From NCBI GenBank assembly GCA_963806175.1, contig CAWDXA010000011.1, positions 1,170,782-1,234,781 on the forward strand: a stretch of DNA of 64,000 nucleotides, in the 5' to 3' direction. Position numbers and translations under genes: made by a program. A model generated the notes under the pieces. It worked only from the letters and a program-made list of their open reading frames with translations, searched no databases and was not told where the DNA came from. Origin of the DNA: an uncultured Chloroflexia bacterium (GTDB lineage: Bacteria > Chloroflexota > Limnocylindria > Limnocylindrales > CSP1-4). Shown piece after piece: positions 1-64,000 of this stretch. Positions within the stretch are counted from its first letter, which is position 1, and each line of letters begins with the position of its first letter.

Positions 1-590
1 CGCAGCAGCTGCTCGTTGAGGCGCCGCTGCTCGGGCAGGCCGTGATCCTGCAGTTCCAGGAAGAAGCGGTCCTTGCCGAAGATGTCCGAGTACTCCCCCG
101 CCAGGTTGCGGGCGAGGTCCCAGTCCCCGGCCTCCAGCGCCCGCGGGATCTCGCCCGTCAGGCAGGCCGACAGGCCGATCAGGCCGGCACTGTGGCGCGC
201 CAGGTGCTCGCGATCGATCCGGGGCTTGTAGTAGTACCCGTCGATGTGCGCGTCGGTGATCAGGCGGCACAGGTTCTGGTAGCCGGTCCAGTCCTGGGCC
301 AGCAGGACCAGGTGGAACGGCTGGGCGTCGGCCTTGCCCTCCTTGTCGGTCATCGACCGGCGGGCGACGTAGGTCTCCACGCCGATGATCGGCTTGATCC
401 CCTTGGTCTTCGCGGCCTGGTAGAAGGCGACAGCGCCGTACAGGGCTCCGTGGTCGGTGATGGCCATCGAGTCCATGCCGTGCTGGGCCGCCGCGTCGAC
501 CAGCTCCGTGATCCGCCCCAGGCCGTCGAGCAGGCTGAATTCGGAGTGGACGTGGAGGTGCGTGAAATCGTTCGGGGCGATGGTCGTCAC
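1..590 (-). CDS. dnaE: DNA polymerase III alpha subunit, N-terminal PHP domain (runs off the window)
   Basis: Manual translation from GTG at 590: MTTIAPNDFTHLHVHSEFSLLDG...AITDHG...KPIIGVE...HLVLLA...GYYYKPRID...SACL, the DnaE PHP motifs. Not in the ORF track because it is truncated. Confidence 0.95.
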   Translation of the reverse strand, partial: MTTIAPNDFTHLHVHSEFSLLDGLGRITELVDAAAQHGMDSMAITDHGALYGAVAFYQAAKTKGIKPIIGVETYVARRSMTDKEGKADAQPFHLVLLAQDWTGYQNLCRLITDAHIDGYYYKPRIDREHLARHSAGLIGLSACLTGEIPRALEAGDWDLARNLAGEYSDIFGKDRFFLELQDHGLPEQRRLNEQLL

Positions 591-657
591 GGGAGGTCAA
601 TGGTAGCGGCGGGTCGCCGGTCCCGCCGATGTCCCGTCGACGGGCTAGAGTCCGTCC

Positions 658-1032
658 ATGACTCCCTCCGACGTCGACGACGAGGCCATGGAATCCATGG
701 TCGTGGACGCGCTCGAGCGCCTGCCCGACGCCTTTCGCGAGCAGCTCGGGTCGGTCGCGATCGTCATCGAGGAGGAGGCCGACGCGGCCCAGCTTGCGGC
801 GGTCGGGGCGCGCGGCCTGTTCGGCCTGTACCAGGGCATCCCCAGGACCCGGCTGTCGGCCGACGCCTCGCCAACGCCCAGCAAGATCACGATCTTTCGC
901 GGGCCGATCGTCCGTGCCAGTCCGGATCCCGACGCGCTCGCTGCGCTCGTCACCGAGACCGTGTACCACGAGATCGCCCACCACTTCGGGATCTCGGACG
1001 AGCGCCTCCACGAGCTCAAGCACGGTCGTTGA
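658..1032 (+). CDS. Zincin-like minimal metallopeptidase family protein
   Basis: LFGLYQGIP...ITIFRGPI...TVYHEIAHHFGISD; HExxH motif; 124 aa. Confidence 0.9.
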   Translation: MTPSDVDDEAMESMVVDALERLPDAFREQLGSVAIVIEEEADAAQLAAVGARGLFGLYQGIPRTRLSADASPTPSKITIFRGPIVRASPDPDALAALVTETVYHEIAHHFGISDERLHELKHGR

Positions 1033-1158
1033 GCGCCCGCGGCTCCGCGGTCGAGACAGGCGCGCCCACGGCTTGAGCGGACCGGAGCGGATCGGCACAG
1101 CCGCCGCGCGAAACCTCGGCGCGGGGCCTATCCTGCACTTCGACCGTCCAACCGGCTC

Positions 1159-1188
1159 TTGCCCCGTGAGGCACGTGGTCGGTAGGAT
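1159..1188 (+). promoter_or_regulatory. Putative sigma70-type promoter of the nucleoside ABC operon
   Basis: TTGCCC (1159-1164), 18 nt, TAGGAT (1183-1188), about 105 nt upstream of the ATG at 1295. Confidence 0.45.
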
Positions 1189-1294
1189 GCGACACATTGG
1201 CGGCTCCTTCGGAGTCGCCGCGTCGCCGTTCAGCGCGATCCCTGGGTAGCAGCCCGTCACGGACGCCTGGACCGGCGAACCTGGAGGAGGAAAC

Positions 1295-2506
1295 ATGCGC
1301 AACCGCTCCCTGGGACTGACCCTGTTCGCGGGTCTGTCCATTCTCGTCGCCGCCTGCAGCTCGAGCGGCGCGACGGCATCGCCCTCGGCCGAGCCGTCGG
1401 TTGCCGCCCCGAGCGAGGCCGCGCCGTCCGTCGCGCCGAGCGAGGCCGCGCCGTCCGTCGCGCCGAGCGAGGCCGCGCCGCAATCCGATCTCAAGATCGG
1501 CGTCGTCACCGACATCGGCACCCTGAACGACAAGGGCTACAACGAGTACAGCTTCAAGGGCGCCGAGGATGGCGCCACCGAGATCGGCGCGCCGGCCCCG
1601 CAGTCGACGGTTCCGAAGGACGCCTCCGAGTACGCGGCCGACATCCAGGCGTTCATCGACCAGCAGTACAACATCATCGTGACCGTCGGCTTCAACCTGA
1701 CGGCCGACACGGTCACGGCCGCCAAGGCCAACCCGAACATCCATTTCGTCGGCGTCGACCAGTCGCCGGTGTGCGTGGATGAGCAGGGCAACGCCGATCC
1801 GACGTTCGCCTGCAAGGGCGATGCCAAGACCGTGCTCCCGAACTACACGTCGCTCTACTTCGCCGAGGACCAGGCCGGCTATCTCGCCGGGATCGTCTCG
1901 GCCTACGCCTCCAAGACCGGCTCCATCGGGGCCATCGGCGGCACCACCCTGTGCGCGCCGTGCGTTCGATACATCCAGGGCTACGAGCTCGGCGCCAAGT
2001 CCGTCAAGCCGGATATCAAGGTCGCCTCGGCCTACGTGACCAACGACTTCTCCGCCGCGGCGTTCAACGACCCGGCCGGCGGCAAGGCGTTCGCCCAGAC
2101 CTTCCTCAAGGCCCACAAGTCCGACGTCCTGTTCGCGGTCGCCGGCAAGACCGGCAACGGCGTCCTCGAAGCCGCCTGCGCCGCGAAGATCTACGGCGTC
2201 GGCGTCGACGTCGACCAGTGGATCTCGCTCGGTGCTCCGGCCAACGCGTGCCTGATCACCAGTGCCGAGAAGCACGTCGAGTCTGCGGTCAAGCAGGCCA
2301 TCACCGGGATCGCGGCCAACAGCCTGGCCGCGGGTGACGTCCTGTTCAACGCCCAGAACGACGGCATCGGCGCATCGCCGTTCCACGATGCCGCCAGCCT
2401 GTTCGGTCCCGAGGTCCAGACGGCCCTCGACACCGCCCTCGCCGGCATGAAGGACGGCTCGCTCAAGACCTGCCCCGACACCGATTGCGGCGTCTACAAG
2501 CCGTAA
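1295..2506 (+). CDS. BMP family (nucleoside) ABC transporter substrate-binding lipoprotein
   Basis: RBS GGAGGAGG; lipobox VAAC; KIGVVTDIG..NDKGYN; FAEDQAGYLAG; AVAGKTGNG; GVDVDQ; LITSAEK. Confidence 0.93.
   Translation: MRNRSLGLTLFAGLSILVAACSSSGATASPSAEPSVAAPSEAAPSVAPSEAAPSVAPSEAAPQSDLKIGVVTDIGTLNDKGYNEYSFKGAEDGATEIGAPAPQSTVPKDASEYAADIQAFIDQQYNIIVTVGFNLTADTVTAAKANPNIHFVGVDQSPVCVDEQGNADPTFACKGDAKTVLPNYTSLYFAEDQAGYLAGIVSAYASKTGSIGAIGGTTLCAPCVRYIQGYELGAKSVKPDIKVASAYVTNDFSAAAFNDPAGGKAFAQTFLKAHKSDVLFAVAGKTGNGVLEAACAAKIYGVGVDVDQWISLGAPANACLITSAEKHVESAVKQAITGIAANSLAAGDVLFNAQNDGIGASPFHDAASLFGPEVQTALDTALAGMKDGSLKTCPDTDCGVYKP
1409..1480 (+). repeat. 27-bp tandem repeat (about 2.7 copies) encoding a PSEAAPSVA linker
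   Basis: ccgagcgaggccgcgccgtccgtcgcg at 1409, 1436 and partially at 1463. Confidence 0.9.
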
Positions 2507-2521
2507 CCATTCGGACTCTCT

Positions 2522-2560
2522 GAGGGAACGGGTCGGCCGGCAACGGTCGGCCCGTTCCTC
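2522..2560 (+). terminator. Stem-loop after the BMP gene (terminator or mRNA stabiliser)
   Basis: gagggaacgggtcggccg-gcaa-cggtcggcccgttcctc imperfect inverted repeat. Confidence 0.6.
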
Positions 2561-2593
2561 ATACCCCCTCCGAACGTCCGGAGCGCCCCACCC

Positions 2594-4171
2594 ATGACGG
2601 ACCCGGCGGAACCGATCGTCGCTCCAGCCCTCGAGATGCGCGGCATCACGAAGCGCTACCCGGGTGTGGTCGCCAACGACGCCATCACCCTCGAGGTTCA
2701 CCCCGGCGAGATCCACGCCCTCCTGGGCGAGAACGGGGCGGGCAAGACCACCCTGATGAACGTCCTCTACGGACTGGCCACGCCCGACGAAGGCGAAGTG
2801 CTGCTCAACGGAACCCCGGTCAAGATCGCCGGACCGGCCGACGCCATCGCCCGCGGCATCAGCATGGTCCACCAGCACTTCATGCTGGTCCCGGTGCTGA
2901 CCGTGGCCGAGAACATCCTCCTCGGCGAGGAGACGATGGCCAACCGCTTCTTCCTCGACCGGAACGAGGCGCACCGGCGGATCATCGAGCTCGGCCGGCG
3001 GTTCGGCTTCGAGATCGACCCCGAGGCCAAGGTCGGCTCGCTGTCCGTTGGATGGCAGCAGCGGGTCGAGATCCTCAAGGCGCTCTACCGCAACGCCAGG
3101 ATCCTCGTGCTTGACGAGCCCACGGCGGTCCTCACACCGCAGGAGACCGACGAGATCTTCGCCGTCCTGCGACGGCTGGCCGGCGAGGGCCACAGCATCG
3201 TCTTCATCAGCCACAAGCTGTACGAGGTGCTCGAGATCGCGGACCGGATCACGGTCATCCGGCGCGGCCGGGTGGTCGGCGAACGCAAGCCCGCCGAGAC
3301 CGACGAGGACGACCTCGCCGAGCTCATGGTCGGGCGCGAGGTCCAGCTCGTGGTCGACCGCGGCGAGTCGCACCCGGCCGGGGCCGTCCTCGAAATCCAT
3401 GGCCTGACCGCCAATGACGACCGCGGCCAGCAGACCGTCAAGGGCGTCGACGTCGATGTCCGGGCCGGCGAGATCTTCGGCATCGCCGGCGTGGCCGGCA
3501 ACGGCCAGGACGAGCTCGTCGAGGCGATCATCGGGCTGCGCAAGCCGACGGCAGGGCACGTCACGCTCGACGGCCATGACGTCACCGGCCACTCGCCGCG
3601 CCAGCTCAACGAAGCCCAGGTCGCCTACGTCCCGGCGGACCGGCATCGGTTCGGCCTCATCCTGCCGTTCTCCATCGCCGACAACCTGGTCCTGACCAGC
3701 TACTACCGACCGCCCTACGCCCACGGCCTGCTGCGGGACCGCGACGCGATCGACCGCGACGCGAAGACGTCGGTCAAGCGATTCGACATCCGGACCCCGT
3801 CGCCGAACGCCAGGGCGGGCACCCTGTCGGGCGGCAACCAGCAGAAGGCCGTCGTGGCGCGCGAGTTCGACCGGGAGCTCAAGCTGCTCATCCTCGACCA
3901 GCCGACCCGCGGCCTCGACGTCGGCAGCATCGAGTTCATCCATCGCCAGGTGATCGCCAAGCGCGACGCCGGGACCGCGGTCCTGCTGGTGTCGGCCGAG
4001 CTCGACGAGGTCCTCGAGCTGTCCGACCGGATCGGCGTCATGTACGGCGGGAAGATCGTTGCCGTGGTCGACGGGCCCACCGCCGACAAGAACGAGGTCG
4101 GACTCCTGATGGCCACCGGCGGCGAGCGCGACGCAACGACCCTGAGCCACGTCATGGAGCCGACCGCATGA
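2594..4171 (+). CDS. Nucleoside/simple-sugar ABC transporter ATP-binding protein (two ABC domains)
   Basis: GENGAGKTT; LVLDEPT; LSGGNQQK; QPTRGLDVG. Confidence 0.95.
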   Translation: MTDPAEPIVAPALEMRGITKRYPGVVANDAITLEVHPGEIHALLGENGAGKTTLMNVLYGLATPDEGEVLLNGTPVKIAGPADAIARGISMVHQHFMLVPVLTVAENILLGEETMANRFFLDRNEAHRRIIELGRRFGFEIDPEAKVGSLSVGWQQRVEILKALYRNARILVLDEPTAVLTPQETDEIFAVLRRLAGEGHSIVFISHKLYEVLEIADRITVIRRGRVVGERKPAETDEDDLAELMVGREVQLVVDRGESHPAGAVLEIHGLTANDDRGQQTVKGVDVDVRAGEIFGIAGVAGNGQDELVEAIIGLRKPTAGHVTLDGHDVTGHSPRQLNEAQVAYVPADRHRFGLILPFSIADNLVLTSYYRPPYAHGLLRDRDAIDRDAKTSVKRFDIRTPSPNARAGTLSGGNQQKAVVAREFDRELKLLILDQPTRGLDVGSIEFIHRQVIAKRDAGTAVLLVSAELDEVLELSDRIGVMYGGKIVAVVDGPTADKNEVGLLMATGGERDATTLSHVMEPTA

Positions 4172-5325
4172 CAGCCGCGCCGTCCCCCGAAACTGGGCGC
4201 CCGAGGCGCGGCGTCGCGGCACGCATCTGGATGGTCGCGGCCGTCCCGGTCACCGTCGTCGTGCTTGCCGTCCTGCTCGGCGCCGCAATCGTGCTCGTGT
4301 CGGAGCTGCTCGTGCCCGGCAAGGCGTTCGACTGGGGCCTGCCGCTGGTCGCCTACGGGGCGCTCATCGAAGGCGCCTTCGGCAGCTCCGACGCGGTCGT
4401 CTCGACGCTCGTCAACAGCACCCCGCTCGTGTTCGGTGGCCTGGCGGTCGGGTTCGGCTTCAAGGCCGGCCTGTTCAACATCGGGGCGCAGGGCCAGTTC
4501 CTGGTTGGGGCACTCGGAGCGGTCATCGTCGGCGTCTGGCTTGCCGACGCCCCGGCCATCGTGGCGATCCCCGCGGCCGCCCTGGCCGGGTTCGTCGCCG
4601 GCGGGCTATGGGGCTTCGTCCCCGGGTTCCTCAAGGCGGTGTCGGGCGCCCACGAGGTGGTCAGCACGATCATGATGAACTACATCGCGGTCCAACTCCT
4701 GGCCGCGCTCGTCAGCGGGCCGCTCAAGGTGCCGCGGTCCCCGTCCCCGGTCACCTTCGACGTGGGGAATGCCGCCTTCCCGATCCTGTTCGGGCGCAAC
4801 GGACATCTCGGGATCGTGCTGGCGCTGCTGGCCGCGGGCTTCGTCTGGTGGCTCCTGTTCCGGACGACCTGGGGGTTCGAGGTCCGCTCGGTTGGCGCCA
4901 ACCCCGACGCGTCGCGCTATGCCGGCATGCGACCCAAGCTGGTCACGATGGCCACCATGACCTTGAGCGGGGCGCTCGCCGGCCTGGCCGGCACGAGCGT
5001 GCTGCTCGGGGTCACCCACACGATGACCTCGAGCTTCGGGACGACCGTCGGCTTCGACTCGATCGCGGTGGCGCTCCTGGCCCGCTCGCACCCGCTCGCA
5101 ACCGTGCTCGCCGCGCTCCTGTTCGGCGGGATGCGGGCCGGTGCCGGGCTGATGCAGATCCGGGCGCAGATCCCGGTCGAGCTGGTCGACGTCCTGCAGG
5201 CCGTCATCCTGCTGTTCCTCGTCGCGAGTCCCGTCCTGCGTCGGGTCCTCCACGCCGTCACGCCCGCCGGCGTGCCGGACGCCGAGGCATCGATGCCCGA
5301 CCTCACGCCCGGAGCGCTTGCCTGA
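4168..5325 (+). CDS. Nucleoside ABC transporter permease
   Basis: GLFNIGAQGQ; AHEVVSTIMMNYIA; GFDSIAVALL; hydrophobic; ATGA overlap with the upstream gene. Confidence 0.93.
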   Translation: MTAAPSPETGRPRRGVAARIWMVAAVPVTVVVLAVLLGAAIVLVSELLVPGKAFDWGLPLVAYGALIEGAFGSSDAVVSTLVNSTPLVFGGLAVGFGFKAGLFNIGAQGQFLVGALGAVIVGVWLADAPAIVAIPAAALAGFVAGGLWGFVPGFLKAVSGAHEVVSTIMMNYIAVQLLAALVSGPLKVPRSPSPVTFDVGNAAFPILFGRNGHLGIVLALLAAGFVWWLLFRTTWGFEVRSVGANPDASRYAGMRPKLVTMATMTLSGALAGLAGTSVLLGVTHTMTSSFGTTVGFDSIAVALLARSHPLATVLAALLFGGMRAGAGLMQIRAQIPVELVDVLQAVILLFLVASPVLRRVLHAVTPAGVPDAEASMPDLTPGALA

Positions 5326-6410
5326 TGGACATCACCGCACTCTCCGACGGGCTGTACGGCATTCCGCTGCTCGGGATCGTGTTCCAGATCGTCGGCTTCC
5401 TCGTCGACGTGATCCCGTCGAACGCACCGAACATCATGAACCAGGCCACGCCGCTGGCGCTCGCGGCGCTGTGCGGCGTCCTGTGCGAGCGATCGGGCGT
5501 GGTCAACATCGGCATCGAGGGGACGATGCTCGCGGCCGCCTTCACCGCCTGGGTCGTGGGCGTCGCGGTCAACCCGATGTTCGGGAGCCCGGCCCCCGGC
5601 CCGATCTTCGGGCTGACGATCCCGCTGGTGATCTGCCTGGTGGCGGCGGTGCTGGTTGCGGTGCTGATCTCGACGCTCCACGCCTGGCTGTCGATCTCGC
5701 TGCGGGCGGACCAGATCATCAGCGGCACGATCATCAACATCGCCGCATTCGGGGTGACCGGCTACCTCGACCAGCTGATCTCGAAGTCGTCACCGGCCGG
5801 GGCCGGCAGCTTCGCCGCGTTCACGCCACCGACCGAGCTGACCGACCTGCCGGTCGTCGGCTGGCTGATCGCGATGTTCTTCAACCAGGGGCCGATCGCG
5901 ATGTCGGCGATCGTGATCATCGTCGGGACCCAGATCTGGCTGTTCCGATCCCGCTGGGGCCTGCGCACACGGGCCGTCGGCGAGCATCCCCGGGCGGCCG
6001 AGACCGTGGGCATCGACGTCATCCGACTCCGCTACCGCAACGTCATGCTCGGCGGCGTGTTCGCCGGACTCGGCGGAGCGTGGCTGAGCATCGAGGCGAC
6101 CAACTCGTTCCAGATCGGGATGACCACCGGGCGCGGGTTCATCGCCCTGGCGGCGATGATCATGGGTCGCTGGACGCCCATCGGCGCCTTCGGCTCGGCG
6201 CTGCTGTTCGCGCTCTTCCTGCAGATCAGCCAGCTGATCAAGATTGCACCGCCGGCCGGCGACCTCGGCACGATCATGGGCTCGGTGCCGGCCCAGCTGT
6301 GGGACGCCCTGCCGTACATCCTGACGATCGTGATCCTGGCCGGCGTCGTCGGCCGGAGCATCCCGCCGGCCGCGGACGGCCAGCCGTACGAGCGCGAAGC
6401 GGCGGCCTGA
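5325..6410 (+). CDS. Nucleoside ABC transporter permease
   Basis: C-terminal part of ORF 4608..6410, start ATG at 5325 (TGATG overlap); ERSGVVNIGIEG; GLRTRAVGEHP; GRGFIALAA; LPYILT. Confidence 0.93.
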   Translation: MDITALSDGLYGIPLLGIVFQIVGFLVDVIPSNAPNIMNQATPLALAALCGVLCERSGVVNIGIEGTMLAAAFTAWVVGVAVNPMFGSPAPGPIFGLTIPLVICLVAAVLVAVLISTLHAWLSISLRADQIISGTIINIAAFGVTGYLDQLISKSSPAGAGSFAAFTPPTELTDLPVVGWLIAMFFNQGPIAMSAIVIIVGTQIWLFRSRWGLRTRAVGEHPRAAETVGIDVIRLRYRNVMLGGVFAGLGGAWLSIEATNSFQIGMTTGRGFIALAAMIMGRWTPIGAFGSALLFALFLQISQLIKIAPPAGDLGTIMGSVPAQLWDALPYILTIVILAGVVGRSIPPAADGQPYEREAAA

Positions 6411-6414
6411 GCCG

Positions 6415-7413
6415 GTGACCCAGACCGACGCGGAGCGAGCCGCCGCGCTCGCCGCGTTGCCGGGCGCCCCGCGTCCGGGCACGCCCCGCCCGGTCATCCT
6501 CGACTGTGACCCGGGCCACGACGACGCGCTGGCGATCGTGCTCGCGTGCGCCGCGTCCGAGCTCGACGTGCTCGCCGTCACGACCGTGTGCGGCAACTCG
6601 GGGCTGGCGAATACCACGCGCAACGCCCTGCGGGTCCTGACGCTGATCGGCCGGACGGACGTGCCCGTCGCGGCCGGGTCGGACCGTCCGCTGCTGCGCG
6701 AGCCGCTGGTCCAGCCGGACTTCCACGGCGAGAGCGGCCTGGACGGCGCCGACCTGCCGGAACCGGCGTTCGCCGCCCGGCCCGAGGCCGCCATCGAGCT
6801 GATGGCATCGCTGGTTCGCTCGTCGAGCCTGCCGGTCACCCTGGTCCCGACCGGCCCGCTCACCAACGTCGGCCTGTTCCTGCGCGCGTTCCCGTCGCTC
6901 CACGACCGGATCGGGGCGATCTCGCTGATGGGCGGCTCGCTCGGCGCCGGGAACACCACGGCGTCGGCCGAGTTCAACATCTGGCAGGACCCGGAAGCCG
7001 CGGCGATCGTGTTCGATGCCGGCATCCCGATCCTGATGGCCGGCCTCGACGTGACGCACCGGGCGCTCGTCCTGCCGCCCGACGTCGCGCGCCTCGATGC
7101 GCTCGGCACGAGAACCGGCCGGGTGTTCGCGGACCTGATGCGGTTCTTCGCGATCCATCACCGTGCCCGCTACGGCTGGGACGGCCCGCCGATCCACGAC
7201 GCCGTCGCCGTGGCGGTCCTGATCGCCCCCTGGCTGATCGCGCGCCGCGCCATGCGCGTGGATGTCGAGACCGGCGTCGGGCTGACCCGCGGCCGCACCG
7301 TCGGCGACGAGGAGGGCCGGTCCGGGCGGCCGGTCAACGCCGAGGTCGGCGTCGATCTCGACCGGGAACAATTCATGGACCTCGTCATCGACGCCGTCGC
7401 GGCATTCGCCTAG
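6415..7413 (+). CDS. Inosine/uridine-preferring nucleoside hydrolase
   Basis: DCDPGHDD; HGESGLDG; TGPLTN; AEFNIWQDPEAA; IHDAVAV. Confidence 0.95.
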   Translation: MTQTDAERAAALAALPGAPRPGTPRPVILDCDPGHDDALAIVLACAASELDVLAVTTVCGNSGLANTTRNALRVLTLIGRTDVPVAAGSDRPLLREPLVQPDFHGESGLDGADLPEPAFAARPEAAIELMASLVRSSSLPVTLVPTGPLTNVGLFLRAFPSLHDRIGAISLMGGSLGAGNTTASAEFNIWQDPEAAAIVFDAGIPILMAGLDVTHRALVLPPDVARLDALGTRTGRVFADLMRFFAIHHRARYGWDGPPIHDAVAVAVLIAPWLIARRAMRVDVETGVGLTRGRTVGDEEGRSGRPVNAEVGVDLDREQFMDLVIDAVAAFA

Positions 7414-7422
7414 CATCGCCGG

Positions 7423-8691
7423 ATGTCCACGGTGCAGCCCGCCGCTCCCCGCGGCCCGTCCGGTTCGCAGCCTCCGGCGCCGGCCGATCTCGGCTACGAC
7501 CCGTGGGACCCCGCGTTCGTGGCGGATCCGTACCCGGCCCTCGCCAGGCTGCGCGAGCAGGCGCCGGTCGTCTACGACGAGCGCACGAACCAGTGGCTCG
7601 TCTCGCGGCACGCCGACGTCAACACGCTGCTGCGCGATCGGCGCCTCGGGCGCTCCTACCTCCACGTCGCCAGCCACGAGGACTGGGGTCGGACGCCGCC
7701 ACCCGACGACCAGGCGCCGTTCTGGGACCTCCTCGCGGTCCAGATGATCGACATGGAGCCGCCCGACCACACGCGCCTGCGGCGGTTGGTCTCGAACGCG
7801 TTCACGCCTCGGACGGTCGAGTCGCTCCGCCCGCGGATCGAGGCGATCGTCGGCGACGCGATCGACGGCGCGCTCGCGCTCCGCGAGTTCGACCTGATCG
7901 CGGACCTGCTGGAGCTGGTCCCCGTCGCCGTGATCGCCGAGCTGCTCGGAATTCCGGAAGCGGACCGGCACCTGCTCCGGCCGTGGTCGGCCGACATGAC
8001 CCTGATGTTCGAGCTCAATCCGACGCCCGACGCCCAGCGCCGGGCCACGACCGCGAGCGCCGAGTTCGAGGCCTACCTGCGGGGCATCGCCAGGGAGCGG
8101 CGCACGGCGCCGGGCGAGGACCTGATCAGCCGGCTCGGCGCCGTCCTCGAGGCCGACGGAGACCGGCTGACCGAGGACGAGTTGATCGGCACGGCCGTCC
8201 TCCTGCTCAACGCCGGCCACGAGGCATCCGTCAACGGGGCGGCCAACTCGTGGTGGGCGCTGTTCCGCCATCCCGAGGCCCTCGCGCGGCTCCGGGCGGA
8301 ACCCGGCCTCGTGCCGACCGCGATCGAAGAGCTCCTCCGGTTCGACACGCCGGCCCCCATGTTCGAGCGCTGGGTGCTCGAAGCCATCGACGTCGGCGGG
8401 GTCACCATCCCGCGTGGCCAGGAGCTCGCGCTCCAGTTCGCCGCGGCCAACCGGGATCCGGAGGCCTTCGACCGACCCGACGAGATCGTGCTCGACCGGT
8501 CGCCCAACCGCTACCTGTCGTTCGGCGCGGGGATCCACTTCTGCCTGGGCGCGCCGCTGGCCAAGCTCGAGTTCGAGATCCTGTTCGCGGCGATCCTTCG
8601 CCGCATGCCGGCGCTCCGGGTCGTCGAGGAGCCGGCCTGGAAGCCTCGCTTCGTCCTGCGCGGACTGGAGTCGCTGCGAGTCCGGGCGTGA
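7423..8691 (+). CDS. Cytochrome P450
   Basis: EPPDHTRLRRLV; I-helix NAGHEAS; EELLRF (ExxR); heme motif FGAGIHFCLG. Confidence 0.95.
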   Translation: MSTVQPAAPRGPSGSQPPAPADLGYDPWDPAFVADPYPALARLREQAPVVYDERTNQWLVSRHADVNTLLRDRRLGRSYLHVASHEDWGRTPPPDDQAPFWDLLAVQMIDMEPPDHTRLRRLVSNAFTPRTVESLRPRIEAIVGDAIDGALALREFDLIADLLELVPVAVIAELLGIPEADRHLLRPWSADMTLMFELNPTPDAQRRATTASAEFEAYLRGIARERRTAPGEDLISRLGAVLEADGDRLTEDELIGTAVLLLNAGHEASVNGAANSWWALFRHPEALARLRAEPGLVPTAIEELLRFDTPAPMFERWVLEAIDVGGVTIPRGQELALQFAAANRDPEAFDRPDEIVLDRSPNRYLSFGAGIHFCLGAPLAKLEFEILFAAILRRMPALRVVEEPAWKPRFVLRGLESLRVRA

Positions 8692-9203
8692 CCGACGACG
8701 ACGCCGTGGCGCGCGCGGCCGATCGAGCCCGGGTCGCCGCCATCCTCGACGCCCAGGAGGGTCGCTCGCCCGTTGCCTTGCTCGACGATGCCGGGATCGA
8801 GGCGGCGCTGCGAGCCACCCGGCGGATCGCCGTGATCGGCGCGTCGTCGAACGCGGACCGGCCGTCGCACGGCGTCTTCCGCTACCTGGTCGAGCAGGGC
8901 TTCGACTGCGTGCCGGTCAATCCGGGCGAAACGGCCGTGCTCGGGGTGCCCGCCTTCGCGACCCTGGCCGAGGCGGTTGCGGCGACCGGGCCCTTCGAGA
9001 TGGTGGATGTCTTCCGGCGATCGGAGCTGTGCGTCCCGCACGCGCGCGAGGCGGTGGCCGCCGGCGCCCGGTGGCTGTGGCTCCAGCTCGGCGTCGTCAA
9101 CTGGGAGGCGGCGGCCATCGCCTGCGAGGCGGGCCTCGGCGTGGTCATGGACCGTTGCACCGCGATCGAGTGGCGACGCGTGGGCGCCCGCGTCAGCGAA
9201 TGA
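8688..9203 (+). CDS. CoA-binding protein (YccU-like)
   Basis: GTG start overlaps the P450 stop; IAVIGASSNADRPS; VPVNP; VDVFRRS; WLQLGV; VMDRC. Confidence 0.9.
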   Translation: MTDDDAVARAADRARVAAILDAQEGRSPVALLDDAGIEAALRATRRIAVIGASSNADRPSHGVFRYLVEQGFDCVPVNPGETAVLGVPAFATLAEAVAATGPFEMVDVFRRSELCVPHAREAVAAGARWLWLQLGVVNWEAAAIACEAGLGVVMDRCTAIEWRRVGARVSE

Positions 9204-9465
9204 AGAAGCCCAGGAAGATCAGGACGAAGCCGGCGATCGCGACCAGCCCCGCGTACTGGGCCTGCCGGCGCAGGACTTCCATCGCGACCGAGGCCCCGGT
9301 CTTGCCGTCGTCCTGGACTCCCCCACGCCATCGCTGGTAGCGAGCCACGTTCTCGTCCTGTGCCTTGAGCATCCTGTAGCGAGACCACGGAGCCCTCGCA
9401 CGGACGTAGCCGATGATGACCAGGGCCACGCCCGCGAGCCAGAGGACGAGGTTCACGATGCCCAC
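9193..9465 (-). CDS. Small two-TM hypothetical membrane protein
   Basis: Two hydrophobic stretches flanking a charged loop; starts 3 nt after the gatB stop. Confidence 0.7.
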   Translation of the reverse strand: MGIVNLVLWLAGVALVIIGYVRARAPWSRYRMLKAQDENVARYQRWRGGVQDDGKTGASVAMEVLRRQAQYAGLVAIAGFVLIFLGFFIR

Positions 9466-9468
9466 CGA

Positions 9469-10977
9469 TCAGCTCCCGTCACCCGGTCCGGCGGCGAGCC
9501 GTTCGCGGACGGCGCGCTGGACGAGGGCGGCATTGGCCTGGCCCTTCGTGGCCTTCATCACCTGGCCGACGAGGAACCCGATCGCCTGGTCCTTGCCGGC
9601 CCGGAAATCCGCCACGGCCGCCTCGTGCTCGGCCAGCACGCGATCGACGGCGGCCTCGAGCGCGGCGACATCGGAGATCTGGCGGTATCCGCGATCGGCG
9701 ATGATCGAGGCGGCCGACGCTCCACTTGACGCGTGCCCGGTCAGCACCTCGCGGCCGTGGGCCCGGGTGATCGATCCGTCCAGCACGGCCCGGACGATCG
9801 CCGCGAGCTGGGATGCGGCGACGGTGACCGGTTCCGCGGCGGCATTGCGCAACCGGAGGTAGTCGCCGACCACCCAGTTGGCGACCGACTTGGCGTCGAG
9901 CGAGGCGTCCGCACCGAGGGTCTCCTCGAACAGGCGCGCCGCGTCCGGGTCGGCCACCAGCAGGCTCGCGTCATAGGCGCTCAGCCCGAGCCGCTGCTGG
10001 TATCGAGCCCGGCGGGCGGACGGCAGCTCGGGCAGGCCGGCCCTGATCGCGCCGAGCCAGGCTGGATCGAGGTGGAGCGGCGGCAGGTCCGGTTCGGGGA
10101 AGTAGCGGTAGTCGTCGGACGTCTCCTTGATCCGCATCCGGTACGTCTCGCCGCGCTCCTCCGACCAGCCGCGGGTCTCCTGGACCAGCGCCTCGCCGGC
10201 GTCGAGGACGGCGGCCTGCCGCTCGATCTCGAAGTCGATCGCCCGCTCGACCGCCCGGAACGAGTTCATGTTCTTGACTTCGACCCGCGTTCCGAACGGT
10301 TCGCTGCCGCGCGGGCGGAGCGAGACGTTCGCCTCGACGCGCATCTGGCCCCGCTCCATGTCGGCGTCGGACGCGCCGATGGCGCGGAGCAGCAACTGGA
10401 GCTCCTCGGCATACCGTCGCGCCTGCTCGGCGGTCCGGATCTCCGGCTCGGTCACGATCTCCATGAGCGGCGCGCCGGACCGGTTGAAGTCGACGAGGCT
10501 GACCTTGCGTCCCGACGGATCGACACCGTGGACGAGCTTGGCGGTGTCCTCCTCGAGATGCGCCCTGGTGATGGTCACGGTGAACGGCCCGCCGGACGTG
10601 TCGAAGGTCAGCCGGCCGAGCGAGGCGAGCGGCAGCTGGTACTGGCTGATCTGGTAGCCCTTCGGCAGGTCAGGGTAGAAGTAGTTCTTGCGATCCCAGC
10701 GCGTGGCGGCAGGGGCGGTCGCGTCGATCGCCGCGCCGGCGGCCAGCACGTGCTCCACGGCCCGTGCGTTGATCGTCGGCAGGGCGCCCGGCAGCCCGAG
10801 GCAGACGGGACAGGTCCGCGTGTTGGGGGGCGCGCCGTCGTAGTCGGTCGAGCAGCCGCAGAACATCTTCGACGCCGTCTTGAGCTGGCAGTGAACCTCG
10901 ATGCCGATGACCGCCTCGTAGCGATCCAGCGGCCCGGGCACGGGCGCCGCGTCCGGCGCCGGGAGTATCGAACTCAT
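9469..10977 (-). CDS. gatB: Asp-tRNA(Asn)/Glu-tRNA(Gln) amidotransferase subunit B
   Basis: VIGIEVH; RKNYFYPDLPKGYQISQY; HLEED; DFNRSGAPLMEIV; EVKNMNSF; DYRYFPEPDLPP. Confidence 0.98.
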   Translation of the reverse strand: MSSILPAPDAAPVPGPLDRYEAVIGIEVHCQLKTASKMFCGCSTDYDGAPPNTRTCPVCLGLPGALPTINARAVEHVLAAGAAIDATAPAATRWDRKNYFYPDLPKGYQISQYQLPLASLGRLTFDTSGGPFTVTITRAHLEEDTAKLVHGVDPSGRKVSLVDFNRSGAPLMEIVTEPEIRTAEQARRYAEELQLLLRAIGASDADMERGQMRVEANVSLRPRGSEPFGTRVEVKNMNSFRAVERAIDFEIERQAAVLDAGEALVQETRGWSEERGETYRMRIKETSDDYRYFPEPDLPPLHLDPAWLGAIRAGLPELPSARRARYQQRLGLSAYDASLLVADPDAARLFEETLGADASLDAKSVANWVVGDYLRLRNAAAEPVTVAASQLAAIVRAVLDGSITRAHGREVLTGHASSGASAASIIADRGYRQISDVAALEAAVDRVLAEHEAAVADFRAGKDQAIGFLVGQVMKATKGQANAALVQRAVRERLAAGPGDGS

Positions 10978-11060
10978 GGGCGGTAGTTTCGCACACGAGC
11001 CGGTCAGGGAGGGGTTGCGACGCTACCCCGGGGAGGCTCCCGAAGCGCAACCGGCAGGTA

Positions 11061-11074
11061 TGAGAGCGCTCTCT
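11061..11074. promoter_or_regulatory. LacI-family operator 1, abutting a TTGACA hexamer
   Basis: TGAGAGCGCTCTCT, with TTGACA at 11074-11079. Confidence 0.8.
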
Positions 11075-11106
11075 TGACACTGGCTGCTACTCTCCCCGAA
11101 TGGAGC

Positions 11107-11122
11107 GTGAGAGCGCTCTCAC
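11107..11122. promoter_or_regulatory. LacI-family operator 2 (perfect 16-bp palindrome)
   Basis: GTGAGAGCGCTCTCAC directly before RBS AGGAGG; resembles the CebR/CelR box TGGGAGCGCTCCCA. Confidence 0.88.
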
Positions 11123-11141
11123 AGGAGGAGGAACCGGCAGG

Positions 11142-12194
11142 TTGAGCCAGGCGAACGCACGCGACCGCCGCATCGGTTCCACCCTGGAGGGCGTCGCCTC
11201 GCTGGCCGGCGTGTCGCGGGCGACCGTCTCGCGCGTCGTCAACGGTTCACCCCGGGTGAGCCCGGACGTCAGGCGCGAGGTCGAGGCCGCGATCGAGCAG
11301 CTGGGGTACGTCCCGAACCGCGCCGCCCGGTCGCTCGTGACCCGCCGCAGCGACTCCATCGGCCTGGTGATCACCGAGCCGACCGGGCGACTGTTCAGCG
11401 ATCCCTTCTTCCCGCGCGTCCTTCGCGGGATCAGCCTCGAGCTCACGGCGCGCGACCTCCAGCTCGTCCTGCTCATGCCGAACACGGAGTCCGAGGTTCG
11501 CCGGACGGGCGACTACCTGTCGGCCGGGCACGTCGACGGCGTGGTCCTGGTCAGCCTGCACGGCGAGGACCCCCTCCCTTCCCGCCTGTTCGAGGCCGGC
11601 ATTCCGCTGGTCCTCGTGGGTCGCCCGCCACGCGGCATCTCGGCCAGCTACGTCGACGTCGACAATCGACAGGGCGCACGGAGCGCGGTCGAGCACCTCG
11701 TCGCCGGCGGCCGCCGGGTGATCGCGACGATCACCGGGCCGTCGGACATGCCCGCCGGAACCGACCGACTTGCCGGCTACCGCGAAGCCATCGCCGAGGC
11801 CGGCCTGGACGCGGACCCGCAGCTCGAGGCCAACGGCGACTTCACCCAGGTCGGCGGCGCCGAAGCGATGACCCGGCTCCTGGCCGCGCGGCCCGACGTC
11901 GACGGCGTCTTCGCCGCCTCGGATCTGATGGCCGCCGGCGCCCTGTCCGTGCTGGCGACGACCGGACATCGCGTCCCGAGGGACATCGCGATCGTCGGGT
12001 ACGACGATTCGCCGGTCGCGACGTCCACCAATCCCCAACTGACCAGCGTCCATCAGCCCATCGAGGAGATGGGTCGCGAGGTCGCCCGCCTGCTCGTGGA
12101 AGCGGTCGAAGGCACGGACCGGGTCATACGGCGCGTGATCCTGGCCACCGACCTGGTGAAGCGCGCCTCGAGCGCCAGGAGGCCCTCGCCCTGA
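11142..12194 (+). CDS. LacI family transcriptional regulator (CelR/CebR-like)
   Basis: TLEGVASLAGVSRATVSRVVN HTH; YVPNRAARSL; IVGYDD; LTSVHQP. Start moved from 11100 to the in-frame TTG at 11142, which follows the RBS and operator. Confidence 0.93.
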   Translation: MSQANARDRRIGSTLEGVASLAGVSRATVSRVVNGSPRVSPDVRREVEAAIEQLGYVPNRAARSLVTRRSDSIGLVITEPTGRLFSDPFFPRVLRGISLELTARDLQLVLLMPNTESEVRRTGDYLSAGHVDGVVLVSLHGEDPLPSRLFEAGIPLVLVGRPPRGISASYVDVDNRQGARSAVEHLVAGGRRVIATITGPSDMPAGTDRLAGYREAIAEAGLDADPQLEANGDFTQVGGAEAMTRLLAARPDVDGVFAASDLMAAGALSVLATTGHRVPRDIAIVGYDDSPVATSTNPQLTSVHQPIEEMGREVARLLVEAVEGTDRVIRRVILATDLVKRASSARRPSP

Positions 12195-12303
12195 GCCGGC
12201 CGGCGACCGGCGGCCTCGGCCCACCCTGGGTCGGTGCCCCAACCATGGACCTCAGATGAGGTGGAGATCGAACAGATCTCGCAGAGGAGGAACCGCACAG
12301 ACC

Positions 12304-13811
12304 ATGAACGCACGAAGATCCGTCCCGAAGGCCCTGATCGGCCTGATCGGGGTCGTCGCGATCGTCGCGTCGGCATGTGGCAGCTCGACAACGTCGACGG
12401 CGCCGAGCGCAGGCGGCCAGCGAGGCACCATCCGCCGCTGCGGTGACTCCGGCGCCCTCGCCGTCGATCGTCAACATCACCCCCGCGCCCATCGCCGCCG
12501 GTCCCGGCCCGAACGGTGGCACCGTCGTTCGCTGGTTCATCGGCCTCGGCGCCGGCACCCAGCCTGCCCAGATCGGCCCGGAGCAGACGTTCATCACGAA
12601 CTTCAACAACTCGCAGAAGGACGTCTACATCCAGTACGAGATCGTCGACAACACGCAGGCGTCGAACATCCTCAAGACCGAGATCGCCGCGGGCAACGCT
12701 CCGGACATCATCGGCCCGGTCGGCGTCGAGGGCCTGAACCTGTTCCAGGATCAGCTGCTCGACCTCAAGCCACTCATCGATTCGACGGGCTACAAGGCGA
12801 CCGGTGTCGACCAGTCGCTGGTCGACTTCTTCAATTCGCTCGGCCAGAACGGCGCGACGGTCGGCCTGCCCGTTCGCCGTCTACCCCTCGTTCATCTTCT
12901 ACAACAAGGATCTCTTCGACGAGGCCGGACTCCCGACGCCGCCCACCAAGGTCGGGGACCTGTACGACGGCAAGCCGTGGGACCTCGACGCCCTGCGGAC
13001 GCTTGCCATGAAGCTCACCGTCGACAAGAACGGCAAGGACGCGACCCAGGCCGGGTTCGATCCCGACAACATCGTCCAGTGGGGCTTCGAGTCCCAGTAC
13101 ATGGACAACTACAACCTCCGCGCCGAAAGCGCGTTCTTCGGGGCCGGTGCCCTCCAGGACAGCTCGGGCAAGGCCGTCATTCCGGACTACATGGCCCAGG
13201 CGGCCAAGTGGTGGAACGACGGCGTGTGGAAGGATCACTTCATCCCGACCGCCAACCAGGTCACGAGCGACCTGCTCAGCGGCGGCAACGAATTCGGCTC
13301 CGGAAACGTGGCGATCGACGAGGGGCACACCTGGTTCACCTGCTGCGTCACCCCGGCCGCGCCCAAGAAGCCGTTCAAGTTCGGCTTCGCCGTCCAGCCC
13401 ACCGTCAACGGCAAGATCACGTCACCGCTCCATGCCGATACCTTCAGCGTCCTGAAGACCACCAAGGTCCCCGACGCCGCGTTCAAGGCGCTTCAAGCGA
13501 TCGTCGCGTCGGGCGACCTGCTGACGGCGTACGGCGCGATGCCGGCCGACCAGACCAAGCAGCAGGCGTGGTTCGACTCGATCGACGCCCAGTTCCCCGG
13601 CATGAACCTCGACTGGAACGTCGCCAAGCAGATGCTCGCCTACCCTGACATCCCCAACCACCAGTCCAACGTCCCCGACTACTCGAAGGTCCGCAGCGCC
13701 ATGCAGGCGTTCGGGAATGCCTATCGCACGACCCAGGGACTCGACATGGACGCCGAGCTCGCCAAGCTCCAGCAGACCCTGCAGGGCATCTTCGACGCCG
13801 CGACCCCGTAG
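12304..13811 (+). CDS. Carbohydrate (cellobiose/cellodextrin) ABC substrate-binding lipoprotein; frameshifted near 12410 and 12870
   Basis: RBS GAGGAGG; lipobox ASAC; three ORF pieces join into one SBP (APDIIGPVG...LPFAVYPSFIFYNKDLF...HADTF). Confidence 0.88.
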
Positions 13812-13834
13812 CGGCGGTTCGACAGGCGACCATC

Positions 13835-13867
13835 CGACCCCCTCGAGCCACCGGCCCGAGGGGGTCG
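13835..13867 (+). terminator. Stem-loop after the sugar SBP gene
   Basis: cgaccccctcg...cgagggggtcg inverted repeat. Confidence 0.6.
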
Positions 13868-13898
13868 ACATCCAACTTGCGAGGCCGCGCACCACGAG

Positions 13899-14862
13899 AT
13901 GACCAAGTCATCGATCGCCATCCCGGCACCGATCGGCAGCACCCGAGGCAGCCGCGGGCGAATGGGTCCGTCACGGCGTGAGGCCGTGTGGGGGCTCGTG
14001 TTCGTGGCCCCGTGGATCATCGGGTTCCTGCTGTTCACCATCGGGCCGCTGATCGCTTCCCTGATCTTCTCGCTGACCGACTTCGACCTCGTCCGGCCGG
14101 AGGCGGTGCGCTTCGTCGGTCTTGACAATTACGCCCGGCTCGCCGGGGACCCGCTCGTCGATCCAGGGCCTGATCGTCACGGCCCGGTTCGCGATCATCG
14201 CCATCCCCGTGACCATGGCCGCGAGTCTGGGCGTCGCGCTCCTCGTCAACAGTCCAAAGCTGTTCGGCCGGAATGTCTTCCGGACCCTGTTCTACATGCC
14301 GATCCAGATCCCCCTGGTGGCCAGCACCCTCGTCTGGATCGGGTTCCTGAACACCGAGACCGGCTGGCTCAACGGGCTGCTGGGGCTCGTCGGGATCGAC
14401 GGGCCCGACTGGCTGAACAACGCGACCTGGGTCTACCCCGCGCTGACGCTCATCGGCCTGTGGGGCATCGGCAACTTCATGCTGATCAACCTGGCCGGGC
14501 TCCAGTCGGTGCCGACGGAACTGTACGAGGCGGCCCGCATCGACGGGGCCGGACCCTGGAGCGCGTTCCGGCGGATCACGATCCCGCTGATGTCGCCGAT
14601 CCTGCTCTACAACCTCGTGATCTCGCTGATCACGACGTTCCAGTACTTCACGCAGGCGTACGTCCTGACGAACGGTCGCGGCGACCCCAACAACGCCACG
14701 TTGTTCATCAACCTCGACCTGTTCCGGGAAGCGTTCGTCAACAACCACATGGGCTACGCCTCGGCGATCGGCTGGCTGCTGTTCACGATCGTGCTGGTCA
14801 TGACCCTGGTCCTGTTCGTCATCGCCCGCAAGCGGGTCTACTACGCCGGCGGTGAGGCATGA
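13899..14862 (+). CDS. Carbohydrate ABC transporter permease (frameshift near 14160)
   Basis: PWIIGFLLFT..P; VGLDNY; LAGLQSVPTELYEAARIDGAG (EAA loop); GYASA. Confidence 0.9.
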
Positions 14863-15941
14863 CCGCCCGGGCAAACGCGCGGCTCATCCCGTTGTCGGAC
14901 CGCGGCCCGGTCGCCCGCAGCATGCGGCGGTACCTGGGCCGTGCCACGTTGACGCTCTTCGCGGTGATGCTCCTGAGCGCGTTCCTGCTGCCCCTCCTGT
15001 CGATGGTCACGCTCTCGCTCGAGCAGGCCGGCCAGCGGACCACGGCCGGGGCGCCGTTCTATCCCGCCGCGCCGGCGACCGGGACGTACCAGGGCGAGAC
15101 CTACGACATCTACAGCGTGCCGATCGACGGCGCAATGCGCGACCTGATGCTGGTCACGAAGGGCCGGACGGAGAGCACCTTCGTGGACCCCGGCGATCCG
15201 ACCCAGACGCCGATCGTCTGGCAGGGCGCGTGGCGAACGCTCCAGCAGTCCTGGACGTTCAGCCCGAACTTCGACAACTTCACGACGGCCTGGGCCCAGC
15301 TGAACTTCCCCAGGCTGCTCTTCAACACGGCCGCCGTGTCCGTGCTCAGCACGATCGGGGCGGTGCTGTCCTCGGCGCTGGTGGCCTACGGCTTCGCCCG
15401 ATTCCGGTTCCCGGGCAAGAACATACTCTTCGTGATCCTCATCGCCACGATCATCCTCCCCTTCCAGGTGACGCTCATTCCTACCTACGCCGTGTTCACC
15501 AAGCTGGGCTGGACGGGGACGTGGCTGCCGCTGATCGTCCCCCATTTCTTCGCCAACGCGTTCAACGTGTTCCTGCTGCGCCAGTACTTCCTGTCGATCC
15601 CGCGCGACCTGGACGAGGCGGCGACCATCGACGGGGCCGGTCCGTTCCGGATCCTGCGCTCGGTGATCCTGCCGCTGTCGGTGCCGGCGATCACGGCGGT
15701 CAGCCTGTTCCACTTCTTCTATTCGTGGAACGACTTCTTCCTGCCGCTGCTGTACCTGTCCGGAAAGCCCGATCTGCAGACGCTGCCGATCGCCATCCAG
15801 CAGTACAACGCCCTGTACGTCTCGCAGCCGACGCTCATCCAGGCGTCCGCGCTGATGACGATGGCGGTCCCGGTGATCGTGTTCTTCCTCGCCCAGCGGG
15901 CATTCATGCGCGGCGTCGTCGTCACCGGCGTCGAGAAGTAG
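14859..15941 (+). CDS. Carbohydrate ABC transporter permease with a large extracellular loop
   Basis: AYGFARFRFPGK; IPRDLDEAATIDGAG; WNDFF.PL. Confidence 0.93.
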   Translation: MTARANARLIPLSDRGPVARSMRRYLGRATLTLFAVMLLSAFLLPLLSMVTLSLEQAGQRTTAGAPFYPAAPATGTYQGETYDIYSVPIDGAMRDLMLVTKGRTESTFVDPGDPTQTPIVWQGAWRTLQQSWTFSPNFDNFTTAWAQLNFPRLLFNTAAVSVLSTIGAVLSSALVAYGFARFRFPGKNILFVILIATIILPFQVTLIPTYAVFTKLGWTGTWLPLIVPHFFANAFNVFLLRQYFLSIPRDLDEAATIDGAGPFRILRSVILPLSVPAITAVSLFHFFYSWNDFFLPLLYLSGKPDLQTLPIAIQQYNALYVSQPTLIQASALMTMAVPVIVFFLAQRAFMRGVVVTGVEK

Positions 15942-15950
15942 GTCCCCCTG

Positions 15951-18439
15951 ATGCGCTACGGCCAGTTCGACGACGATCGGCGCGAGTACGTCATCACCCG
16001 CCCCGACACGCCGCTGCCGTGGATCAACTACCTGGGCAGCGAGGACTACTTCGGGATCATCTCGAACACGGCCGGCGGCTACTCGTTCTACCGGGACGCG
16101 CGGCTGCGGCGGCTGACCCGGTACCGCTACAACAACGCGCCGCTCGATCTCGGCGGACGCTACCTGTATCTCCGCGACGACGACAGCGGGGCGTACTGGA
16201 GCCCTACCTGGCAGCCGACCCTCGGCGACCTCGACGACTACGAGTGCCGCCACGGCATGGGCTACACGATCATCGCCTCGCGGCACCAGGGGATCCGCGC
16301 CGAGGTCACGCTACTTCGTGCCGCCGGGCGAGACGCTCGAGATCTGGCGAGCCCGGGTCACCAACGAACGGCCGACGCCCGCCCGGCTGTCGCTGTTCGG
16401 CACGATCGAGTTCTGCCTGTGGGACGCGCAGGACGACGCCACCAACTTCCAGCGCAACTACTCGATCGGCGAGGTCGAGGTCGAGGACGGCGTCATCTAC
16501 CACACGACCGAGTACCGCGAGCGGCGCGACCATTTCGCCTACTTCGCCTGCTCCGACCGGTCGGCCGGCTTCGACACCTCGCGCGACGCCTTCCTCGGCC
16601 CGTACCGCGGCTGGGACCGGCCGATCGCCGTCGAGCGTGGCGCGACGTCAGGCTCGATCGCGCACGGCTGGCAGCCGATCGGCGCCCACCACGTCCGGCT
16701 CGAGCTGGGCCCGGGCGAGACGCGCGAGATCGACTTCGTCCTCGGCTACGCCGAGAACCCGGCGGACGCCAAGTTCGATCCGCCCGGCTCGGTCACCGTC
16801 GACAAGCGCGCGGTTCGCCCGGTCATCGCACGCCACCTCGACCCGGTCGCCGATCGACGATGCGTTCGACTGCCTGCGCCGGTCGCTGGGACGACCTGCT
16901 CGGGTCGCTCCAGGTGCGAGACCGGCAACGAGCATCTCGACCGGATGGTCAACATCTGGAACGCCTACCAGTGCATGGTCACGTTCAACCTGTCGCGCTC
17001 GGCCTCGCTGTTCGAGTCCGGGATCGGGCGCGGGATGGGCTTCCGGGACTCGACCCAGGACCTGCTCGGGTTCGTCCACATGGTGCCCGACCGGGCGCGC
17101 CAGCGGATCCTCGACATCGCCGCGACGCAGCTGCCGACCGGCGGCGCCTATCACCAGTACCAGCCGCTGACCAAGCGCGGCAATGACGCGGTCGGCTCGG
17201 GCTTCAACGACGACCCGGCCTGGCTCGTGCTCGCCGTCGCCGCCTACGTCAAGGAGACGGGCGACCTGGCCATCCTCGACGAGCCGGTGCCGTACGACAA
17301 CCAGCCCGGGCACGGAGCGGCCGCTGGACGACCACCTGACCGCGGTCGATCGACTACACGCTCGAGCGCCTCGGTCCGCACGGCCTGCCGCTGATCGGGC
17401 GCGCCGACTGGAACGACTGCCTCAACCTGAACTGCTTCTCCGACACGCCCGGCGAGTCGTTCCAGACGACCCAGAACCGCGACGGCGGTGTCGCCGAGTC
17501 GGTGTTCATCGCCGGGCTGTTCGTGCTGGCGGCCAACGAGCTGGCCACGATCGAGGAGCACCTGGGCGACCCGGCCGAGGCCGCGCCGGCTCCGCGCGGC
17601 GGGCGCCCAGATGGTGGCGGCAGTCGACGACCACGGCTGGGACGGCGAGTGGTTCCGGCGCGCCTACGACTTCTTCGGCGAGCCGATCGGCTCGGCCGCC
17701 AACGACGAGGGGCAGATCTTCATCGAGCCCCAGGGCATCTGCATCCTGGCCGGGATCGGGCTCGACGACGGCCGAGCCATCCGGGCGCTCGCGTCCGTCC
17801 GCGAGCGTCTCGCGACGGCGCACGGGATCGTCCTCCAGCAGCCGGCCTTCTCCGGGCTACCAGCTCCGGCTCGGCGAGATCTCGTCGTACCCGCCCGGCT
17901 ACAAGGAGAACGCCGGGGTCTTCTGCCACACCAACCCGTGGCTGATGATCGCCGAGGCGCTCGCCGGCAACCACGAGGGCGCCCTCGACTACTACCTGCG
18001 GATCAACCCGTCGGCGCGGGAAGACATCTCCGACGTCCACCGCTGCGAGCCGTACGTCTACGCCCAGATGATCGCCGGCCGGGACGCCCCCACCCACGGC
18101 GAGGCGAAGAACTCGTGGCTGACCGGAACCGCCGCCTGGAACTACGTCGCGGCCACCCAGTGGATCGTCGGGATCCGGCCGGAGCTCGACGGCCTGCGGA
18201 TCGACCCGCGCTTCCCGGCCGGCTGGGGGGAGATCGGCATCACGCGCCGGTTCCGCGGCGCAACGTACCGCATCGTGGTCCATCCGCCGGCCTCCACCGG
18301 TTCGGCAGGTGCGGCGGTCGGCCGGCTGGTCGTCGACGGGCAACCGGTCGACGGCAACCTCGCCCCGCTGCCCGCGGCGCCCGGGATCGACATCCACGTC
18401 GACGCGTATCTCGAGGTGCCCGCCGGGGCCCTGACCTGA
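15951..18439 (+). CDS. GH94 cellobiose phosphorylase (several apparent frameshifts)
   Basis: [29 protein letters not shown]; [12 protein letters not shown]; catalytic-loop motif ADWNDCLN; [11 protein letters not shown]; [12 protein letters not shown]; split over at least five ORF pieces. Confidence 0.9.
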
Positions 18440-18745
18440 CCCCGGCCGCGACGCCCGGCGGGTTCCTCAGCCGCGACGCCACCGCCGGTTTGCCCAGGTG
18501 CGAATCACGGACACGGTGGTTGACGAGGACGTCCGCGGCCACGACGGTCACGCAACTCCTCAGCTACGGACTGGTACGGACGAGATCTGCCCGGCGAACC
18601 GGGTCCGGCAGCCAGGTCCACGCTCAGCCGCAGGGCCGCCACGGCTCGATCGGCGGGGATGCGCCGCGTACCAGTCTGCTGGTGCGGATCTGCGTCGAGC
18701 GAGGTGCTCGGCTCGGGTGTCAACACCCTGTTCTGTGACTGCCCG

Positions 18746-19981
18746 CTAGTTCAGGCGGTTACGCTCGACGAACCGTCCGATCCGGCGGAGCGCCTCCTCG
18801 AGCCGCTCGTAGGACGTGGCGTAGCACATCCGGACGTGGCCGGCGCCGGACGGTCCGAAGGCGTCGCCCGGAACGACCGCCACGTGCTCCTCGGTCAGCA
18901 GCCGCTCGGTGAACGCCTCCGAGCTGAGCCCGGTCGAGGTGATCCGCGGGAAGGCGTAGAACGCGCCGCGCGGCTCGAACGTCTCGAGACCCATCGCGTT
19001 CAGGCCGTCGACCAGCAGGCGCCGTCGCCGGTCGTATTCCGCGACCATCCGCTCGACGTCCGGCTCGCCCTCGATCACGGCGACGAGCGCGGCATCCTGG
19101 GCCATCGTGGGCGCCGACATGATCCCGTACTGGTGGACCTTGACGATCCCCTCGAGGATCGCCGCCGGGGCCGCCACGTAGCCGACCCGCCAGCCGGTCA
19201 TCGCATAGGCCTTGGAGAAGCCGCCCATCAGGATCGTGCGCTCGCGCATGCCCGGCAGCGAGCTCATCGCCCGGTGGCGATACGTCCCGTAGGCCAGCCG
19301 GTCGTAGATCTCGTCGCTGTAGACGAGCAGGTCGTGCTCCACGACGATCCGGGCCAGTTCGTCCTGGACCTCGTCGGGCAGGACTGCCCCGGTCGGATTG
19401 CACGGGTAGCCGAGGAACAGCGCCTTCGTGCGCGGCGTGATGGCCGCTTCGACCTGCGCCGGATCCAGCGCGAAGTCGTCCTCGAACCGGGTCGCGACAT
19501 GGCGCACGACACCGCCGGCGAAGACGACCGCCGGCACATACGACACGTACGACGGCTCATGCAGGATGACCTCGTCACCCGGGTCGCAGGTCGCCCGCAG
19601 GGCCAGGTCCACGGCCTCGGAGGCGCCGACCGTGATCAGGATCTCGGTCTGTGGGTCATAGCTGACGCCGTACCGCCCGGCCAGGTGGGTCGACAGCGCG
19701 CGACGCAACTCGAGCGTCCCGAAGTTGCTCGTGTAGTGCGTCCGACCCTCGCGCAGGCTTTCGACGCCGGCCTCGACGATGATCCTTGGCGTGTCGAAGT
19801 CCGGCTCCCCCACCCCGAGGCTGATGACGTCGTCCATCGTCGCCAGGATGTCGAAGAAGCGGCGGATACCGGACGGCGGCACGTCCAGCACGCGCTGGGC
19901 GAGGGCACGTCCGGCCGGCCCCGGGTGCGGATCCGCGTGCAGGGGCGCGGGGGCGATGGCGGGACGATCGCTCGCGGTCAC
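18746..19981 (-). CDS. PLP-dependent aminotransferase class I/II
   Basis: SGIRRFFD; LGVGEPDF; PCNPTG; SDEIY; GFSKAYAMTGWRVG. Confidence 0.95.
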   Translation of the reverse strand: MTASDRPAIAPAPLHADPHPGPAGRALAQRVLDVPPSGIRRFFDILATMDDVISLGVGEPDFDTPRIIVEAGVESLREGRTHYTSNFGTLELRRALSTHLAGRYGVSYDPQTEILITVGASEAVDLALRATCDPGDEVILHEPSYVSYVPAVVFAGGVVRHVATRFEDDFALDPAQVEAAITPRTKALFLGYPCNPTGAVLPDEVQDELARIVVEHDLLVYSDEIYDRLAYGTYRHRAMSSLPGMRERTILMGGFSKAYAMTGWRVGYVAAPAAILEGIVKVHQYGIMSAPTMAQDAALVAVIEGEPDVERMVAEYDRRRRLLVDGLNAMGLETFEPRGAFYAFPRITSTGLSSEAFTERLLTEEHVAVVPGDAFGPSGAGHVRMCYATSYERLEEALRRIGRFVERNRLN

Positions 19982-20072
19982 CCGCCAAGCCTAGTGCATC
20001 CGCGTCGCGGGGCGCCCCGACGGCGGGTGGCCGTCGCGCCAGGCAGGGCGCCGGCGACGTGCGTCTCCCCGG

Positions 20073-20867
20073 TCAGGACGCGGTGATCGCGTCGACCGGC
20101 TCCAGCTCCGGGGCCGGCTCGGCCGCGTCCGGCCTGCCGCGGCGCTGCCGCGCGGCGCGCCGCGCCGCTCGCTCGACGCGCTCGCGGATTCCGAGCATCT
20201 GCCGGCGCGTCATCAGGAACACGCCGAACCCGAAGACGGGTCCGGTGACGGCCGACAGCGCCGTGCCGGCGCCGAACCATACCCGAACGCGCTCGATGAG
20301 ACGCGTCCGGCCGCCGGGGAGCGGGTCGAGGACGAACGCCCAGCTCGCGGCGAATTCCGGCGGCGTCGTGCGCATGAACGAACCCGACGCCTGCAGCCCG
20401 AGCGGGACGGTCGCCTGGCTCTCGGCGAACGCCGCGGCCTGCGCGGTCGTGATCGCCGTGTCGGTGTAGACCGCCAGCGCGCGCCCGTCGTCGACCACGC
20501 GGACCTCGAAGCCGCCACCCGGGAAGGTGGGGAGGATGTCGCCGACCTTGATCGACTGGAGCTCCGGGACGATCGCGTCGGCGCTGCGGCCCTTCATGTC
20601 GAGCTGGTCGTAGCTGTACCAGCCCGCCCGCTCGTAGCCCATCTGGACCAGCCATGGCCAGACGGCCGCGGCCGGCGCGTCGATGTCGATTCCACGCGTC
20701 TCCGTGTGCAACGGGGACGCCACGAGGTCGTCGCCGGGCAGGATCCGATCGACATCGGCGGGATCAACGCCCCAGCCTGAGCGCCAGCGGTTGAGACGTC
20801 GAACGGCGGCGACCCCCGCCGATACGATCGCTCCGAGCAGGGCGAGCCGGATCAGGGACTTGAACAT
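20073..20867 (-). CDS. SRPBCC-like protein with N-terminal membrane anchor
   Basis: RBS GGAGG; LPGDDLV; IDAPAAAVWPWLVQMG..RAGWYSYD; SWAFVL; MLGIRERVE. Confidence 0.75.
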   Translation of the reverse strand: MFKSLIRLALLGAIVSAGVAAVRRLNRWRSGWGVDPADVDRILPGDDLVASPLHTETRGIDIDAPAAAVWPWLVQMGYERAGWYSYDQLDMKGRSADAIVPELQSIKVGDILPTFPGGGFEVRVVDDGRALAVYTDTAITTAQAAAFAESQATVPLGLQASGSFMRTTPPEFAASWAFVLDPLPGGRTRLIERVRVWFGAGTALSAVTGPVFGFGVFLMTRRQMLGIRERVERAARRAARQRRGRPDAAEPAPELEPVDAITAS

Positions 20868-20941
20868 CCATCACCTCCAGGAGAGACATCGTCGACCGCG
20901 CGGTCCGGTCGAGGCAAGGGCCGGACGGACCAAAGGCGCCG

Positions 20942-22507
20942 CTACGCGGCTCGTTTGCCGGGTGTCGGCGCGGCCGGATCCGAGGCGCGCGCCAGGTCGG
21001 CGGGCTCGAGCGAACGCCAGTCCGCGCCGGACGTGATCGCCTCGTACCCGCGGGCGAGCCCGAGGAGCTCGGCTTCCGACCAGGCGGCGCCGATCAGCTG
21101 CAGCCCCACCGGCAGACCGTCGGCCAGGCCGCACGGCACCGACACGCCCGGGAGCCCCGCCATGTTGACGGGCAGCGTGCACGCATCGGACAGGTACATG
21201 GCGACCGGATCGTCCATCCGCGCCCCGAAGGGAAAGGCGACGGTCGGCGAGGTCGGGGCGACCAGCGCGTCGAAGCCCTGCGCCCAGAGCGCGTCGAAGT
21301 CACCCATGATCAGCGTCCGGACCTTCTGCGCCTTGAGGTAGTACGCGTCGTAGTAGCCCGCCGACAGCGCATAGGTTCCGAGCATGACCCGGCGCTTGAC
21401 CTCGTCGCCGAAACCGGCTCCGCGGGTCGCCAGGTAGTTGGCCAGCACGTCACCGTCGCGGCGCTGGAGCCCGAAGCGGATGCCGTCGTACCGCGCCAGG
21501 TTGGCCGAAGCCTCGGCCGGGGCCACGATGTAGTAGGTGGCCAGCCCGTAGTCCGTGTGCGGCAGGCTGACGTCCTCGACGGTCGCCCCGGCGGCCTCGA
21601 GCGCGGCCACGGCCTCGCGAACGCGGGCTTCGACGCCCGGTTCCATCCCGGCCACGAAGTACTCGCGCGGCATGCCGAGCCGCTTGCCGCGCAGGGTGGC
21701 GGCCGCCTGGTCATCGCTGGCGGGCAGGCTGCCGAGCGCCGCCGGCACGGGAATCGGCGAGGAGGTCGAGTCGCGATCGTCCCGGCCGGCAATGGCGTGC
21801 AGCAACGTCCCGGCGTCGCGGGCATCCCTTGCGAACGGCCCGATCTGGTCGAGCGAGCTGGCGAAGGCGACGATCCCGTAGCGGCTGACCCGGCCGTACG
21901 TCGGCTTCATCCCGACGACGCCGCACAGCGCCGCCGGCTGACGGATCGAGCCACCGGTATCGGTGCCGATCGAGAGGGGCGCGTGGAACGCGGCCACCGC
22001 GACGGCCGAGCCGCCGCTGCTCCCGCCCGGGACGCGGTCCAGCGCCCACGGGTTGGCCGTCGGACCGAACGCCGAATGCTCGGTCGAGGAGCCCATCGCG
22101 AATTCGTCCATGTTGGTCTTGCCGAGGATCACCGCCCCGGCCTCGCGCAGCCGTTCGGTGATGTGCGCGTCGTACGGCGCGCGGTAGCCCTCGAGGATCC
22201 GCGACCCGGCGGTGCACTGGCCGCCCGCCACCGAGACGAGGTCCTTCAGGGCGACCGGGATGCCCAGCAGGGCCGGCAGCCGGCGGAGCGCCGACCCGCC
22301 TTCCGAGCGGGCGGCCCCGATCCTCGCGTCCGCCGCGTCGGCCTCCTCGAGCGCCCGCGCCCGGTCGATCGTCAGCCACGCGTGCAACGCCCGATTGTCG
22401 CGCTCCGCGGCGGCCAGGTGGGCCTCGGTCAAGTCGCGCGCCGACACGTCGCCCGAGCGCAGCAGCGCGGCCATCTCGTGGGCGTGGAGCCGGGTCGGGT
22501 TCGCCAC
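20942..22507 (-). CDS. gatA: Amidotransferase subunit A
   Basis: ALKD; GKTNMDEFAMGSSTE; PGGSSGGSA; GTDTGGSIRQPA; ANLARYDG; GYYDAYY. Confidence 0.98.
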   Translation of the reverse strand: MANPTRLHAHEMAALLRSGDVSARDLTEAHLAAAERDNRALHAWLTIDRARALEEADAADARIGAARSEGGSALRRLPALLGIPVALKDLVSVAGGQCTAGSRILEGYRAPYDAHITERLREAGAVILGKTNMDEFAMGSSTEHSAFGPTANPWALDRVPGGSSGGSAVAVAAFHAPLSIGTDTGGSIRQPAALCGVVGMKPTYGRVSRYGIVAFASSLDQIGPFARDARDAGTLLHAIAGRDDRDSTSSPIPVPAALGSLPASDDQAAATLRGKRLGMPREYFVAGMEPGVEARVREAVAALEAAGATVEDVSLPHTDYGLATYYIVAPAEASANLARYDGIRFGLQRRDGDVLANYLATRGAGFGDEVKRRVMLGTYALSAGYYDAYYLKAQKVRTLIMGDFDALWAQGFDALVAPTSPTVAFPFGARMDDPVAMYLSDACTLPVNMAGLPGVSVPCGLADGLPVGLQLIGAAWSEAELLGLARGYEAITSGADWRSLEPADLARASDPAAPTPGKRAA

Positions 22508-22512
22508 GGTCG

Positions 22513-22809
22513 TCAGCGCTCGTCGAGGATGGCCGGCACGACGATGAAGTCGCCGTCGTGGGCGGGCGCGATCGCCAGCACGGCCGAGGTCGGGAGCGAG
22601 GGACGCACGACGTCCTCGCGCAGGATGTTCTCGAGCTTGATCGTCTGGGCCGTCGGGGCGATGTGGTCCGTGGCGAGCTCGGACAGGATCTCGTACTGGC
22701 GGAGGATGTGGTTGAGCTGGCCCTCGAAGGTGCTCAGCTCCGCCTCGCTCAGCCCGAGCCGCGCCAGGTGCGCGACGTGCTCGACATCGGAACGGGACAG
22801 GCTGGCCAT
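22513..22809 (-). CDS. gatC: Amidotransferase subunit C
   Basis: C-terminal part of ORF 22513..23685: MASLSRSDVEHVAHLARLGL...LREDVV...VPAIL. Confidence 0.95.
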   Translation of the reverse strand: MASLSRSDVEHVAHLARLGLSEAELSTFEGQLNHILRQYEILSELATDHIAPTAQTIKLENILREDVVRPSLPTSAVLAIAPAHDGDFIVVPAILDER

Positions 22810-22866
22810 CGGCCGATGATAGCCGACGGGCCCACCCGGTTCGTGCGCGACCGATACGATCGCGGC

Positions 22867-23716
22867 ATGCACCTGCCGCGGATCCGCCGGATGACCCTCG
22901 CCGACGTCGACCGCACGTCCGACGCGATGCTTCGCGAGGGCTGGGGCGACCGGCGCGTCAAGCTGCGCTTCGTGGCCGGGCACCCCCAGTGCGCTCCGTT
23001 GATCGCCGAGGTGGACGGCGCGGTCGTCGGGACCGGGGTCGGCACGTTCAACGGGCCGGTCGGCTGGATCGGCACGATCTGGGTCGATCCCGACTGGCGG
23101 CGTCGGGGACTCGGCCGCGCCCTGACGCTGGCCACGATCGAGGCCGGCGAGGCCGCCGGGTGCCGGACCTTCGTCCTGGTCGCCACCACGGTCGGCCAGC
23201 CGCTCTACGAGGGCCTCGGGTTCGACGTCCAGACGTGGTACCGGATCAAGGAGGCGCCCGGGCTCGCGCCCGGTATCGCGATCGCCGCCGACAGCCGGCC
23301 CGGACGTCCGTTCCGGCCGGCCGACCTGCCGGCCATGGCGGCGCTCGACCGTGCCGCGACCGGCGAGGATCGCCGGCACCTGCTGGAGGCCTTCGCCGGC
23401 CCGGAGACGGCCCTGTGCGTGGAACGGCCGGACGGCAGTCTCGGCGGGTTCGTCGTCCGCGCGCCGTGGGGCGGCGGGGCGACGATCGCGCCCGATCCGC
23501 GACGATGCGATGGCCGTGCTGACGGCCCGACGGCTCGCCGCCGGGCCGGAGAAGCGCGTGCGGGCCGGCCTGCTCGCCGACAACGTGGCCGGCCTCGAAC
23601 GCCTGGCCGCCGCCGGCTGGGTCGACGTCTGGCAGGCGCCGCGAATGATCCGCGGACCGATCCCCGACTGGGACCCGGGCGCCATCTGGGGCCAGTTCGA
23701 TCACGCGATCGGCTGA
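22867..23716 (+). CDS. GNAT family N-acetyltransferase (YitH-like, two-domain); frameshift near 23500
   Basis: IWVDPDWRRRGLGRAL; LVAT..GQPLYEGLGF; DRAATGEDR. Confidence 0.85.
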
Positions 23717-23850
23717 TCCCGACCGGGTTCGAACGAAAGTCCCTGCCTGCTCCCGGCTCGCCCGGTCCGATGGGGCCATGGCCGTCGCGAGGCCGCTCGC
23801 GGCATCCTGTACGCACGAGTCCTCAAGCAGCGACGGGGAGCCGCGGAACG

Positions 23851-26504
<2,654 letters not shown>

Positions 26505-26735
26505 CTAGGTCCCGGGCGCCCGCACGCACGCCCGGGTGATGTCGCCCGGCGTGGGCGTCCCGAGGAGGGCCAGTGCGATCTCGAACTCCTCGCGCAGGAT
26601 CGCGAGGGCCCGCTCCACCCCGGCCTGGCCGCCTGCCGCCAGCGTGACGGCCGCCAGCGCACGCGGATCGGGCGGGAGATCCCGGGCCAGCAGGAGCGAC
26701 CTCGGTTCGAGGAGCGGGTCGGGGAGCCTGGTCAC
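26505..26735 (-). CDS. Small protein resembling only the C-terminus of FMN-dependent alpha-hydroxy-acid oxidases (fragment or microprotein)
   Basis: [28 protein letters not shown]...DITR; fills the pcrA-ligA gap with 10-nt and 4-nt spacers. Confidence 0.6.
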
Positions 26736-26745
26736 GGCCGTCAGC

Positions 26746-29418
26746 CTAGCCGACGATGTCGAGGTTCGCGAGGCTGCCGAGCATCGTCTTGCGGCCCACG
26801 GCGGGGTCCTTGAACGCCACGGTGACCTCTTCGTCGCTGCGCGTCAGCTTGCTCGTGACCACGATCCCGTCACCCCAGCGAGCGTGGCGCACGCGGTCGC
26901 CATCGCGATAGCGGCGCTCCCCCGGGATGACCGGGCGCGGCGTCCGGACGGGCGCGGCGGGGGGCCGGCCCGCGGTCGCGGGATCCAGGTCGTCGTCCCA
27001 GGCCCGGACCGGCCGGCCGAGCGAACCCGAGGGCGCCCCCTCGGCGAACGCCTCGCGCCTGGCGGCGAGATCGCGGCTCGGCCGGAAGGTCTCGCCCTCG
27101 GCCGGCGCGCCCGGCCGTCCACTCCCCTGCCGAAACGCCGCGCCGCCGGCCCTGGCCGGCGTGCCGAAGCGGCTCGTCCGGCGCGCGCCGAAGACCAGGT
27201 CGAGATCGAGGTCGCGCTCGTCCGCGCCGCCGAGCTGCGGGCCGATCATCAGCTCGGCCGGGATCTCGAGCAGGAACCGCGACGGCACGGACGCCTGGCC
27301 CATCCCCCACGTCGCGCGCCGCCAGGCATGCGACAGGTAGAGCCGGCGCTTGGCGCGGGTGATCCCGACGTACGCCAGCCGGCGCTCCTCCTCGAGCTCC
27401 TTCTCGTCGTCGAGCGCCCGGCTGTGCGGGAAGAGTCCCTCCTCGAGCCCACAGATGAACACGACCGGGAACTCGAGGCCCTTCGCGGCGTGCAGGGTGA
27501 TGAGGGTCACCGCGTCGGCGTCGCCCTCGTAGGAATCCTGGTCGGCGACCAGGGCCGTCTCCTCGAGCAGGCGGTCGAGCGCGTCGTCGGGCGCGAGATC
27601 GTCGTAGCGGGTCGTGACCGAGCGCAGCTCGAGCAGGTTGGCCCAGCGCTCCTCGCCGTCCTCGGAGCCGTCGGCCAGCATCGCCCGGTAGCCAGAAGCT
27701 TCCAGCGCTTCGTCCAGGAGCTCGGGCAGGGCCAGCACGCCGATCCGCCCTCGCAGCCGTTGCACGAGGGCCGTGAACTCCGCCAGGGCGTTGCGCGTGC
27801 GCGGCGCGATCCCCTCGAGCTCCCCCCGGGCCGCGGTCTCGATCGCCGTCCAGGTCGTTCCGCCCTCGCGCGCCGCCGCCGCCCGGAGGACCTCGATCGT
27901 CCGCTCTCCGATCCCCCGGGCCGGCACGTTGATGATCCGCTCGAAGCTGACGCTGTCGGTGTCCGACCGCAGGATGCGCAGGTAGGCCAGCGCGTCCTTG
28001 ACCTCGCGGCGGGCGTAGAACCGGGTCCCGCCGACGAGCTGGTAGCGGATCCCGTAGCGCAGGAACGACTCCTCGAGGGCTCGCGATTGCGCGTTCATCC
28101 GATACATGACCGCGATCTCCCGGGCCCGGAAGCGGACGTCCTCCTCGTCGGCGCGGCGGGTCAGGGCGTTCGAGCGGCCGCCGACCAGGTGCTCGACCTG
28201 GCGGGCAATCCATTCGGCCTCCTCGTCCTCGTTGTACGCCTCGAAGCGCTGGATCCGGACCCCGCCGGTGTTCTCGGTCCACAGCTTCTTGTCCTTGCGC
28301 GCGCTGTTGCGCGAGACCACCGCATGGGCGGCATCGAGGATCAGCTGGGTCGAGCGGTAGTTCTGCTCGAGCTTGACGACCGCCGTGTCCGGCCAGTCGC
28401 GCTCGAAGTCGAGGATGTTCCTGAGGTCGGCGCCGCGCCACGAGTAGATCGACTGGTCGTCGTCGCCCACCACGCACAGGTTGTGGTGCTTCGCGGCCAG
28501 CGCCCGGACCCACAGGTACTGCGCCCGGTTCGTGTCCTGGTACTCGTCGACGTGGAGGTAGCGCCAGCGCTCCTGGTACCTGGCCAGCACGTCGGGCGCC
28601 TCGTCGAACAGGCGGACGGCCTCCAGCAGCAGGTCGTCGAAGTCGAGCGCCTGGGCCTTGCGCAGGCGTTCGCGATAGCGCGTCGCGAGCCGCGCGATCA
28701 GGCGTTCGCGGTGGTTCGCCGCGTGCTCGGACAGGAACGTCGGGTCGAGCATCTCGTTCTTCGCCCGGCTGATCGCCCCGAGCACCACGCTGGGACGGAA
28801 CTCGCCGGTCAGCGGCAGGTCCTCCTCGCGCAGGATCTGCTTCATCAGCGACTGCTGGTCGTCCGTGTCGTAGATCACGAAGCGGCGGCTGATCCCGATC
28901 GCCTCGCCGTCCTGGCGCAGGACGCGGGCGCACAGCGCGTGGAACGTGCCGGCCATCACGTCGCGGCCGCCCTCGCCGACCAGGCTGATGATCCGCTCGC
29001 GCAGCTCGGCGGCCGCCCGGTTGGTGAAGGTGACCGCCAGGATCCGCCACGGGGCGACGTCCCGGACGCCGACCAGGTAGGCGATCCGGTGGGCCAGGAC
29101 GCGCGTCTTGCCCGAGCCGGCGCCGGCCAGGATCAGCAGCGGCCCCTCCGTGGTCGTGACGGCCCGCGCCTGTTCCGGGTTGAGCGCCCGGACGATCTGC
29201 TCGGTGCGAGCGGCACGAGCCGCGGCCAGGGCGACCGGATCCGGCCGGGTGCGGACGGCCGGATCCTCCTCGACCGGACCGGCCGGGTCGCGCATCCAGG
29301 CCGGCTCCTCCGGTGCGCCGGCAGGAGCGTCGACGAGCTCGGTGAAGGCCGTGCCGGCGGTCTCGGGAGCAGCGTCGAGCGAGCTGTCGCCGGAGTGCCT
29401 GCGTCGGGTGGGACTCAC
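26746..29418 (-). CDS. pcrA: ATP-dependent DNA helicase PcrA/UvrD
   Basis: LAGAGSGKT; TFTNRAA; VDEYQDTN; VGDDDQSIY; LEQNYRS; TLHAAKGLEF; EEERRLAYV; C-terminal Tudor-like domain. Confidence 0.97.
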   Translation of the reverse strand: MSPTRRRHSGDSSLDAAPETAGTAFTELVDAPAGAPEEPAWMRDPAGPVEEDPAVRTRPDPVALAAARAARTEQIVRALNPEQARAVTTTEGPLLILAGAGSGKTRVLAHRIAYLVGVRDVAPWRILAVTFTNRAAAELRERIISLVGEGGRDVMAGTFHALCARVLRQDGEAIGISRRFVIYDTDDQQSLMKQILREEDLPLTGEFRPSVVLGAISRAKNEMLDPTFLSEHAANHRERLIARLATRYRERLRKAQALDFDDLLLEAVRLFDEAPDVLARYQERWRYLHVDEYQDTNRAQYLWVRALAAKHHNLCVVGDDDQSIYSWRGADLRNILDFERDWPDTAVVKLEQNYRSTQLILDAAHAVVSRNSARKDKKLWTENTGGVRIQRFEAYNEDEEAEWIARQVEHLVGGRSNALTRRADEEDVRFRAREIAVMYRMNAQSRALEESFLRYGIRYQLVGGTRFYARREVKDALAYLRILRSDTDSVSFERIINVPARGIGERTIEVLRAAAAREGGTTWTAIETAARGELEGIAPRTRNALAEFTALVQRLRGRIGVLALPELLDEALEASGYRAMLADGSEDGEERWANLLELRSVTTRYDDLAPDDALDRLLEETALVADQDSYEGDADAVTLITLHAAKGLEFPVVFICGLEEGLFPHSRALDDEKELEEERRLAYVGITRAKRRLYLSHAWRRATWGMGQASVPSRFLLEIPAELMIGPQLGGADERDLDLDLVFGARRTSRFGTPARAGGAAFRQGSGRPGAPAEGETFRPSRDLAARREAFAEGAPSGSLGRPVRAWDDDLDPATAGRPPAAPVRTPRPVIPGERRYRDGDRVRHARWGDGIVVTSKLTRSDEEVTVAFKDPAVGRKTMLGSLANLDIVG

Positions 29419-29476
29419 CCACGCATTGTAGGTTGGGCCGCTCTCCGGGCGGCCAACCGGGTGGTCGGGCGAGCGA

Positions 29477-30274
29477 CTAGGAGGCCGGCTCGACCTGGTC
29501 GGCCGGCGGGGCGCTGATCGACACCGACTCGTCCCACTTGGAGAACGTGAGGTCGAAGGTCAGCGAGCCCTGGTCGCCCATCGAGGCGCTCGCCGCGAGA
29601 CCGGCCAGCCGGTTGCTGTCCTTCTCGACCCGGATGGTCAGGCTGAGGCTCGCGGTCCCGAGGTCGATCGGGATCTGGCTGGCGACCGCTCCGCCGCCCC
29701 CGAGGGCGTTGAGCTCGTCGGGCGTGATCTCGATCTTGACCGTGTAGCACTGCGTGCTGCCGCAGGCCACGTCATCGCCCTTGACCGGATCCACGCCCGG
29801 CTGCGAGAGGGCCTCGCCGATGCCGTCCACGAGGCTCTTGCTGTCGGTCGGGTTGACGGGGAGCGAATCCGCGGTCTTCATGCTCTGGAACTTGTCGCCG
29901 GTCAGGGACGACTTGAAATAGGTCGTGCCGTCGACCTGGATCAGTTCGCCGGACAGCCCGAGCAATGCGGGCACGGCGAAGGTGGCGTGGGCGTTCCCGG
30001 CCGTCAGGTCGACGTCGGCCGCGGCCGTCGATCCGGCCAGGGACATGGCGGCGTTGGACCCGCCGGCGCCGCTGAGGTCGGCCTTGATGCTGCCGTCCAG
30101 CGTCGCATCGACGTGGACGCTCTTGGCCGACTGGGCCGTGCGCACGGCGGCAGTCACGATCTCCTTCGGGTCGGTCAGGGCCGGAGCCGAGGCGGAACTG
30201 CAGGCGCTGACGACGATCGACGCGGCGGCCAGCAGGCCGAGCACACGGGCGATGCGACGGGTGGTTGGTGACAT
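29477..30274 (-). CDS. LppX/LprAFG-like lipoprotein
   Basis: ATG at 30274; lipobox VSAC; KSVHV; C-terminal FSKWDESVSISAPPADQV. Confidence 0.75.
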   Translation of the reverse strand: MSPTTRRIARVLGLLAAASIVVSACSSASAPALTDPKEIVTAAVRTAQSAKSVHVDATLDGSIKADLSGAGGSNAAMSLAGSTAAADVDLTAGNAHATFAVPALLGLSGELIQVDGTTYFKSSLTGDKFQSMKTADSLPVNPTDSKSLVDGIGEALSQPGVDPVKGDDVACGSTQCYTVKIEITPDELNALGGGGAVASQIPIDLGTASLSLTIRVEKDSNRLAGLAASASMGDQGSLTFDLTFSKWDESVSISAPPADQVEPAS

Positions 30275-30363
30275 CAGGCTCCCTCGGGCTGCCCGGGCGG
30301 TGGTCCGACCGGGATGATGGATGCGCACAGGGTCCGTTCGTCGGCTGGGTCTGTCAAATAGAC

Positions 30364-30390
30364 GAGCTGGCCCTCGGTGAGGACCAGCTC
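30364..30390 (-). terminator. Hairpin terminator after Flp pilin 1 (copy 1 of a duplicated element)
   Basis: gagctggccctcggtgaggaccagctc, followed on the minus strand by gtctatttg. Confidence 0.75.
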
Positions 30391-30410
30391 CTGCGTGACG
30401 TGCGCCCGTG

Positions 30411-30785
30411 TCAGGCGCAATGGGCGGGCTTTGGCTTCGTGATCCAGGCGTAGCCGGCGGCAGCGCACGTCTTCTTGGTCGTGTAGGCGGAGGCCGGCGT
30501 CCTGGTCGGGGTCGGCATCGGCGTGGGGACGACGGTCGGCGTTGGCGTGGGGACGACGGTCGGCTGCGGGCCGGGCCCGCCGGCCTCAGCGGCTACCGAA
30601 CCCTCGAGGCGATCGCCGATCGAAGACAAGGTGCCGTTGATCTGTCCGCCGAGGTACGAGGTTGCGCCGATCGCCAATACTGCGACCAGCGCAAGGATGA
30701 GTGCGTATTCCCCCAGCCCTTGTCCGGTTTCCGATGGCCGATGGATTTGAGACCCGACGCTAGCGCGCCTGACGGGCCCATGCAT
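30411..30785 (-). CDS. Flp (type IVc) pilin with Pro/Thr linker and C-terminal Cys/Trp module
   Basis: G|QGLGEYALILALVAVLAIGA..LG..I Flp motif; PTVVPTPT repeats; terminal YTTKKTCAAAGYAWITKPKPAHCA. Start codon uncertain. Confidence 0.85.
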   Translation of the reverse strand: MHGPVRRASVGSQIHRPSETGQGLGEYALILALVAVLAIGATSYLGGQINGTLSSIGDRLEGSVAAEAGGPGPQPTVVPTPTPTVVPTPMPTPTRTPASAYTTKKTCAAAGYAWITKPKPAHCA

Positions 30786-30887
30786 AGGCGATGCCCCCGT
30801 GCGGATGATTGCCCCGCCGACGATAGGCATGCACGACCCGTGTCGCCACGGTACGGAAGTCCCGGGTCCCACCGGGGACAAATGAAT

Positions 30888-30914
30888 GAGCTGGCCCTCG
30901 GTGAGGGCCAGCTC
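30888..30914 (-). terminator. Hairpin terminator after Flp pilin 2 (copy 2)
   Basis: gagctggccctcggtgagggccagctc, 26/27 identical to copy 1; minus-strand tail attcatttg. Confidence 0.75.
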
Positions 30915-30968
30915 ATGGTCGGTCTGAGTCCGAGCTGCGATGGCGTCCTACGCGACTGCGCCAGATTA

Positions 30969-31657
30969 CTAGCGACCAGTCCGCAGGCGCGTGCCATCGT
31001 GCCAGTGGCCGTGTCCCAGTACCCGTGGAGGCGGTCGTAGCTCAGGTGTACGGCGTGCCACGTCGGCGTCCCAGTGCCACGTCGGCTGGGCTCGGCGTAG
31101 GCTGAGGACTGCCAGGCGGATGCCGCTGTCAGGTGTCGGCGTCCGAAGCGATCGGCGTCGGCGGGGCGGTTGGCTGCGGGCTGCTGTGCAGTCGCGTTGT
31201 ACCAAAGAAGCCGCAGCGGTGCAGGACCGGCTGAATGGAAGTCGTTCGCACTGGCGGGCACTGCTGTGGCAGTCGCCGTTGTACCAATAGAAGCCGGCAG
31301 CCGTGCAGGACGCGTGCTGTTGAAGTCCTGCGCACTCGGAGCCGCGCAGTAGTCGGGACCGTGGTGGCTATCGTGCCAGATGAAGCCAGCCCCTTGGCAC
31401 GAACTCTGATCGGTGAAGTCGCCAGGCTGCGCAACGGGGCCTGGACCGGGACCGCCCTGGACACCCAGGACGTTGCCGGCGGCTGTTCCGACGTTGGACA
31501 GCACGCCCTTGATCTGGCCACCGAGATACGTGGTTGCCCCGATCGCCAATACTGCGATCAAGGCAATGATGAGTGCGTATTCAACGAGTCCTGCGCCGGT
31601 TTCGAAGAAGCGGCGAGGTCTGGTCTTGGCGCTCGATCTCCTGAGTCGACGGTACAT
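30969..31657 (-). CDS. Flp pilin with repeated Cys/Trp modules (multiple apparent indels; error or pseudogene)
   Basis: RBS GGAGG, ATG at 31657; G|AGLVEYALIIALIAVLAIGA; SCQGAGFIW..YC, then SCTAAGFYWYNGDCHSS repeats read across frames; TAG TAA stops at 30966-30971. Confidence 0.75.
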
Positions 31658-31794
31658 GGGCTTCCCTCCATGCAGTGATGGGCCTGGATCGAGCCACACT
31701 ACTCTGGCGGACCCCGTACCTCAAGGCTAGTACGAAAGTTTCTGAGAACTCCGGTGCCAGCCGACACCGGATGGGCCTGACGCGCGGCAAACGA

Positions 31795-31825
31795 GAAGGG
31801 CCCCCGGTCGAGCCGGGGGCCCTTC
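31795..31825 (-). terminator. Intrinsic terminator of groESL
   Basis: gaagggcccccgg-tcgag-ccgggggcccttc. Confidence 0.85.
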
Positions 31826-31850
31826 GCAGGTGTTGCGGACCGGGATCGGA

Positions 31851-34090
<2,240 letters not shown>

Positions 34091-34094
<4 letters not shown>

Positions 34095-34770
34095 CCCGCC
34101 CGCGCTTCGGCGTGGGCGATCATGACGGTCACGTCGTTGCCGGCACGGACGAGCGTGACGCAGCCGGGCCCGTCGTACCCCACGTACCAGCCGACGATCC
34201 CCTCCGAGGCATCGAACTGGATCGCCTCTCGAAGAGCGGGCAGTTGGGGTTTCAGGTCGGTCGGGCCGCGGTAGGTCGCCTCGCCGGACTCGTTGGCGAT
34301 GGTCATGCCGCTGAACCTGAGCTGGACGGCGTGCCGGCCGAGCAACGGGAACTCCTGGCCGCTCCCGGCGAAGCTGAACGGCGGTCGCGCCGCGGTCAGC
34401 GCGCCCTGCGGCGGGCCACCCGGGCCGGGCGCCGACCCCGTGGCGAACACGAAGGTGAGCAGGTCGTGGGTCGTCGTCGACGAGACCGAGACGTCGACCA
34501 GGCGATCGGACGGCAACACCCCGGCCTGCTCGGTCACGGAACAGGCGGCGGGCGATCCGGACGGCGAGACCGCGGCCGCCTCGGAGGGCGTGGCCGCGGG
34601 AACCTCGGACGACGAGGCCGTCGCTGCCGAAGCCGGCGCGCCGAAGCGGACGTTGACGCCACGACCTGGTCGGGGCTTCTGGACGGCCCAGGGCTCGGGG
34701 CGCAGGCTCCGAGCGTGAGCCCCAGCGCCACCGACGCGACGAGCGACGTGGCGCGTTGCGATCGGGTCAC
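34091..34770 (-). CDS. Lipoprotein with AMIN-like C-terminal domain (frameshift near 34640)
   Basis: GTG overlapping the tatD stop; lipobox LGAC; Ser/Ala/Pro linker; DLLTFVF...GSG...EGIVGWYVG. Confidence 0.65.
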
Positions 34771-35597
34771 GCGAGCCTCCGCTGGCTGGGCAACGTTCGG
34801 TCGTATGACGCCACCAGGGCGGGACCGAGTGACTCCGCCGACACGCCACGCTGCTCCGCCAGCCAGCGAGCCGTGACCGCGACCCATTCCGGCTCATTCC
34901 GCTTCCGCGGCGCCCCAGGCGGCGGCAGGAACGGCGAGTCGGTTTCAACCAGGAGGCGGTCCGGGTTTGCGATCGAGGCGGCAATCGCGGCGGCCTCCTC
35001 GCCGCGCCGGAAGACGAGGCCAGAGAAGCTGATCGTGAGCCCCAGGTCGACCACGATCCGGGCGTAGTCGGCCGGTCCGGAGTAGGAATGGATGATCGCG
35101 CCCGGCCGGTCGCCGAAGGCCGCCGCCCAGGCCGGTCCGCCGACCCCCGCGGCCCGAAGTTCCGCGACCAGGGCGTCCTGGGCGTCCCTGGCGCCCGCAG
35201 CCGAGCGGCAGTGCAGGATGGCCGGCTTGCCGGTGTCGAGGGCGAGGCGCAGGTTCCGCCGGAGGTTGACCAGCTGGTCCGGGATCGGGCTGAAGAGGCG
35301 GTCGAAGTCGAGCCCGGTTTCGCCGATGGCGACGACCCGCGGGTCGGTCGCCCAGCCCTCGATCGATGCCCAGCCCGCCTCGTCAACCTTGTCCGCGTCA
35401 TGCGGATGCACGCCGACGCCGGCATCCATCCAGGGAAAGCGGTCGACGACCCCGAGGGCGCGCTCGCTCGAAGCCACGTTCCAGCCGGGCACGAGCAGCC
35501 GCTCCACGCCCGCCAGCCGGGCGCCGCCGACGACCAGGTCGACGTCCCCGTCGAACCGGTCGGCGTTGAGGTGGCAGTGGCTGTCGATCAGGCGCAC
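34767..35597 (-). CDS. tatD: TatD family nuclease
   Basis: IDSHCHL; GVHPH; AIGETGLD; LHCR; IHSYSG; LVETDSPFL. Confidence 0.95.
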   Translation of the reverse strand: MRLIDSHCHLNADRFDGDVDLVVGGARLAGVERLLVPGWNVASSERALGVVDRFPWMDAGVGVHPHDADKVDEAGWASIEGWATDPRVVAIGETGLDFDRLFSPIPDQLVNLRRNLRLALDTGKPAILHCRSAAGARDAQDALVAELRAAGVGGPAWAAAFGDRPGAIIHSYSGPADYARIVVDLGLTISFSGLVFRRGEEAAAIAASIANPDRLLVETDSPFLPPPGAPRKRNEPEWVAVTARWLAEQRGVSAESLGPALVASYDRTLPSQRRLA

Positions 35598-35678
35598 TCA
35601 GGCGATGGTAGCGGCCGGCGACGCGAACCGGGCAATGCCGTCGTGGCGGCCGGCACCGGCGGGTCAGGCGCCCCGGAG

Positions 35679-37338
35679 TTACGGAACCTCGGCTTCGGTG
35701 TCGAGACGCGGGAAGAGCGGCTCGGGAGCCGTCACGTGGCCGTCCGTACCGGGTCCGCTCCCCCATTCGAGCAGCGCCAGGATCGCCGGCCCGCCGTTGC
35801 CGTCCGGGCCGTACGGGTAGTCGTAGCCGAGCTGGGCCAGGACCCGTGGCGCGGTCCCCGGCAGGAACGGGGCCCCGGCCAGGCCGAGGAGCCGGCAGGC
35901 TTCGAGCAGGTCGCCGAGGACGCCCCGGAGGCGTTCGCCGGCGGCCGTGTCGCCGGCCTTGGCCAGCTTGGCCAGTTCCCACGGCTTCTCCAGGTCGACC
36001 AGCCGGTTGGCGGCGCCCACGAACCCCCACAGCGCCGCCAGCCCTTCGTGCAGCAGGCAGGCCTCGATCGCCGCGCGGTAGGCCGGCAGCGCCAGCCGCC
36101 AGGCGTCGCGCAACGAGCCGGCGCCGGTCGGAGCGGGCCGCTCGCCCGCCAGGTACCGGTTGGTCATCGAGACCGTGCGGTTGACCAGGTTCCCGAAGTC
36201 GTTGGCGAGGTCGGCGTTGTAGCGCCGGACAAAGGAGTCCCAGCTCACCTCGGCATCGCGATCGAAGGGGACCTCACGCAGGGCGACGTACCGCGCGCCG
36301 TCCTGGCCGAACGCGGTCACGAAGTCGTTCGGGTCGAGGAAGTTGCCGCGGCTCTTGCTCATCCGCTCGCCGCCGGCGGCCAGGAGCCAGCCGTGAACCC
36401 AGACCTGGCGTGGCGCCTCCAGCCCGGCGCTCCACAGCATGGCCGGCCAGAAGATCGTGTGGAACCGGGCGATGTCCTTGCCGATGACGTGGAGGTCGGC
36501 CGGCCAGAAGCGATCGAACGGCGGCCCGGTCGTCGGGGAAGCCAGCCCCGGTGATGTAGTTGATCAGGGCGTCGAACCAGACGTAGATCTTGCCGGCCTC
36601 GGGATCCCAGGTGCCGTCCTCGCGGAGCGACGACTCGCCGTTCTCGGCGACCGGGAACGGGATGCCCCAGTCGCCGGGCGTCCGCTCGCGACTGATCGAG
36701 ATGTCCTCCAGCCCGCCGCGGATGAACCCGAGCATCTCGTTGCGCCGGTGGTCGGGCTGGACGAACTCCGGGTGGTCGGCGAAGTGGCGTTCGAGCCGCT
36801 CCTGGTAGGCCGACAGGCGGAAGAACCAGTTCCGCTCGGTCAGCCATTGGAGCGGCACGTCGGGATGGTTCGGGCAGATCGTGCCGCGGGCCGTCTCGAC
36901 CACGTCGGTCGCGTTGCGGAAGCCCTCGTTCGGGCAGTACCAGCCCTGGTAGGTCCCCGGATAGATGTCGCCGTTGGCGTGCGCGCGCCTGACCATCTCC
37001 TGGGCGGACCGGAGGTGATCCGGGTCGGTCGTCCGGATGAACCGGTCCGGGCTGATCCCGAGTGCGGCCTCGGCCGCCTTGAAGAAGCCCACCTTCTCGT
37101 CGACGAACTCGCGCGGCGAGCGGCCCTCGTCCACCGCGCTCTGGGCGATGTTGATCGAGTGCTCGTCGGTGCCGGTCAGGAACCGCGTGTCGTCGCCGAG
37201 CATGCGGTGCCAGCGCGCGATGACGTCGGCGCCGATCACCTCGTAGAGCGTGTGCAGCCCCGGCTTGTTGTTGGCGTAGGCAATCGAGGTCGTGAGGTAG
37301 AAGCGAGGGCGATCGTGTCGATCGCGCTGGTCGGTCAT
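35679..37338 (-). CDS. metG: Methionine--tRNA ligase (frameshift near 36520)
   Basis: FYLTTSIAYAN; LTGTDEH; YVWFDALINY; IGKDIARFH; MSKSRGN; LANDFGNL. Confidence 0.95.
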
Positions 37339-37486
37339 GGGACGGCGATGGTAGCAGCGGCGAGGGGTCGCGAGGCGGCTGGCGCGATGACGGCGGCCGG
37401 CCACGCGGGACTATCGGACGCCCTGCCTGACCGATTGGTCCGTCGACGGGCCGCACCAGCCGTCGGACCATTGACGCGCGACCGCG

Positions 37487-39415
37487 ATGGCCGGTCGTGT
37501 CCCCTCCAGAGTGAGCGTCTCCTTGGCCTTCGAAGCGCAATCGATGCGCAAGCCGATCCGCCGTCGAATGATGCTGTCCGTGACGGCCGGCATCGTGCTG
37601 CTCGCCGTGCTCGGAACGGCGGTGATCCTCCTGATCGCCTCGTCCCATCAGGCGTTTGCCGGACAGCGGACGGCGATGGACGGCCTGTCGGATACCCGCC
37701 GCCAGCTGATCCAGGCCGTCTTCCGCGAGGAGACTGCCGTCCTCGATTACGAGCTCACCCATGCCCAACGGGCATCCGGGGAATTCGAGGCCGCGGCGAG
37801 AGACTCGGCGGCCTACCAGTCCCGGCTCGCGGACATCGCCAGCGACGAACCGCCGCTCGCCGCCCTCGTCGCCAAGGTCTCGACGCTAGTCACCGGCTGG
37901 CACCAGGAGTGGGCCGAACCGCTCGTCAGGTCACTCCGTGCCGGAGCGCCAATTCCATCCACCGGGCCACTCGCCCCGGAAGAGGGCGAGCGCCGGTTCC
38001 AACTGGTCGAAGGAGCGTTCGCCGAGCTGGATCGATCGATCGAGACGAGGCGGGCGACGCTCATGGCGGCGCAGGATTCGGACACGCAGCGGCTCGTCCT
38101 CGTGATCGGGATGGCCATCCTCGTGTTCGGTGCGACACTCCTGGCCCTCGGCGTCTGGCTCCTGCGGACGATCAGCGCACCACTGGCGCGGCTGAGCCAG
38201 ACAGCGGCCAACCTCGTTCGCGGGTCGTCCGTCAGCTTCCGGGCAGAACGCCCCGATGAGATCGGTACGCTCGCCGAGGTCCTCGAGCAGCTGCGCTGTG
38301 ACGTGGAACGACGCTACGCCGCCGCGCGCTCCGACGCAGACCGCTCGGCGACCTACAGCAAGCTCGCCGAGCTGATCTCGTTCTCGTCCACGGAGGAGGA
38401 CCTGGTCGGCGCCGCGATCCAGGCGATCGGTCTCCTGACCTCGATCCCGAGCGGCGACGTCGAGCTTGCGAACCCGTCGCAGACGGGCCTGGTCTACGCT
38501 GCGGCCTGGGGCGAGCCGGCACTCGATCTCGGCCGGCCCGTGCCGATCGATCGGATGGACCGCTGCCCCGGCATCCGCCGCGCGTCGGCGTACCTCGACG
38601 CGGACGTCGAGGACGAGCTCGCGATCCATTGCCCGGCCCAGCGCGCGACAAGCGGAGCCGCAGCCTGCGTGCCGATGGTCGCCCTCGGCCAGGTGATGGG
38701 CGTCATCCACCTTTCCGTTCCGGACGCACAGCTCTCCGGCGAAGCCGTCACGGACGTGACCCGCGTGGCCGAGCAGGTCGCCATCGCGCTGGCAAACGCT
38801 CGGCTGATGAAGACGCTCGAAGGGCTGGCCATGACCGACCCATTGACCGGTCTGCCCAACGCCCGCTTCTTCGACTCGTTCCTCGAGCAGCAGCTCCTCG
38901 CCACCCGGCGAGATGCCGAGCCGCTCGGCCTGATCATGATGGACATCGACCAGTTCAAGGGGTTCAACGATACGCACGGCCATCCATCCGGCGACGAAGC
39001 CCTTCGCGTGTTCAGCCGCGTGGTCCGCCAGGTCCTGCGCGCATCGGACGTGGTCGCCCGGTACGGCGGCGAGGAATTCATCGTGGCCCTGCCCGGGGCC
39101 AACCAGGAGGAGACCCGGGTCGTCGCCGAGAAGCTCCGAGCGGCCGTCGAGGACATGGTCGTCGAGATCGGCCCGGGCCGGTACGGCCGCATCACGATCT
39201 CGCTGGGAGTCGTCGCGACGGACGACCGGCCCGTTGACCGGAGGGGCCTCGTCGCGCTGGCCGATGCCGCGCTGTATCAGGCCAAGGAGCGCGGCCGGAA
39301 CCGGGTCGAGGTGGCGCCGACCTCCGAACACGAACTCGTTACGACCAACCGACGCCGCCACGACAAGACGACCCCGTTCCCGGTCCCAGACCCCGCCCGG
39401 AAGCGTTCGGCCTGA
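37487..39415 (+). CDS. Membrane sensor diguanylate cyclase (CHASE3-like, HAMP, GAF, GGDEF)
   Basis: Two TM helices; DEIGTLA HAMP; AIALANARL; TDPLTGLPN; RASD..RYGGEEF. Start may be 37544. Confidence 0.92.
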   Translation: MAGRVPSRVSVSLAFEAQSMRKPIRRRMMLSVTAGIVLLAVLGTAVILLIASSHQAFAGQRTAMDGLSDTRRQLIQAVFREETAVLDYELTHAQRASGEFEAAARDSAAYQSRLADIASDEPPLAALVAKVSTLVTGWHQEWAEPLVRSLRAGAPIPSTGPLAPEEGERRFQLVEGAFAELDRSIETRRATLMAAQDSDTQRLVLVIGMAILVFGATLLALGVWLLRTISAPLARLSQTAANLVRGSSVSFRAERPDEIGTLAEVLEQLRCDVERRYAAARSDADRSATYSKLAELISFSSTEEDLVGAAIQAIGLLTSIPSGDVELANPSQTGLVYAAAWGEPALDLGRPVPIDRMDRCPGIRRASAYLDADVEDELAIHCPAQRATSGAAACVPMVALGQVMGVIHLSVPDAQLSGEAVTDVTRVAEQVAIALANARLMKTLEGLAMTDPLTGLPNARFFDSFLEQQLLATRRDAEPLGLIMMDIDQFKGFNDTHGHPSGDEALRVFSRVVRQVLRASDVVARYGGEEFIVALPGANQEETRVVAEKLRAAVEDMVVEIGPGRYGRITISLGVVATDDRPVDRRGLVALADAALYQAKERGRNRVEVAPTSEHELVTTNRRRHDKTTPFPVPDPARKRSA

Positions 39416-39440
39416 ACGAAGGGCCGCGGCTCGGCGCCCG

Positions 39441-41675
39441 TCAATGGCGGAAGTGGCGGACGCCCGTGCAGACCATGGCCGCTCCGGCAGCATCGGCGGC
39501 GGCGATCGCGTCCGCATCGTGCATGGATCCGCCGGGCTGGACGAAGGCGCTGACCCCGGCCCGCAGGCAGACCTCGACCGCGTCCGGGAACGGGTAGAAG
39601 GCGTCCGACGCGCACGAGGCGCCCCGGAGCGCCGCCTCGCCGGCGTACGCGCGTGCCTTCTCGACGGCACCACGGGCCGCGTCGACGCGTGACGTCTGGC
39701 CCGAGCCCATCCCGATCAGCCGGCCGTCCTTGACCAGCACGATCGCGTTCGAGCCGACGCCGCGGACCAGTCGCCAGGCGAGATCGAGATCGCGCTGCTC
39801 GGCGGCCGTCGGCGCGCGGCGGGAGGCGACGGTCCAGGTCGCCGGGTCGTCCCGGGCGGTGTCCGGCATCGTCACCAGGACCGCCCCGCCCGCCGAGCGG
39901 ACGGATCCGCGGGGGTCGGGTGGCGAACCCGGCCCGTCGCGGCCCAGGTCCGGGTCGACGACCAGCCGGAGGTTGGGCTTGCGGGCCAGGATCCTGCGCG
40001 CGGCTTCGTCGAACCCCGGTGCCACGACGACCTCGAGGAAGATCGACACGAGTGCCTCGGCCACGGGCTCGTCCACGGGCCCCGTCAGCGCGACCACCCC
40101 GCCGAAGGCCGAGACCGGGTCGCCAGCCAGCGCGGCCTGCCAGGCTTCCAGCAGCGTGGGGCGTTCGGCCGCGCCGCACGGGTTGGTGTGCTTGACGATC
40201 ACGACCGCCGGTCCGCGCATGGCGCGGCCCAGGGCGTCCGCCGCGGAGGCGTCCAGCACGTTGTTGTAGGACAGCGGCTTGCCCTGGAGCGGCGGCTCAC
40301 CGGTCGCGAACGGGCCGTCGGCCGGGCCACTCCCCGGGCGCCTGTAGCGGGCCGCGGGCTGGTGCGGGTTCTCGCCGTAGCGGAGCGACTCGACCTTCTC
40401 GAGCGCGATCGTCAGCCGCTCGGGGTACGGGTCCGTGGCCCCGGGCAGGCCCGGCTCGTCGGGGAGGTCGAGATCCGCGGGCAGGCGCTCCGGGAGGACC
40501 TCGGCGATCCGCGCGTCGTACGCCGCGGTGTGACGGAACGCCTCCACGGCCAGGGCCGCGCGAAGACCCTCGCCGACCCCGCCGTCGCGCTCGATGGCGT
40601 CCAGCACCGCGTCGTAGCGCGCCGGCGAGGTCACGATCGCCACGTTGGCATGGTTCTTGGCCGCTGCGCGGACCATCGACGGCCCGCCGATGTCGATCTC
40701 CTCGACCAGCTCGTCGAAGGTGATCCCGGGTCGCTCGGCGGCGGCGGCGAACGGATAGAGATTGACGACGACGAGCTCGAACGGGGCCATCGCCGCGGCC
40801 GCGAGCTGGCGGCGATGGCCGGCCAGCCGGCGGTCGGCGAGGATCCCGCCGTGGATCCGTGGATGGAGGGTCTTGACCCGGCCGTCCAGCATCTCCGGGA
40901 AGCCGGTCACGGCGGCGACATCGGTCACCGGCGAGCCGGCGTCGCGCAACGCGCGGGCGGTACCGCCGGTCGACACCAGCTCGAAGCCGGCCCGCACGAG
41001 GCCCGCGGCGAACGGCACCAGGCCCGTCTTGTCGGAGACCGACAGCAGGGCGCGGCGCGGCACCGGCACCACCCGATCCGCGCGCTCGGGATCGAGGACG
41101 ACGCGGCGGCCGTCGAGTCCGACGGCGAGCGCGCCCCCCAGCAGCAGTGCCACCGCCCGGGGCAGGAGGCGGTGCTCCACGGCGCGGATCCGGGCGTGGA
41201 GCGTCTCGACGTCGTCGTCCGGCAGGACGGCCACGGCCTCCTGGGACACGATCGGGCCGCCGTCGAGCGTCGCGTCGACGAGGTGGACGGTGCAGCCCGT
41301 GACGGTGACCCCATGGGCCAGCGCGTCGGCAACCGAATGGGCACCGGGGAAGGCGGGCAGCAACGAGGGGTGGGTGTTGAGGATCCGCCCGGCGAACTCG
41401 TCGAGCACCCGCGGGCCGATGATCCGCATGTAGCCGGCCAGCACGACGACGTCGGGCGTCAGGGCCGCCAGCGTCGAGGCGAGCGCTTCGTCGTCGGCGC
41501 CGGGGACCAGCGCCGTCTCGATCCCCTGCTCGGCCGCCCAGTCGAGCGCGGCACAGGCACGATCCGCGAACACGATCTCGATCGCGCCGCCGAGCTCGCC
41601 GCGAGCGGCTGCGGCCGCCAGCGCGCGGAGATTGGAGCCGCCGCCCGACACACCGACGGCGATCCGGCCGGTCAC
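39441..41675 (-). CDS. purH: Fused PurN-PurH (GAR formyltransferase + IMP cyclohydrolase/AICAR formyltransferase)
   Basis: One frame: SGGGSNL, LAGYMRI, NTHPSLLP, HLVD..LDGGPI (PurN), then RALLSVSDKTG, VKTLHP, IDIGGP, RYGENPHQ, KHTNPCG, RHFRH (PurH). Confidence 0.95.
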   Translation of the reverse strand: MTGRIAVGVSGGGSNLRALAAAAARGELGGAIEIVFADRACAALDWAAEQGIETALVPGADDEALASTLAALTPDVVVLAGYMRIIGPRVLDEFAGRILNTHPSLLPAFPGAHSVADALAHGVTVTGCTVHLVDATLDGGPIVSQEAVAVLPDDDVETLHARIRAVEHRLLPRAVALLLGGALAVGLDGRRVVLDPERADRVVPVPRRALLSVSDKTGLVPFAAGLVRAGFELVSTGGTARALRDAGSPVTDVAAVTGFPEMLDGRVKTLHPRIHGGILADRRLAGHRRQLAAAAMAPFELVVVNLYPFAAAAERPGITFDELVEEIDIGGPSMVRAAAKNHANVAIVTSPARYDAVLDAIERDGGVGEGLRAALAVEAFRHTAAYDARIAEVLPERLPADLDLPDEPGLPGATDPYPERLTIALEKVESLRYGENPHQPAARYRRPGSGPADGPFATGEPPLQGKPLSYNNVLDASAADALGRAMRGPAVVIVKHTNPCGAAERPTLLEAWQAALAGDPVSAFGGVVALTGPVDEPVAEALVSIFLEVVVAPGFDEAARRILARKPNLRLVVDPDLGRDGPGSPPDPRGSVRSAGGAVLVTMPDTARDDPATWTVASRRAPTAAEQRDLDLAWRLVRGVGSNAIVLVKDGRLIGMGSGQTSRVDAARGAVEKARAYAGEAALRGASCASDAFYPFPDAVEVCLRAGVSAFVQPGGSMHDADAIAAADAAGAAMVCTGVRHFRH

Positions 41676-42811
41676 GCCGTCGCCTCGAGTGGCGACTCGA
41701 CGTAGCGTGCTCCGCCCAGGCGTTCGGTCTCGACGACCTCGCCGATGTACGAGGCCTGGATGGTGTGCGCCGCGAACCCGGCGACGGCTGCCGGGACGGC
41801 GTCCGGCGGCACGACCGCGATCATCCCGATCCCGCCATTGAACGTGGCCCGCACCTCCTCGTCGTCCATCCCGCCCAGCGCCCCGACCAGGCGCATGACC
41901 GACGGCATCGCCCACCGGGCGGGGTCGACGCGCGCACCGAGACCGTCGGGCAGGGCGCGCGGCACGTTCCCGGGCAGACCGCCGCCGGTGATGTGGGCGA
42001 GACCGCGGAGGTCCCAGCCGCGCCCGCGCAGCGCTTCCCGGACCCGGAGCAGCGCCCGGGCGTAGATCCGGGTCGGGGTCAGAAGAGTCTCGCCGACGGT
42101 CGCCATGGTCTCGTGCGGTGCCAGGGCCAGCGCCCGGTCCGTGGCCGCGTCCCCGAGCGTCCGGCGGAGGCGGGCCTGGTACGGCTCGGCCAGGCTCAGC
42201 TCCCATTCGGACACGAGCGAGCGAACGAGCGAGAAGCCGTTGGCGTGAAGCCCCGACGACGCCAGGCCGACGATGGCGTCGCCGGGCCGCACGGCCGACC
42301 CGTCGATCATGCATGTGCGCTCGACCACCCCGATCGCGGCACCGGCCAGGTCGAAGGCGTCGGCCGGCATCAGGCCCGGGTGCTCGGCCGTCTCGCCGCC
42401 GACGAGCGCGCAGCCCGCCTCGCGGCAACCGGCCGCCACGCCGCGCACCAGCTCGGCGACCGCCGCCGGGTCGAGCTCGCCGACGGCGACGTAGTCGAGG
42501 AAGGCCAGGGGCTCGGCGCCGGTGCAGGCGATGTCGTCGACGCACATCGCCACGAGGTCGATCCCGATCGTGTCGAACCGCCCAACGGCCGTGGCGATGG
42601 CCGTCTTGGTCCCGACGCCGTCGGTCGAGGCCACGAGCACGGGCTCGCGATAGCCGGCCGGCAGGGTGAACGCCCCGCCGAACCCGCCGAGCCCGCCGAG
42701 GACCTCCACGCGCCGCGTCGACTCCACGTGGGCCCGGATGAGGTCGACCGCGCGCGACCCGGCATCGACGTCGACGCCGGCGGCGCGGTACGCACGGCGC
42801 GCGTCAGCCAT
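41672..42811 (-). CDS. purM: AIR synthetase
   Basis: STDGVGTK; GGETAEHPG; SSGLHANG; AHITGGG; TFNGGIG. Confidence 0.97.
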   Translation of the reverse strand: MADARRAYRAAGVDVDAGSRAVDLIRAHVESTRRVEVLGGLGGFGGAFTLPAGYREPVLVASTDGVGTKTAIATAVGRFDTIGIDLVAMCVDDIACTGAEPLAFLDYVAVGELDPAAVAELVRGVAAGCREAGCALVGGETAEHPGLMPADAFDLAGAAIGVVERTCMIDGSAVRPGDAIVGLASSGLHANGFSLVRSLVSEWELSLAEPYQARLRRTLGDAATDRALALAPHETMATVGETLLTPTRIYARALLRVREALRGRGWDLRGLAHITGGGLPGNVPRALPDGLGARVDPARWAMPSVMRLVGALGGMDDEEVRATFNGGIGMIAVVPPDAVPAAVAGFAAHTIQASYIGEVVETERLGGARYVESPLEATA

Positions 42812-44273
42812 GGGCTCCCGGCGTCACCGGCTCCTCGAGGATGAACTTGCGGCTCGCCGCGTCGTACGGGACCGGGTCGGGGTAGTGGCCGTCGAAGCAC
42901 GCGAAGCAGAACTGCTCGTACGGCAGGTCCAGCGCCGCCAGCACGCCGCGGATCGACAGGTAGCCCAGCGAGTCCGCCCCGATGAACGCGCGGATCTCCT
43001 CCTCCGAGTGGGTCGCCGCGATCAGCTCGGTCTCGACCTGCGTGTCGATGCCGTAGAAGCACGGGTGGAAGATCGGCGGCGCGCTGATCCGGACATGGAC
43101 CTCCGTCGCCCCGGCGCGGCGGAGCAGGTCGACGATCCGCTTGGTCGTGGTCCCGCGGACGATCGAGTCATCGACGACGATCAGGCGCTTGCCGGCTACG
43201 ACCGCGGGCAGCGGGTTGAGCTTGATCGTCACGCCACGGTGGCGCAGGCCGGAGGACGGCTGGATGAACGTCCGGCCGGCGTAGCGGTTGCGGTACATCC
43301 CTTCGCGATACGGGATCCCCGAGGCCTCGGCGTAGCCTGCCGCCGCGGGCGCGCCGGTGTCGGGCACAGGCATCACCAGGTCGGCCGCGGCCGGGTGCTC
43401 GCCGGCCAGCTCCATCCCCATTCGGCGCCGCGATTCGTACAGGTTCCGGCCCTCCATGTACGAGTCCGGGCGGGCGAAGTAGATGAGCTCGAAGACGCAC
43501 AGCGCGGGCGTCGCCGTGGCATGCCGGACCGAGCGAGGCGGCTTGCCCGGCTCGAGGACGACGAGCTCGCCCGGCTCCACGTCACGGACGTACTCCGCGC
43601 CCACGATGTCCAGCCCGGCGGTCTCCGACGAGAGGCACCAGCCGGCCGACGCCTCGTCACCCGCCGGCCACAGGCCGTCGTCGCGCCCGCCGGCCGCGGG
43701 CCTCGGCAACCGGCCAAGGACGAGCGGCCGAAACCCGAACGGGTCGCGCACGCCGATGACCCGGCGCTCGTCGAGGATCACCAGCGCGTAGGCGCCGCGC
43801 ACCCGCGGGAGCACCCGCTGGAGCGCCTCCACGGTGTCGGCGGCGGGCTCGTCCGCCAGCAGCGCGGTCAGCAGCTCCGTGTCGGTCGACGCCGGCAGGC
43901 GGGTCCGGCCGCCCTGCAGCTGGCCGAGCAGCTCGCGCGTGTTGATCAGGTTGCCGTTGTGGCCGATCGCCAGCGCCCGGCGCGGCCCGAGCCGGTAGGT
44001 CGGCTGGGCGTTCTCCCAGATCGTCGAGCCGGTGGTCGAGTAGCGGCAGTGGGCGATCGCGAGCTGGCCGCGGAGGCTGGGCAGCCGGTGCTCGTCGAGG
44101 ACCGAGCTGATCATGCCGAGGTCCTTGTAGAGCATCAGCTGCTCGCCGTCGCTCACGGCGAGCCCGGCCGACTCCTGCCCGCGGTGCTGGAGCGCGAACA
44201 GGCCGAGGGCCGCGATCGCGGCGGCATCCGTCGGCTCGCCACCCGGCACGACCGCGCCGAACACGCCACACAT
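42804..44273 (-). CDS. purF: Amidophosphoribosyltransferase
   Basis: N-terminal MCG; QHRGQESAG; HNGN; VDDSIVRGTT. Confidence 0.98.
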   Translation of the reverse strand: MCGVFGAVVPGGEPTDAAAIAALGLFALQHRGQESAGLAVSDGEQLMLYKDLGMISSVLDEHRLPSLRGQLAIAHCRYSTTGSTIWENAQPTYRLGPRRALAIGHNGNLINTRELLGQLQGGRTRLPASTDTELLTALLADEPAADTVEALQRVLPRVRGAYALVILDERRVIGVRDPFGFRPLVLGRLPRPAAGGRDDGLWPAGDEASAGWCLSSETAGLDIVGAEYVRDVEPGELVVLEPGKPPRSVRHATATPALCVFELIYFARPDSYMEGRNLYESRRRMGMELAGEHPAAADLVMPVPDTGAPAAAGYAEASGIPYREGMYRNRYAGRTFIQPSSGLRHRGVTIKLNPLPAVVAGKRLIVVDDSIVRGTTTKRIVDLLRRAGATEVHVRISAPPIFHPCFYGIDTQVETELIAATHSEEEIRAFIGADSLGYLSIRGVLAALDLPYEQFCFACFDGHYPDPVPYDAASRKFILEEPVTPGAHG

Positions 44274-44276
44274 GTC

Positions 44277-46601
44277 TCAGCCCTCCCACCCGAGCGCCCG
44301 GGCGAGCCCGTGCTCCCAGGTGTGACGGAGGTCGCGGAGCGGAACATCGAGCGTGTCCGCCACGCGGCCGCCGCGTTCCTCGGCGGCGCCCATCGCCGTG
44401 GCCGATGTCGCCTCGATCACCAGGCGGTCGCCACCGACGGTGCCGACCGGCTCGACCGGCAGGCCGTGCTGGCGCGCCAGCAGGACCAGGGCGGCGGCGT
44501 GGGCCGGCCGGGCCGTCACGACCAGCCGCGACGGGCTCTCCCCGAACAGCCCGACCGCGGGCGAGCCGACGTGCGCCAGCCGGACGGTCGCGCCGAGGTC
44601 GCTCCAGATCGCAGCCTCCGCGAGGGCGACGGCGAGGCCGCCACCCGAGACGTCCTGGACGGACGCGACCAGCCCGCGGGCGATCGCCTCGCGGATGAAG
44701 GCCTGGACGGCCGCCTCGCGGGCGAGATCGAGGTCCGGCGGCGTGTCGTCGTCCGTCAACCCGGCAAGCTGCGCATAGGCGGAGCCGACCAGTCCCGGCG
44801 TCGAGTCGCCGACCAGCACGATCCTGTCGCCGGCATCGACGAAGGCCGGGCCGACCAGCGTCGAGATGTCGTCGAGCAACCCCACCACCCCGATCTCGGG
44901 GGTGGGAGCGATGCGGCCCGTGGGCGACTCGTTATAGAGCGAGACGTTGCCGCCGGTGACCGGCAGGCCGAGCGCGCGGCACGCGTCGGCCAGCCCGCGA
45001 ACCCCTTCGCTCAGCTGCCAGAACGCGTCGGGGCGGGTGGGATCGCCGTAGTTGAGGCAGTTGGTCACGCCGAGCGGCCGTGCCCCGGTGATCGAGACGT
45101 TCCGGGTCGCCTCGGCGACCGACAGCGCCGCGCCGAGCCACGGATCCACGACACCGACCGACTGGTTCCCGTCGGTGGTGGCGACGAGCGCCTTGGGCGT
45201 GCCCCTGACCCGCAGGACCGCGGCGCCGCGGCCCGGACCGGCCACGGTGTCCGCGCCGACCGTCGAGTCGTACTGCTGGAAGACGGCCCGCCGCGACGAC
45301 AGGTTGGCCGAGCCGAGCAGTGCCAGGAGCACCGCCCCCGGGTCCATTCCGCGTTCCGGGAGCCGGTCGCTGACCGCGGCCGGCACGCCGGGAGCCGGCG
45401 CACCTCGCCGATGGGTTGGCGGCATCGCCACGCGTGCGTGCTCGATCGCGTCACTCGTCAGCGCCCGCGCCGGGATCCGGGCGATCTCGCGCGATCCGGC
45501 GGCCGGGCGTCCATCGTCGTCCAGCCCGCCTTCGACGACCGTGATGTCGCCGTTCCCGGTCACCCGGCCGATGATCGCCGCCGGCAGGCCCCAGCGCCGG
45601 CAGACCTCCAGGACGGCCGGCCAGCGATCCGGCCGGACCGCCGCGCACATCCGCTCCTGCGACTCGGAGATCATCACCTCGAACGGTGCCATGGCGGGCT
45701 CGCGGCGCGGGATCGCGTCCAGGTCGACGAGCATCCCGGTCCCGGCGCGGTCGGCCGTCTCCGAGGTCGCGCAGGTGATCCCGCCCGCCCCAAGGTCCTG
45801 GAGTCCCTCGACCAAACCGCGTTCGATCAGCTCGAGGGACGCCTCGATCAGGAGCTTCTCGGCGAACGGGTCGCCGACCTGCACGGACGGCCGTTTGGAG
45901 GGATCGTCGTCGGTGAACGTCGCGCTGGCGAGGACCGAGGCACCGCCGATCCCGTCCCGCCCGGTCGCCGAGCCGTAGAGCACGACGAGGTTGCCCGGCC
46001 CGGGCGCGGACGCCAGCGTCAGGCGGTCCTCGCGCACCAGCCCGATCGCCATGACGTTGACCAGTGGATTGCCCTCGTAGCACGGGTCGAAGACAAGCTC
46101 GCCGCCGACCGTCGGGACGCCGACGCAGTTGCCGTAGCCGCCCACGCCGCGGACGACGCCGTCGACCAGGTGCCGGGTGCGAGGACCGGCCGGGTCACCG
46201 AAGCGGAGCGCGTCGAGCACGGCGATCGGGCGGGCGCCCATCGTGAAGATGTCGCGCAGGATCCCGCCGACACCGGTCGCGGCGCCCTGGTACGGCTCGA
46301 CCGCGGAAGGATGGTTGTGCGATTCGATCTTGAAGACGACCGCCAGACCGCCGCCGATCGAGATCACCCCGGCGTTCTCGCCGGGACCGGCGACCACGCC
46401 CTTGCCCTCGGTCGGGAGCGTTCGGAGCAACGGCCTGGAGCTCTTGTAGGAGCAGTGTTCGCTCCACATCACGCTGAACATCGCCAGCTCGAGGTCGTTC
46501 GGATCCCGGCCCCCCAGCCGGTCGCGGATGGCCTCCAGCTCCTCGTCGGTCACGCCGAGCCGGCGGTGGAGCGGCTCGGCCGGCAGGTCGGCGACGGTCA
46601 T
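44277..46601 (-). CDS. purL: FGAM synthase subunit PurL
   Basis: WSEHCSYK; ESHNHPS; SESQERM; GGNVSLYN. Confidence 0.98.
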
Positions 46602-47341
46602 CGGGCGGCGGCCTTCAGCGATGTCACGCTGCCGGCAGCTCGCGCGGCGCTCTCGACCAGCGAGCGCACGATCCCCATGCCGTCGTCCGAGCCGAGGATC
46701 GCCTCGGCGGCCCGTTCCGGGTGCGGCATCAGGCCGGCCACGTTGCCGTTCGCGTTGACGACCCCGGCGATCGCGCGGAGCGAGCCGTTCGGGTTGGCCG
46801 GATTGCCGGGCTGCGCATTCGCGCCGGTCGAGTCCACGTACCGGAAGACCACCTGCCCGTCACGCTCGAGGGCGTCCAGCGTCGCGTCGTCGGCGTAGTA
46901 GCAGCCCTCGCCGTGGGCCACCGGCATGTGCAGCGGCCGGCGCAAGTCGAGCGCATGGGTGAAAGCCGTGTCGACACGCTCCGCGGCGATCGCCACCTCC
47001 TGGCCGGCAAAGCGCAGGGACTGGTTGCGCAGCAACGCCCCAGGGACCAGTCCGGCCTCGGCCAGGACCTGGAAGCCGTTGCAGATCCCGAGGACCAGCC
47101 CGCCGTCGGCGGCGAATGCGGCGACGGCCCGCATGATCGGGCTGAACCGGGCGATCACGCCGGCCCGCAGGTAGTCGCCGTAGGCGAACCCGCCCGGCAG
47201 GATGACCGCGGCGACGCTGTCGAGCGTGGCCTGCTCGTGCCACAGGACGACGGGCTCGGCGCCGGCCAGGTCGAGGGCGTGGACCGTGTCGCGGTCGCAG
47301 TTGCTCCCGGGAAAGACCACCACGCCGATCCGGACGGGCAT
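46598..47341 (-). CDS. purQ: FGAM synthase glutaminase subunit
   Basis: FPGSNCD; GICNGFQ; MPHPER. Confidence 0.98.
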
Positions 47342-47632
47342 CTAGCCCTCCTCCACCACGGTGCTGGTCGTCGACGACGCTCCACCGATCGGCTCGAGCA
47401 CGTAGGCCTCGATGAGCGGGTTCGACAGGAGCTCGCGGGCGAGCCGGTCGACGACCCCACGCGCGGCCGGCTCGTCGGCGGCCTCGACCGCCAGCTCGAC
47501 GCGTCGGCCGACCCGAACGGCGCTCACCCCCGTGATCCCGAGGTGGCCGAGGCTCCCCTCGACCGCCCTGCCCTGCGGATCGAGGATGCCGGGCTTGGGC
47601 GTCACGTTGACCGCGAACCGGAAGCTGGTCAT
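47342..47632 (-). CDS. purS: FGAM synthase subunit PurS
   Basis: ATG at 47632; ILDPQG; LLSNPLIE. Confidence 0.95.
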   Translation of the reverse strand: MTSFRFAVNVTPKPGILDPQGRAVEGSLGHLGITGVSAVRVGRRVELAVEAADEPAARGVVDRLARELLSNPLIEAYVLEPIGGASSTTSTVVEEG

Positions 47633-48696
47633 GGGGCGATCACGTCCTCCTTGAGATACCGGTCGAAGCTGGCGCCGGTGATCCGCTCGTAGGCCTCGAT
47701 GTAACGGGACCGCGTTCCCTCGACGACCTCGGGCGGCAGGGCCGGGCCCGGGTCCGTCTTGTCCCACGGCTGCTGGTCCAGCCAATCGCGCACGAACTGC
47801 TTGTCGAAGCTCGGCTGAGGACGGCCCGGCTCGTACGCCGCGGCGTCCCAGAAGCGCGACGAATCCGGGGTCATGACCTCGTCGATGAGGATGAGGTTGT
47901 CCTGCGCCACGCCCGAGAAGACCTGCGGCCTGCGGCCCGGCGAACGGTCGCGCCTGATCTGTTCCTCCGGCGGTCCGATCGGCGCTTCCTCATCGCCGGT
48001 CAGCGCGTGCCCGAACTCGAACTTCGTATCGGCCAGGATGATTCCGCGGCGCGCCGCCACGGCCGCGCCGTAGCCGTACAGCCGCAAGGCCGTATCGCGG
48101 ATCACCTCCGCCGGCGGTCCGGCGAGATCCTTGCGGCCGCCCCAGCGCGCCGCCATGTGCTCGATCATCCCGTCGAAGCTGACGTTCTGGTCGTGCTCGC
48201 CCTGTTCCGCCTTGGTGGCCGGCGTGAAGATCGGCTCCGGCAGCCTGTCACTCTCGCGCAGCCCGGGCGGCAAGGCGATCCCGCAGACCGTCCCGCCATC
48301 CTGGTACTCCCTCCACCCGGATCCGGAGAGGTAGCCGCGCACGACCGCCTCGATCGGCACGACCGAGGCCGGCCGGCAGATCATGATCCGGCCCCGGATC
48401 GGGTCCAGCGATCCGAGATCGGGCGGCTCGTGGCCGGCCGCGCGGACCTCCATGTTGAGGGTGTTCGCGAGCACCGCAGGGTCCGTGTCGAGGAGGTGGT
48501 TCGGGATCATGGAGGCGGTCTCGGCGAACCAGAACCGCGAGATCGCGGTAAGGACGCGGCCCTTGTCTGGCACGAGCGTCGGGAGGACGACGTCGAACGC
48601 CGAGATCCGGTCCGAGGCGACCAGCAGCACTCGACCGTCGTTGAGGCGGTACAGGTCGCGCACCTTGCCCGAGCGAAGGTACGAGTCAGCCAGCAC
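47629..48696 (-). CDS. purC: SAICAR synthetase (with insertions)
   Basis: SGKVRDLY; SDRISAFD; ADTKFEFG; TPDSSRFW; DKQFVR. Confidence 0.96.
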   Translation of the reverse strand: MLADSYLRSGKVRDLYRLNDGRVLLVASDRISAFDVVLPTLVPDKGRVLTAISRFWFAETASMIPNHLLDTDPAVLANTLNMEVRAAGHEPPDLGSLDPIRGRIMICRPASVVPIEAVVRGYLSGSGWREYQDGGTVCGIALPPGLRESDRLPEPIFTPATKAEQGEHDQNVSFDGMIEHMAARWGGRKDLAGPPAEVIRDTALRLYGYGAAVAARRGIILADTKFEFGHALTGDEEAPIGPPEEQIRRDRSPGRRPQVFSGVAQDNLILIDEVMTPDSSRFWDAAAYEPGRPQPSFDKQFVRDWLDQQPWDKTDPGPALPPEVVEGTRSRYIEAYERITGASFDRYLKEDVIAP

Positions 48697-50038
48697 CGGA
48701 CGCCTCCGCGGTCGGGACCGCCTGGCGGACGGCGAGGGCCTCGCTCAGCGTGTCCAGCCGGGCGATCACGACGGGTGCGTGGGCGAGATACCTCGCGTCG
48801 TCGAAGCAGGCGTCGAGCTGGGCCAGCGACAGCCGTTGGGCGACCAGGCCGTCGACGGCCAGGAGCTCCCGCAGCGGCTGTCGCTCGTCGGCGGCCCGAA
48901 GCGCCGTCCGCTGGACGACCGCGTACGCCTCCTCGCGTGCCAGCCCGGCTTCGAGCAGCGCGCTCAGCACCCTGGACGAGGCGTGCAGGCCCAGCCCGCG
49001 CCCGATGTTGTCGCGCATCCGCTCCGGGCGGACGATCAGCCCCTCGACCAGGCCGGTCATCTTCACCAGCATGTAGTCGAGGACGATCGTGGCGTCGGGC
49101 AGGATCACCCGCTCGGCGCTGCTGTGGCTGATGTCGCGCTCGTGCCACAACGGCTGGTCCTCGAGCGCGGTGAGCGCATACCCGCGGAGCAGCCTGGCCA
49201 GCCCGGCGATCCGCTCCGACAGGATCGGGTTCCGTTTGTGCGGCATCGCCGACGAGCCCTTCTGACCCGTCCTGAACGGCTCCTGGAGTTCGCCGATCTC
49301 CGTGTGCTGGAGGTTCCGGACCTCCGTGGCGAAGCGCTCCAGCGATCCGCCGAGGACGGCCATGGAGACGAGCAGCGCCGCGTGACGGTCGCGCTGCACG
49401 ATCTGGCTGCTGGCCGGGTCCACCCGCAGCTCGAGCGCCGCGAGCACCTCCGCCTCCACGTCCGGGGCGAGGTGGCTGTACGTGCCGACCGGACCCGAGA
49501 TCTTGCCGGTTGCGATCTCGTCGACGGCGGCGGCCAGGCGGACGCGCCCTCGCTCGAGCTCGAACGCCCATCCGGCAAGCTTGAGACCGAGCGTCGTCGG
49601 CTCCGCGTGGACGGAGTGGGTCCGGCCCATCATCACCGTGCCGGCCTCAGCCCGGGCACGGACGATGATCGCCGTCAGGAGCCGATCGACGTCGCCCAGC
49701 AATCGCAGGCCGGCGGTCCGGAGCTGGAGGGCCAGCGCCGTGTCCACGACGTCGCTGCTGGTCAGCCCGAAGTGCAGGAACCGCCCGTCGGGCCCGACCG
49801 ACTCGGCAACCTGGCTGACGAAGGCGATGACGTCGTGATCGGTCGTTCGCTCGATCTCGGCGATCCGGTCGACGTCGATCCGGGCGCGCGACTCGAGCGT
49901 CCCGGGGACGTCAGCCGGGATCAGCCCGCGTACCGCCTCCGCGCGCGCCACGGCAAGCTCGACACGGAGCATCGACTCGAAGCGCGCCTCATCGGACCAG
50001 ATCGCACCCATTTCCGGGAGGGTGTAGCGCCGGATCAT
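48686..50038 (-). CDS. purB: Adenylosuccinate lyase
   Basis: MIRRYT; HDVIAF; GRTH; GSSAMPHKRNP; ERDISHSS. Confidence 0.97.
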   Translation of the reverse strand: MIRRYTLPEMGAIWSDEARFESMLRVELAVARAEAVRGLIPADVPGTLESRARIDVDRIAEIERTTDHDVIAFVSQVAESVGPDGRFLHFGLTSSDVVDTALALQLRTAGLRLLGDVDRLLTAIIVRARAEAGTVMMGRTHSVHAEPTTLGLKLAGWAFELERGRVRLAAAVDEIATGKISGPVGTYSHLAPDVEAEVLAALELRVDPASSQIVQRDRHAALLVSMAVLGGSLERFATEVRNLQHTEIGELQEPFRTGQKGSSAMPHKRNPILSERIAGLARLLRGYALTALEDQPLWHERDISHSSAERVILPDATIVLDYMLVKMTGLVEGLIVRPERMRDNIGRGLGLHASSRVLSALLEAGLAREEAYAVVQRTALRAADERQPLRELLAVDGLVAQRLSLAQLDACFDDARYLAHAPVVIARLDTLSEALAVRQAVPTAEASGAG

Positions 50039-50051
50039 GCGAGAACCCCGT

Positions 50052-51386
50052 TCACCGGCCCGCGACCGGGGCGAGTGCGGACGACCCGATGTCGCGCCGA
50101 TAGTGCAGGCCCGGCGCCCGGATGACCTCCGCGGCCGCCATCGCGGCGGCGCCCGCCGCGGGCAGGTCCGCCGCCCGACCCACCACGGACAGGACCCGCC
50201 CACCGGCGGTCCGCACGGTCCCGTCGGGATCCACCGACGTCCCGGCATGAAAGACGAGCGTCCCGTGCGCCGCGGCCTCGTCGAGCCCGTCGATCCGGTC
50301 GCCGGGGCGGGGGCTTCCGGGGTAGCCGGCCGCCGCGAGCACGATCGCCACCGTGGCCCCGGGCAGCGCCGGCAGCCGACCGCCGGAGAGGATCGAGGCG
50401 GGCACCTGCCCGCGCAGATCTCCGCGCGCCGCGGCGAGGAGGATCGGGCCCAGCGGCATCGCCAGGCGCGGCAGGATGGCCTGCGTCTCCGGATCCCCGA
50501 ACCTTGCGTTGCACTCGAGCAGGACCGGGCCGTCCGGGGTGAGCATGAGCCCCGCGTAGAGCGCGCCGCGGAAGGGCGTCCCGCGACGGGCCAGCTCGGC
50601 CAGGATCGGCCGGTGGAAGGCGTCGAGCAGCGATCCGATCCGGTCGTCCGGGAGGTCCGGCAATGGGCTGTAGGCGCCCATGCCGCCGGTGTTGGGCCCG
50701 GTATCGCCGTCGGCGAGGCGCTTGTGGTCGCGCGACAGCGGCAGCGCCAGCGCGTCGCGCCCATCGCAGACCGCGATCAGGCTTGCCTCCGGACCGGACA
50801 GTCGCTCCTCGATGACGATGGTGCCGGCCGGCTCGGCCGCGAAGAACTGGTCGATCGACGCCTCCGCCTCGGCCAGTGAGTCGCAGACGGTCACGCCCTT
50901 CCCGGCGGCAAGCCCGTCGGCCTTGACGACCACGCCCCGGTTCGCGGCGGCGAGTTCGGCGGCGAACCGGTGGGCGCCGTCGGCAGCCCGGAACGCCGCG
51001 GCACGCGCCATCGGCACGCTGGCGGCGGCCGCAACCTCGTGGCAGAAGGCCTTGCTCGACTCGATCCTGGCGGCCGCCCGCGACGGTCCGAACACGGCGA
51101 TCCCGGCGTCGCGCAGGGCGTCGCTCACCCCGGCGGCCAGCACGGCCTCGGGCCCGATGACCACGAGCTCGACCGTCGCGCGTCGCGCCACGTCAACCAC
51201 CGCTGCCGGATCGAGCGGGTCGACGGCGGGGACGCACCGAACGCGCGGCTCGCGTGCGATCGCGTCGCTGCCGGGCGCCACGATGACCTCGTTGCCGCCC
51301 GGCTCGGCGGCAAGCTTCCAGGCCAGCGCGTGCTCGCGGCCGCCGCTCCCCACGATCAGCGTCCGGGTCGGGGCGATCGGGGTCAT
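50052..51386 (-). CDS. purD: Phosphoribosylamine--glycine ligase
   Basis: GSGGREHAL; KADGLAAGKGV; GPNTGGMGAY; RFGDPE. Confidence 0.97.
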   Translation of the reverse strand: MTPIAPTRTLIVGSGGREHALAWKLAAEPGGNEVIVAPGSDAIAREPRVRCVPAVDPLDPAAVVDVARRATVELVVIGPEAVLAAGVSDALRDAGIAVFGPSRAAARIESSKAFCHEVAAAASVPMARAAAFRAADGAHRFAAELAAANRGVVVKADGLAAGKGVTVCDSLAEAEASIDQFFAAEPAGTIVIEERLSGPEASLIAVCDGRDALALPLSRDHKRLADGDTGPNTGGMGAYSPLPDLPDDRIGSLLDAFHRPILAELARRGTPFRGALYAGLMLTPDGPVLLECNARFGDPETQAILPRLAMPLGPILLAAARGDLRGQVPASILSGGRLPALPGATVAIVLAAAGYPGSPRPGDRIDGLDEAAAHGTLVFHAGTSVDPDGTVRTAGGRVLSVVGRAADLPAAGAAAMAAAEVIRAPGLHYRRDIGSSALAPVAGR

Positions 51387-52690
51387 GCCGGCAGCCCCGG
51401 GCGGCGGCGCATCGGGCGCCAGGCCCGCTCGATCGTCTGGGTCCGCTCTGGACCGACCGACACGAAGATGATCGGCACGCCAGCGTGCTCCTCGATCGCG
51501 CTCACGTAGCGCCGCGCGTTCTCCGGGAGGTCGCCCAGCGAGCGGACGTCGTGGATCGGTTCGGCCCAGCCGGGGAACTCCTCGTAGATGGGGGTCACCC
51601 GCGACAGCGACGCACCGCTCGACGGCCACGTCTCGACCCGCTCGCCGTCCATCGAGTAGGCGACGCACAGCCGGATCGTCTCAATGCCCGACAGGATGTC
51701 GAGCTTGTTGAGGGTGATGGAGCTGACGCTGTTCACGGCCACCGCGTAGCGAAGCGGGACGGCGTCGAACCAGCCGACCCGCCGCGGCCGGCCGGTCACC
51801 GTTCCGTACTCGTTCCCGCGCTTCGCGATCCCGGCCCCGATCTCGTCGAGCAGCTCGGTCGGATACGGACCGGATCCCACCCGGGTCGAGTACGCCTTGA
51901 CGACACCGATCACCTCGTCGACCTGGAGCGGGCCGATCCCGCCGCCCGTGCAGGCGCCGCCGGCGACCGGGTTCGACGAGGTCACATACGGGTAGCTGCC
52001 GTGGTCGAGGTCGAGGAGCGTCCCCTGGGCGCCTTCGAGCAGGACATGCTCGCCGCGGGACAGCGCCCCCTGCACGAGCCACGTCGTGTCGTCGAGGTGC
52101 TCGCGCAGGCGATGGCCCCAGCCGAGGGCCAGGGCCACCAGCGGCTCGAGCTCGAATCGGGCGCCGCCCATCGACCCGAGCAGGAGGTTCTTGTCCGGCA
52201 GGACCCGCGCGAGTCGCTCGCGGATGACGTCCGGGTCGAGCAGGTCCTCCATGCGCAGCCCGAGTCGCCAGGCTCGATCGCCGTAGGCCGGCCCGATCCC
52301 CCGGCCCGTCGTGCCGACCCTGGCCTCCGCCAGCCGGGCCTCGTTCCCGAGGTCGAGCGCGACGTGGTACGGCATGATCACGTGAGCGCTCCGGCTGACC
52401 CGCACCCTGGCCACGTCGATGCCGCGCGAGGCGAGCATGTCGAGCTCGTCGATCAGGGTCTGCGGGTTGACGACCACGCCGTTGCCGATCACCGACGTGA
52501 TGTGCGGGTAGAGGACCCCCGACGGCGTCAACCGGAGCTTGAAGACCTCGTCGCCCTTGACGACCGTATGGCCGGCGTTGTCGCCGCCCTGGTAGCGGAC
52601 GACCATCGCGACCTGCTCGGCAAGGAAGTCGGTCATCTTGCCCTTGCCCTCGTCGCCCCACTGCAACCCGACGATCACGGTCGCGGGCAT
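51383..52690 (-). CDS. purA: Adenylosuccinate synthetase
   Basis: QWGDEGKGK; NAGHT; GTTGRGIGP; EGAQG; YPYVTSS; TGRPRRVGW. Confidence 0.98.
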   Translation of the reverse strand: MPATVIVGLQWGDEGKGKMTDFLAEQVAMVVRYQGGDNAGHTVVKGDEVFKLRLTPSGVLYPHITSVIGNGVVVNPQTLIDELDMLASRGIDVARVRVSRSAHVIMPYHVALDLGNEARLAEARVGTTGRGIGPAYGDRAWRLGLRMEDLLDPDVIRERLARVLPDKNLLLGSMGGARFELEPLVALALGWGHRLREHLDDTTWLVQGALSRGEHVLLEGAQGTLLDLDHGSYPYVTSSNPVAGGACTGGGIGPLQVDEVIGVVKAYSTRVGSGPYPTELLDEIGAGIAKRGNEYGTVTGRPRRVGWFDAVPLRYAVAVNSVSSITLNKLDILSGIETIRLCVAYSMDGERVETWPSSGASLSRVTPIYEEFPGWAEPIHDVRSLGDLPENARRYVSAIEEHAGVPIIFVSVGPERTQTIERAWRPMRRRPGLPA

Positions 52691-52722
52691 CAGGGCCGCC
52701 CCGGATCGATGCGCCACCAATG

Positions 52723-52753
52723 AAAAAGGTCCCTCCCGCAAGGGAATGGGACC
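52723..52753 (-). terminator. Intrinsic terminator inside the purA leader (attenuator)
   Basis: Minus strand GGTCCC-ATTCCC-TTGC-GGGA-GGGACC-TTTTT, 32 nt before the purA ATG. Confidence 0.85.
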
Positions 52754-52903
52754 CGGATAGAGCTCTCCCGCGTCGCACTGCCGGCGCTCCGGCGGATCAT
52801 CGTGGTCCGGTCGCTCGGGCGCCTCACGGGACGACCGATGCGCCTTGCAAGCGCGATCGCTGACCTCCTGGTACGCGGGCCCCGGCCCGCCTGCTCTGAG
52901 GAG
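52723..52903 (-). ncRNA. Candidate riboswitch/attenuator leader of the pur operon (class unassigned)
   Basis: About 180 nt of multi-stem sequence between an extended -10 and a terminator, upstream of ten purine genes. Confidence 0.6.
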
Positions 52904-52908
52904 GCTGG

Positions 52909-52917
52909 AGTATAGCA
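52909..52917 (-). promoter_or_regulatory. Extended -10 promoter of the pur operon
   Basis: TGcTATACT on the minus strand. Confidence 0.7.
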
Positions 52918-53024
52918 GGGCGACTTCGCCGGAACCGCGGCCGGCGGGCGCGGTACGACCGGCGCCGGGGGGTCAGTACCTTCAGGCGAGCCGGGCAGGG
53001 ACCGTCCCCGACTAGCCTTGGCAG

Positions 53025-54740
53025 GTGATGCGCCTCCTCCGTTTCCTGGCGCTCGCGGTTCCGGTCGCGCTCGGGATCCTGCTGTTGGGCCAGCCGACCG
53101 CATTCTCGTGGCTCGGCGACAGCGAGCGCTCCGTCGTCGCCGCGCTCGCGGCGGCCACGATCGGCGTGTACCTGACCGTTGGCGTGCTCGAGCTGCGGAC
53201 CAATTTGCGCCTGCGCCGGCTGGTCAAGGCGGCCGAGAGGATCGCCGCGGGTGACTACACGGTCGAAGTGTCGAAGTACGGGAGCACCCGTCTCGAGGCG
53301 CGCATGGCGAACGCCATCAACCGGATCTCGGCAGCGCTCGCGGACACCTACGACCGGGCGACGATCGATCGGCTGACCGGCGTCTTCAATCGGCAGGCCC
53401 TCCTGGCCGAGCTGTTCGCCGAAGTGGAGCGGGCGGCACGCTACGATCGGCCCCTGTCGGTGGCGTTCGTCGACATCGACCACTTCAAGGTCGTCAACGA
53501 CACCCACGGCCACGGCGCCGGCGACATCGTCCTCCGCGGCGTCGCCCAGGTCCTTGCCGCCAACCTGCGTGCCAGCGACCTGCTCGGTCGGTATGGCGGC
53601 GAGGAATTCATGCTGATCCTGACCGAGACCCCGGTCGAGGAAGGCGCCGTCCTGGCCGAGAAGCTTCGCTCGCTCGTCGAACGAGAACGGTTCGTCACCG
53701 ACGCGGGGCAGAGCCTGTCGGTCACGATCTCGATCGGGATCGTCGGCGGGTTCGGCGGGCAATTGCGAATGGAAGCCCTGGTCCGCGACGCGGACGCCGC
53801 GATGTACTCAGCCAAGTCGCTCGGACGGAACCAGATCTATGTCTTCGCCGAGCCAAACGACGACTCGCGCGTCCCCAGGGCGCCAATCTCGGCGATCGGG
53901 CGGGCCCGGGCCGTCGACATCGGGCGACGCGCGCGCGAGGCGGCGACCGCTGCCCTGCTCGACGTCGTCATTTCCCTTCCACAGTACCGGGGGCGCCCGT
54001 CCGCGGTCATCACGACCATCGTCGATTCGATGGCCCGTTCGCTCCAACTGCCCGACGCCGAGGTCGAACGGATCCGCATCGCGGCCCTGCTGCACGACAT
54101 CGGCAAGCTCGCGCTCCCCGAGGAGGTTCTGGACAAGCATTCGCCGCTCACGTCGGCGGAGTGGCGGAGCGTCGTCCAGCATCCCCGCATCGGCCAGGTC
54201 ATCCTCGAGCAGGCGGCCGCGCTCAAGGATGCCATCCCGATCATCCTGCACCATCACGAGCGGTTCGCCGGCCACGGCTACCCGTATGGGTTGCGGGCCA
54301 CCGACATCCCGCTGGGAGCGCGGATCGTGGCGATCGCCGACGCCTACGACGCCATGGTCAACGACCGGCCGTACAAGCCCGCACTGAGCCACCAGGCCGC
54401 CCTCGACGAGCTGCGCCTCCACTCCGGCACGCAGTTCGATCCCGAGCTCGTCACCCTGTTCTGCGAGCTGTTCGCGACGGCCCCGCCGGCACCCGATCCG
54501 GCGATGCTGGCGCGGGGCATGGCCGTGACCGAGACTGCCGATCGGCGGGTGAGGACGCACGCGGCGACGGCCGACGACCACCGGCGACGCGCGACACGAC
54601 GCGCCCAACCCGGTCCGCGGCCGATGGCACCCGCGGGGGACGGGACCATGGAGCCCGGACGCCGGCCAGCGGCCGAGCGCGCCGGCCTGAAGCGACCGGC
54701 CGACCCCGACAGCCGCGGTCGCGGTCGCGCCGCCGGCTGA
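53025..54740 (+). CDS. Membrane HAMP-GGDEF-HD-GYP hybrid protein
   Basis: Two TMs; HAMP; DRLTGVFN; RASD..RYGGEEF; LLHDIGK; HHERFAGHGYP; IADAYDAM. Confidence 0.93.
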   Translation: MMRLLRFLALAVPVALGILLLGQPTAFSWLGDSERSVVAALAAATIGVYLTVGVLELRTNLRLRRLVKAAERIAAGDYTVEVSKYGSTRLEARMANAINRISAALADTYDRATIDRLTGVFNRQALLAELFAEVERAARYDRPLSVAFVDIDHFKVVNDTHGHGAGDIVLRGVAQVLAANLRASDLLGRYGGEEFMLILTETPVEEGAVLAEKLRSLVERERFVTDAGQSLSVTISIGIVGGFGGQLRMEALVRDADAAMYSAKSLGRNQIYVFAEPNDDSRVPRAPISAIGRARAVDIGRRAREAATAALLDVVISLPQYRGRPSAVITTIVDSMARSLQLPDAEVERIRIAALLHDIGKLALPEEVLDKHSPLTSAEWRSVVQHPRIGQVILEQAAALKDAIPIILHHHERFAGHGYPYGLRATDIPLGARIVAIADAYDAMVNDRPYKPALSHQAALDELRLHSGTQFDPELVTLFCELFATAPPAPDPAMLARGMAVTETADRRVRTHAATADDHRRRATRRAQPGPRPMAPAGDGTMEPGRRPAAERAGLKRPADPDSRGRGRAAG

Positions 54741-54767
54741 CCGCAGCAGGCACAGCGGACCGGCCGG

Positions 54768-55109
54768 CTACCCGGCCGCGGCGCGCTCCACGGGCAGCAG
54801 GTAGAGCGCCATCACGAGCGGGGTCCGTGCCGCGAGGCTGTGCCGGCAGTTGGCGGGCATCCGCGCCCAGGTGCCCGGGCCAGCGGAGTAGGCTCCGTCA
54901 CCGACCGTGAGGTCGCCCTCGCCCGAGAGCACGTGGATGATCGCCGGGCGCGACGAGGTGTGCTCCGCCAGTGCCTCGCCGGGCGCGAAGGCGAACAGCA
55001 CGAGCTCGACCCCCTCGAGGTTCGAGAGCGTCTGGCTCAGGATGCCCCGCTGGGGGACGCTCGTCTCCGCCAGGAGGTCCGGGTAGACCGTGATCGCGTC
55101 GGTGTCCAT
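54768..55109 (-). CDS. Cupin domain protein
   Basis: ILSQTL; LFAFAPGEALAEHTS; MPANCRHSL. Confidence 0.88.
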   Translation of the reverse strand: MDTDAITVYPDLLAETSVPQRGILSQTLSNLEGVELVLFAFAPGEALAEHTSSRPAIIHVLSGEGDLTVGDGAYSAGPGTWARMPANCRHSLAARTPLVMALYLLPVERAAAG

Positions 55110-55169
55110 GACCGGACTGTAGCGGACTTCGCGGAGCAGGATTTCACGGATCGAGGCAGGATTCCGGGC

Positions 55170-55910
55170 ATGGCGGACCCACAGCGTCGCCGACGATCGG
55201 CCTGGGGGCCGATCCTCGCGGCCGGCCTGATCCTCGCCACCCTCGCCGTCGCTCCGCCAACGGTCGCGGCCGCCGGACCGCCGGCCTGGCACGGTGGCGT
55301 CGATCTCTACCGCGACGGCACCTACACGGTCCAGAAGAGCTGGCTGTGGTGCACCGCCGCCGGCCTCCAGATCGTCCGCAACATCGTCGACCAGGAAACC
55401 GACCACACGACCGGCGCCCAGCGACGCTACTTCGCCTGGATGCGCCAGCACAACCGGTACCACCTGCCGCTGTCGGCCGGCGTCGATCCGCAGGGCTGGG
55501 CGGCGGGGCTTCGCCACTTCGTGGACGGCCGGTACCGGCTGGTCGCGAGCACGACCTTCGACAACGCGCTGCGGTCGGCAGTCCGGCGACTGCGCCAGAC
55601 GAACCTGCCCGTGGCCCTCACCGTGTCGCACGGCAACCATGGCTGGATCCTGACCGGGTTCACCGCCACCGCCGACCCGCTGACCAGCCCATCGTTCCGC
55701 GTCACCAGCGTCCGGGTCGTCGGCCCGCTCTACGGCCTCCAGAGCCGCAACGGGTACGACATGCCACCCGACACCAGGTTGACACCGACCCAGCTCCGAC
55801 GCTTCTTCACGCCGTGGAAGTACGCACCCATGTCGATGGCCTGGGATGGCCGCTTTGTGTCCGTCCAACCTGTGCCGGTGGTCGTCACTGCCGCGTCCGC
55901 GCACCGGTAA
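55170..55910 (+). CDS. Secreted hypothetical protein, possibly a peptidase C39-like papain fold
   Basis: Signal peptide; Q-x5-C (QKSWLWCTAA) and later HGWILTGF. Confidence 0.6.
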   Translation: MADPQRRRRSAWGPILAAGLILATLAVAPPTVAAAGPPAWHGGVDLYRDGTYTVQKSWLWCTAAGLQIVRNIVDQETDHTTGAQRRYFAWMRQHNRYHLPLSAGVDPQGWAAGLRHFVDGRYRLVASTTFDNALRSAVRRLRQTNLPVALTVSHGNHGWILTGFTATADPLTSPSFRVTSVRVVGPLYGLQSRNGYDMPPDTRLTPTQLRRFFTPWKYAPMSMAWDGRFVSVQPVPVVVTAASAHR

Positions 55911-56030
55911 TCCGCTGGTGAGCGGCCGATACGTGGCCGTGCAGCGGCCGGCGCTAGGGTGCTCGCATCACCCCGCCGGAACGCAGGGTCGGGACCGGCG
56001 CAGCCGACCGACCGGGAAGGAGATCGGACC

Positions 56031-56520
56031 GTGAACAGGGTCCTCCTCACGGGGCGCCTCACGCGCGACCCGGAGATGCGCGGGCTGGCCAGTGGCAAGA
56101 ACGTCACGACCTTCACCGTGGCCAGCAACGAGTTCATCGGCGGCGGCAAGGAGAAGGCGGAATACCACTCGATCGTCACCTGGGATCGACTCGCGGAGAT
56201 CGCGGGCCGGTACCTCGGCAAGGGCCAGCAGGTCGCCATCGAAGGCCGGCTGCAGACGCGATCGTGGGACGACGAGCGCGGCGCGCGGCACTGGAAGACG
56301 GAGATCGTCGCCTCGCACGTCGAGATGCTGTCCGGGCGGCGGAAGAAGGACTACGAGGCGCAGCAGGCCGCGGACTCGCTGGCATCCCAGGCGACAGCGC
56401 TGGGTGAGGCGTCGGCCGTGGATCCGATCGCCGAAGGTGCCTTCGATTCCGGGCGAGGCCGACGGTGAGTCGGACGACGCGTCGGACGGCACCACCGAGG
56501 AGGCCGCCGAAGCCGCCTGA
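56031..56520 (+). CDS. ssb: Single-stranded DNA-binding protein (probable frameshift near 56450)
   Basis: MNRVLLTGRLTRDPEMR; YLGKGQQVAIEGRLQTRSW; acidic tail continues in the next frame to TGA at 56520. Confidence 0.92.
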
Positions 56521-56575
56521 CCCAGCCACTTCCTCCGGCGGCGGCGCGGCCCCCCTCCCGCGCCGTCGCCGTCCC

Positions 56576-57481
56576 CTAACGCGAGCCCGAGGCTCCGTAC
56601 AGCTGGCGGCGTGACAACCCGGTGGCCGCCGCCACGCGCCGGGCGGCCTCGCTGCGACCGATTCCGCCGGCGACCAGGCGCTCGACCTCCGCGCGAGCGT
56701 CGCGGAACGCGTCGGCGATCACCTCGGCGGATGCCGGTGGCCGCGCGCCGGCCCACTCGCCGATCACGAGCGTGAACTCGCCACGCGCCGGGATCCGCCC
56801 GTCACCTGCCGCGGCGGCCAGCTCGCCGAGCGGCCCGCGATCGATCGTCTCGTGGAGCTTGGTGAGCTCGCGGCAGACCGCCCCGGGCCGGTCGGAGCCG
56901 CAGGCGGCCGCCAGATCTGCGAGCGTCGCGGCCACGCGGCCGGGTGCCTCGTACAGCACAGTGGCGCGGTCGTCGGCTGCGGCACGAGCCACGCGCTCGC
57001 CGCGCTCGCGCCCACTTCGCGGCAGGAATCCTTCGAACGACCAGCGCGGGCCGGCCACGCCGGATGCGGCCACAGCCGCCAGCACGGCGGACGCGCCCGG
57101 GATCGGGACGACGTCGCCGCCCTCGGCCGCCCAGGCGGCCACGAGCTCGCCGCCCGGGTCGCTGACGCCGGGCGTGCCGGCGTCGGTGACGAGCGCGAGA
57201 TCCTGCCCGCCGCGGAGGTGCTCGAGCAGCGCGGCGGCCCGGCCCGGCCCGCTCCGGGCGTGGTAGCTGGTCGTGCGCGTGGCGATCGCGTGGCGCCCGA
57301 GGAGGCGCTGCGTGTGCCGGGTGTCCTCGGCGGCGATCAGTGCGACCGACCGGAGGACCTCGAGCGCCCGAAGCGTGACGTCCTCGAGATTCCCGATCGG
57401 TGTGGCAACCACGTACAGGGTTCCGGCGCGATCGCCGCGATCCCCGGCATCGGCCGGCCCGCGCGCGGCGGCCCCGCTCAC
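56576..57481 (-). CDS. rsmI: 16S rRNA C1402 2'-O-methyltransferase
   Basis: LYVVATPIGNLED; AEDTR; DAGTPGVSDPG; YEAP; RELTKLHE. Confidence 0.96.
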   Translation of the reverse strand: MSGAAARGPADAGDRGDRAGTLYVVATPIGNLEDVTLRALEVLRSVALIAAEDTRHTQRLLGRHAIATRTTSYHARSGPGRAAALLEHLRGGQDLALVTDAGTPGVSDPGGELVAAWAAEGGDVVPIPGASAVLAAVAASGVAGPRWSFEGFLPRSGRERGERVARAAADDRATVLYEAPGRVAATLADLAAACGSDRPGAVCRELTKLHETIDRGPLGELAAAAGDGRIPARGEFTLVIGEWAGARPPASAEVIADAFRDARAEVERLVAGGIGRSEAARRVAAATGLSRRQLYGASGSR

Positions 57482-58365
57482 GCGCGTGCCGAGCCCGGTC
57501 GCCGGCGCGGGTAGAGGTAGTCGACCCCGGCCGTCCGGGGCCCGAGCTTGGCGATGGGCGGAACCTGCCGCTTGAACTCCGCTCCGGCGACCATCCGGTC
57601 GACTCGCTCGATCATCGCCCGATCGAACCCGAGTGCCAGCATCTCCTCGTCCGAGCGGCGCTTGTCGATGCGCCAGAACAGCAGGCGATCGAGGGTCGGA
57701 TAGTCGAATCCGCCCTCCCCTTCGTCGGTCTGGCCCGGCCACAGGTCCGCCGTCGGTGCCTTGCGGACGATCGTGTCGGGCACGCCGACGGCCACGGCCA
57801 GCTGGCGGACCTGGCTCTTGTACAGGTCGCCGATCGGGTTGAAGGCGCAGGCCGAGTCGCCGAACAACGTCGTGTAGCCGATCAGCGACTCCGTCTTGTT
57901 GCCCGTGCCCACGACAAGACCGCCGCGGACGACGGACCGGTCGTACAGGACGGCCATCCGCATCCGGGCGGCGAAGTTGCCACGGCGCAGGGCGCTCGCC
58001 GGCTCGGCCTCGCCCGGGCGGGCACCGGCCGACTGCGCGGTCCCGAAGTACCCGTCGACCATCGCCGTGATCTCGATCAGCTCGCTCGAGCAGCCCAGGG
58101 CCGCCACGACGGTCTCCGCGTCGGCCCTCGACGCCGGCGACGACGCCCGGTACGGCATGAGGACGGCGTGCAGCCGGTCCGCACCGATGGCCTCCGCCAC
58201 GAGGTACGCGACAAGCGCCGAGTCGATCCCGCCGGACAGTCCCAGGACCGTCTGCTCGAAGCCGGCCTGGCGGAGCTGGCCGCGGATGAACTCGGCGATG
58301 ACACGGCGCGCCACGTCCGTGTCGATCGCCAGCTCTGCCGGCAGCTCGAACGGCGCCTCGGTCAC
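57478..58365 (-). CDS. nadE: NAD+ synthetase (synthetase domain only)
   Basis: GLSGGIDS; GNFAARMRM; GTGNKTE; PIGDLYK; KAPTADLW. Confidence 0.95.
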   Translation of the reverse strand: MTEAPFELPAELAIDTDVARRVIAEFIRGQLRQAGFEQTVLGLSGGIDSALVAYLVAEAIGADRLHAVLMPYRASSPASRADAETVVAALGCSSELIEITAMVDGYFGTAQSAGARPGEAEPASALRRGNFAARMRMAVLYDRSVVRGGLVVGTGNKTESLIGYTTLFGDSACAFNPIGDLYKSQVRQLAVAVGVPDTIVRKAPTADLWPGQTDEGEGGFDYPTLDRLLFWRIDKRRSDEEMLALGFDRAMIERVDRMVAGAEFKRQVPPIAKLGPRTAGVDYLYPRRRPGSARA

Positions 58366-59387
58366 CGCGTCTCCTCGCCGCGAACGGGGACCGGCAGCGG
58401 CGACGGTCGGCCACTCCGGCTGGCCGGCTGCTCGGCCTCGTGCCCGGCCCGGGCGGCCGGGCGCCCCGGTCCCGCCAGGTCGAAGCCAGGCTCGGCATCG
58501 GGCTCGGCAGTCGAGTCGCCGGACATCCCCGACCGCTCGGCGATGATCCTCGACAGCTCGCGCACGTTGAGCTCGGGACGCTCGTCGCGCAGCAACGGCA
58601 GGGCGATCCGCTCGCGACGGACGTCCTGGAGGTGCACGTCGACCATGAACAGTCCCTCGTCGTAGAGCGGGGCGCTGAACAGCGCCTGGCCGGACGGGGC
58701 GATCACCTCGGAACCACCCCAGAACGAGATCGACTCGTCGATGCCCACCCGGTTGCAGAAGACGACGAAGGACGTCGTCAGCTGCGCGTACGTGCGCATC
58801 AGCGTCCGCCACGATGTCGCCGTTCCGAGCCCGACCTCGTTGGTGGCGGCCAGGTCGCGGCCCGGCGACGACGAGACGTTGATCAGGATCTGCGCGCCGT
58901 CGAGCGCCAGGAGCTGCGGCAGCGACAGGTGCCAGAAGTCCTCGCAGATGCCGATCCCGATCCCGGCGCCGAGCCGCGAGGGAACCGCGCGCAGGCCGTC
59001 GCCCGGGGCGAAGAAGCGTCGTTCGTCGAACAACCCGTAGGTCGGCAGGAAGAGCTTGCGATGGACGTGCCGCAGCTCGCCGTCCTCGAACAGGCCGGCC
59101 GCGATGAACAGGCGGTGATCCGCCGACTCCTCGACGAACGAGACGACCGCCGACAGGCCGCGGGTCCATGCGGCCAGCTCCGCGAGCCGCGGGTCGTCGA
59201 GGCGCATCGCGACCTCCGACGCGAGGTCCTGGAGCTGGTAGCCGGTCAGCCCGAGCTCCGGGAAGACCACGAGGCCGGCGCCACGCTCCCGCGCCTCGGC
59301 CAGCAGCGTCCGGTGTCGCTCGAGGTTGGCGTCGAGGGCACCGAGCTGCGGCGCGATCTGGGCGAGGGCGATTCGCAGCGGTGTCAC
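58362..59387 (-). CDS. Nitrilase-fold amidohydrolase (likely glutaminase partner of NadE)
   Basis: FPELGLTGY; RKLFLPTYGLFDE.RFF; ICEDFW (Glu-Lys-Cys triad); GTGA overlap with nadE. Start is GTG 59387 or ATG 59399. Confidence 0.9.
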   Translation of the reverse strand: MTPLRIALAQIAPQLGALDANLERHRTLLAEARERGAGLVVFPELGLTGYQLQDLASEVAMRLDDPRLAELAAWTRGLSAVVSFVEESADHRLFIAAGLFEDGELRHVHRKLFLPTYGLFDERRFFAPGDGLRAVPSRLGAGIGIGICEDFWHLSLPQLLALDGAQILINVSSSPGRDLAATNEVGLGTATSWRTLMRTYAQLTTSFVVFCNRVGIDESISFWGGSEVIAPSGQALFSAPLYDEGLFMVDVHLQDVRRERIALPLLRDERPELNVRELSRIIAERSGMSGDSTAEPDAEPGFDLAGPGRPAARAGHEAEQPASRSGRPSPLPVPVRGEETR

Positions 59388-59561
59388 GCGCTGGAGCATA
59401 CGCGAAGGGCCTCGTCGCGGGCTGGCGATCGGGTTCTGCGGGTGCTAGGCTTCCGGGCACCCGCGCCGCCTTTGGTGCGCGTGGGCGCGCTCCGCCCCCG
59501 AAGGCCCGGACTGGGAGGCATGACGGACCGGGCGAGGGGCTCAAGTGGAGGAGTTGGGAGT

Positions 59562-61345
59562 ATGACCCGATCACCCAAGTGGTCGCCACGCATCGCGGTG
59601 CTCGCCACGACGGCTGCGCTCGTCTTCGCAGCCTGTGGCAGCAGCACCGCGTCGACGGCGCCCAGCGCCGCGCCGGCCAGCGAGGCACCGGCCAGCCAGG
59701 CACCGGCTTCGGCTCCGGCCGAGGCGTTCACCCCGATGGTCTACCCGGAGACCGGCGAGGCCCCGTGCGGCCAGGCCGCGGCCCCGGACGCCACGCACGC
59801 CGCGTACACCGGCAACTTCAAGAAGATCACGGCCGTCGACGCCAAGACCGTCGTCTTCGACCTGTGCAATCCCGATGTTGCCTTCCTGTCCAAGATCGCC
59901 TTCAGCTCGTTCGCGATCAACGACACGGCCTGGCTGCAGGCCAAGATCGATCCCACCAAGCCCGACAACCAGGCGATCGTCTCCGAGGTCAACGGAACCG
60001 GTCCGTACAAGCTGGATTCGTGGAACCGCGGCTCGGACATCACCATGGTCCGGAATGACAACTACTGGGGCACCAAGGCCCTGACCCAGAAGCTGATCTT
60101 CCGCTGGAGCTCGGAAGCGGCCCAGCGCCTGGTCGAGCTCCTGTCGCCGACCGTCGACGGCATCGACAACGTCGGTCCGACCGACTTCGACACCGTCAAG
60201 AACAACCCGGACCTCCAGCTCAAGGAGCGCGAGGGCCTCAACACCTTCTACATCGGCTTCAACAACACCTACGCACCGTTCGACAACGAGAAGGTCCGCC
60301 AGGCGATCGCGATGGGCATCGACCGGCAGCGGATCGTCGACAACTTCTACCCGCCAGGATCGTCCGTCGCGACCCACTTCACGCCGTGCGCCATCCCGAA
60401 CGGCTGCGCCGGTGAGGACTGGTACGCGTACGACCCGGCCAAGGCCAAGCAGATGCTCGCCGACGCCGGCTTCCCGAACGGCTTCGACACCGTGATCAAC
60501 TATCGCGACGTCGTCCGCGGCTACCTGCCCGACCCGAAGGTCGTGGCGACCGACATCCAGGCGCAGCTCAAGGCCAACCTGGGTATCAACGCCAAGATCG
60601 AGGTCCAGGAGTCAGGCACCTTCCTCGACAACGCCGCCGCCGGCAAGCTGACCGGCATCCACCTCCTCGGCTGGGGCGTGGACTATCCGGACATCACCGA
60701 CTTCCTCGACTACCACTTCGGGGCCGGCGCCTCGAAGCAGTTCGGGAACAAGTTCGACGACATCACCTCGGCCCTCACGACCGGCGGCCAGGGCGCCAAC
60801 GACGACGCGCGCAAGCCGGCCTACGAGGCGGCCAACAACGCGATCAAGCAGCACGTCCCGATGATCCCGGTCGCGCACGGCGGTTCCGCCGTCGCCTATC
60901 GGGCAGACGTCCAGAACGCGCATGCGTCGCCGCTGACGAGCGAGTATTTCGCCGTCATGCAGCCCGCCGACCGGACCCAGTTCGTGTTCATGCAGAACGC
61001 CGAGCCGCCCGGCCTCTACTGCGCCGACGAGACCGACGGTGAGTCGCTCCGCGTCTGCGAGCAGATGACCGAGTCGCTGTACGGCTACGAGGTCGGCGGC
61101 AGCAAGGCCGTCCCGGCCCTCGCCACCGAGTGCAAGCCGAATGCCGAGCTGACCCAGTGGACCTGCACGCTGCGCGACGGCGTGACGTTCCACGACGGCT
61201 CGACGCTCGACGCCAACGACGTGGTCCTGTCCTACGCGGTCCAGTGGGATGCGGACAATCCGCTCCACAAGGGCCGGACGGGCGACTTCACGTACTTCCC
61301 GGCCTGTTCGGTGGGTTCCTCAACCCGCCGGTCCCGACCCAGTAA
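59562..61345 (+). CDS. Dipeptide/oligopeptide (family 5) ABC substrate-binding lipoprotein, apparently circularly permuted; frameshift near 61305
   Basis: Lipobox FAAC; NGTGPYKL; VRQAIAMGIDR; YDPAKAKQML; C-terminal PALA...TLRDGVTFHDG...DV. Confidence 0.9.
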
Positions 61346-61365
61346 GTCCCACCCGATCTCGACTG

Positions 61366-61400
61366 GCCGAAGGGCGCCGCCACCGGCGGCGCCCTTCGGC
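61366..61400 (+). terminator. Stem-loop after the peptide SBP gene
   Basis: gccgaagggcgccgcc-acc-ggcggcgcccttcggc perfect inverted repeat. Confidence 0.75.
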
Positions 61401-61452
61401 TAACCCCTCCACGGACGGCCGTCCACCTCCGATCACGGAAGGCCATGAACGG

Positions 61453-62531
61453 ATGACCCGGTTCATCGTCCGCCGCGTGCTCTCCAGCATCCCGGTCGCT
61501 GATCGGGATCGTCGTGCTCGTGTTCATCCTCGTCCGGGTCATCCCGGGCGAGCCCTGCACGGCGCGTACGGCGAGAAGGCCACCCCGGTCATCTGTGCCG
61601 CGTTCACCGCACGCTACGGGCTGGACAAGCCGCTGCCCGAGCAGTTCGTGATCTATGCCGGATCGCTCGTCCAGGGCGACTTCGGCAACTCGATCCGGTA
61701 CGGCCGGCCGGTCACGGACATCCTGCTCGAGCGCCTGCCGGTGACCGTCGAGCTGACCGTCGCTGGCCCTGCTCTTCGCCACGGTCGTCGGGATCATCCT
61801 CGGCCTCATCTCCGCGACCCGTCGCAACTCGCCGGTCGACGCGGGCACGATGGTCATCGCCAACCTCGGCGTGTCGACCCCCGTGTTCGTCCTCGGCCTG
61901 CTTCTGGCGTTCGTCTTCGCCGTCCTGCTCAAGAACACCCCGTTCGCGCTGCCACCGTCCGGCCGGCTGACGCCCGGCCTCGAGGTCGTGCCGCTGGCGC
62001 ACGGTCTGGGGCCTGACCGGCCTGTCCGGACCGCCGCGCGCCATCCTCGACTTCGTCTCGAACATGTACGTCGTCAACGGGCTGCTGACGCTCAACTTCA
62101 GCCTGTTCGTCGACGCGCTCCGCCATCTCCTCCTGCCCGCGATCGCGGTCGGGACGATCCCGCTGGCGATCGTCGCCCGGATGACCCGCTCCAGCCTGCT
62201 CGAGGTGCTCGGGCTCGACTACGTCCGAACGGCGCGAGCCAAGGGGCTCAAGGAGCGATCCGTCGTGGTCCGACACGGGATGCGGAACGCGCTCCTGCCC
62301 GTCGTGACGGTGATCGGGCTGTCGCTCGGCGGCTTCCTGTCCGGTGCCGTCCTGACCGAGACGATCTTCAACCTGACCGGCATGGGCAAGACCCTGTTCG
62401 AGTCGATCCAGAGCCGTGACTACATCGTCATCCAGGGCGTCACGGTGGTGGTCGCCTTCATCTACCTGGTGGTCAACCTGATCGTGGACGTGTCGTACGC
62501 GTTCCTCGATCCACGGATCCGGCTGTCATGA
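61453..62531 (+). CDS. Peptide ABC transporter permease DppB/OppB (several frameshifts)
   Basis: MTRFIVRR; GLDKPL; GDFGNS; DYVRTARAKGL; ETIF; LDPRIR. Confidence 0.9.
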
Positions 62532-63489
62532 CGCCTCAACCCAGGCAGCGCGGAGGCTCTCGCGGGAGGACCGCCCGACGCGATGGCCGTGCAGCGCCCG
62601 GCGTCGCTCACCCGCGACACGCATCCGGAACATCGTCCGCCAGCGCTCGGCCGCTGATCGGCCTGACGATCCTGATCGCCCTGTTCCTGATCGCGATCTT
62701 CGCCCCGCTGATCGCCCCGTTCAACCCGGACACGCTCGATGCTCGACCTTGGCGAGGCGGGCAAGCGCGGCGCGCGCCCCGTGCGTCCACCTGCTCGGCT
62801 GCGCGGCCAACCTGCCGCAGCACCTGATGGGGCTCGACTCGAACCTGCGCGACGAGTTCAGCCGGGTCATCTTCGGCGCGCGGGTATCGCTGCCGATGGG
62901 CTTCCTGACGGTCGGCTTCGCCATCATCATCGGCACCATCATCGGGGCCGTCGCCGGGTTCGCCGGCGGCTGGCTCGACAACGTCCTGATGCGGATCATG
63001 GACATCGTCCTGTCGTTCCCGAGCCTGATCCTCGCGATCGCCATCGTCACGGTCCTCGGCGCCGGGCTGTTCAACGCCCTGCTGGCGATCGGGATCGTGT
63101 CGATCCCGGTCTACGCGCGGGTCATGCGCGCCTCGGTGCTGTCGGTCCGGGAGGCCGACTTCGTGACCGCCTCGCGCGCCCTGGGCGAATCGTCGGGCGG
63201 CCTGCTGGCGCGGCGCGTCCTGCCCAACGCACTCACCCCGCTGATCGTCCAGGGCACGCTCGGGATCGGCGGTGCGATCCTCGAGGTCGCGGCGCTGTCG
63301 TTCGTCGGTCTCGGCAACCAGCCGCCGACGGCCGAGTGGGGATCGATGATCGCCGGCGACCGCAACCTCTTCTTCTCGGCACCGCACCTGATCTTCTTCC
63401 CGGGCTTCGCGATCACCCTGTCGGTGCTCGGGTTCAACCTGCTCGGCGACGGCATCCGCGACGCCCTGGATCCGAGGCTCAATCGATGA
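62528..63489 (+). CDS. Peptide ABC transporter permease DppC/OppC (frameshifts in the 5' part)
   Basis: GARVSL; LMRIMD; LSFVGLG; EWG; [15 protein letters not shown]. Confidence 0.9.
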
Positions 63490-63535
63490 GCGCGCCGCGA
63501 TGACGGCCCCGCCGCGTGCGCGAGGCGAGACACGC

Positions 63536-64000
63536 ATGACGGATCCGGTGATCACGCCGATCACGGACCACACGCTGGGTACGAGCCTCGACGAGACCGT
63601 CGTCTCGGAGCTCGTGCCGCCGGGTGCCCGCCGCACTCCCCGGCCGCGTGGCGAGCGGCCGCTCCTGGAGATCCGCGGCCTGCGCACGAGCTTCGCGACC
63701 CGCGACGGCTCGGTGAAGGCCGTCGACGGCATCGACTTCCACGTCGACCGCGGCGAGATCATGGGCCTCGTCGGCGAGTCGGGCTGCGGCAAGAGCGTCA
63801 CGGCCCTGTCGATCATGCGACTCGTCGCGAAGCCGGGCCGGATCGACGCCGGCCAGATCATGTTCGACGGACAGGACCTGCTGACCCTGAGCGGCGAGTC
63901 GATGCGCAAGGTCCGCGGCAACCGGATCAGCATGATCTTCCAGCAGCCGACCTCGTCGCTCAACCCGGTCTGGGACGTCGGTCGCCAGATCGAGGAGGTC
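63536..64000 (+). CDS. Peptide ABC transporter ATP-binding protein DppD/OppD (runs off the window)
   Basis: Manual translation: [11 protein letters not shown]...AVDGIDF...[13 protein letters not shown]...[13 protein letters not shown]. Confidence 0.93.

Follow-up and report, generated by a model that had tools for sequence, protein, structure and literature searches.

The window analysed here is a 64,000-nt stretch of DNA whose source organism is an uncultured soil bacterium. On its minus strand it contains two genes, designated pilin 1 and pilin 2, whose features are collected in Table 1; we consider it probable that they are tandem genes, terminated separately, that encode modular Flp (type IVc/Tad) prepilins. 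The start of pilin 1 given in an earlier note on this DNA was corrected to the ATG at 30785, which yields a protein of 124 aa. The two genes share a 99-nt core that is 83% identical, and their GC3 values (0.79 and 0.71 for pilin 1 and pilin 2, respectively) compare with 0.92–0.95 in the neighbouring genes. Four terminator-like hairpins were found versus 0.6 expected, with one located after each pilin gene; the hairpins at 30886–30916 and 30364–30390 are the only copies in the genome (allowing up to 4 mismatches). An Rfam search of positions 30200–32000 identified no riboswitch, and its two sub-threshold matches both fell on the groEL terminator hairpin; no promoter of the sigma-70 consensus was found at the locus, a result that is uninformative for this lineage. 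The database ORF for pilin 2 (P0056; 354 aa, extending to 30593) was rejected as mostly a spurious frame-0 read-through.

Table 1. Positions of the pilin genes, their parts and the flanking signals in the window.
Feature	Position	Strand	Remarks
Terminator-like hairpin 3′ of pilin 1	30364..30390	-	12-bp stem, 3-nt loop, T-rich tail
Pilin 1 gene	30411..30785	-	Intact; 124 aa, stop codon included in the positions
Pilin 1 C-terminal module (AYTTKKTC...W...HCA), two Cys 16 residues apart	30414..30488	-	
Pilin 1 leader, 21 aa, last residue the Gly of G|QGLGEY	30723..30785	-	Read from the sequence; aligned with four canonical Flp pilins
Terminator-like hairpin 3′ of pilin 2	30886..30916	-	Perfect 14-bp stem, 3-nt loop
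Pilin 2 gene, extent by homology	30969..31657	-	End is the first stop of TAG TAA (30971-30966), frame f2
Remnants of pilin 2 C-terminal Trp/His-rich domain (TWHWD..., GHWHDG...)	30969..31083	-	Frames f2 and f0; placed by frameshift-aware alignment to P0054 and P0055
Pilin 2 module 3, broken, DNA-level near copy of module 2	about 31188..31226	-	Direct repeat D4
Pilin 2 module 2 (SCTAAGFYWYNGDCHSS)	31260..31310	-	Frame f2
Pilin 2 module 1 (DFTDQSSC...W...YC)	31346..31420	-	Same frame as the start codon
GGAGGG Shine-Dalgarno-like hexamer, 6 nt 5′ of pilin 2 ATG	31664..31669	-	Read from the sequence

Both genes carry the Flp prepilin signature that the earlier note had described, i.e., a Gly followed by four residues, Glu-Tyr and a hydrophobic helix, and both N-termini show similarity to Flp_Fap (PF04964). 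Against this Pfam model, which has a cut-off of 32.2 bits, pilin 1 scored 25.2–26.6 bits (E = 1.4e-5 at 25.2) and pilin 2 scored 28.4–30.4 bits by hmmscan (E = 3.3e-7 at 30.4) and 32.3 bits, barely above the cut-off, in the genome scan. The processing motifs (ETG|QGLGEY in pilin 1 and ETG|AGLVEY in pilin 2) align with those of the four canonical Flp pilins encoded in the tad locus on contig C14; the helix of both proteins aligns end to end with these ordinary pilins (56–60 aa), and the extension of both begins where the ordinary pilins stop. Pilin 1 is composed of a leader (residues 1–21), a helix (22–68), a Gly/Pro/Thr linker (69–99) and a Cys-Trp module (100–124). An AF2 model of pilin 1 (126-aa query) presented a helix at residues 24–69, a linker with a pLDDT of about 50, and a module with a pLDDT of 87–89 that consists of a short helix and two short strands. 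With mature sizes of 103 residues (pilin 1) and about 210 residues (pilin 2, by homology) and with folded C-terminal modules, both proteins exceed the small helix-only size of Flp/Fap pilins (about 40–60 aa); their arrangement of a class III signal peptide (Flp-type), a linker and then a separately folded module is that of modular pilins.

Minus-strand translation placed one module, YTTKKTCAAAGYAWITKPKPAHC, at the C-terminus of pilin 1 and at least three modules in pilin 2, including FTDQSSCQGAGFIWHDSHHGPDYC in frame with the start, SCTAAGFYWYNGDCHSS in f2, and a broken third copy, in agreement with the counts proposed previously. A total of 16 metagenomic homologues of pilin 1 were found (E = 4e-36 to 4e-16), 14 of which keep the C-terminal module. 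The module HMM matched the pilin 1 module with E = 1.4e-4, this module being part of the training set. Module 2 of pilin 2 was matched in tblastn by P0024, P0025 and G156 (E = 8e-6 to 3e-4) and by a three-module profile (A2) built without window sequences (E = 4.6e-9). Modules 2 and 3 of pilin 2 form direct repeat D4, with a spacing of 84 nt and several 1-nt length differences. When the genome itself was searched with the module HMM, only this locus was matched (next best match, E = 0.72).

The front end and module 1 of pilin 2 share one frame, but several frames are involved after 31320; the sequence from module 2 to the Trp/His-rich end, which takes in module 3 and a second linker, lies in other frames, with at least nine frame changes in about 300 nt. 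The earlier note had regarded the part beyond the modules as degraded sequence, a description that did not hold, as this part is homologous to the second linker and the conserved C-terminal Trp/His domain of intact relatives (213–246 aa). Taken as a whole, pilin 2 carries modules 1 to 3 together with this second linker and the Trp/His-rich end. Assembly indels are a likelier cause of the frame breaks than decay, and we hold this with reasonable though not full confidence, since two other genes of the window, metG and ligA, are frame-broken too: metG, the sole methionyl-tRNA synthetase match of its kind, is divided between two frames, while the ligA adenylation domain extends over two open frames with the ZBD-BRCT part in a separate ORF. 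The assembly consists of 14 contigs, one of 1.57 Mb, yet has a completeness of 76%. The alternative is that pilin 2 is a genuine decaying pseudogene and pilin 1 alone is functional, with the cassette being a relic of horizontal acquisition. The frame changes in pilin 2 are far denser than those in ligA (at least two in about 2 kb), and pcrA (2.7 kb) and groEL (1.6 kb) of the same window are intact, so real decay has to be weighed; the low GC3 of pilin 2 (0.71) and the finding of no orthologue in a module-profile search of 31 same-genus genomes also fit decay. However, frame breaks in essential single-copy genes of the window indicate that the assembly makes indels, and module 3 differs from module 2 mostly by 1-nt length differences and less by substitutions, which is a consensus-error signature. 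In addition, all pieces of pilin 2 are still recognisable, as far as the C-terminal domain and the two adjacent stop codons that precede the hairpin, and P0053, a family member on a long contig (168 kb), presents similar out-of-frame stretches, whereas members on contigs of a few kb are intact. Overall, decay appears a doubtful explanation, albeit one with some claim to consideration. The refuting condition named in the earlier note, that the extensions vanish after polishing, points the opposite way, as the broken extension of pilin 2 would more likely be repaired by polishing; in that case, a modular pilin of roughly 230 aa would have entered the database as a spurious protein of 354 aa through a noisy long-read MAG.

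As anticipated, the window contains no assembly genes (no T2SSE, T2SSF, TadE or A24-peptidase match was found inside it), and the machinery is encoded elsewhere, with tad genes and the A24 peptidase located on contigs C14, C9, C7 and C3. Contig C14 carries RcpC/CpaB, an ORF with a receiver domain and the tad locus with its four Flp pilins; contig C9 carries a TadA-type ATPase and two T2SSF proteins; contig C7 carries four TadE-like ORFs above the cut-off and one weaker; and the only A24 prepilin peptidase of the genome is on contig C3. A gene for VKOR adjoins one for a DsbA-like thioredoxin on contig C5. The two pilin genes lie outside the tad locus. Only 2 of 401 family genomes were matched by the module profile, and all five same-genus genomes compared at this site have the order groEL-X-lipoprotein-pcrA, where X encodes a 127-aa membrane protein and the Flp gene is absent. 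With its low GC3, its sporadic occurrence in relatives and a different small gene at the site in these five genomes, the pilin pair looks like an accessory cassette.

The class of Flp pilins with variable module numbers that had been postulated does exist, as intact examples with one to five modules were identified. These include 14 one-module proteins, all homologues of pilin 1, as well as proteins with two (P0002 and P0055), three (P0052 and P0054), four (P0025) and five modules (G156; L023:1498-2181). The same module also occurs in tandem arrays on non-pilin surface proteins, many of which end in a membrane anchor. Two further candidates, P0018 (SprB repeats) and P0041, were discarded as false positives, the module being absent both by pattern and by HMM; scans of genome and metagenome contigs with P0054 recovered N-termini of ordinary Flp pilins and a single module protein that is not a pilin, and nothing else. 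An AlphaFold model of a three-module stretch of P0025 had a mean pLDDT of 93.9, each module forming a short helix and a beta-hairpin. Among 177 modules, 116 have both extra cysteines, 61 have neither, and none has just one; this perfect covariation suggests two nested disulfides, expected to be C1–C3 and, in modules with four cysteines, C0–C2. The modules of the window pilins represent the one-disulfide form. The conserved aromatic residues of the module may do no more than form the core of its very small fold.

No match to the module sequence was found in Pfam, NCBIfam or PDB (a sequence profile search of PDB gave none at E up to 1), and the modular Flp architecture is likewise absent from Pfam-A, NCBIfam and PDB sequences, which bears out the view that it is not catalogued. 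Matches in PHROGs and NCBIfam were rejected because they fell on the low-complexity Pro/Thr linker. The module motif strings occurred in no paper searched, and literature searches for Flp pilins with C-terminal extensions and for modular pilins yielded no description of Flp pilins with folded C-terminal modules. A Foldseek search of PDB with the module model retrieved nothing at E of 0.001 or better, and the best scores in the ESM Atlas (0.77–0.82) are leads only. PSI domains, which have a Cys-x-Trp-Cys-like core, are small disulfide-rich extracellular folds, as is the predicted module. Comparison of the module model with PDB (VIA-align) gave Z ≥ 2 for 4 of 48,161 representatives, all of them PSI domains (plexin A4, plexin A2 and Met), with Z of 2.1–2.5 and rmsd of 2.2–2.9 Å over 34–37 residues. 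With 2 or 4 cysteines, the module has far fewer than PSI domains, and Pfam PSI (PF01437) matched neither G156 nor P0002 (E up to 10) nor any of 34 module proteins (E up to 0.001); the modelled similarity is best taken as a structural lead and not as membership. The module may also be compared with the D-region of type IVa pilins, a C-terminal Cys...Cys loop that is exposed on the pilus and used in binding; there, the loop belongs to the globular head of the pilin, whereas here a separate tethered mini-domain is predicted.

With Flp/Fap pilins (type IVc/Tad), the window pilins share a leader ending in Gly, the Glu-Tyr motif, one long hydrophobic/amphipathic helix, and a tad locus and A24 peptidase in the genome; they differ by a linker and disulfide modules and by the location of their genes outside the tad locus. 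For comparison, mature PilA of Caulobacter crescentus has 45 residues and no globular domain, as reported in PMC10710030. The idea of pilins with grafted modules is, in general terms, already published for type IVa pilins: PilB and PilC of Streptococcus sanguinis consist of a pilin module, a linker and an extra module, which would be presented by the filament (Raynaud et al. 2021, PMC8179133). The modular pilins in that paper, whose main text does not contain the word “Tad”, are type IVa-like, were identified via IPR012902, possess a complete globular pilin domain, and carry large catalogued modules such as vWA and lectin. In contrast, the signal here is Flp-type instead of the IPR012902 type, and the module, an uncatalogued repeat of 25–30 aa, is carried by a bare Flp helix. 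TadE/TadF/TadG minor pilins and the Kil tip complexes of Tad-like pili (PMC12075869), systems in which small Flp adapter pilins also occur, likewise provide functional surface parts of a Tad pilus; however, TadE-family proteins have their own fold, and the window pilins match Flp_Fap and not TadE.

A possible mechanism can be outlined. The hydrophobic helix of each pilin would insert into the membrane. The pilin would then be cleaved after the Gly of G|xGLxEY by the single A24 prepilin peptidase of the genome, as the motif suggests, and taken up by the Tad machine encoded on the other contigs. The Gly/Pro/Thr linker would keep the module or modules clear of the filament; in the case of low-abundance subunits, it would hold them at the tip. 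Each module, a predicted helix and beta-hairpin of about 25–30 aa, would be locked by a C1–C3 disulfide, which the DsbA-like/VKOR pair of the genome could form. The modules are probably displayed on the pilus surface and, by analogy with modular type IVa pilins, would most likely serve in ligand or surface binding, i.e., adhesin display. A more speculative reading, which we consider rather improbable, is that the Cys-Trp module represents an undescribed, widespread family of extracellular mini-domains, perhaps with a minimal PSI-like fold and in one- and two-disulfide forms, that has been cassette-grafted onto bare Flp helices. The smooth Tad filament would thereby become a brush of binding heads on tethers. 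Proteins with one to five such heads were seen, and this number would shift by gain or loss of roughly 84–93-nt repeats, so that adhesion or phage recognition would vary between strains.

Two other roles have to be weighed against the probable one as modular Flp pilins of the filament. The proteins may be minor or adapter Flp pilins of low abundance that sit at the tip or base of the pilus and not in its shaft, with modules acting only at the tip, as PMC12075869 describes minor Flp adapters (KilK and KilO) as well as tip complexes of Tad-like pili and modular pilins are expected to be tip-exposed (PMC8179133 and PMC12075869); bulky C-terminal arrays might be incompatible with shaft packing, which would favour a tip or a non-filament role. 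However, the TadE/F/G genes are not nearby but on contig C7, and the flexible 31-aa linker could also permit display along the shaft, and we regard this role as unlikely. Slightly less probable still is that the Flp-type class III signal serves only for processing, anchoring or release, and that the proteins are surface or secreted proteins instead of filament subunits, like non-pilin prepilin-peptidase substrates. The orphan genes with their own terminators, the presence of the same module on many membrane-anchored non-pilin proteins, and long arrays (five modules in G156) that would be bulky for every shaft subunit are consistent with such a role, whereas the helix is very similar to the canonical Flp helices of the genome in length and sequence, including Glu-Tyr, the core is conserved between the paralogues, and no sign of another export route was found. 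Finally, although P0056 is mostly a spurious open frame, a chance or annotation artefact of a high-GC genome has virtually no probability. The homologues with a conserved module (E down to 4e-36), the independent profile match and the confident AF2 models speak against it, and for pilin 1, as for the N-terminal third of pilin 2, it is refuted already.

Tad/Flp pili are described as helix-only filaments without a globular domain, and their binding specificity is usually ascribed to the TadE/F/G tip proteins. A lineage whose Flp subunit itself bears tethered folded heads would represent a second route to specificity. It would also provide a natural display scaffold built on a minimal pilin. The module itself is a compact new family (about 25–30 residues, a confident model and perfect cysteine covariation), and since it is common to pilins and large surface proteins of uncultured microbes, its profile would be useful for annotating many “hypothetical” proteins.

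Contigs from public reads (six runs, with at most 17% of sampled words) span both Flp cores and pilin 1 but not positions 30963–31420. On one 123-nt contig from run X3, a 28-nt stretch is placed at two positions separated by 93 nt, which hints only weakly at in-frame arrays in a relative.

The two neighbouring Flp-type genes between groEL and an LppX/LprAFG-like lipoprotein gene (see Table) are real modular pilins, in which an Flp carrier is joined to an uncatalogued mini-domain, a small Cys...Trp...Cys unit (the module); one of the two genes was probably damaged by assembly, and we only infer a function for the products. The source metagenome-assembled genome (3.29 Mb, 14 contigs, completeness 76%, GC 71%) carries them in a window of chiefly housekeeping content (purine synthesis, gatCAB, ligA, pcrA, groES/groEL, metG, ssb), parts of which are present, in small shares each, in public reads of soil metagenome runs.

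Features of the pilin locus, intact multi-module relatives, and Tad-related genes of the source genome (f1 and f2, reading frames)
Feature	Location	Strand	Remarks
Pilin pair site	between groEL (end 31851) and LppX/LprAFG-like lipoprotein gene (29477-30328)	minus	
Pilin 2 start	31657	minus	GGAGGG upstream
Pilin 2 module 2	31310-31260	minus	frame f2
Pilin 2 module 3	~31226-31188	minus	broken
Pilin 2 Pro/Thr stretch		minus	frame f1
Pilin 2 Trp/His-rich end domain, pieces	31083-30969	minus	terminates at TAG TAA double stop
Hairpin 3' of pilin 2	30916-30886	minus	strong, T-rich tail
Pilin 1 gene	ATG 30785 to stop 30413-30411	minus	124 aa
Pilin 1 leader	residues 1-21		basic, ends ETG
Pilin 1 helix segment	residues 22-68		begins QGLGEYALILALVAVLAIGA
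Pilin 1 linker	residues 69-99		Gly/Pro/Thr
Pilin 1 module	residues 100-124		AYTTKKTC-AAAGYAW-ITKPKPAH-C-A
Hairpin 3' of pilin 1	30390-30364	minus	strong, T-rich tail
Intact multi-module Flp	G156 L023:1498-2181		228 aa, five modules
Intact multi-module Flp	P0025		246 aa, four modules
Intact multi-module Flp	P0054		246 aa, three modules
Intact multi-module Flp	P0052		213 aa, three modules
Intact multi-module Flp	P0055		225 aa, two modules
Intact multi-module Flp	P0002		181 aa, two modules
Tad locus	contig C14		HisKA_3 kinase, four flp genes, RcpC/CpaB, ORF starting with a receiver domain and ending at contig edge
Tad-related genes	contig C9		T2SSE ATPase, two T2SSF proteins
Tad-related genes	contig C7		TadE-family ORFs, four above cut-off and one weaker
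Tad-related genes	contig C3		one A24 prepilin peptidase, second T2SSE ATPase
VKOR	contig C5		adjoining DsbA-like thioredoxin

The earlier note's reading of two Flp-like pilins with Cys-Trp modules is borne out by profile matches, alignment, and homologues. Pilin 1 matches Flp_Fap (PF04964) at E 1.4e-5 in a Pfam search, with a bit score below the Pfam cut-off, and pilin 2 at E 3.3e-7 (32.3 bits in the genome scan vs. a cut-off of 32.2). In leader, G+4+EY motif, and helix, both align column by column with the four ordinary Flp pilins (56-60 aa) of the C14 tad locus, and their extensions start two residues ahead of the ends of these pilins. The pilin 1 and pilin 2 cores (99 nt) are 83% identical, and the two are therefore paralogues. 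Among 234 candidates, 16 pilin 1 homologues (E 4e-36 to 4e-16; 101-181 aa) were found, 14 of them with a C-terminal T/S-C-x-A-A-[GN]-[YH]-x-W-...-C module after a linker of variable length; P0002 carries a pair of modules of a different type, and P0005 seems aberrant. NCBI lists one of the homologues as 'Chloroflexota bacterium'; the Atlas neighbours are labelled Candidatus Dormiibacterota, with scores <0.9. The proposed AlphaFold check, run with AlphaFold2 on a 126-aa query (two additional N-terminal residues), gave for pilin 1 a helix (24-69), a low-confidence linker, and a folded module (pLDDT 87-89) with helix and strands arranged as in the modules of P0025, a four-module relative.

No Tad assembly machinery lies within the 64-kb window; as anticipated, tad and prepilin peptidase genes are encoded elsewhere, on contigs C14, C9, C7, and C3. 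In a Tad filament, the C-terminal linker of a modular Flp pilin would point outward.

Pilin 2 shares the plan of pilin 1 as far as module 1 (31420-31346), which follows a GGPGPGP hinge; downstream of ~31320 its homology shifts to other frames, and frameshift-aware alignment over 31318-31012 places nine frame changes with the three-module relative P0054 as guide (4-12 with other guides). The 354-aa frame-0 ORF (30593-31657, minus strand), which overlaps pilin 1 and which a public protein collection stores as P0056, was rejected as a high-GC artefact, mostly not real protein.

The assembly clearly contains indels. metG (35682-37410, minus) is split into two overlapping open frames covering profile positions 2-259 and 271-390, most likely by an assembly indel, as no second full methionyl-tRNA synthetase copy was found in the genome; ligA (24332-26240, minus) lies in at least three pieces (adenylation positions 2-58 and 53-253, and a separate ZBD-HhH-BRCT ORF), a further sign of indel errors; and a GH94 glycoside phosphorylase ORF (16117-17391, plus), covering the 420-position catalytic-domain profile only up to position 154, is probably frame-broken as well. 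Many genes in the window are intact, pcrA and groEL among them. We regard assembly error as a fairly likely cause of the pilin 2 frame breaks. True decay of the gene, suggested chiefly by how very tightly the breaks cluster in pilin 2, seems rather unlikely: metG and ligA in the same assembly are also frame-broken; module 3 differs from module 2 mainly by single-base length changes; and the relative P0053 (258 aa), from a 168-kb contig, alternates good modules with Arg/Gln/Leu-rich stretches that look typical of out-of-frame high-GC translation and would represent damage of the same kind, whereas family members on 1.7-3.8 kb contigs are intact. The broken part of pilin 2 had no coverage in public reads. 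In another genome, G156, ligA (L023:1-1398) upstream of a five-module pilin gene has its adenylation/OB part in frame +2 and its BRCT end in frame +1, and that assembly may therefore hold indels too.

Consistent with the suggestion of variable module numbers, intact multi-module relatives carry two to five modules. A second Pro-rich linker and a Cys-bounded C-terminal Trp/His domain are common to P0025, P0052, P0054, and P0055, and the end-domain pieces of pilin 2 correspond to this domain. Because P0025 and P0055 both come from 2,128-bp ENA contigs, they may form a tandem pair as in the window. An extended Flp pilin in G055 (L043:1351-1824) has a 60-aa Lys/Pro/Thr-rich tail without cysteines; extensions of the Flp helix are therefore not restricted to the Cys-Trp module.

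When 1.84 billion representatives were searched by phmmer with the G156 tail of five modules, 34 proteins matched at E ≤ 0.001 (seven at ≤ 1e-10), one being the query's own cluster and one the pilin P0025; P0018 (SprB repeats) and P0041 were false positives, lacking the module. The remaining matches, 175-1140 aa long, were not pilins; they have 2-20 modules in tandem, and many terminate in a hydrophobic anchor and basic tail. One of them is labelled Candidatus Paceibacterota. P0034 and P0044 carry, after an N-terminal beta-rich domain, two-Cys modules close to window module 1 (DFTD..SC..AGF.WW), and end in Pro-Gly-Phe and a hydrophobic tail that may resemble the archaeal PGF-CTERM sorting signal. 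The full module has four cysteines (C0 at the spacer start, C1, C2 immediately preceding the invariant Trp, and C3, with His as the next residue). In 177 modules (P0002, P0019-P0050), which are mutually related so that the counts do not amount to a probability, C0 and C2 were both present in 116, both absent in 61, and never single; since they come and go together, C0-C2 and C1-C3 disulfides would fit. The pilins carry modules of the two-Cys form, in which C1-C3 is the only pair and the C2 position is taken by Phe or Tyr.

Asked whether the architecture was already catalogued, Pfam-A and NCBIfam yielded no model covering the module, and searching PDB sequences with a profile of three modules gave no match up to E 1. 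The AlphaFold2 model of a three-module stretch of P0025 (21-row alignment; mean pLDDT 93.9, pTM 0.75) shows in each module a short helix and, after it, a beta-hairpin. Foldseek found nothing for this model in the PDB; VIA-align against 48,161 representatives returned just four chains at Z ≥ 2 (2.1-2.5), all PSI domains (plexin A4, plexin A2, Met), so a PSI-like fold may be taken as a weak lead.

Distribution is sparse. A query made of the pilin 2 N-terminus and module 1 gave Flp-like matches in 134 of the 151 family genomes (unpublished G121 and G177 counted), reaching the module region only in G156 and G173; the G156 tail matched two of the 151, G156 itself and the source genome, as did the three-module profile among 401 genomes of 49 genera. 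That profile matched none of 31 same-genus genomes, single-module forms (e.g., G173) being under its reach. Within the source genome a module HMM matched only the pilin locus (next-best E 0.72), where, the window modules being training data, just the absence of further matches is informative. All five same-genus genomes compared (L064-L068) have the order groEL-X-lipoprotein-pcrA, X being a conserved 127-aa membrane protein with two or three predicted helices and a Pro-rich tail; none has an Flp gene between groEL and the lipoprotein gene, and X was not found in the source genome (76% complete). GC3 is 0.79 in pilin 1 and 0.71 in pilin 2 vs. 0.92-0.95 in neighbour genes. The sparse distribution, protein X at the site, and low GC3 point to an accessory cassette that took the place of another small gene.

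A scan found four terminator-like sites (0.6 expected), and groEL has a terminator-like hairpin of its own. A 27-nt palindromic hairpin occurs twice in the source genome at ≤4 mismatches, both times 3' of pilin genes; a 4-mismatch version lies ~120 nt 3' of the related modular pilin gene of G156 (L023:2305-2331), from a different genus. Because it is near-identical in two genera and found nowhere else in the source genome at that threshold, the hairpin may travel with the cassette.

Among type IVa-like pilins, modular pilins, in which a functional module is grafted onto a pilin module, are an established class; the paper surveying them via IPR012902 (PMC8179133) has no mention of Tad in its main text. 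Here, the carrier is Flp and the mini-domain uncatalogued. PMC10710030 and PMC11067988 describe Tad pili as lacking globular domains, in contrast to the C-terminal module(s) of the window pilins, and functional tips are attributed to TadE/F/G-type minor pilins in PMC12075869. Neither an Flp pilin with a folded C-terminal module nor the module motif turned up in the open-access main texts searched. Two c-di-GMP signalling proteins are encoded on the plus strand <25 kb from the pilin genes (37475-39412 and 53016-54737), one with HAMP-GGDEF and one with GGDEF and an HD-GYP-type HD domain.

Follow-up and report, generated by a model that had tools for sequence, protein, structure and literature searches.

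Comparison across related genomes identifies the DNA before purA as a real, conserved and structured regulatory leader of a purine operon, about 200 nt in length. The same comparison places the conserved core of the leader and its intrinsic terminator inside a reading frame that is kept open by selection and ends at the purA start; this frame was missed in the preliminary description of the window (i.e., the whole 64-kb stretch of DNA that was analysed). Because the core and terminator lie inside such a frame, the ribosome is the effector suggested here, and the leader is probably a ribosome-dependent attenuator rather than the ZTP-like riboswitch that had been described.

The operon was encoded on the minus strand in the order purA-D-B-C-S-Q-L-F-M-N/H, with purN and purH domains together in the last frame. 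The leader sits within a 334-nt divergent intergenic region between the purA ATG (52690-52688, minus strand) and a GGDEF-HD gene that begins on the plus strand at about 53025-53030. All of the sequence letters quoted in the preliminary description were found on the minus strand where it had placed them. The features of the locus were as follows:

51383-52690, minus strand: purA (adenylosuccinate synthetase; Pfam PF00709, E = 5.9e-169), first gene of the operon
52909-52917, minus strand: extended -10 element TGCTATACT, with seven of nine positions invariant in 28/28 genus sequences
52899-52904, minus strand: CCUCCU, a complement to the Shine-Dalgarno-like AGGAGG (most relatives have UCCUC)
52875-52890, minus strand: hairpin H1, GCGGGC-CGGG-GCCCGC, from alignments and per-sequence folds
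52864-52869, minus strand: AGGAGG, putative ribosome-binding site of the leader frame, with GGAGG invariant in 28/28 genus sequences
52836-52859, minus strand: hairpin H2, CGAU-C-GCGC / GCGCAUCG, 98.8% paired in the genus, yet invariant
52855-52857, minus strand: AUC, presumed weak start, invariant in the genus
52690-52857, minus strand: leader frame of 55 codons plus stop, spanning H3, H4 and the terminator
52809-52844, minus strand: hairpin H3, 13 pairs with loop CCGUGA (52844-52830 with 52823-52809, RNAalifold register)
52824-52827, minus strand: GUGA in the H3 loop, putative stop (UGA) and restart (GUG) for starts in the +1 frame
52775-52798, minus strand: hairpin H4, with core GCCGG-AGCG-CCGGC in the window; six of ten pairs vary on both sides in the genus
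52755-52770, minus strand: CGGGAG (52770-52765) and UCUAUCC (52761-52755), nearly invariant columns before the terminator
52723-52754, minus strand: intrinsic terminator found by terminator scan, hairpin 52754-52728 followed by U5 at 52727-52723

The local DNA was about 70% G+C. The fold energy of the single sequence was at the level of its shuffles (z = 0.04), and tests on single sequences are uninformative in DNA of this composition. The palindrome GCGATCGC was considered as a genome-wide motif and rejected: the window held 20 copies where 12.2 were expected, a count that 4 of 100 shuffles also reached.

BLAST matched positions 52921-52747, with identities of 72-86%, in 34 of the genus's 36 other genomes. 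In 29 of the 30 genus loci that were fetched, purA lay beside the match, and the thirtieth locus ended at a contig edge. The host genome contained a single copy of the leader, as is the rule in the family (one per genome), and the mean column identity of the core was 81%. Across the family, BLAST placed the leader in 131 of 401 genomes and 28 of 49 genera, a tally that includes two unpublished genomes (G140 and G410) used for no other figure. An exact-pattern scan matched at least 118 stretches; among the 80 matches listed, the hosts were uncultured Chloroflexota, mostly metagenome-assembled genomes named ‘Candidatus Limnocylindrales’ or ‘Limnocylindria’. The element preceded purA in 107 of 110 loci, and the other three were without a purA match, at least two of them ending at a contig edge.

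A covariance model built on the leader core (R1) matched 75 of 76 loci in one fetched set and 100 of 100 in another. In whole-genome samples, R1 matched 61 of 108 genomes from the host family, 0 of 42 from the sister family, 0 of 49, 0 of 50 and 0 of 1 from other families of the class, and 0 of 147 from the phylum outside the host family. As these sets are samples in which many genomes are incomplete, the element is described as not found in the genomes searched, not as absent from those lineages. Four host-family genomes lacking an R1 match were inspected by eye; three carried a diverged, recognisable copy and the fourth carried none. No copy was recognised in one sister-family genome inspected in the same way. 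As far as sampled, the leader is confined to one family of uncultured Chloroflexota. The counts given here and below come from related genomes, which are not independent, and so overstate significance.

Control of purine operons is known from DNA-binding repressors and from guanine, ZTP and PRPP riboswitches. The preliminary description had assigned the leader a ZTP-like topology, had recognised neither a guanine nor a PRPP (ykkC) core, and had pointed to an Rfam search as the means of detecting a known family. No known family was matched. At gathering score there was no Rfam match in the whole 64-kb window; at E up to 10 there was no pfl, purine or ykkC match within 52600-53100; and at E up to 0.1 there was no match in the loci of 17 relatives. 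Three matches at chance level (BcKCsr2, E 0.95; sul1, 6.7; and mgtE, 6.2) were set aside. The ZTP-like reading is not supported by these searches or by the comparative test of its pseudoknot (below).

At the 5′ end, the extended -10 element was recognisable across the family, its third position being C in 26 and G in 2 of the 28 genus sequences. A transcript start is predicted near 52902. A sigma-70 scan of the region returned no promoter, which reflects the lack of a -35 element; none was found. H1 differed in sequence and length among relatives. Among 139 minimum-energy folds of the 5′ leader, 71 had three or more of four Shine-Dalgarno bases paired to the 5′ UCCUC region, and no helix sequestering the Shine-Dalgarno bases or acting as an antiterminator was established from the 139 folds and from column pairing.

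The pairing of the core was better defined by comparison. A helix proposed earlier, CGGUCGU/AGCGACCG, had 79% of its cells paired, and two of its seven pairs failed to form in 19 and 24, respectively, of the 30 sequences. On comparative grounds, the better supported RNA register for this segment is H3. Within the genus H3 was 97.7% paired and all changes were wobble-compatible. Across 75 wider sequences it was 90.4% paired, with 7 of 13 pairs varying on both sides (44 cells), a level of covariation reached by 0 of 500 shuffles. One H3 pair occurred in the wider set as GC (22), UG (11), AU (9), UA (9), GU (5) and CG (1). Pairing was 93.9% in 92 further sequences, for which the alignment was fitted to the model.

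H2 was 86.5% paired in the 75 wider sequences. One of its pairs changed from G-C to U-G in seven of these and was unpaired in 23, which are the sequences of the UUG type described below. H2 contains the AUC and would bury this presumed start. Since GGCGCAUCGG is common to H2 and H3, the two hairpins are mutually exclusive. By eye, the same C-to-G change was matched by a G-to-U change on the H3 side in five sequences.

The small hairpin reported at 52793-52779 is present and covaries as H4, so that the covariation among purA leaders of relatives, suggested earlier as a check, was found in both H3 and H4. H4 was missing from 3 of 30 genus sequences by a deletion of 24 nt, a multiple of three. 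The GGCGC/GCGCC pseudoknot proposed between these hairpin regions did not survive comparison: it was 68.9% paired, where shuffled columns averaged 69.0%, and one of its partner hairpins is the one gone in 3/30. A pseudoknot at the H4 loop is not essential, given these deletions.

Between H4 and the terminator, CGGGAG(A) and UCUAUCC lie 1-16 nt 5′ of the terminator hairpin, with no long homopolymer tract. This segment lies about 11 nt past the base of H4. The candidate antiterminator or pseudoknot pairing UCCCG/CGGGA was 92% paired with both sides conserved. CGGGAG/UCUAUCC may act in pausing, as one strand of an antiterminator or as a binding site.

The GC stem and U5 tract that the preliminary description had placed 32 nt before purA were found by the terminator scan, and the U5 lies at that distance from the purA ATG. 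Under the criterion of a hairpin of -9 kcal/mol or better with a T run directly after it, terminators were present in 125 of 141 leaders, as 124 distinct, covarying hairpin sequences with a median of -20.4 kcal/mol and 10 pairs. In most of the remaining 16 leaders the U tract after the hairpin was interrupted, and two leaders lacked the hairpin. The terminator was always upstream of the leader-frame stop, and in one relative the U tract abutted the purA start (distance 1). A conserved structured leader that ends in a terminator before the operon makes premature termination a reasonable reading. The earlier proposal of transcription attenuation by a variant or undescribed aptamer therefore stands in part: a structured leader of no known family and an intrinsic terminator do head the pur operon, and an undescribed aptamer is possible but less likely.

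These observations bear on the possibility that the leader is a true riboswitch, in which the core (H2/H3, H4, CGGGAG and UCUAUCC) would be an undescribed purine-pathway aptamer and the terminator its expression platform; the frame would then couple purA translation only or be gated by the aptamer. Covarying structure upstream of the regulated gene, one general mark of a riboswitch, is provided by H3 and H4 before purA. The conserved structure is followed by a terminator ahead of a biosynthetic operon, matches no known family, includes two mutually exclusive hairpins sharing one segment and is conserved beyond the need of a frame and a terminator. We nevertheless consider a true riboswitch unlikely. 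The putative aptamer would lie within a selected open frame, where ribosomes would unfold it, and the variable positions are those of loops and a single internal mismatch; they do not surround a conserved multi-helix junction. Three of 30 sequences do without H4, the proposed pseudoknot fails and no ligand can be inferred. Like ZTP (pfl), purine and PRPP (ykkC) riboswitches, the leader is a structured element before purine-pathway genes, often with a terminator next; unlike them, it has no covariance-model match at the thresholds given above, its pseudoknot is unsupported and the element is predicted to be translated.

The same invariant elements could instead be read by a protein. In such protein-mediated attenuation, an RNA-binding regulator comparable to PyrR or TRAP would recognise the H3 loop CCGUGA or CGGGAG/UCUAUCC, and the invariant hairpin loop and the single-stranded motifs without a covariation partner are consistent with this. 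The probability that we give to it is low. No Rfam family, known protein-binding leaders included, was matched at E up to 10; no candidate regulator gene was linked to the leader within the 64-kb window, where the neighbour is the GGDEF-HD gene; and the conserved frame would be left unexplained.

The frame itself was examined in the genus and in the wider set. In the window, the leader stop UGA (52692-52690) overlaps the purA AUG (52690-52688), and at all 29 genus loci with purA the stop overlapped the purA start as TGATG, TAATG or, at GTG starts, TAGTG. The distance from AUC to the stop was a multiple of three in 27 of 28 genus sequences, over a range of 129-324 nt, and the frame from AUC was open in 26 of 28. 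For the wider count, the model column that holds the GUG of CCCGUGAGG served as the anchor of the frame; once identical leaders were removed, 145 rows remained, of which 141 had purA in the locus. The frame from the GUG position ended within 13 nt of the purA start in 131 of these 141 distinct leaders. The position of the leader stop relative to the purA start was distributed as follows:

-2: 106/141 leaders; stop overlaps start (UGAUG, UAGUG, UAAUG)
-4: 10/141 leaders
-3: 3/141 leaders
-6: 1/141 leaders
-10: 2/141 leaders
+13: 9/141 leaders; TGA inside purA, in the same frame class as -2
Early stop in the leader frame: 5/141 leaders
Frame running on with no stop near the purA start: 5/141 leaders

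The last two lines are the ten leaders that break the frame rule. By residue class, the GUG-to-purA distance fell into groups of 116, 19 and 6 of the 141 leaders, with 45, 14 and 6 distinct lengths, and the frame extended for 34-139 codons after the GUG position. The 8015 codons of the leader frame contained seven stops, and the other frames contained 70 (of 7996 codons) and 61 (of 7880), making stops about ten times rarer in the leader frame than in the other two. The unconserved 3′ part past the core followed the same pattern, with 5 stops against 33 and 28 in the other frames. The overlapping stops were TGA in 105 cases, TAA in 8 and TAG in 5, and TAG went with GTG starts. Several species carried a dispersed repeat, about 100 nt long, between the terminator and purA, and the frame stayed open through the repeat; in five genomes searched, this repeat had 5-10 matches per genome.

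Composition gave a different picture. G+C at the three codon positions was 0.72/0.70/0.75 in the leader frame versus 0.69/0.41/0.94 in purA, so the leader frame had neither GC3 skew nor a protein-like composition. With no GC3 skew and codon usage silent, the argument for translation is the open frame itself. Codon-position entropy over the first 111 nt was flat (0.55/0.57/0.59), and the substitution pattern alone accordingly shows no coding. The peptide after the GUG differed between the two leader types, and the leader peptide matched no family in Pfam or NCBIfam. The protein-unlike composition, the differing peptide and the lack of a family match together suggest that what is conserved is the act of reading and not its product.

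A small gene whose protein product has a function of its own is already disfavoured on this evidence, and we regard it as highly improbable. The frame is open and the genus residues IGRPVRRPSD vary mostly at third codon positions, as a protein gene would have it, but those varying third positions are the mismatch and loop positions of H3. The lack of GC3 skew, the lack of a conserved peptide between types after the GUG and the lack of a Pfam or NCBIfam family all stand against a protein, as do a length of 34-139 codons and the presence of the terminator hairpin and the dispersed repeat inside the frame.

The junction with purA also admits a simpler role, without metabolite control, in which the leader frame delivers ribosomes to purA by termination-reinitiation and the terminator is a constitutive brake tied to general translation capacity. 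A GGAG, GAGG or AGGA core preceded purA in 66 of 141 leaders, and the Shine-Dalgarno sequence was weak or absent in the other 75; together with the 106/141 stops that overlap the start, this is what such delivery would lead one to expect, and a general reinitiation role for leader genes has been put forward (PMC4833913). A long, structured and strongly conserved core and conserved weak starts are hard to justify on these terms, and the position before a whole biosynthetic operon suggests feedback control. Delivery without metabolite control is accordingly given little weight. The stop/start overlap at purA, and that at GUGA in the UUG type, resemble known termination-reinitiation sites (UGAUG, AUGA); those usually join two protein genes, whereas the upstream frame of this leader has a non-coding character and includes a terminator.

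No conserved ATG, GTG or TTG start was found in the leader type of the window. GGAGG stood 6 or 7 nt 5′ of the AUC in 96 of 99 sequences of this type. One-base insertions between GGAGG and AUC occurred in six genomes, which shows that the frame is not kept upstream of AUC. Between AUC and GUG, stop triplets numbered 0, 8 and 10 in frames 0, +1 and +2 across 98 sequences, a comparison that covers a variable six-base loop with nine distinct loop variants. In other genera the AUC was replaced, and a UUG occurred one base further on, in the +1 frame, 5-8 nt after GGAG. This UUG opens a mini-frame of 10 codons that ends at the UGA of CCGUGAGG, which shares bases with the long frame's GUG. A third group has lost one base, so that the AUC itself falls into the +1 frame.

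All 39 sequences that start in the +1 frame (32 at UUG and 7 at AUC) retained GUGA. Among the 99 sequences with a frame-0 AUC, it was kept in 87 and lost in 12. One diverged genus had AUGA in place of GUGA. A link between the frame of the start and the restart site is what translation predicts, the counts being taken among related genomes. AUC initiation in E. coli is given as about 1-2% of AUG (10.1101/063800), and such weakness counts against efficient use of the AUC.

Of four soil or peat metatranscriptome libraries, analysed as contigs, three contained pieces of relatives’ leaders. These covered 52752-52885 in two runs and 52809-52860 in a third, and one RNA contig extended 80 nt beyond 52756, reaching a terminator-like hairpin unlike that of the window. 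The bins at 52888-52998, where relatives cannot be aligned, had no RNA cover. DNA may be present in RNA libraries, and neither strand nor transcript ends can be read from contigs, so these matches are only a hint of leader transcription.

Taken together, the leader is read, with modest confidence, as a pyrBI-like translated attenuator in which translation would suppress termination and couple purA translation. Transcription would start a few bases past TGCTATACT, and the leader RNA would offer GGAGG and a weak start, either AUC in the window type or UUG with a GUG restart in the H3 loop. A ribosome close behind RNA polymerase would block the terminator hairpin, giving read-through into the operon, and a ribosome terminating at UGAUG would be handed to the purA start. 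When no ribosome follows, the terminator would form and the operon would be off. Both the suppression of termination and the UGAUG handover are inferred from the arrangement of frame, terminator and stop. Coupling is also favoured by the relative whose U tract abuts the purA start, by the presence of a Shine-Dalgarno core before purA in only 66/141 leaders and by the frame staying open through the dispersed repeat. The choice between H2, with AUC buried, and H3, with AUC free, is a plausible control point; other candidates are the weak start codon itself and pausing near CGGGAG/UCUAUCC. The signal is guessed to be purine nucleotide pools, which might alter polymerase pausing near CGGGAG/UCUAUCC or work by way of a factor on H2/H3. 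An open frame and a terminator do not by themselves account for how strongly the core is conserved, which leaves room for a ligand or protein. More tentatively, the leader might be a purine counterpart of pyrBI that reads ATP/GTP through the polymerase (pausing near CGGGAG/UCUAUCC or behind H4) in a race with a ribosome from a weak start, or else a new riboswitch class that gates initiation of the leader frame and hence termination.

As described in later papers on E. coli pyrBI (pyrL), the terminator lies within a 135-bp leader peptide gene and ribosome coupling suppresses termination (PMC4824070, PMC5021804), with the nucleotide pool changing the coupling via a UTP-sensitive U-rich stretch (PMC3641672). 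Two elements of pyrBI, a leader frame with a ribosome-binding site and an intrinsic terminator enclosed within that frame, are both found here before a nucleotide-making operon (PMC4824070, PMC5021804, PMC3641672). Suppression of termination by a ribosome near the polymerase would also be shared. Measured against pyrBI as described in those papers, the leader differs as follows. It precedes a purine and not a pyrimidine operon; it has no U-rich pause tract, the only candidate being the short purine-rich CGGGAG(A) before the terminator; its start is weak (AUC, or UUG with stop-restart); its stop overlaps the start of the first gene; and it carries long, conserved, covarying hairpins.

Salmonella mgtCBR offers a second comparison. 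A conserved ATP-sensitive A stretch in mgtM works there through transcription-translation coupling (PMC3641672). As proposed for the leader here, a purine nucleotide pool is sensed via coupling and uncoupling with translation of a short frame, and the nucleotides and not the peptide are conserved (PMC3641672). Unlike the leader here, mgtM is short, with a conserved adenine stretch and no intrinsic terminator; mgtCBR controls a virulence and Mg2+ transport operon, and high ATP turns it on. The classical leader-peptide attenuators (trpL, hisL and pheL) resemble the present element in combining a leader that is translated (putatively so here) with a terminator and alternative hairpins; a pause hairpin to keep ribosome and polymerase in step may be a further common feature. 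Their reading frame ends upstream of the terminator and includes runs of regulatory codons, whereas the frame described here passes through the terminator to purA, and no conserved codon run was seen.

Overall, a pyrBI-like translated attenuator of the purine operon with unusual start signals is the best supported reading, and the one towards which we lean. A search of openly available papers found no description of this leader, no translated purine-operon attenuator and no paper combining ‘Limnocylindria’ and ‘riboswitch’. The covariance model and about 140 leader sequences are usable for experiments. If the reading is true, ‘riboswitch-like’ leaders of GC-rich genomes would need a check of frame conservation before an aptamer label is applied. 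The leader would also provide a naturally occurring example of a conserved non-AUG start, along with a stop-restart site presented by a hairpin loop. Anti-termination by the ribosome, as in pyrBI, would then have evolved separately for purines, in a deep, uncultured soil lineage.

Upstream of the purA leader, the conserved RNA of about 200 nt that precedes purA on the minus strand, the window contained a pair of direct repeats and a divergently oriented gene:

52983-52974 and 52960-52951, minus strand: direct repeat pair, consensus CCGG(A/T)GGTACC, 5' of the purA promoter
53025-54740, plus strand: gene for a membrane-anchored protein with GGDEF and HD-GYP-like (HD_5) domains, divergent from the purA leader

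Many genomes of the genus conserved the start region of the GGDEF-HD gene beside the leader. The repeat pair was found in 46 of the 82 loci in which the sequence upstream of the -10 element ran to 130 nt or more, with the two repeats spaced 22-23 nt apart and lying at a variable distance (14 to 89 nt among loci) from the -10. This pair may be a transcription factor binding site, serving either purA or the divergent GGDEF-HD gene.

Some species carried a conserved insert between the terminator and purA:

L002 (locus of a related genome) 1325-1500, minus strand: conserved insert of about 100 nt

The insert also occurred at the corresponding place in loci L004, L008-L010, L018, L021-L024, L028, and L030, and the leader frame, which runs through the terminator to a stop overlapping the purA start, remained open across it. 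This insert was a dispersed repeat: each of the five genomes searched contained 5-10 matches to it. It was absent from the window's own purA leader; the five matches in the window's own genome all lay elsewhere.

Elsewhere in the window, two sets of purine-biosynthesis domains shared one frame:

39441-42545, minus strand: purN (Formyl_trans_N) and purH (MGS and AICARFT_IMPCHas) domains in a single open frame

Because no stop codon intervened between the purN and purH domains, the frame suggests a fused PurN-PurH protein.

A diverged leader copy was present upstream of purA in L249, a locus of genus g36. Its hairpin loop carried AUGA in place of the stop/restart motif GUGA, and its first start codon was UUG. 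The covariance model of the leader core gave no match to this copy, so the counts obtained with that model understate the breadth of the leader family.
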